From NCBI GenBank assembly GCA_020137815.1, contig CM035356.1, forward strand, positions 4,898,001 through 4,962,000: DNA of 64,000 bases. The letters are read 5' to 3'. The translations under genes were made by a program, and so were the position numbers. The stretch comes from Hormiphora californensis. Its lineage: Eukaryota; Animalia; Ctenophora. Positions 1 to 64,000 of the stretch are shown here, one piece after another (within the stretch, counting starts at the first letter, position 1; each line of letters starts with the position of its first letter). The notes under the pieces are model-generated. The model ran no database searches. It worked only from the letters and a program-made list of their open reading frames with translations, and was not told the origin of the DNA.

Positions 1-377
1 TGGTTGAGCAGTTATGGGGGTCGGATATTTTATACCCTACACCTCCGATGTGGATCTGACTTTTCCTGTGGCTTCAACTATGTTAGTATACTATGTATTC
101 GAGTTTAGAGCAAATAAAGGGGATAAAATCGAGCGGAACACGTGATATTGAGTTTAGGATTGAAAAGCAGACGGGTGTTGTCTTGGTAACGTTGTCCGAT
201 TCGGTATGCTGACTCGATCTCACACACATTCCACAAAATTGGAGTAGAAGTCTCTTCCCTACTATTTTCTTCGTGGGCTTGAACCCACGACGATAATTAT
301 GGGTACAATGAACGACTATTTAAATCGATGGCGTCCTCGTTCAATACATCTAAACCACCTAACGATTCCTTTCTCAG

Positions 378-2513
378 GAGCCATGGATAATTCTAACAGG
401 AGGACTTCCCTCCAGTCTCACCACCCTCCACTACTACAAGTACGAGGGGAAGGGAGAGAAATGGCGGGGATTCAAGGAGATTTCAATACCTCTCCGGGAG
501 GGGTTTGACGCTGACACATGCTGGATGTACCCTGACTTCACCTGTGCAGACCGCCGAACATTCCTCTCAGTACTGAGCAACATTGTCTCCGTTAAGATCA
601 AAGGGGGTATCTTCAGGACATCATACGCCATGGCACTTGGTGGGTTTAGGAGAGAGGTGGCACGGCACTCTGGATCTGTTTCGAGGATGGTTGAGGTTTG
701 CAATTGTCCGGCACCCTACACTGGCACTTCCTGCCACCTATGTCGCGAGGGACTGTGGCATAAGAGCGGCTGGGGATGTAAACCGTGCGATTGTAATGGA
801 TACAGCCTGAAATGCGACAGTTTCACTGGCTACTGTTCCGATTGTGCGTATGATACAGCCGGTACCCACTGTTCCGAGTGTGCGAGGGGTTTCTACGGTG
901 TGCCCGATGGTGCCCCTAACCCCTGTAAACCGTGCCCGTGCAATGATCGAGCGGACGCGTGCACCACAACAGAAAGTGGCGGGTTCGGTGAATGTGTTGA
1001 CTGCAAAGATGGGTACACTGGCCGACAGTGTGAGACATGTGCCGATGGTTACTATGGTAACCCAGCCCTCGGTGTTCCATGCCGGGCGTGTGAGTGCAGT
1101 GGAAACATCGACCTCACCGCCCAGGGCAACTGTCATAACGTGACCGGAGAGTGCTTGAGGTGTTTGAACCACACAACGGGTTTCAAATGTGACGAGTGTA
1201 TCCGGGGTTACCATGGTGATGCTACCCGGGGAGCGTGTGTACAGTGTAACTGCAACATGGTTGGGTCCAGGGATAATATTTGTGATCCTCGTAACGGTCA
1301 GTGTAGGTGTAAAGATAATGTGGTGGGGAGATGGTGTGATAGGTGTGAGAAGGAGAACTGGGGATTGTCCAGTGGAGAGGGGTGTCAACCGTGTCAGTGT
1401 GATGTTAGTGGTACCCTTTTCAGGTACGTAACATGCACTATGCAGTTAGTTATAAGAAGGGGTTGGGGTGGCCACCACGTAACATGCAGTTAGTTGTAAT
1501 TTAGGAAGGGGGGGTCAGTGGTACCCTTTTCAGGTACGTAACATGCACAGTTAGTGGTACCCTTTTCAGGTACGTAACATGCAGTTAGTTGTAATTTAGG
1601 AAGGGGGGGGGGTCAGTGGTACCCTTTTCAGGTACGTAACATGTAGTTAGTTGTAATTTAGGAAGGGGGGGGGGGCGGCCACCACTGAATACATGCAGGT
1701 AGTTAGAGTGTAGACTAGTCTGTAGAGGGGAGAGGCGATAGAGAGATGTACAATATACATCGATGTATAGATGTGTGTAGAAATGTGCAGATGTGTAGAT
1801 AACTAATTATTTGGAGGGCTGTCATTACGTATTATATTCTGGGGTAGCTATCTAATAAAACGACATGTTTGCACCATATAGTTGTCTTCAATTCATTGTT
1901 CGTTATATTTCATATTCCTCCTAGGTCACGTGACTGCGACGTGAGAACGGGCCAGTGTGACTGTCGAGCAGATCGGCAATACCGGCGATGTGACGGTTGC
2001 GTGAATGGCTACTACCTCAGATCGGGTGTCTGTGTGGGCTGCCAGTGTCCCGTGTCCCGGAGTTCAAACTATAGCTGCAACGGGGTAACAGGATCTTGTT
2101 ACTGTCTCCCTGCATACACGGGGCCACGGTGTGAAGTAGCGGCGTGTCTCCGGGGCAGTTGGAGCGACTGGGACAGGTGCAGTAAGGGGTGTGGTAATGG
2201 CACCCAGACGAGGACTAGAAGAGTGTTCCTACCTGATGACGAGGTGTTAGCAATGGGTCTACCCGGGGAGGAGTGTGGGAGTATCGAAACAGAGCAGAGA
2301 TCTTGCAACACGGCCCAATGTGAACAGGTAACGGATGGGGGAGAGTGGTGTGGTGTGGTGGAGACTGTCCAACCTCTACACTGGGATGGGTGTAGGACAC
2401 GGAGGAGCACGAGGGTGTTGGAGTGCGGGGGGGGCAAGTGCTCATGGTGTATGAGTTGCATCCCAGCTAACCCAGAGGAACTGTACCGTGGGAAGGGGAT
2501 TGGAAGGTCTTGA
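378..2513 (+). CDS. Laminin-like ECM protein, internal/3' exons: laminin IV(B) domain remnant, tandem laminin-type EGF repeats, TSP1, then a Cys-rich, possibly cystine-knot-like segment
   Basis: Exon 378-1423 (ttctcag|GAG...TTCAG|gtacgt) reads EPWIILTGG...RRTFLSVLSNIVSVKIKG...VEVCNCPAPYTGTSCHLC and LE repeats such as CECSGNID...CLNHTTGFKCDEC. It joins in phase to the exon starting at 1925 (cctag|G) with WSDWDRCSKGCGNGTQTRTR (TSP1). The end of that exon and the 5' exons are not resolved; the ORF stops at 2513. Confidence 0.85.
1409..1650 (+). repeat. Four copies of an exon-end plus 5' splice site motif
   Basis: gtggtacccttttcag|gtacgtaacatg at about 1409, 1518, 1554 and 1617. Confidence 0.85.
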
Positions 2514-3110
2514 TGGCAACAGAAGGGGGTTCTGATAGTTACGGGTTAGCAATGCCGGGAGATGTCGGAGGTAGGAACGAGCAGTATTTTCTGGCAAAAT
2601 ACGTGCCTAATGTTACTAGATAAGGGATTGGGGGAGGGGGGTGGGTGGCGTGGAAGACTTGTCAAACCACTTTGACTGATGACAGGAAACGGGAGTACAT
2701 GTTAGGTGTTAAGTGGGGGCAAGTGTTACAAAGTGTATATGTTTCAAACTTTCCATTGACAAAGGGTTTCAAAGGGCATTGTTGTCACATGGTAGGAGAT
2801 TTGGAAGTTTTGAACACTTTGTAAACAGTGGGTGTCTAAATTTAACAAGGACTATGTAACAATTGCCGGGTAACATGGCGGTTAGGATTGGGTGCAGATT
2901 ATTGGAAAAGCTTACTATTTAGTTACTACCCCCGACTGTACTACAGTAGATGTAGGTGTTACTATGCGACTATAACACGTTACAAAGACATCCTTCAATT
3001 ACACATGAGTGTAAATTATCTCTAACGAATAAGAGGAGACAGAGGGACAAAATATATGGCCGGAATAACGCACACACACACACCTAGCCATCTAGTTTAA
3101 GAATAATAAT

Positions 3111-3305
3111 ATGCGGACATCATGCCGCATTTTAATGCATCCTATGACTGTCAGAGAGAACGGATCTAGACTCTCGAGCGGCCCTCCCCGATGGGGGAAG
3201 AGGAAGCAGTACGCGGACGAGCGAGAATCGGCAGAAAGATTTGACGACGGCCTCTTCCTAGATGTATTTCCGTATAATTTCACTGTTTGCAAGTGTACAA
3301 AGTGA
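3111..3305 (+). CDS. Possible terminal exon of the laminin-like gene, ending ...YNFTVCKCTK*
   Basis: Short GC-richer ORF ending in a CxC motif, as expected for a cystine-knot C-terminus. The splice connection to the upstream exon is not established. Confidence 0.3.
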   Translation: MRTSCRILMHPMTVRENGSRLSSGPPRWGKRKQYADERESAERFDDGLFLDVFPYNFTVCKCTK

Positions 3306-3981
3306 TCTGTGTGCGAGATCATGCAGGTCAGTTATTATGAGGTTATCTGATACTATAAGTTCCCAGCCGAGCACTATAATGGATCTCTATAATATAATGC
3401 ATATCAAAACAAGAAGTTTTCTGATAATAGAAAAAACAAAATAATATTAATATATTTGTTTCCTCTTGTCTCAAAATATATATTTTACACGCTTGATCTT
3501 CCAGAGAAATAATGATGATTTAATATGTACATTAGTATAATATGAGTGTTTTACTTCATGCGTAATTTAACGGAAAAAATGGATTAAAAAGTTTTGAAAT
3601 TGTCAAATTTAAAGAGCAAAAATACTTGAGGTAAGAATTATCACACGGTAAAGCAGTGGAGATAGGATGATAAAATAGGAGGGATAAGAAAATATAATTA
3701 TATATATGCACATTTTATGTAGGTAGGCTCTTTGTTGAAACTTGAGTCGGCACATGTGATGTTTGACTTCCCCATAAAATAACCTTAACGGGATAAAATA
3801 TTCTTTCTTTCTCTCTCTATAACAGCTGTCTCTCTCTCTCTCTCTCCTCTCTCTCCTCTATCTCTCTCTCTCCTTCTCTCTCTTCTCTCTCTCTTCTCCT
3901 CTCTCTCTCTCTCTCTCGTCTCTCTCTCTTCTCTCTCTCTCTCTTCCTCTCTCTCTTCTCTCTCTCTACTTCTCTCTCTCT

Positions 3982-4636
3982 GGGGGGGGGGCCGGCTGAA
4001 GTTTTTGAAGTTTTTTGAAGTCAACCTTCAAAAACTTCAAAGAGAAAACTTAGGGTGGAAAACTTCAAAAACTTCAAAAACTTCAAAAACTCATATCTCC
4101 TAACCGTTGGAGATATGGCCCTATGTTGCTTCATAACTCTTATATAAACTCGAGGCCGCTGATGATTTTGGTGTCCATATTTTTTTCACTACTCCCTTAA
4201 TAAAAAATTTGCAATTGGTGAAACTGTGGAAAGAAAAGGGTGTGGCCCCAAAATTTTTTTTGAAAATTTACTTCATAATTTTTAACACTTTCTTGGCATT
4301 TTCTAGGCATTTTTTTTGAGTTATAGAATGAAAATGATATCTGTTTTTACAAAAAATTTAAATTTTTTACACCAAATTGTGCCATGGATTTCATGGCTAG
4401 GAATCATTGTAAATATCCTAATTTGTGGTAGAAAAAGGGCAGACAAGGACGGATAACTTTGCCACAATATGTATTAAGGATGAAACTAACCTAAACAAGT
4501 GTAATAATAGTCACTGATAGCATATAAAAGTAGTTTAGAGTTTTTGAAGTTTTTTAAGTTTTTGAAGTCAACTTCAAAAACTTCAAAAACTCAAAAAGTA
4601 GGGTGGAAAACTTCAAACTTCAAAAACTTCAGCCGG

Positions 4637-4646
<10 letters not shown>
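3982..4646. mobile_element. Non-autonomous TIR element (MITE) inside a (CT)n microsatellite
   Basis: Termini G(n)CCGGCTGAAGTTTTTGAAG / CTTCAAAAACTTCAGCCGGC(n), subterminal cttcaaaaa repeats, (TC)n on both sides. Confidence 0.8.
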
Positions 4647-4710
<64 letters not shown>

Positions 4711-5033
4711 ACAGCTGTCTCTCTCTAGCTCTCTCTCTCTCTCTCAATAACTCACTCTCTCTTTCTCTCTCTCTCTCTCTCTAGCTCTCTCAATAACGCA
4801 CTCTCTCTCTATTTCTTTCTCTATCCCTCAACCACTAGTCTTCGTTCTGATGTTCTAAATAAAACCACGTTTATTTTCACGTGCTAAATATCGTCCCTAA
4901 TTGTACACCCTTTCCTAACGAATATGAATATAGTGAATACATATACATATATATCGTAACCATAATAATATTTAATTAATAATTAACCGTGCAGCCCATT
5001 AATTGGTTGATTGGTTGGTGGTTCCACTCCTGG

Positions 5034-8000
5034 TTATCCTCTAAAAACGTGTACTGTACGTGAGATGAACTGACGACATATCGGGCAATCCTGAAAGGAA
5101 CGGTTGTTAGAAATAATCTTGGAAGGAGCGGCTATTATTTTGGAAGGGGAATTATAACATGTGAAATACTGGATGTAGGGAAAGAAATATATCTAGAGAG
5201 AGTACTAGAGTCTATTATAGTCTTGTGTAGCTCACATTTTATTTCCCTGTGAGGGTTCATTGTTTAAGTAGACTGTAGAGAAAATCAAAATTGATTCTTA
5301 TATTATCATCCTGAATTGCTCTTACGGCATTCAAAATTCATACCCAACACCACCAGTCTCCCCCACATGCATCACACAAGTCACATGTTCCATTTAATAT
5401 TCATTACAAAATAAAACATAGCCCATTAGCAAGGGACGTCAATCTGAGTGAGAGGAAGAAGAGAGCAAGCGCAGGGACTGAGCAGAGTCGATAACGATGT
5501 TAGTAGCCGTCCGAATGATCCGTTACGCTAGGTCACCGAGTAAGAAAGGGGCGCCTGCTATTGAGAGGATCATGGTCAATGGATGATGCGATTCTATATA
5601 TACATAGTTGGAAGACCGAACGCGCGAGCTGAGAGATGAGTAGTATTGGCAGAATAGTAGGACCCGCGAGAGGGAAGATGTTGCAGGAAAGGTGATACAA
5701 AGGAGAAAGTAGTCGAGGGACAGAAGGCAAGGAGAGAGACGAGGAGAGAGAGGCAATAGCGAGAGAAGAGAGAGAGAGGCAGAGAGGGCAGGTGAGAAAG
5801 AGAGAGCAGAGTTATCTTCAGTTGACTAGGGAGATCGAACGGAGAGAGATGAGAGAGGAGAGAAGAGGATGAAGAGAGAGAGGGAGGAAATGAGGGGACA
5901 GTCGGCAGACGAGAGGAGCTGAGATGTGCCGTGGAAGAGCGTGCAGATTAGCGGCGACTTGGTGGATAAGGAGAAAGCTACGGAAAGATGGTGATGAGCT
6001 ATCGATGTTGACGGTCCAGATAGATGGGAAGGAATTGCTAAACCGACCGCCTGGCAGAAGGAGAGAGACGAGAGTAGTGGTTTGAAGTGATGTCTGTTCG
6101 TTTGTTTTCTCTAGATCCTTCTCCAAAGTGTAATGCACAGCTGCCAAAGAAACCCCTTCCCCCTCAGATTCCCTCACTTCAAATACCTACTCGCGCGTGG
6201 ATGCGCAAGATATGAATTAAACGCCGGTAGTCTTATATTGAGTATCGATTATATAACTTTGAAAACTATACAACATAGTTAAAGCCTTGTTAAGTTCCTT
6301 TCTCTGTTTTCTTAATAAACTGTTCAACTTCACGCCATCTCTCTCTATTGAATACATTACACAATGCCAGTCCTCAACATAGCTCATGTGAAATACGTCG
6401 TTAGCAGGCGAACAGGTGCATATACACCTGGTCTATCCAGATTCAGTGAGAACAGCGATGTATCCTGTCTGCCAGCCGAGCGCAGTATACCCAGATGAAT
6501 GAGAATCAGGGTGTCTCCTGTCTGCAGATTCAGTGAGAATCAGGGTGTCTCCTGTCTGCAGATTCAGTGAGAATCAGGGTGTATCCTGTCTGCAGATTCA
6601 GTGAGAATCAGGGTGTATCCTGTCTGCAGATTCAGTGAGAATCAGGGTGTATCCTGTCTGCAGATTCAGTGAGAATCAGGGTGTCTCCTGTCTGCAGATT
6701 CAGTGAGAATCAGGGTGTATCCTGTCTGCAGATTCAGTGAGAATCAGGGTGTATCCTGTCTGCAGATTCAGTGAGAATCAGGGTGTCTCCTGTCTGCAGA
6801 TTCAGTGAGAATCAGGGTGTCTCCTGTCTGCAGATTCAGTGAGAATCAGGGTGTATCCTGTCTGCAGATTCAGTGAGAATCAGGGTGTATCCTGTCTGCA
6901 GATTCAGTGAGAATCAGGGTGTATCCTGTCTGCAGATTCAGTGAGAATCAGGGTGTATCCTGTCTGCAGATTCAGTGAGAATCAGGGTGTATCCTGTCTG
7001 CAGATTCAGTGAGAATCAGGGTGTCTCCTGTCTGCAGATTCAGTGAGAATCAGGGTGTATCCTGTCTGCAGATTCAGTGAGAATCAGGGTGTATCCTGTC
7101 TGCAGATTCAGTGAGAATCAGGGTGTATCCTGTCTGCAGATTCAGTGAGAATCAGGGTGTCTCCTGTCTGCAGATTCAGTGAGAATCAGGGTGTCTCCTG
7201 TCTGCAGATTCAGTGAGAATCAGGGTGTATCCTGTCTGCAGATTCAGTGAGAATCAGGGTGTATCCTGTCTGCAGATTCAGTGAGAATCAGGGTGTATCC
7301 TGTCTGCAGATTCAGTGAGAATCAGGGTGTCTCCTGTCTGCAGATTCAGTGAGAATCAGGGTGTCTCCTGTCTGCAGATTCAGTGAGAATCAGGGTGTAT
7401 CCTGTCTGCAGATTCAGTGAGAATCAGGGTGTCTCCTGTCTGCAGATTCAGTGAGAATCAGGGTGTATCCTGTCTGCAGATTCAGTGAGAATCAGGGTGT
7501 CTCCTGTCTGCAGATTCAGTGAGAATCAGGGTGTATCCTGTCTGCAGATTCAGTGAGAATCAGGGTGTATCCTGTCTGCAGATTCAGTGAGAATCAGGGT
7601 GTCTCCTGTCTGCAGATTCAGTGAGAATCAGGGTGTCTCCTGTCTGCAGATTCAGTGAGAATCAGGGTGTACTCCTGTCTGCAGATTCAGTGAGAATCAG
7701 GGTGTATCCTGTCTGCAGATTCAGTGAGAATCAGGGTGTATCCTGTCTGCAGATTCAGTGAGAATCAGGGTGTCTCCTGTCTGCAGATTCAGTGAGAATC
7801 AGGGTGTATCCTGTCTGCAGATTCAGTGAGAATCAGGGTGTATCCTGTCTGCAGATTCAGTGAGAATCAGGGTGTATCCTGTCTGCAGATTCAGTGAGAA
7901 TCAGGGTGTCTCCTGTCTGCAGATTCAGTGAGAATCAGGGTGTCTCCTGTCTGCAGATTCAGTGAGAATCAGGGTGTATCCTGTCTGCAGATTCAGTGAG

Positions 8001-11000
8001 AATCAGGGTGTCTCCTGTCTGCAGATTCAGTGAGAATCAGGGTGTCTCCTGTCTGCAGATTCAGTGAGAATCAGGGTGTATCCTGTCTGCAGATTCAGTG
8101 AGAATCAGGGTGTATCCTGTCTGCAGATTCAGTGAGAATCAGGGTGTATCCTGTCTGCAGATTCAGTGAGAATCAGGGTGTCTCCTGTCTGCAGATTCAG
8201 TGAGAATCAGGGTGTCTCCTGTCTGCAGATTCAGTGAGAATCAGAGGTGTTCCTGTCTGCAGATTCAGTTGAGAATCAGGGTGTCTCCTGTCTGCCAGAT
8301 TCAGTGAGAATCAGGGTGTATCCTGTCTGCAGATTCAGTGAGAATCAGGGTGTATCCTGTCTGCAGATTCAGTGAGAATCAGGGTGTATCCTGTCTGCAG
8401 ATTCAGTGAGAATCAGGGTGTCTCCTGTCTGCAGATTCAGTGAGAATCAGGGTGTATCCTGTCTGCAGATTCAGTGAGAATCAGGTGTATCCTGTCTGCA
8501 GATTCAGTGAGAATCAGGGTGTCTCCTGTCTGCAGATTCAGTGAGAATCAGGGTGTATCCTGTCTGCAGATTCAGTGAGAATCAGGGTGTATCCTGTCTG
8601 CAGATTCAGTGAGAATCAGGGTGTATCCTGTCTGCAGATTCAGTGAGAATCAGGGTGTATCCTGTCTGCAGATTCAGTGAGAATCAGGGTGTATCCTGTC
8701 TGCAGATTCAGTGAGAATCAGGGTGTATCCTGTCTGCAGATTCAGTGAGAATCAGGGTGTATCCTGTCTGCAGATTCAGTGAGAATCAGGGTGTCTCCTG
8801 TCTGCAGATTCAGTGAGAATCAGGGTGTATCCTGTCTGCAGATTCAGTGAGAATCAGGGTGTATCCTGTCTGCAGATTCAGTGAGAATCAGGGTGTATCC
8901 TGTCTGCAGATTCAGTGAGAATCAGGGTGTCTCCTGTCTGCAGATTCAGTGAGAATCAGGGTGTCTCCTGTCTGCAGATTCAGTGAGAATCAGGGTGTAT
9001 CCTGTCTGCAGATTCAGTGAGAATCAGGGTGTATCCTGTCTGCAGATTCAGTGAGAATCAGGGTGTATCCTGTCTGCAGATTCAGTGAGAATCAGGGTGT
9101 ATCCTGTCTGCAGATTCAGTGAGAATCAGGGTGTATCCTGTCTGCAGATTCAGTGAGAATCAGGGTGTATCCTGTCTGCAGATTCAGTGAGAATCAGGGT
9201 GTATCCTGTCTGCAGATTCAGTGAGAATCAGGGTGTATCCTGTCTGCAGATTCAGTGAGAATCAGGGTGTATCCTGTCTGCAGATTCAGTGAGAATCAGG
9301 GTGTCTCCTGTCTGCAGATTCAGTGAGAATCAGGGTGTATCCTGTCTGCAGATTCAGTGAGAATCAGAGTGTCTCCTGTCTGCAGATTCAGTGAGAATCA
9401 GGGTGTCTCCTGTCTGCAGATTCAGTGAGAATCAGGGTGTATCCTGTCTGCAGATTCAGTGAGAATCAGGGTGTATCCTGTCTGCAGATTCAGTGAGAAT
9501 CAGGGTGTCTCCTGTCTGCAGATTCAGTGAGAATCAGGGTGTCTCCTGTCTGCAGATTCAGTGAGAATCAGGGTGTATCCTGTCTGCAGATTCAGTGAGA
9601 ATCAGGGTGTATCCTGTCTGCAGATTCAGTGAGAATCAGGGTGTCTCCTGTCTGCAGATTCAGTGAGAATCAGGGTGTATCCTGTCTGCAGATTCAGTGA
9701 GAATCAGGGTGTATCCTGTCTGCAGATTCAGTGAGAATCAGGGTGTATCATGTCTGCAGATTCAGTGAGAATCAGGGTGTCTCCTGTCTGCAGATTCAGT
9801 GAGAATCATTGTGTCTCCTGTCTGCAGATTCAGTGAGAATCAGGGTGTATCCTGTCTGCAGATTCAGTGAGAATCAGGGTGTATCCTGTCTGCAGATTCA
9901 GTGAGAATCAGGGTGTATCCTGTCTGCAGATTCAGTGAGAATCAGGGTGTATCCTGTCTGCAGATTCAGTGAGAATCAGGGTGTATCCTGTCTGCAGATT
10001 CAGTGAGAATCAGGGTGTATCCTGTCTGTAGATTCAATGAGAATCAGGGTGTATCCTGTCTGTAGATTCAGTGAGAATCAGGGTGTATCCTGTCTGCAGA
10101 TTCAGTGAGAATCAGGGTGTCTCCTGTCTGCAGATTCAGTGAGAATCAGGGTGTCTCCTGTCTGCAGATTCAGTGAGAATCAGGGTGTATCCTGTCTGTA
10201 GATTCAGTGAGAATCAGGGTGTATCCTGTCTGCAGATTCAGTGAGCATTAGGGTGTATCCTGTCTGCAGATTCAGTGAGAATCAGGGTGAATCCTGTCTG
10301 TAGATTCAGTGAGAATCAGGGTGAATCCTGTCTGCAGATTCAGTGAGAATCAGGGTGTCTCCTGTCTGCAGATTCAGTGAGAATCAGGGTGTATCCTGTC
10401 TGTAGATTCAGTGAGAATCAGGGTGTATCCTGTCTGCAGATTCAGTGAGAATCAGGGTGTATCCTGTCTGCAGATTCAGTGAGAATCAGGGTGTATCCTG
10501 TCTGCAGATTCAGTGAGAATCAGGGTGTATCCTGTCTGCAGATTCAGTGAGAATCAGGGTGTATCCTGTCTGCAGATTCAGTGAGAATCAGGGTGTATCC
10601 TGTCTGCAGATTCAGTGAGAATCAGGGTGTATCCTGTCTGCAGATTCAGTGAGAATCAGGGTGTATCCTGTCTGCAGATTCAGTGAGAATCAGGGTGTAT
10701 CCTGTCTGCAGATTCAGTGAGAATCAGGGTGTATCCTGTCTGCAGATTCAGTGAGAATCAGGGTGTATCCTGTCTGCAGATTCAGTGAGAATCAGGGTGT
10801 ATCCTGTCTGCAGATTCAGTGAGAATCAGGGTGTATCCTGTCTGTAGATTCATCCAGGAAACACACGCAATATATTGTTCCAAACCCCAAATATATTGGC
10901 TGATTTGTTATTGGGCCAATATATTACATCTCTGAGACACCAATGTCTATTATAATACTCTACTAACATTCTTCTTATTCTCCACCCCTCCCACCCCAAA

Positions 11001-13996
11001 TGTAAACCAGATTGGTCATCAGTCCATTCTTGAGGCGCAGTTGTTATATGAATTATGCAAGCCTTGCATAACTATAATGTATATTGCATGGGTACGTGTT
11101 TTTTAGTCAACACTGCGCTGTATATCTGTATATATGTAACGTCAATACATTTCAAATCACGACATTTACAGTGCTGTATAAAAAATACGAGTACAATGGT
11201 GAGATAAGTATTTTAGTTAATAAGTAAAGATAAATTCTATGCAATGAAATATCGATGTGATATACATCTCAGACAGATCAAACTATTATAGGGTAACAGG
11301 ATAACCAAGCGGCTCAGTCAGAATATTAATAGCAATATACATATCATCCACTGTCTGGTATTATACTACCAGACAGATCACTCAATAAGCAGCTCAGTCA
11401 GATAATAATTTGAGCCTGATGATGATGCTATGCTATGCTATGCTATGCTATGCGTTCTTCTACAATAAAAATCCCATCTACTTGTTTCGTACAGCCGGAA
11501 GGAGAAAACTAAACTTCCTCATTGATATGCGTCTAATAAACAACCAACCGATCCTTATTCTCAATAAAAGATACCTTCAGTTTTCTGGAGCAAGAGAGAC
11601 AGCACACAAAATGTCCACACTCCAGTAGTACACAATCCACTGTGGCATCCCAACATATTTTACAGGTGTCCTCCTCCCGTCTCTCCCCCACGTTCTTCTT
11701 TCTCTCCCAGTACAAGTCACATACCTGATGGATGGGTAATGTGTCGTTACCAAGGTGACGGAGGGGGGTAATATGTTGTTACCAAGGTGATGGAGGGGGG
11801 TAATGTGTCGTTACCAAGGTGATGGAGGGGGGTAATGTGTCGTTATCAAGGTGATGGAGGGGGGTAATGTGTCGTTACCAAGGTGATGGAGGGGGGTAAT
11901 ATGTCGTTACCAAGGTGATGGAGGGGGGTAATGTGTCGTTACCAAGGTGGTGGAGGGGTAATGTGTCGTTACCAAGGTGATGGAGGGATAATGTGTCGTT
12001 ACCAAGGTGATGGAGGGGGTAATGTGTCGTTACCAAGGTGATGGAGGGGGGTAATGTGTCGTTACCAAGGTGATGGAGGGGGGTAATGTGTCGTTACCAA
12101 GGTGATGGAGGGGGTAATGTGTCGTTACCAAGGTGATGGAGGGGGTAATGTGTCGTTACCTAGGTGATGGATGGGTTATGGCAGACGGCCGACGGTGGTA
12201 ACGAGGGGTAACCTGTTTTGGGGGTCGGGGAAGTTCTGATACCCTCAAGTATATTAGGTCGCTAGATCGATATTGGAAAACAGTAAACTTTCGTATTCGG
12301 AAAAATGGCCAAACAGTTTCTATTATTTAGGCTTATTTGGACTTTCATTCTAAACGATAATGTAGTTAGAATCCTCTAGTAGTAGTATAATCCTCCCAAA
12401 TCGCGTATAAAAGTGTTAAAATCATGATTTTTATAGGGGCAATGTAATTCCTTCACTAAATGATACTAAAAGGTCCACCCTACCACCAAACGGAAGTTTA
12501 CCAATCAACTCCATGGGGGGAGGTCCGATAATTGGCCTTAATTGACACCTGTATTTTCAGCCTGAGGCCAAAACCATAAGTACCCTTAAAATAGGAGTAG
12601 AGACAAATCTGAGGGCACTAAAGTGATCAGCGTCCTCGCATTAGTGGGGGTATGTGGTGGAATTATGTCTCTATCTCATCTGGTTAATTAGATAATTGGA
12701 TAATTAGATATGCGCAAAACCGTATTTTGGCTATATGGCTATAGCCACTTAGGAATGGTTTAGAGACGTTTCATCGGTGCCAATTTGTAGGCAAAGGCCA
12801 AGTTATGGGGGGTCGACGTCGGGCTTTTAAGCCCTATCTTCAACCGTTTAGCCGTTATTTGGCTTTAAAGGTGCTCAAAATCGGGTTTTTTACCGTTTTT
12901 TGCTCATTTTGAGTACCTTTAAAGCCAAATAACGGCTAAACGGTTGAAGATAGAGCTTAAAAGTCCGACGTCGACCCCCCATAACTTGGCCTTTGCCTAC
13001 AAATTGGCACCAATGAAACGTCTCTAAACCATTCCTAAGTGGCTATAGCCATATAGCCAAAATACGGTTATGCGCATATCTAATTATCCAATTATCTAAT
13101 TAACCAGATGAGATAGACACTTAATTCCACCACCTACCCCCACTAATGCGAGGACGCTGATCACTTTAGTGCCCTCAGATTTGTCTCTACTTCTATTTCA
13201 AGGGTACTTATGGTTTTGGCCTCAGGCTGAAAATACAGGTGTCAATTAAGGCCAATTATCGGACCTCCCCCCATGGAGTTGGTTGGTAAACTCTTGTTTG
13301 GTGGTAGGGTGGACCTTTTAGTATCATTTAGTGAAGGAATTACATTGCCCCTATAAATTTTATGTTCAAAGCACGATTTTGGAGGATTAGTACTAGAGAG
13401 ACTTGGAGTGTAGAGCTAGATTCCACTGTCAGGCTCTGACGACGGTCCTAGTGCGCTCCGTATAGGGTCAGGCCAATGTTCTGACAGAGATTCCGTGACC
13501 CACAGACTGAGGTTACCACTTAACCACGCATGATCTAACTGAGTACTGAGTCGGATGAATCGCTCGAAATGGGCAGCGGATTTTAAGTAAATTTCGAGAA
13601 TTCGATCATAGAATTACATGCTAGGAGGTAAGCAGGAAGAGTGAATATAATGTCCTTGATAACAAGGCTGGGATACCAGGTATTTCTTGGTTGCTATGGC
13701 TACCGCATATTCCAGCATGTTAAATCGGGAGCCTCCAGCCCGTTTCATCATTTCTATACAAACAAAAATCCAAAAATTCTGGAAATTCTTATCCAGACTT
13801 ACCCTTTTTTGTAACTCTGACTTCTCGATGCACCCCTTGTAATCGACGCAGTAGTTCTCCAAAATGTCCTGAAATGAGGGAGGAAGATTGTTACACGAAC
13901 CATGAAATACTTTGGTTTTCAGAAAATATAAGTTTAGTGTACGCTAGCAGTGATCAAGTGCGATGATAGAAATTGTGCGAAATGCGAGTTGTACGG

Positions 13997-14071
<75 letters not shown>

Positions 14072-17000
14072 ACAGGAACAAATCATATTGTATGTAATGT
14101 TAGCACAGACGAAGACCTGTAGTATACTGCAGTACACTGTAGTATACTGCAGTATAATACACACACGGTAGATTTAACATCTGGCATAGACAAGGGCAGA
14201 AATTACCATTCCTTCTTAAAATTCGGTACGAGGAACATGAATTTTCGGGTCCTTGCACCTCTCACTTCAAATTCTAGAACATTCCAGGTTTTCTTCCAGC
14301 TTCAATTCTCATTATTAGTAAGGGTTGAATTCTGGGAGCTATATTTGATGCTTTGTGCGAGCTAAAGCTTTTAGTCTGCATATATAATGGTTGGCAATGC
14401 ATGTGGCACATCAATCTATACACACCCTGTCTGTGTGTACTGTGTCTGTGTGTACTGTGTCTGTGTGTACTGTGTCTGTGTGTACTGTGTCTGTGTGTAC
14501 TGTGTCTGTGTGTACTGTGTCTGTGTGTACTGTGTCTGTATGTACTGTGTCTGTGTGTACTGTGTCTGTGTGTACTGTGTCTGTGTGTACTGTGTCTGTG
14601 TGTACTGTGTCTGTGTGTACTGTGTCTGTGTGTACTGTGTCTGTGTGTACTGTGTCTGTGTGTACTGTGTCTGTGTGTACTGTGTCTGTGTGTACTGTGT
14701 ACTGTGTCTGTGTGTACTGTGTCTGTGTGTACTGTGTCTGTGTGTATTGTGTCTGTGTGTATTGTGTCTGTGTGTACTGTGTCTGTGTGTATTGTGTCTG
14801 TGTGTACTGTGTCTGTGTGTACTGTGTCTGTGTGTACTGTGTCTGACGTCTGTGTGTACTGTGTCTGTGTGTACTGTGTCTGTGTGTACTGTGTCTGTGT
14901 GTATTGTGTCTGTGTGTACTGTGTCTGTGTGTACTGTGTCTGTGTGTATTGTGTCTGTGTGTACCCTGTCTGTGTGTACTGTGTATTGTGTCTGTGTGTA
15001 CTGTGTCTGTGTGTACTGTGTCTGTGTGTACTGTGTCTGTGTGTATTGTGTCTGTGTGTACTGTGCCTGTGTGTACTGTGTCTGTGTGTATTGTGTACTG
15101 TGTGTATTGTGTCTGTGTCTGTGTGTACTGTGTGTACTGTGTCTGTGTGTACTGTGTCTGTGTGTACTGTGTCTGTGTGTACTGTGTCTGTGTGTACTGT
15201 GTCTGTGTGTACTGTGTCTGTGTGTACTGTGTCTGTGTGTACTGTGTCTGTGTGTACTGTGTCTGTGTGTACTGTGTCTGTGTGTACTGTGTCTGTGTGT
15301 ACTGTGTCTGTGTGTATTGTGTGTTATACAAATCTCATTGTTCATACTACGAGCTGAGTCCCTGTCATGTCCACCCTGTATAACTGCACACAATCCTTAC
15401 ACTTGCTCAACCCTCTCTCACCCCGCAAATAAAGGAGGGTCAGAGTTCATAATAACACCTGTTTTCAATCTTTACATAACATAACCCTCTGTGTATCACT
15501 ATAGGTGTTTATCAATTTGTGTACCACATGGTTAGACTTCTCGAAAATCATCACCCAATATGTCTCAGCTGCCATAGCTATAATAATAATCCACAATCCC
15601 ACCACTCAGAAAAATATCACTGTAAGAAACTTAGGTCACGTTACTTTTTGGTGACGCACTGATCCCACTACCAGCCGCGACGAGAGGGGATGGTATATCA
15701 TCAACGTTACTCCATGCCAGGAACCGACCGAATCAGGAAATACTGGTCCCTGATTGGCTGATAACCAGTCACGTGACCTAAATAACGAGTTCTGATCGGT
15801 TGTTTACTTGTTTCGGTCGGTTCCTGCTCCATGCTAAGAGGTTATAATAAGTTTGGTCGCTGTGTGACGTCAAAGATATAATACATGGATGGAGAGATGA
15901 ATGATGATAGAAAACGTTTTGAGGTGAATGGAAAGGGGTACATGTGAGAAGAGGGAAGTTCGAGTGGAGAGATGAGAGGGGGAGACAGGGAAAAGGGGCG
16001 TTGAGTAGAGGGGAGAGAGGGTAAGATATGAGAGAGAGGAAGGAGAGGAAGAGAAGAAGAGAGAGAGAAGGAGTTAATTATGCGGAGGAGAGCCCGCCTG
16101 GAAGAGGAGGGGGAAGAATTTTATACCCGATGCTGAGATGAGAGTCGAGAAGGAGGAAGAATAGAAGGCAAAGAGAGAATAAGAGAGAGAGAGAGGGAGG
16201 GAGAGTTAGAGCGAGAGAAAATTTCAATCAAAGTGAAGCCCAACAAGAAAATACCCTAGCTCGAACGAGAACGAGAGATTCCTCTGTCGTGTATTGTTAC
16301 ACTCTCTCAAGAAATTATACTCGGAGAGTCTCAACTAGTGCATATTATAATGATAATGAATATAACCTGCCTTGCTCGACCCTCCCTCCTAGAAAGGGTT
16401 TGAACAAAACAAAATATAACTTGAACTTGAGCTCTGTTATTATACAAGTCTGTGAAGATCTCTAGAACCAAATAAGAGTAGTCTCTATTAAGGGTACGCT
16501 AACCAAAATTTTTTTTCGAGTGCAGGGAAATCTCTCACCGTAGGGTTGTAGGCCATACCAAGGAGACCTCAAATATGCAATTTTAGCCCTTAAGTCGAAT
16601 TCATATTTTTGCTACAGCTGTTTAAAATATGTCCTGTAAATACGTTTTTGGCATCTCAAAAAATTTTTTTAAAAGATAGGAGCATGAAAATTTGGGGATT
16701 TGAAGAGGACATGAAGGTGAATAACCACAAAAATGTTTTTTGCAATCCGAGCTGATTTCCGGTCCTGAGATGGATTTCTTTTTTTCCACTTTAACGCCCT
16801 TTTTGGCAAAGTTCCGAAAACATGTGAAAGCTGTAAATTGGTGAAAAGTTGCGTCTAACGATTATCTAAGTGGCCATAAATTTTGGGCGTGTCCTTATTT
16901 GAGATAAGCTGTACAGAGTTTTTTTTGTGAAAGCCATCATTTCAGAAATAAATAAATTCCCTGTATCTCAAAAACGACTGATCGTAGAGACCTGAGACTA

Positions 17001-18384
17001 TGCTTAAACGATTCAGAAGGTCCGATTTTGGGGGGGTCTTCTGAGAGACATTTTGCTCCTACTTCAACCGTTTTTGCTGTAATTGCGAAAAACAAATTCT
17101 ATGAAAAGGGCGAAAGCTAAAATCCAATATCCTGTAATTAGGGAATTTTAGCTAAGAAAGGACCGAACCTATGGAAAAATGTGTAACAAGCTAATTCCTT
17201 CACTATTTGGTCCATATGGGTCCCTATAATCACCAAAAACAAAATCACAAAAAATCCACGATGGCGAAGATGGGTTTTTGTTTTTCGCAATTACAGCAAA
17301 AACGGTTGAAGTAGGAGCAAAATGTCTCTCAGAAGACCCCCCCAAAATCGGACCTTCTGAATCGTTTAAGTATAGTCTCAGGTCTCTACGATCAGTCGTT
17401 TTTGAGATACAGGGAATTTATTTATTTCTGAAATGATGGCTTTAACAAAAAAAACTCTGTACAGCTTATCTCAAATAAGGACACGCCCAAAATTTATGGC
17501 CACTTAGATAATCGTTAGACGCAACTTTTCACCAATTTACAGCTTTTACATGTTTTCGGAACTTTTCCAAAAAGGGCGTTAAAGTGGAAAAAAAGAAATC
17601 CATCTCAGGACCGGAAATCAGCTCGGATTGCAAAAAAATTTTTTGTGGTTATTCACCTTCATGTCCTCTTCAAATCCCCAAATTTTCATGCTCCTATCTT
17701 TTAAAAAAATTTTTTGAGATGCCAAAAACGTATTTACAGGACATATTTTAAACAGCTGTAGCAAAAATATGAATTCGACTTGAGAGCTCAAATTGCATAT
17801 TTGAGGTCTCCTTGGCATGGCCTACAACCCTACGGTGAGAGATTTCCCTGCACTCGAAAAAATTTTTTGGTTAGCGTACCCTTAATAGACTTAGATTTCC
17901 TTAATTCTTGTGTACACTAGAGGGAATACATAAAGTACAAATAGTACTGCACTATAATATATTTCCATTCTTAGTGAGATCACGGATGATCAACTCCCCC
18001 AGTTCCAAAATCACCTTTCAAGTGCTCAAGATCCCCTATTTTCCTTCCCTCCTGTGCTGTCTCTCGCAATGTCACATGCACCCTCTTTCTAGGTATGAGA
18101 GGGTACAATCACTTTGGTAACGAAGTTACCCCTCCCTTGCCGGCGCGCGAGCCGCGAAGTGTGAGGTGTCTTCGATACCAAACAATCACTCACCTTTCTA
18201 GTACTAAAAACTCTAAAATCACTCACCTTTCTAGTACTAAAAACTCTAAAATCACTCACCTTCAGCTCTTTTACGGTAAGATTCTGAATGTCAGCCTCGT
18301 TTCGTATGGAGAGGAGGGAGTTCTTGGGGGGCTGTAGACAGCACTTCTGTAGTGCCCCTCGGGTCTCACACGGATGAACATTCG
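5034..18384 (-). CDS. RNF34: RNF34/RFFL (CARP)-like RING E3 ubiquitin ligase, last four exons
   Basis: Exons 18384-18260, 13868-13803, 11724-11575 and 5090-5034 join in frame at GT-AG sites: ...IQNLTVKELK|DILENYCVDYKGCIEKSELQKR|VCDLYW...CKICWDATVDCVLLECGHFVCCLSCSRKLK|DCPICRQFISRTVHVFRG*. This matches the SAP-like plus C-terminal RING-HC region of RNF34/RFFL. The N-terminal FYVE exons were not found. Confidence 0.85.
6504..10852. repeat. 34-bp minisatellite, about 4.3 kb (about 128 copies), intronic in the RNF34-like gene
   Basis: Unit CAGATTCAGTGAGAATCAGGGTGT(A/C)TCCTGTCTG with period 34 and no spacers. Confidence 0.97.
11727..12175. repeat. About 31-32 bp minisatellite abutting the 3' splice site of the RNF34-like exon at 11724
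   Basis: Unit gtaatgtgtcgttaccaaggtgatggaggggg, about 14 copies. Confidence 0.92.
12430..13357. mobile_element. Foldback/palindromic non-autonomous element (family member 1)
   Basis: About 450-bp near-perfect inverted arms centred near 12895. The core (gagggcactaaagtg...ggctatagccacttaggaatgg) is shared with the elements at 23146 and 37449. Confidence 0.85.
14428..15323. repeat. 15-bp simple repeat (tgtgtctgtgtgtac)n
   Basis: Direct inspection. It explains the low-complexity ORFs in all six frames. Confidence 0.97.
15718..15826. mobile_element. 109-bp hAT-type MITE
   Basis: TIR CAGGAACCGACCGAA / TTCGGTCGGTTCCTG with a perfect 8-bp TSD CTCCATGC (15710-15717 and 15827-15834). Confidence 0.9.
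16492..17881. mobile_element. 1.39-kb non-autonomous DNA transposon with about 600-bp inverted arms (Kolobok-like)
   Basis: Termini GGGTACGCTAACCAAAA...TTTTGGTTAGCGTACCC flanked by TTAA (16488-91 and 17882-85). A TTAA target with purine termini fits Kolobok rather than piggyBac. No transposase is encoded. Confidence 0.8.
18184..18262 (-). repeat. 33-bp tandem repeat containing the 5' splice site of an RNF34-like exon
   Basis: Minus strand aag|gtgagtgattttagagtttttagtactag, giving three AAG|GTGAGTGATT donors. Confidence 0.85.
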
Positions 18385-18404
18385 CTGTGGAGAATAGAAC
18401 TTCA

Positions 18405-18855
18405 TGGGGGTAGTTGGGGAATACTGGGGGTAGTTGGAGAAATGAGAGAATACTGGGGGTAGTTGGAGAATTGAGAGAATACTGGGGGTAGTTGGTGAAT
18501 ACTGGGGTAGTTGGAGAAATGAGAGAATACTGGGGGGTAGTTGGAGAATTGAGAGAATACTGGGGGTAGTTGGGGAATACTGGGGTAGTTGGTGAAATGA
18601 GAGAATACTGGGGGTAGTTGGAGAAATGAGGGAACACTGGGGGTAGTTGGAGAATTGAGAGAAGTGTGGGCAGGCAGTTGGGGTTATAATGTGTATCAGA
18701 AGACCGGATACTGGACGAGAAAGACAGACAGACGGACATACAGACAGAGTACAGACCCACAAACAAACTCACAAACACACTCACAAACACACTCACAAAC
18801 ACACTCACAAACACACTCACAAACACACTCACAAACACACTCACAAACAGACTCA
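18405..18855. repeat. About 29-bp minisatellite followed by a 12-bp repeat
   Basis: actgggggtagttggagaaatgagagaat units at 18405-18660; (acaaacacactc)n at 18765-18855. Confidence 0.9.
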
Positions 18856-19282
18856 CATGTAGAGCAGCAACTTCCCATAAAACCGCATTTTACACCGGGT
18901 CCCTAATCATGATATCTGGCACTAGAGGTATTAGGGTTAGTATAAAGATCACTTTTATTGAATGATAGATCTAGCACTAGAAGTATTAGGGTTAGTATAA
19001 AGATCACTTTTATCATGATAGATCTGGCAGTAGAGGAGGTATCAGGGTTTAGTTAGGTTGCTCCACAATGACTATATTATAGAATTGCTAAATTCATTCA
19101 ATTTCTTGTCCTCTCTGTAATAATTACGAAATGCTGATGATTGACGTGGCCTCCGCCTTTTTAACACCATTTGTTACGTCTACCATTCGGCAATGTTTAG
19201 TCTGTGACGATCCTTTAAAACAACCCACCACAATTGCCAACACCAATCTCAAACACCACTTCTCTCATTCTCAACTCTACAC

Positions 19283-20431
19283 ATGATGATGATCGCTCTC
19301 GTCTTCGTTTCCTGTATCCTTGCCTCCGTGGCTGCTGACGACTGCGGCGAGGGCTTCTGGGAGTGCGACAAACACGACCAGTGCATTCCCGCGGACTACA
19401 AGTGTGACGGGTATGACGATTGTGATGATCTCTCTGATGAGGCCCACTGCGACAACTCTGATAACATCGAATCCTGTGAGTGGACGTGTGCGGATGGTGG
19501 GTGTATTTCGGAGAGCCAGGTGTGTGATGGGGAGTTTGATTGTGAGGACCAGTCGGATGAGGATTCCTGTCGTCACCACCACGACGAGCTGAAGAGTGCA
19601 GGCTGTGGGGACGGGGAGACTGAGTGTGCGGATGGAACATGCATCCTGTCCGGCTGGTGGTGTGATGGTATGGTGGACTGCGACAACGATGAGACCGAGT
19701 GTCCTCCCGATAACCTGGAGAATGTCTGCTCTGAGAAGGAATGGATGTGTGATAATGGGCAGTGTATTGCTAGCGTGTGGCACTGTGACGGTTCTCCCGA
19801 TTGTCAGGACGAGACAGATGAGGATAACTGTCCTCCTGACAACATCGAGGAAGAGGAGGAAGAGGAGGATGCTGAGGAACCTTCGGGAGACAACCTTGAG
19901 TCGGCCGATGACGATGCTGAGGAAGAGGAGGAAGAGGATGCTACGGACGATGCTGACGACATCAAGGCCGAGGATGCTACGGAAGAGGTAGAGGAGAAAG
20001 ATTCTGCTGCACCCATCAAGGCCGAGGAAGCTACGAAAGAGGTAGAGGAGAAAGATTCTGCTGCACCCATCAATGCTGAGGAAGCTACGGAAGAGGTAGA
20101 GGAGAAAGATTCTGCTGCACCCATCAATGCTGAGGAAGCTACGGAAGAGGTAGAGGAGAAAGATTCTGCTGCACCCATCAATGCTGAGGAACCTACGGAA
20201 GAGAAGAAAAAGGATGATGCTGAAGAGATCAAGGCTGAGGATGCTGAGGAAGAGGAGGAAGAGGATGCTACCGCTACAGTGGGAAACATCGAAGATGACG
20301 AGGAAGCCAGCATCTGTAATGATTACCAGTTTGCTTGCCAGAACGGCGAGGGATGTATCCCAATGAACTGGAGGTGTGATGAGATGGACGACTGCAGGGA
20401 CAAATCTGATGAGGCTGGATGCGATTACTAA
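19283..20431 (+). CDS. Intronless secreted acidic protein with five LDL-receptor class A repeats
   Basis: Signal peptide MMMIALVFVSCILASVAA, four LDLa repeats (CDGxxDCxDxSDE), an Asp/Glu-rich linker with 18-aa repeats, a fifth LDLa at the C-terminus, and no TM segment. Confidence 0.9.
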   Translation: MMMIALVFVSCILASVAADDCGEGFWECDKHDQCIPADYKCDGYDDCDDLSDEAHCDNSDNIESCEWTCADGGCISESQVCDGEFDCEDQSDEDSCRHHHDELKSAGCGDGETECADGTCILSGWWCDGMVDCDNDETECPPDNLENVCSEKEWMCDNGQCIASVWHCDGSPDCQDETDEDNCPPDNIEEEEEEEDAEEPSGDNLESADDDAEEEEEEDATDDADDIKAEDATEEVEEKDSAAPIKAEEATKEVEEKDSAAPINAEEATEEVEEKDSAAPINAEEATEEVEEKDSAAPINAEEPTEEKKKDDAEEIKAEDAEEEEEEDATATVGNIEDDEEASICNDYQFACQNGEGCIPMNWRCDEMDDCRDKSDEAGCDY

Positions 20432-21926
20432 GTGTTTGAGTTTTCCCATTATCTTTGAGTTTTGATGTTTAGTTTCCATACAACTGAAATGACTAATTTC
20501 ACTTGATCACCACTGCTCACCACCCATCATCGAACATCTGCACAAACCACGGAAACATTTTGGGGCTGATGCATAGTTCACTGTGTTAATTGTAAGTATC
20601 ATGAGCATACTGAAAGGTCCGGCATCCTCTTCAACGGCTGAAATTTGACCATTTCCAAGTAGTGAAGGCAGGTCTGGTGAATAACTTGGAGATATAGTGC
20701 TCGGTAATCAAGTTGCTCTTGAAGATGCGTTGCTTCGATAGATTTTTGTACTCTGAGTGAGGGTGAAAACTGAGACCCCCGGGGCCCAGGGATACAGCCT
20801 CGGCGCCCGGCGGAGCTGAAGGTGGCAGGGCCCCCGCTAGCAGGGTCCAGGTGCTGCAAGCCCCGGTGGGAGTCGTGGGGGCAAAGTCCCCAGAAAACTT
20901 TAGCAGTTTTTGATCATTTTTTTGCCCCAGAAATGCATTCGAAAAATATAAATTCGAAAAGTGTGCGAAAATGAAAATATTTTTTGTAAAATCATATCAG
21001 AGAATACTTGATTTTTGTGCGCGCGCAGTAAACGCGCAAATATTGCGCCGCGCGGCGATGTTTAAAATCTGTCGCAAGCCATCGCATTCCATCGAGAGAT
21101 TTTCCGCAGCGACCACGCTGATTCCAGGAAGCAGTACGAGTGATTTCCGAACTGGGACTGGGTAGGTGTTGGGTGCCCCGGGGGCCGGGGGGTGAATTTG
21201 GATCCATCGCATCCTATTCTCGCTCCGCGAATAATAGGATCCCGGCCCGTTGAGAGCAAGAACTCACGTGCGCGCGATATAAAGCACGTTTTCAGCAGAT
21301 CGCGCGTGATAGACCGTTTTTGGAGACCTTTTTAGCTGACCTAGCACTACTCAAAGGTCAAGTATGGCCTCATTTCGCATCGTGATGAATCGGCGGGTAT
21401 TTTCCCATACTCACAAGGCCATGACGATTCCCCCAGTACCCGCAGGTTGTTCCAGGACCGAGTAGGAGCTTGCAGCCAGGTCTTTAAAGAATTGCTCATG
21501 TTTAGCGTCAATTTTGACCCACTATTCCTCAAATGCTGATACTCGCGGGTATTTTCCGTAAAAATAGAGACAATTATCTGCTAGGAGCAACAAACGAGAT
21601 GCAAATCGGTTCAGTAGTTCCTTGCAGCCAGGTCTTTGAAAAAGTTTGCTCTAAAATCAATAACGCGCCGGAGGCCTAGATGTGAGATCGATCTCGGTCG
21701 CTGCGCGACCTCGATCTCACTCAGGCATCAATGTGGCCAAGGGGTGAATGTCTTTTTCAGAGTTGCCCTCCAGGAAAGTGGGAGGAAGGGGTTCAAACAC
21801 ACACACACTTGATTGATTTCAATAATCTATGCATACTTGATTATACATTTTATTTTATGACCAAAAAAGGTCGCCCCTCATTTCATATAAATCTCACTCC
21901 CCTCATCTTATAAATTGGTAAAAAAA

Positions 21927-25468
<3,542 letters not shown>

Positions 25469-25598
25469 CTGAAAGGATTAGTGTGAGGTACGGTGAGGAA
25501 TTATGTGTGGTGAATGTGGGTCTTTGAAAAATGAATTATATATTCACCCATATATGGGACATGGGTCTTTGAAAAATTCAAAATTCCAGGCTGTAGAG

Positions 25599-25977
25599 TA
25601 ACGGGTGACAACTAAAAATTGTTACAGATGATTAGAATTGAGATTATCGGAGTGTGAAACAAAGTTAATTTCGTTCAAAATTGACTGAAAAATCATTCTA
25701 TCGCTGCCCCGAACAGAAGCTGTAACTCAAAAAGAACAGGCGCTAGAGGTGCTAGAAAAGTAAGTGTGTAAATTTCAAGTACTACATGCTTTGGTAGGTC
25801 AACAGGAAATGATGCGATATCGCAATGAAAATGAATTTTTTTAGTTTTTCCCGTTGTGTTATTCTGATTCAAAATTGTCTGAAAAATCGTTCTATCACTG
25901 GCCTGAAGCTGTATCTCAAACGGGGCCGGCGCTAGGGCTCACAGAAAAATGTCCAGATTTTTAGTTGTCACCCGTTA
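25599..25977. mobile_element. MITE, internally deleted relative of 47043-47810
   Basis: TIR TAACGGGTGACAACTAAAAAT / ATTTTTAGTTGTCACCCGTTA. Confidence 0.85.
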
Positions 25978-26659
25978 TAGTTTATTATAGAGGGAGGCAG
26001 AGTATTATAAGACTAGAGGGAGGGAATTTAATTCCGGTAGATCTCGAATTAATTCCCACACGGAAATTACTCTCCTAGGTCTCCTAGGACTGTAATCTGT
26101 AGCAGTGCAGGGGCCGTTATTTGCACATTTGTATATCTCTTGGCTCCTGGTACATTACAGGTATTACATGTGCTAAGTACTACAGTGTTATTATATGTCT
26201 ACTGTATAAGTACATGTGTAGCTAGTAGGTATACAGTCTAGAAACGTGTGTAATGTGTGTAACTTGTAATTCTTGTAGGTTACTTGTTACAGGGTTAGGG
26301 AGGCCATCAAGCAAGCTGCTGTAAAGATAACAAAACCGTGTTAACTAACCCCTAGCAGCTCGACTCCCTTACACAAGGGCACCACTCTACCAACTATGTA
26401 CTGTTATGACTCCCTACTATGATCGTCACTATACTGTCATGATTTGGTCATTGGTCAAATATATTATAAGAGGGGCCTGACATCAATCATCACATTGTCT
26501 TATTGGATATAACTGTGTAATATTATTATAGCCCACATATTACACGCACTATGATATTATTATACGCTGTATTACTAGGGGGATATTTTGATTATCACAT
26601 TCATGTGTACATCTAGTTGATATAATGAAGCATAGTAACCGTGTGAATAACCTGCAGTT

Positions 26660-26868
26660 ACTACATTAACCACGTGTTAATCATGTTAACCACGTGTTAA
26701 CACCACGTGTTAATCATGTTATCTACGTGTTAACATCAAGTGTTAATCATGTTAACCACGTGTTAACACCACATGTTAATCATGTTATCTACGTGTTAAC
26801 ATCAAGTGTTAATCATGTTAACCACGTGTTAACATCATGTGTTAATCATGTTATCCACGTGTTAATCA
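26660..26868. repeat. Short palindromic tandem repeat, rich in GTTAAC and CACGTG
   Basis: Units such as gttaaccacgtgttaatcat, directly fused to LDLa copy 2. Confidence 0.85.
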
Positions 26869-27762
26869 TCTTCGTTTCCTGTATCCTTGCCTCCGTGGCT
26901 GCTGATGACTGCGGCGAGGGCTTCTGGGAGTGCGACAAACACGACCAGTGCATTCCCGCGGACTACAAGTGTGACGGATATGACGATTGTGATGATCTCT
27001 CTGATGAGGCCCACTGCGACAACTCTGATAACATCGAATCCTGTGAGTGGGTGTGTGCCGATGGTGGGTGTATCTCTGAGAGCCAGGTGTGTGATGGGGA
27101 GTTTGATTGTGATGACCAGTCGGATGAGGATTCCTGTCGTCACCACCATGATGAGCTGAAGAGTGCAGGCTGTGGCGATGGGGAGACTGAGTGTGCGGAT
27201 GGAACATGCATCCTGTCCGGCTGGTGGTGTGATGGTATGGTGGACTGCGACAACGATGAGACCGAGTGTCCTCCCGATAACCTGGAGAATGTCTGCTCTG
27301 AGAAGGAATGGATGTGTGATAATGGGCAGTGTATTGCTAGCGTGTGGCACTGTGACGGTTCTCCCGATTGTCAGGACGAGACAGATGAGGATAACTGTCC
27401 TCCTGACAACATTGAGTCGGCCGATGACGATGCTGAGGAAGAGGAGGAAGAGGATGCTACGGATGCTGACGACATCAAGGCTGAGGAAGCTACGGATGCT
27501 GAGGAAGAGGAGGAAGCTGAAGACATCAAGGCTGAGGAAGCTACGGAAGAGGAGGAAGAGGAGGAATGCTGAAGACATCAAGGCTGAGGATGCTACCGCC
27601 ACCGCTACAGTGGGAAACATCGAAGATGACGAGGAAGCCAGCATCTGTAATGATTACCAGTTTGCTTGCCAGAACGGCGAGGGATGTATCCCTATGAACT
27701 GGAAGTGTGATGAGATGGACGACTGCAGGGACAAATCTGATGAGGCTGGATGCGATTACTAA
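26869..27762 (+). pseudogene. Second copy of the LDLa-repeat gene, 5'-truncated and frameshifted
   Basis: Highly similar to 19302-20431 but lacks the ATG and first residues of the signal peptide. It has a shorter acidic linker and an extra base near 27566 (GAGGAATGCTGA). Homology continues to 28319 (equivalent to 20994). Confidence 0.75.
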
Positions 27763-28361
27763 GTGTTTGAGTTTTCCCATTATCTTTGAGTTTTGATGTT
27801 TCCGTACAACTGAAATGACTAATTCCACTTGATCACCACTGCTCACCACCCATCTTCGAACATCTGCACAAAACACGGAAACATTTTGGGGCTAATGCAT
27901 GGTTCACTGTGTTAATTGTAAGTATCATGAGCATACTGAAAGGTCCGGCATCCTCTTCAACGGCTGAAATTAAACCATTTCCAAGTATTGAAGGGAGGTC
28001 TGGTGAACATCTTGGAGATATAGTGCTCGGTAATCAAGTTGCTCTTGAAGATGCGTTGCTTCGATAGATTTTTGTACTGCGATTGAGGGTGTAAACTGAA
28101 ACCCCCGGGGCCCAGGGACGCAGCCCCGGCGCCCGGCGGAGTTGTAGGGGGCAGGGCCCCCGCTAGCAGGGTCCAGGTGCTGCAAGCCCCGGTGGGGGTC
28201 GTGCGGGCAAAGTCCCCAGAAAACTTTAGCAGTTTTGAATCATTTTTTGCCCCAGAAATGCATTCGAAAAATAAAAATTCGAAAAGTGCGCGAAAATGAA
28301 AATATTTTTTGTAAAATCACGCTCAAATTTGAAGCACGCGCTCTAAACTTGCGTAGAAGTT

Positions 28362-28465
28362 TTTATTAAATCGCGCGCTACGTCAAAATAAAGTCCGTTT
28401 CAAGCGACTTGACGTCAAGTCGCTTGAAACGGACTTTATTTTGACGTAGCGCGCGATTTAATAAA
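28362..28465. repeat. Perfect 104-bp spacerless palindrome
   Basis: Centre TTGAC|GTCAA at 28413/28414 with matching 52-bp arms. Confidence 0.9.
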
Positions 28466-29064
28466 TTGACCCGTAATTCTTGGAATTTGGCGCATTGCGC
28501 GTGTAAAGTCCGATTTTTAATAAAGCGAACCGCAAAAAATTCCCACGCACCGTGGGAAAGTTTTTTGTCGGTTGTTTCGATCATATCTCTGGCTCCTGAT
28601 AAGATAAAGACTTGATCCTGGTTGCGTTGGAAAGAGAAAAATGTAATCTTTCCAATGCGACCAATGACAAGTCTCTATCTTATCAGGAACCGGATTTAGC
28701 ACGCGCAAATAGAATTATATTATTATTAATGCGCGTGAGCGGTTCGCATTATTAAAAATCGCACTTTATTTACAAAGGGGAAATCCTGAATTTCCAGGAA
28801 TCTCAGGTCAAGTCGTTTGAAACGCACTTTAGCTAATGCGGACTGCTATTTTAGACGTAGCGCGCGAATCAATAAATACTGCAACGGCACGCCAAAGGCG
28901 CGGCCGCGCGGGTTGGAAGAAAAATCTCATTTAAAAAAATTTCGGTTTGACGCGTTTAAAAAAATTCAAAAAATTGATTTGGCATGCGCTGCAGACCCCA
29001 AGTGCGCGCGTTTTCCACGGCTTCTAGGGCCTGTAGCATAGGCCAAAAAATTGATCGTTTTTTT

Positions 29065-29218
29065 AATGAGGCCCCTCGGAAATGTTCAAGTCATGCACAA
29101 TCAAGTCACGCCCACCAATCACAGCTCAGAACGCGCGGAGTGTTTCGCGCGTTCTGAGCTGTGATTGGTGGGCGTGACTTGATTGTGCATGACTTGAACA
29201 TTTCCGAGGGGCCTCATT
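29065..29218. mobile_element. Hairpin MITE with about 72-bp arms
   Basis: aatgaggcccctcggaaatg...gaacgcgcg [short loop] cgcgcgttc...catttccgaggggcctcatt. Confidence 0.8.
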
Positions 29219-29890
29219 TTTCTCTTTTTCCCTCCATTATCCCTCCATTATCCGAACTGTAAAAGTGAGGACGCGTCTGCATCGCCCCTGCTTTTAGGCC
29301 AAGAGAAGTGGGACAATGATGTGCCAGGGGCGGTAGCCTCGGTCAGGGGCTGTGGGGGCAGCGCCCCCGCAGGCAGGGTCCAGGGGCAATTCAAAATTTC
29401 GCAGTTTTCATTGATTCTTTTTGTTTTGTTTTTTCAATTTTTCTTCTTTTCTCTCTCCGTCTTTTTGGCCTGGGTGTCCGTGGACACTCGGACGCCCACG
29501 AGCGCAGTCCCTGAAGTGTGCACCTCTGACCTCAGAGAGAGCCCAGTGGGCACGTTACATTTTATTTGTAGCCATCATTATTTCGATGATGAGAGCCGCA
29601 CACTGCACACTGCACCGCTCCTGTGCAGGAAAGATGGTTGGGAGAATGACATTTTTGGGGGGAGGGAGGATTGGGCACCGGGCGCTTGCAAGCGCTTGCA
29701 AGCGCTATGATTCAGAAAATCCTTACTAATGAATTATATTGATATCTGTGTTAAATTATAATCAGTGGGTGTAGGTGTGGGATGTGTTTACTGTTTATTC
29801 TTAAACTCCATGTATGTGTGTGCACTGCATGTATACAACTGCTGGTAACATGGGGCATGAGTTGTGGAATACTTCAAAAGCTAATGGTTA

Positions 29891-30152
29891 TAGTCGAATT
29901 TTTTAATCAAGGGACAGGGGGCCGCACATTTACAAAAGTATTTTTGCGCATGCTAAACGTTTTCGCTTATATCTCCCGTTCCTGATAAGATAAAGACTTG
30001 ATCTTGGTTACGTTGAAAAGGTCTTAAAATTATCTTTCCAACGCTTCCGGGTTCAAGTCTTAAGATTGCCAGGAACTTGATCTCGATTATCACACGCAAA
30101 AAGACTTTTGTAAATGCGCAGCCCCCTGTCCCTTGATTAAAAAATTCGACTA
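29891..30152. mobile_element. MITE with TA TSD
   Basis: TIR TAGTCGAATTTTTTAATCAAGGGACAGGGGGC; TA at 29889-90 and 30153-54. Confidence 0.88.
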
Positions 30153-31025
30153 TAGAAGGGTGTCTGTCGGTGGTATCACACTTGTAATCTGTACCTGGAT
30201 ATAAAGTAAAGAGGGTGAAAACCATGGCCTCAGCTAGATGCATAATAATCTGATCATACTCCTCACTGGGGTCCTTCACATCATCGTACAGGAAGACAGC
30301 CAATGTCGGTTGCGCGGTAGCAGAACAGGGAACTGTGTAGGTCTGGTGCTTTAAGTCTGCAACCGACTTAACAGAGTCGATACTACCACAACTGGTGTTT
30401 TTGGATGACCCGATGAGGGTCACTTCTGTGCCGATTAATCGCTTTAGAGACGGTTCAGGAACCCCTTCAAACCTATCATAAAAGTGAGAAGGGTACATTT
30501 TGAAATTTGTTTTTTTCAACTGTTTGATCGAAATTGAACAAGTAAAGAATAAAATTAAGAACAAGAAAAAAAATTATAATTCTTAAATACAGTCGGACCC
30601 CGATATACCGGGCCCCGATTTACCGGAACCCCGATTTACCGGGAGGATAAACTTCCCCGAATATAGGATTTGAACAGTATTTTACCCCGATATACCGGGC
30701 ACTCCGATTTACCCGGCAAAACCCTTTCCCCCGAGCATCCCGGTAAATCGGGGTCCGACTGTATTAAGTGCAGAAACTAAAAAAAGTCAAATTACCTATT
30801 GATGATAACCACCTTCTCCACCTTGGTCTCTTTTGGAAGAATCAATTTTAACCACTCTGGTTTTTTATCGAGACTTGAGTGGTACAATGTAGTAGTGTTT
30901 CCATCTACCACGTTTCCGGGAGCTTTCCCACCCCACTTTGTCCTCGAAATAACTTCACGAACAGGTACTTGACGAGATTTGCCACGAGTAGTTGCCACGA
31001 ACAATAGAAGAAGAAGAAACATCAT
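29953..31025 (-). CDS. Secreted F5/8 type C / fucolectin-like (discoidin-fold) protein
   Basis: Exon 1 31025-30796 (signal peptide MMFLLLLLFVATTRG; VVDGNTTTLYHS...PEWLKL...VEKVVIINR) splices in phase to the exon starting at 30472 (...CGSI...YTVPC...MHLAEAMVF). The 3' end is uncertain because of a MITE or a possible donor near 30195. Confidence 0.7.
30590..30761. mobile_element. Tc1/mariner(pogo)-type MITE, CAGTCGGACCCCGAT family
   Basis: TIR CAGTCGGACCCCGAT / ATCGGGGTCCGACTG with TA TSD. Relatives lie at 33266-34095, 41855-41922, 48419-48521 and 59261-59314. Confidence 0.88.
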
Positions 31026-31804
31026 CTCTATTCGTTAGGCGACAGTGCTCCTTCATAAAACAGATCGGCTGCTAAACTAAAAGAAATAAAGTGGCATATT
31101 AGTAGGCCAGTGCACGTAGAATAAATTGCTTTGTTCAGGCTCTGTCGCACAGAACAACAGAAAATGACACTGCAGCCCAAAATTTCTATAGGTCCATATA
31201 ATCCTGCACCTAACTCGGAGCTCCAGCTATTGCTGACCGCTAATACTGCAACTGGCTCCCTAGTATTGCAACTATTATATAGAATCACGCACAGGAATAT
31301 TACTATTATTCTCTTGGCTCTCTTTACAAGGTCACGCATGCAAGAGGGGTATGGGCCATTGGGCATGGTGCCCAATCTTTATTAAGCAAGAGAGAGAGAT
31401 GTCAATAATGGCGATTGATAGCTAGCTTTTCTGATTAGTAGTAAATAATAAGTTATTGAGGATAATGAAGATTATTCAGAATAATCCTCATCACGTACAC
31501 CACGCACGCAGCTGGCTAACGGAGCTAGCTAACGGAGCTGAATAACGGAACTTACTTAGAATCATACTGCTCACATCACCCTCACCCTGTACAAAATGAA
31601 AAAGTTTTAACTGGCTCTGTGCATATAATATTGTGTCAATTAACGGGCACCTCAGAGTGCATTCAAGTGATACATACAAGAATGAACTACAACACGCCTA
31701 ACACCCTGTAGTTTGGTTTGGTTTGGTTCGAAATGAAACAAACATGAAACTACAACACGCCTAATACCCTATCTAGTCTTATGATGTGAAATAACGTGAG
31801 GGAT

Positions 31805-60107
<28,303 letters not shown>

Positions 60108-60595
60108 AACACGTCCCCTAGGGTGTTTCTACCGTGTTGTATTCAGTGTGTATTATAAATATATATTTTGGCGCAACAGCTGCTGAAAAAAGAGACCCAA
60201 AGATGGGATTGGAGAGAATGGAGGAGAAAAAGGAGATAATATTTGAACCTTGAATTCTTTTACAGGGTGTGTTTGAGGGTTGCGTTTGTGTGCATGGCTT
60301 ATTATTACTCAGATGTTTATCAAGTTAAAAAATTGCTGTTTTCCTGTCTCAAAACCAAAAACAACTCAGTTGTTGGGCATGGGTTGAAGGTTGAATGGCG
60401 GTAACTGGGGTGTTGGTCAATACGTAACGCGCAGGTTTGCAAATGCGCTTCTTACAATGTGCAACCATATTGTCAGCATTTTAAAACTGGGTACGCGCAA
60501 TTACAGCGCTGCGCTTAAATTATTAAATTGCGCGGGGGAAACGTTCCAATCCAAAATATATAGATCCGCTGACAAACGCGAACGGGCAAAGGGTC

Positions 60596-60886
60596 AGAGA
60601 GGTAGAGGGAGGAACATTCACCCCTCTCGTCATGAGCACCTTTGGCGGCATGGGAGATGAGTTTGAGAAATTCCTCAAGAAGTTATCGAAGAGGGTTTCA
60701 GACAAGACTCAGGAACCCTATGCTGAAGTTATCAGCCACTTCAGAACAAGGCTGAGATTCGGACTTTTGAGGGCCTGTCTGATCGCCCTTAGAGGGAACA
60801 GGAGGAAGATCGTGCCCATCAATATGCACGAAGTTGAACTTTTAACGTAAAATGACGAGATTTTAGTTACTATTTATTTATTTATA
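60596..60886 (+). mobile_element. 3'-terminal fragment of a CRE-clade (RLE-type) non-LTR retrotransposon
   Basis: TFTPLVMSTFGGMG...FLKKLSKRVSDK...YAEVISHFRTRLRFGLLRACLIALRG resembles the C-terminus of the CRE-type restriction-like endonuclease; followed by a (TTTA)n tail. Confidence 0.7.
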
Positions 60887-61433
60887 AAACGTTAAAATCT
60901 GGGTGCCTTTCATTGCTAACAATTCGTAGTTTTAGCGCGCGCGACGGGTTAGGGCTATCTGTTAGGGTCTGGTTGGGGTTATCGGTTAGGGCTATCGATT
61001 CTCTATCAGTTACCGTTTAGTTTATTCAAATTGGCCATGTTTTTTCCCGTGTCCTGTCTGCTGTCTCTCGCTATCACTGCCACCACTACCCTACTTCCAG
61101 ACCCACACTCCAGCTCCCTTATATCCCACCTATGACCTGCTGTCTAAATCCTACATCATTCCTTCCTGGAACTAAATAGTCTGCCTCCCTGTCCTTACAT
61201 GGTTCGCTCCTGGGCTCTCGTGTCCTGTCTGCTGTCTCAAGTTTCAAACTTTCATCAACTACAACGTAAAACTATTTATTGAGGCGAAAGCCATAGATAT
61301 GTGATACGTTGATAACCTGAGATAATAACGATCAAGGTACTGTTATCTACTCCTTTTGCGGCCAACAACGACAACTGTGAGTACACACAATTCCCCCGAT
61401 CCCCACTCCACCATTGAATCCTGCACACCCACC

Positions 61434-62903
61434 ATGCCTGCTAAGACAAGAAGTGGGGCGGAATTTTCACCTTTCGATGCTGAAACCCCCACCCTTGATG
61501 AGACAATCATTGTCCAAACCCTAGCCCATCCCAACCCTGCAAATCATCTATCAACACCTCCAAGAACCAAGAACTTTCCATTGCCAATTCAAACTCCACG
61601 CCATTTCACATCGGCTCAACAATGTCTATGCAATGGGACCAAATCAAGTGGGCGTATGATCAAGTGTGTCACATGCAAATGCTGCTACCATGACGAGTGC
61701 GTTAGCTTAAAATCCCTGAGCAAATTCCTTGAAATCTCTGAAGAGGGCCTTTTATGCGTTGATGACTGGGTTTGCCCGGAGTGTATCGTTACTGCCCGGC
61801 TTCTTCGAGCCGGTAGTCCCTTGTTTGACGCTATTGCCACTAAAGCAGCTAAACTGATGGCTGACCAATCAAACATCCATAACAACTCTCACCTTGACTC
61901 AACAGTTAATGCATGGCAACCAACAACCACTCCCGTTCAATCTGAAACCAGTATCTTGAACAATGAACATTTTCCACCGCTACCCTCATCCAACTGTAGC
62001 TCCTCACGTCAACTCACCGACACAACACCCACGGACAGAACTAACAATGCCACATCTCGTTCAGGTGTCCAAAATAAAACCCCTCCTAAGGTAACACCGA
62101 GAAAAGTACTTCCACCACAGCCTCGATTGACAATCCACTGTGATGATGTAAAGGAGACGCGGACTGCTATCGATAAAGCCTTGGAAACCATACCTATTTC
62201 TCAAGCAAGGAACTTTTCTTCCTCGGTAAGAATTTGGTTTCCCAATGAGGAATGTCAACGATTGGCCTCTGAAAACTTGAAGACTGCTGGAGTGCTAGAG
62301 AAAAATGTCAGAGTGTCTGCTGAGGTAATGTCGAAAGTAGAACTTAGGTTTGTTCCTGTTGACTTACTTCCAAAAGATGCCACAACTGAGGAATGTAGGA
62401 AATTCTGTCTTGAGAAGTTAACTGCAAAGAATGAAGTTCTGAGGACCTGCAAAGACCTCTCAATTGTCTATTTCAAACGCATGCAGGCAGACCCGGATCT
62501 AGCCACAGTAGTCTTGAAACTGCCAGTACAATTGAAGGACAAGCTAATGGCTGACGGAAGGGTCTTCTTCCAAATGTCCTCCGTCAGAGTGTCTCATCGC
62601 GTACACATCAAGAGATGTCCTCACTGCCAAGCCCTCGGCCACTACCCTGATAAATGCCCGAAGAAATCCCATCCAGCGACATGTATGTATTGTGCAGAGG
62701 AACATTCTACTGAAAGCTGTTCACTGAAAGAGGACACTGAGAAACACTGCTGTAAAAACTGTATCAACAATTCAGGACTCTCCTCAGATGTTAAACCTCA
62801 CCATGCTGGCTCATCTAAATGCCCAACGTACAAAGAGCACTATGATCGTATGTCAAAAAACTACCGTCAACGCAGCACCTTGCTCTCAAATACGGCAATC
62901 TAA
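61434..62903 (+). CDS. LINE ORF1 with PHD finger and CCHC zinc knuckles
   Basis: CLC...MIKCVTCKCCYHDEC...WVCPEC (PHD); RCPHCQALGHYPDKC, CMYCAEEHSTESC, CKNC...H...C. Confidence 0.9.
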   Translation: MPAKTRSGAEFSPFDAETPTLDETIIVQTLAHPNPANHLSTPPRTKNFPLPIQTPRHFTSAQQCLCNGTKSSGRMIKCVTCKCCYHDECVSLKSLSKFLEISEEGLLCVDDWVCPECIVTARLLRAGSPLFDAIATKAAKLMADQSNIHNNSHLDSTVNAWQPTTTPVQSETSILNNEHFPPLPSSNCSSSRQLTDTTPTDRTNNATSRSGVQNKTPPKVTPRKVLPPQPRLTIHCDDVKETRTAIDKALETIPISQARNFSSSVRIWFPNEECQRLASENLKTAGVLEKNVRVSAEVMSKVELRFVPVDLLPKDATTEECRKFCLEKLTAKNEVLRTCKDLSIVYFKRMQADPDLATVVLKLPVQLKDKLMADGRVFFQMSSVRVSHRVHIKRCPHCQALGHYPDKCPKKSHPATCMYCAEEHSTESCSLKEDTEKHCCKNCINNSGLSSDVKPHHAGSSKCPTYKEHYDRMSKNYRQRSTLLSNTAI

Positions 62904-64000
62904 ACTGCAGATCGATGAACAACAAGCTTGGTGAAATCTACGGGGCGTGCTGCGATCTTGACCTTGACGTACTCGGTTTGACAGAAACCTGGCTAGAAGA
63001 CGGTGATGTAGTCACTCCTGCGCTGATGAAAGAACTGGGATACAATCTCTATAGTTCGGCAAGAGGGGCAAGAGGAGGCGGCGTTGCTATCTTAGCGAGG
63101 AAAGCATTACGTGTAATACCTATCAAGACTAAGAACAAGCCAACAACTTTTGAATGTATCGAAGCTACGATCGAAGGCGGGCATCTTCAGAAAACTAGAT
63201 TGGTTGTGGTATACAGACCTCCATCCTCTTCCAAGAGGGAGTTCTTGGCAGAATTCGAAGAATACATATCGTCACTAAACGGCCTCAGTGGACACCCTGT
63301 TATTTTGGGCGATTTCAATATCCATACTGAGGATGACGATGACCATACTTCGAACTCCTTCCGTGATTTGCTTGTGGATGAGCGATGGACACAGCATGTT
63401 GAGGATCCAACTCACGAAAGTGGCGGTACATTGGACTTGGTAATAAGCAGAGATGATGAAGCTTCCCCTAGGATTAGTGCAGTCGAGGTTGCAAAGTCCT
63501 CTGTTTCTGACCATTATGCTGTCACATTCTACTTACACGTCGGAAAACCAATTCAGCGAGAAAGAAAAGCTGTTCTGTGCAGAAACATGAAAAAGCTCAC
63601 CGTTGAGGTCCTATCTATGAAAATAGATGAGTCACCGCTGATGTCAAGTCCACGTCCCTCTACACTGGAAGGGTGTCTCAACCTGTATAACGTCTCACTT
63701 CGAGAAATACGGGATGAGATAGCTCCACTACAGGAAAAGGTTATTAAAGACTCGGATCACCCACCTTGGTATGATAAACTATGTGAGGAAGCTAAAACCT
63801 CCCGCAGGACACGAGAAAGAGCTCTAAAGACCACCTTGAAAGACTCCACGAAGAAAGAAGAACACAAAGAAGCTAGAACAGCGCTGAATAAAGCTATGAA
63901 AGAAACATCCAGATTTCTCATGAAAACCAGGATAAATTTCTATCGTGGAAAGCTTGACTACGTGGCTGATGATCCAGCTGCTGTCAGTGGGTTAATCAAC
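62846..64000 (+). CDS. LINE ORF2 N-terminus (APE endonuclease), runs off the window
   Basis: YGNLNCRS, GLTETWL, RGGGVA, VYRPP, ILGDFNIH, GGTLDLV, SDHY read in one frame that opens at 62846. Confidence 0.9.

Follow-up and report, generated by a model that had tools for sequence, protein, structure and literature searches.

A conserved A_AAA_AAC heptamer at the ORF1-ORF2 junction of ctenophore LINEs and their relatives, and probable -1 frameshifting into the endonuclease frame

According to the available sections of a review (PMC3894237), it is an open question how LINEs translate their second open reading frame (ORF2). SART1 and mammalian L1, as described in the accessible parts of PMC2881922 and PMC3894237, produce ORF2 as a separate protein, the former through UAAUG coupling and the latter through unconventional reinitiation. 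For TRE5-A and TRE3-A, APE-type non-LTR elements of Dictyostelium, the pertinent passage of a review states that a -1 frameshift is needed for ORF2 (PMC5911963), so that the frameshift idea already exists for LINEs. These elements differ from those described here in being amoebozoan and targeted to tRNA genes, and the same passage gives no slippery site, experiment or clade-wide heptamer. The available text of PMC5009743, whose mention of non-LTR elements concerns HeT-A and TART, counts A_AAA_AAC with the heptamers on which mammalian ribosomes shift most readily. The words 'frameshift' and 'overlap' are absent from the main text of PMC4120745, as is 'frameshift' from that of a 2026 CR1 survey (PMC13343379), both in the portions available, and the accessible parts of PMC5006619 and PMC4700185 hold nothing further on LINE ORF2. 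Among the paper listings and abstract openings searched, we found no description of this signal in CR1/L2-group LINEs.

Here we analyze two homologous LINEs, both on the + strand of a 64,000-nt stretch of Hormiphora californensis DNA (hereafter, the window), to which all coordinates refer. The ORF2 of the second of them, element 2, is probably made by programmed -1 ribosomal frameshifting at an A_AAA_AAC heptamer, which would yield an ORF1-ORF2 fusion protein.

Element 2 and its ORF1-ORF2 junction

ORF1 of element 2 spans positions 61434-62903 (489 aa from the ATG at 61434; stop-to-stop from 61329) and encodes a PHD finger, tandem RRM-like domains and three Cys/His knuckles. The PHD finger (61623-61784) matches Pfam PF00628 with an E-value of 0.0015, under the curated cut-off that two relatives, P0004 and P0009, do pass. 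Two RRM-like domains are predicted at 62121-62603, immediately 5' of the knuckles, from the AlphaFold model of an 86% identical protein (P0003), whose top Foldseek matches are the tandem RRMs of Npl3 and IMP3 (probability 1.0, with low TM values of 0.16-0.33). The three zinc knuckles (62616-62822), the third of them with an atypically long spacer, are supported by 12 Cys/His that are invariant across 113 aligned ORF1s. With the modeled RRM pair counted in, element 2 thus shows the type IC order of ORF1 domains, that is, PHD, two RRMs and three CCHC knuckles. The last predicted helix of the P0003 model covers residues 327-337 and is followed by Lys 338 of a Lys-Asn pair, past which the ORF1 tail is of low confidence; on this model, the pair would be a natural fusion point.

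The Lys-Asn pair is encoded by the heptamer A_AAA_AAC at 62855-62861, which is of the X_XXY_YYZ type and in phase with ORF1 (ATG at 62850-52, then TCA AAA AAC, the latter specifying Ser-Lys-Asn), and which constitutes the putative -1 frameshift site. ORF1 ends with a TAA at 62901-03. The -1 frame is closed upstream by a TGA at 62843-45, a stop that is not conserved across the clade, and from there it encodes an APE endonuclease (ORF2, 62846-64000; Pfam PF03372, E 3e-18; PDB alignment to exonuclease III) and stays open for 385 codons to the end of the window, which comes before the reverse transcriptase. In a dual-coding overlap (62861-62903), the 13-residue ORF1 tail shares its DNA with a linker of eight residues in the -1 frame, followed there by the first strand of the endonuclease. 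LKYGNLNCRS (from 62885) aligns with MKITTWNVNS of exonuclease III, which comprises its first strand and the Asn conserved in the first endonuclease motif; the codon for this Asn is here at 62903-62905, 5' of the first AUG. The first in-frame ATG of ORF2 (62915-62917) lies four codons past this Asn and 12 nt past the ORF1 stop, at an internal position occupied by Leu in element 1 and in a related metagenomic locus (L045); according to the exonuclease III alignment, starting there would lose both the first strand and the conserved Asn. No ATG occurs in the -1 frame between 62846 and ~62885, the interval within which an intact endonuclease must be entered, given that the TGA shuts this frame. All these positions, from the heptamer and the flanking stops to the ATG at 62915, had been read correctly in the sequence-only reading, as confirmed on re-reading the DNA. 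The conserved Asn is presumably equivalent to N17 of the Zorro3 endonuclease. An N17A substitution near the start of that enzyme lowers transposition to < 5% (PMC1965478, in the part available).

Element 1, a 5'-truncated copy, served for comparison. Its ORF1 (53328-54188) carries the same in-phase A_AAA_AAC at 54131-54137, now within Leu-Lys-Asn, as had been noted before, and its ORF2 occupies the -1 frame at 54125-57160, encoding an APE endonuclease and a reverse transcriptase (PF00078, E 1.7e-31) upstream of a 3' TTG tail. We take its C-terminal motif to resemble that of L2. The first ORF2 ATG, at 54392, is 89 codons in, beyond the conserved Asn and Glu motifs. Between elements 1 and 2, DNA similarity is too low to be of use; their ORF2s are 33% identical, and their ORF1 profiles match with 98.7% probability. 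Judged by these sequence comparisons, they are distant members of one clade in which Lys-Asn is the rule. The sequence-only reading had taken the junction in the two elements for an independent recurrence, a view that their homology overturns: the shared heptamer is best read as conserved by descent. As for relatives in ctenophores, a gene model from Pleurobrachia bachei matches 18% of element 1 ORF1 at 98% identity, and the nearest atlas clusters of one relative are mostly from Ctenophora, with few records.

With ORF2 one base back behind a conserved heptamer, ribosomes likely slip there and make a fused enzyme. Most ribosomes would read 13 codons past the heptamer and stop at the ORF1 TAA, releasing the ORF1 protein. 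In a minority, tRNA-Lys and tRNA-Asn would slip back by one base on A_AAA_AAC, and decoding would resume at 62861 in the -1 frame. The 8-residue linker would then join the last ORF1 helix to the endonuclease, followed by the reverse transcriptase, and the size of the shifting minority would set a high ORF1:ORF2 ratio, as in gag-pol.

Conservation of the junction in proteins and DNA

To assess conservation at the protein level, 1.84 billion cluster representatives were searched with a profile, which gave 238 matches at E <= 1e-30. The best 150 of these 238 were examined; 147 of the 150 were new, and removal of six truncated or mis-anchored sequences left 141 usable ORF1s from clusters < 50% identical. 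A Lys-Asn pair lies 11-29 residues past the last knuckle Cys in 123 of these 141 ORF1s, taken from the best matches; 2000 shuffles gave 27 on average and 43 at most. The tail past Lys-Asn varies from 0 to 31 residues among the 123. It adds ~5 bits to the profile score, equally for rows with Lys-Asn and for others, meaning that the search did not select for the pair; consistently, a tail-free profile recovers Lys-Asn in 93 of its top 100 ORF1s. Among close relatives the pair is kept in 10/12 of those of element 2 and in all seven full-length relatives of element 1 (nine matches in total). The two departures in the former set, P0013 and P0014, are 56% identical to element 2 and end in Ser-Lys-Ser, with Asn absent.

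The residue preceding Lys-Asn offers a readout of the underlying codons, since A_AAA_AAC can only follow from an A-ending codon at this position, an option not open to Asp, Asn, His, Tyr, Phe, Cys, Met and Trp. None of the 123 junctions has such a residue before Lys-Asn, compared with 111 of 476 Lys-Asn pairs elsewhere in the same proteins (P 7e-13). Ser occupies this position in 76/123 ORF1s, and the contrast holds when it is set aside (0/47 vs 111/408, P 1e-6); in all, 11 chemically unlike residues occur there, each with an A-ending codon available. Of the 18 ORF1s that lack Lys-Asn at this place, 12 are compatible, at the protein level, with another canonical heptamer (6.3 in shuffles, P 0.0014), and six with none. 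The heptamers predicted for such families are U_UUA_AAC for Ser-Leu-Asn, G_GGA_AAC for Gln-Gly-Asn, U_UUU_UUA for Asp-Phe-Leu and A_AAU_UUA/U for Thr-Asn-Leu/Phe.

The presence of A_AAA_AAC means little by itself, as the window holds 22 copies on both strands. The codons at the junction were compared among distant families, the synonymous-site check that the sequence-only reading had proposed. A motif scan blind to the junction retrieved at least 166 loci from three collections, and four among the matches listed belong to the clade (> 200 bits each on the clade profile, the next-best locus reaching 63 bits). All four come from metagenome contigs, three with just 300 bases of flank, and share 25-44% identity among themselves and with the elements of the window. 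All four read TCA or ACA followed by AAA AAC, and hence A_AAA_AAC, an outcome expected from codon usage with a probability of 1.8e-5. Including elements 1 and 2, x-Lys-Asn triplets are slippery at 6/6 junctions vs 0/15 elsewhere in the same ORFs (Fisher 1.8e-5; 2.6e-4 for the four new loci alone), in which AAA makes up 51% of Lys and AAC 53% of Asn codons. A further lineage was resolved by two-frame matching of 199 ORF1 tails against 68 ORF2 starts: the P0039 tail and the P0337 start can be encoded by one DNA in the -1 relationship (41/41 residues), for which TCA AAA AAC is the only possible junction sequence. All of the top 21 pairings (>= 9 matches) are -1. At a loose threshold, weak pairings number 195 for +1 vs 37 for -1; the +1 pairings were dismissed as noise, for they never exceed eight matches and most of those displayed lie far from the ORF1 stop. 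Altogether, the final C of the heptamer is fixed in 7/7 lineages resolved at the codon level, which span both sides of the weakly supported midpoint split of the ORF1 tree. Conservation of the heptamer at synonymous sites thus exceeds chance across a large clade.

ORF2 itself is seen directly in four of the seven lineages, namely elements 1 and 2, L045 and the P0039/P0337 pair, and lies in the -1 frame wherever this is determinable. The -1 frame of L045 has no ATG between the heptamer and the contig end, a stretch that includes the first endonuclease motif, and in L086, L103 and L082 the -1 frame is open to the end of the locus (10 and 16 codons). The outcomes that would have told against frameshifting, i.e., AAG or AAT codons at the junction or ORF2 in other frames, were not seen in DNA. 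Both the synonymous-site conservation and the -1 position of ORF2 support the earlier proposal of functional frameshifting, a process we infer. Among eight unrelated knuckle-type LINE loci, none combined a -1 ORF2 with an in-phase heptamer, as judged from crude ORF calls. A search of metagenome contigs guided by the protein alignment of the element 2 family turned up no relative. Across 101 contigs from three sequencing runs that cover the junction, no heptamer substitution and no insertion was recorded, and one contig (run X3, depth 35 of 827) lacks one A of the run; the table of contig differences omits changes near contig ends, so that the lack of entries at the heptamer adds little support.

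Two further features that had been proposed as shared fared less well beyond the two elements. From the M-x-K-N motif, Lys-Asn extends clade-wide, whereas Met recurs in just 1/12 relatives of element 2 and in one of the seven C-terminally complete relatives of element 1. An upstream -1 stop within three codons is indeed present in elements 1 and 2, but it occurs in 5/7 lineages overall and in 3/5 new ones, at P 0.14 over a background of 0.28, and was rejected as a selected feature. Both Met and the nearby stop are incidental.

Start codons, RNA folding and other routes to ORF2

In elements 1 and 2 and in L045, the DNA ahead of the first endonuclease motif offers no usable AUG. The P0039/P0337 lineage does have a true in-frame ATG before the motif, five codons past the heptamer and arising from an ORF1 Gln-Trp, at a position where L103 has GTG. 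Among 120 ORF2 gene calls, 73 begin downstream of the first motif; the other 47 contain it, and the starts of some of these are alike. Such calls render TTG as Met (P0214 compared with element 1), making AUG use unreadable from them; nonetheless, the P0039/P0337 ATG together with the alike upstream starts of other calls suggests that some lineages could start on AUG.

These observations bear on the possibility that ORF2 is produced separately by termination-reinitiation or non-AUG initiation, in the manner of SART1 or mammalian L1, with the heptamer as a by-product, which we regard as improbable. Reinitiation is the established route in the LINEs studied (PMC2881922; PMC3894237), and L1 tolerates loss of the ORF2 AUG (PMC1965478), as far as the available text of these sources goes. 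In element 2 the ATG at 62915 falls just 12 nt beyond the ORF1 stop, an in-frame near-cognate ACG is present (62870; 54155 in element 1), and P0039/P0337 counts as one lineage with a real upstream ATG. This route nevertheless leaves the fixed synonymous bases (6/6 vs 0/15) and the A-ending rule unexplained. Elements 1 and 2, L045 and L082 lack a UAAUG or AUGA stop-start overlap; moreover, the first endonuclease strand of element 2 is coded 5' of the ORF1 stop and the first ATG of element 1 comes only 89 codons into ORF2. That 73/120 gene calls begin past the first motif points the same way, weakly, as the calls are automatic.

Lower still in probability is slippage of RNA polymerase on the six As of the heptamer, adding one base so that a minority of transcripts encode the fusion. 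The run is indeed prone to indels, as the X3 contig with its one-base loss attests. Given cis preference, the RNA that a LINE reverse-transcribes is the one from which its ORF2 was translated, and slipped transcripts should accordingly leave fused copies in DNA. However, no insertion at the A-run is recorded among the 101 contigs, and a knuckle was found in 0/120 ORF2 relatives, within the 556-1770 aa range searched, so that no fused copy was seen; the final C, fixed in 7/7 lineages, and the several exceptions that fit heptamers without an A-run, the latter at the protein level only, also disagree with slippage of this kind. The remaining alternative, that Lys-Asn is a protein motif ending the last ORF1 helix and that its slippery codons arose by chance or A-rich bias, is largely refuted and retains hardly any probability. 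It draws on the location of Lys-Asn directly after the last predicted helix, where the pair may be conserved partly for a function in the protein, and on the Ser found before it in 76/123 ORF1s. With AAA at 51% and AAC at 53% of their codons, however, 0/15 other x-Lys-Asn triplets are slippery, and the distance to the knuckles varies from 11 to 29 residues while the preceding residue takes 11 unlike values, all A-ending capable; nor does a protein motif account for the translation of ORF2.

For programmed -1 frameshifting, the reading we prefer, the canonical stimulator is a stem-loop or pseudoknot 5-9 nt downstream. Local folding detected no significant conserved fold 3' of six heptamers, of which those of three new loci offer just 30-48 nt downstream. 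In element 2, the 130 nt 3' of the heptamer fold with a z of -1.16, and a possible long-loop stem at 62865-62969 gave the best z (-2.16) of 12 windows tried. As a stimulator this stem is unsupported, and it seems lost in a diverged subfamily, judging by eye and assuming one subfamily. In element 1, pairing between the junction and the 3' end was borderline for the best of four windows, with 19/500 shuffles and 6/60 other windows as good. For two of three windows the element's own 3' end did not reach the top eight partners, and for the remaining one it came fourth. This pairing, which would also have to open a terminal hairpin of -16.5 kcal/mol, was set aside as unsupported.

On balance, the data tilt toward a broader view, held with less confidence than the reading of element 2 itself: an ancient clade of well over 100 marine-invertebrate LINE lineages may produce the endonuclease-reverse transcriptase exclusively fused to ORF1, in the manner of Gag-Pol, via A_AAA_AAC and without local RNA structure, and frameshifting would perhaps be the usual ORF2 route in CR1/L2-group LINEs. 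Without local structure, this clade-wide reading calls for another stimulator, be it long-range pairing, the nascent knuckles or the ORF1 protein. A conserved frameshift here would point to a stimulator other than a local hairpin.

Comparison with known systems

The closest described relatives in domain layout are the type IC LINEs of the CR1/L2 lineage, which share with element 2 the order of ORF1 domains and an APE ORF2 (PMC4120745). In the text available from that source they are almost exclusively mosquito elements, unlike the present ones, which come from a ctenophore and have a long-spaced third knuckle. As in SART1 and mammalian L1, whose ORF2 output depends on ORF1 and is kept low according to the accessible parts of PMC2881922 and PMC3894237, the organization is bicistronic. 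In contrast to both, there is no stop-start overlap here, and the two ORFs overlap through the first endonuclease strand.

If frameshifting operates as proposed, ORF2 would be tethered to the RNA-binding ORF1, an arrangement that could provide cis preference together with a fixed ratio of the two products. It would also explain the start-less ORF2s and their 'truncated' gene-finder calls. No protease domain was found in ORF2 with Pfam, and the fusion may therefore stay uncut. The junction offers a seven-base target for a direct test.

Retroviruses and LTR retrotransposons provide the nearest parallel in expression strategy. The elements differ from gag-pol in being non-LTR, and in the local folds examined no 3' stem-loop or pseudoknot was found at their junction. 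They resemble gag-pol, as portrayed in the available part of PMC5009743, in having an in-phase heptamer near the end of a knuckle-bearing ORF1 and a polymerase ORF in the -1 frame that has no usable start of its own. If the proposal is correct, a large clade of LINEs relies on the same solution as retroviruses.

Variation at the ORF1/ORF2 junction

The triplet GTA lies at positions +3 to +5 after the slippery A_AAA_AAC heptamer, the inferred −1 frameshift site at the ORF1/ORF2 junction, in element 1, in three further loci of this LINE clade read in metagenome contigs (L045, L086 and L103) and in the lineage of the protein relatives P0039 and P0337; it is absent from element 2 (62864-62866) and from L082, the fourth such locus. 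Two ORF1-side proteins, P0013 and P0014, form a sister lineage of element 2 in which ORF1 terminates with Ser-Lys-Ser and a very short tail, and this lineage may use either a different site or a different mechanism. In the tree, the ORF1-side relatives P0042 and P0083 are sisters. Judged by eye, the long tail of P0042 resembles, from the Lys onward, that of P0083 in another frame, and this frame difference is the pattern expected from the loss of one base in the A-run. On the ORF2 side, the gene calls P0294, P0298, P0301, P0307, P0310 and P0311 have a common start 11 residues ahead of the conserved Asn of the first endonuclease motif, which represents either a real AUG start or one called on a codon overlapping the ORF1 stop.

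Element 1 insertion and a third LINE

Element 1 (53320-57505) is a 5'-truncated copy whose remaining ORFs are intact, inserted into a 54-bp tandem array that flanks it at 50762-53301 and 57506-57950. Its terminus consists of a hairpin (about 57421-57467, −16.5 kcal/mol) plus a TTG tail. A third LINE, more distant than elements 1 and 2, encodes an endonuclease and a reverse transcriptase on the reverse strand (42421-45314), with a frame change close to its 3' end; no ORF1 was found upstream of it in the window.

Other genes and repeats

A 162-163 bp repeat, possibly a small non-autonomous element, is present in both orientations and in tandem pairs at 23346-24274, 37756 and 38085. Two near-identical long forward-strand ORFs (19208-20431 and 26670-27762), which combine LDL-receptor class A repeats with acidic repeats, apparently reflect a local gene duplication. 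Also on the forward strand, exons encoding laminin EGF and thrombospondin type 1 domains span 363-2513, and a reading frame at 48102-48503 is, judged by eye, a candidate MAGUK-type SH3 exon.
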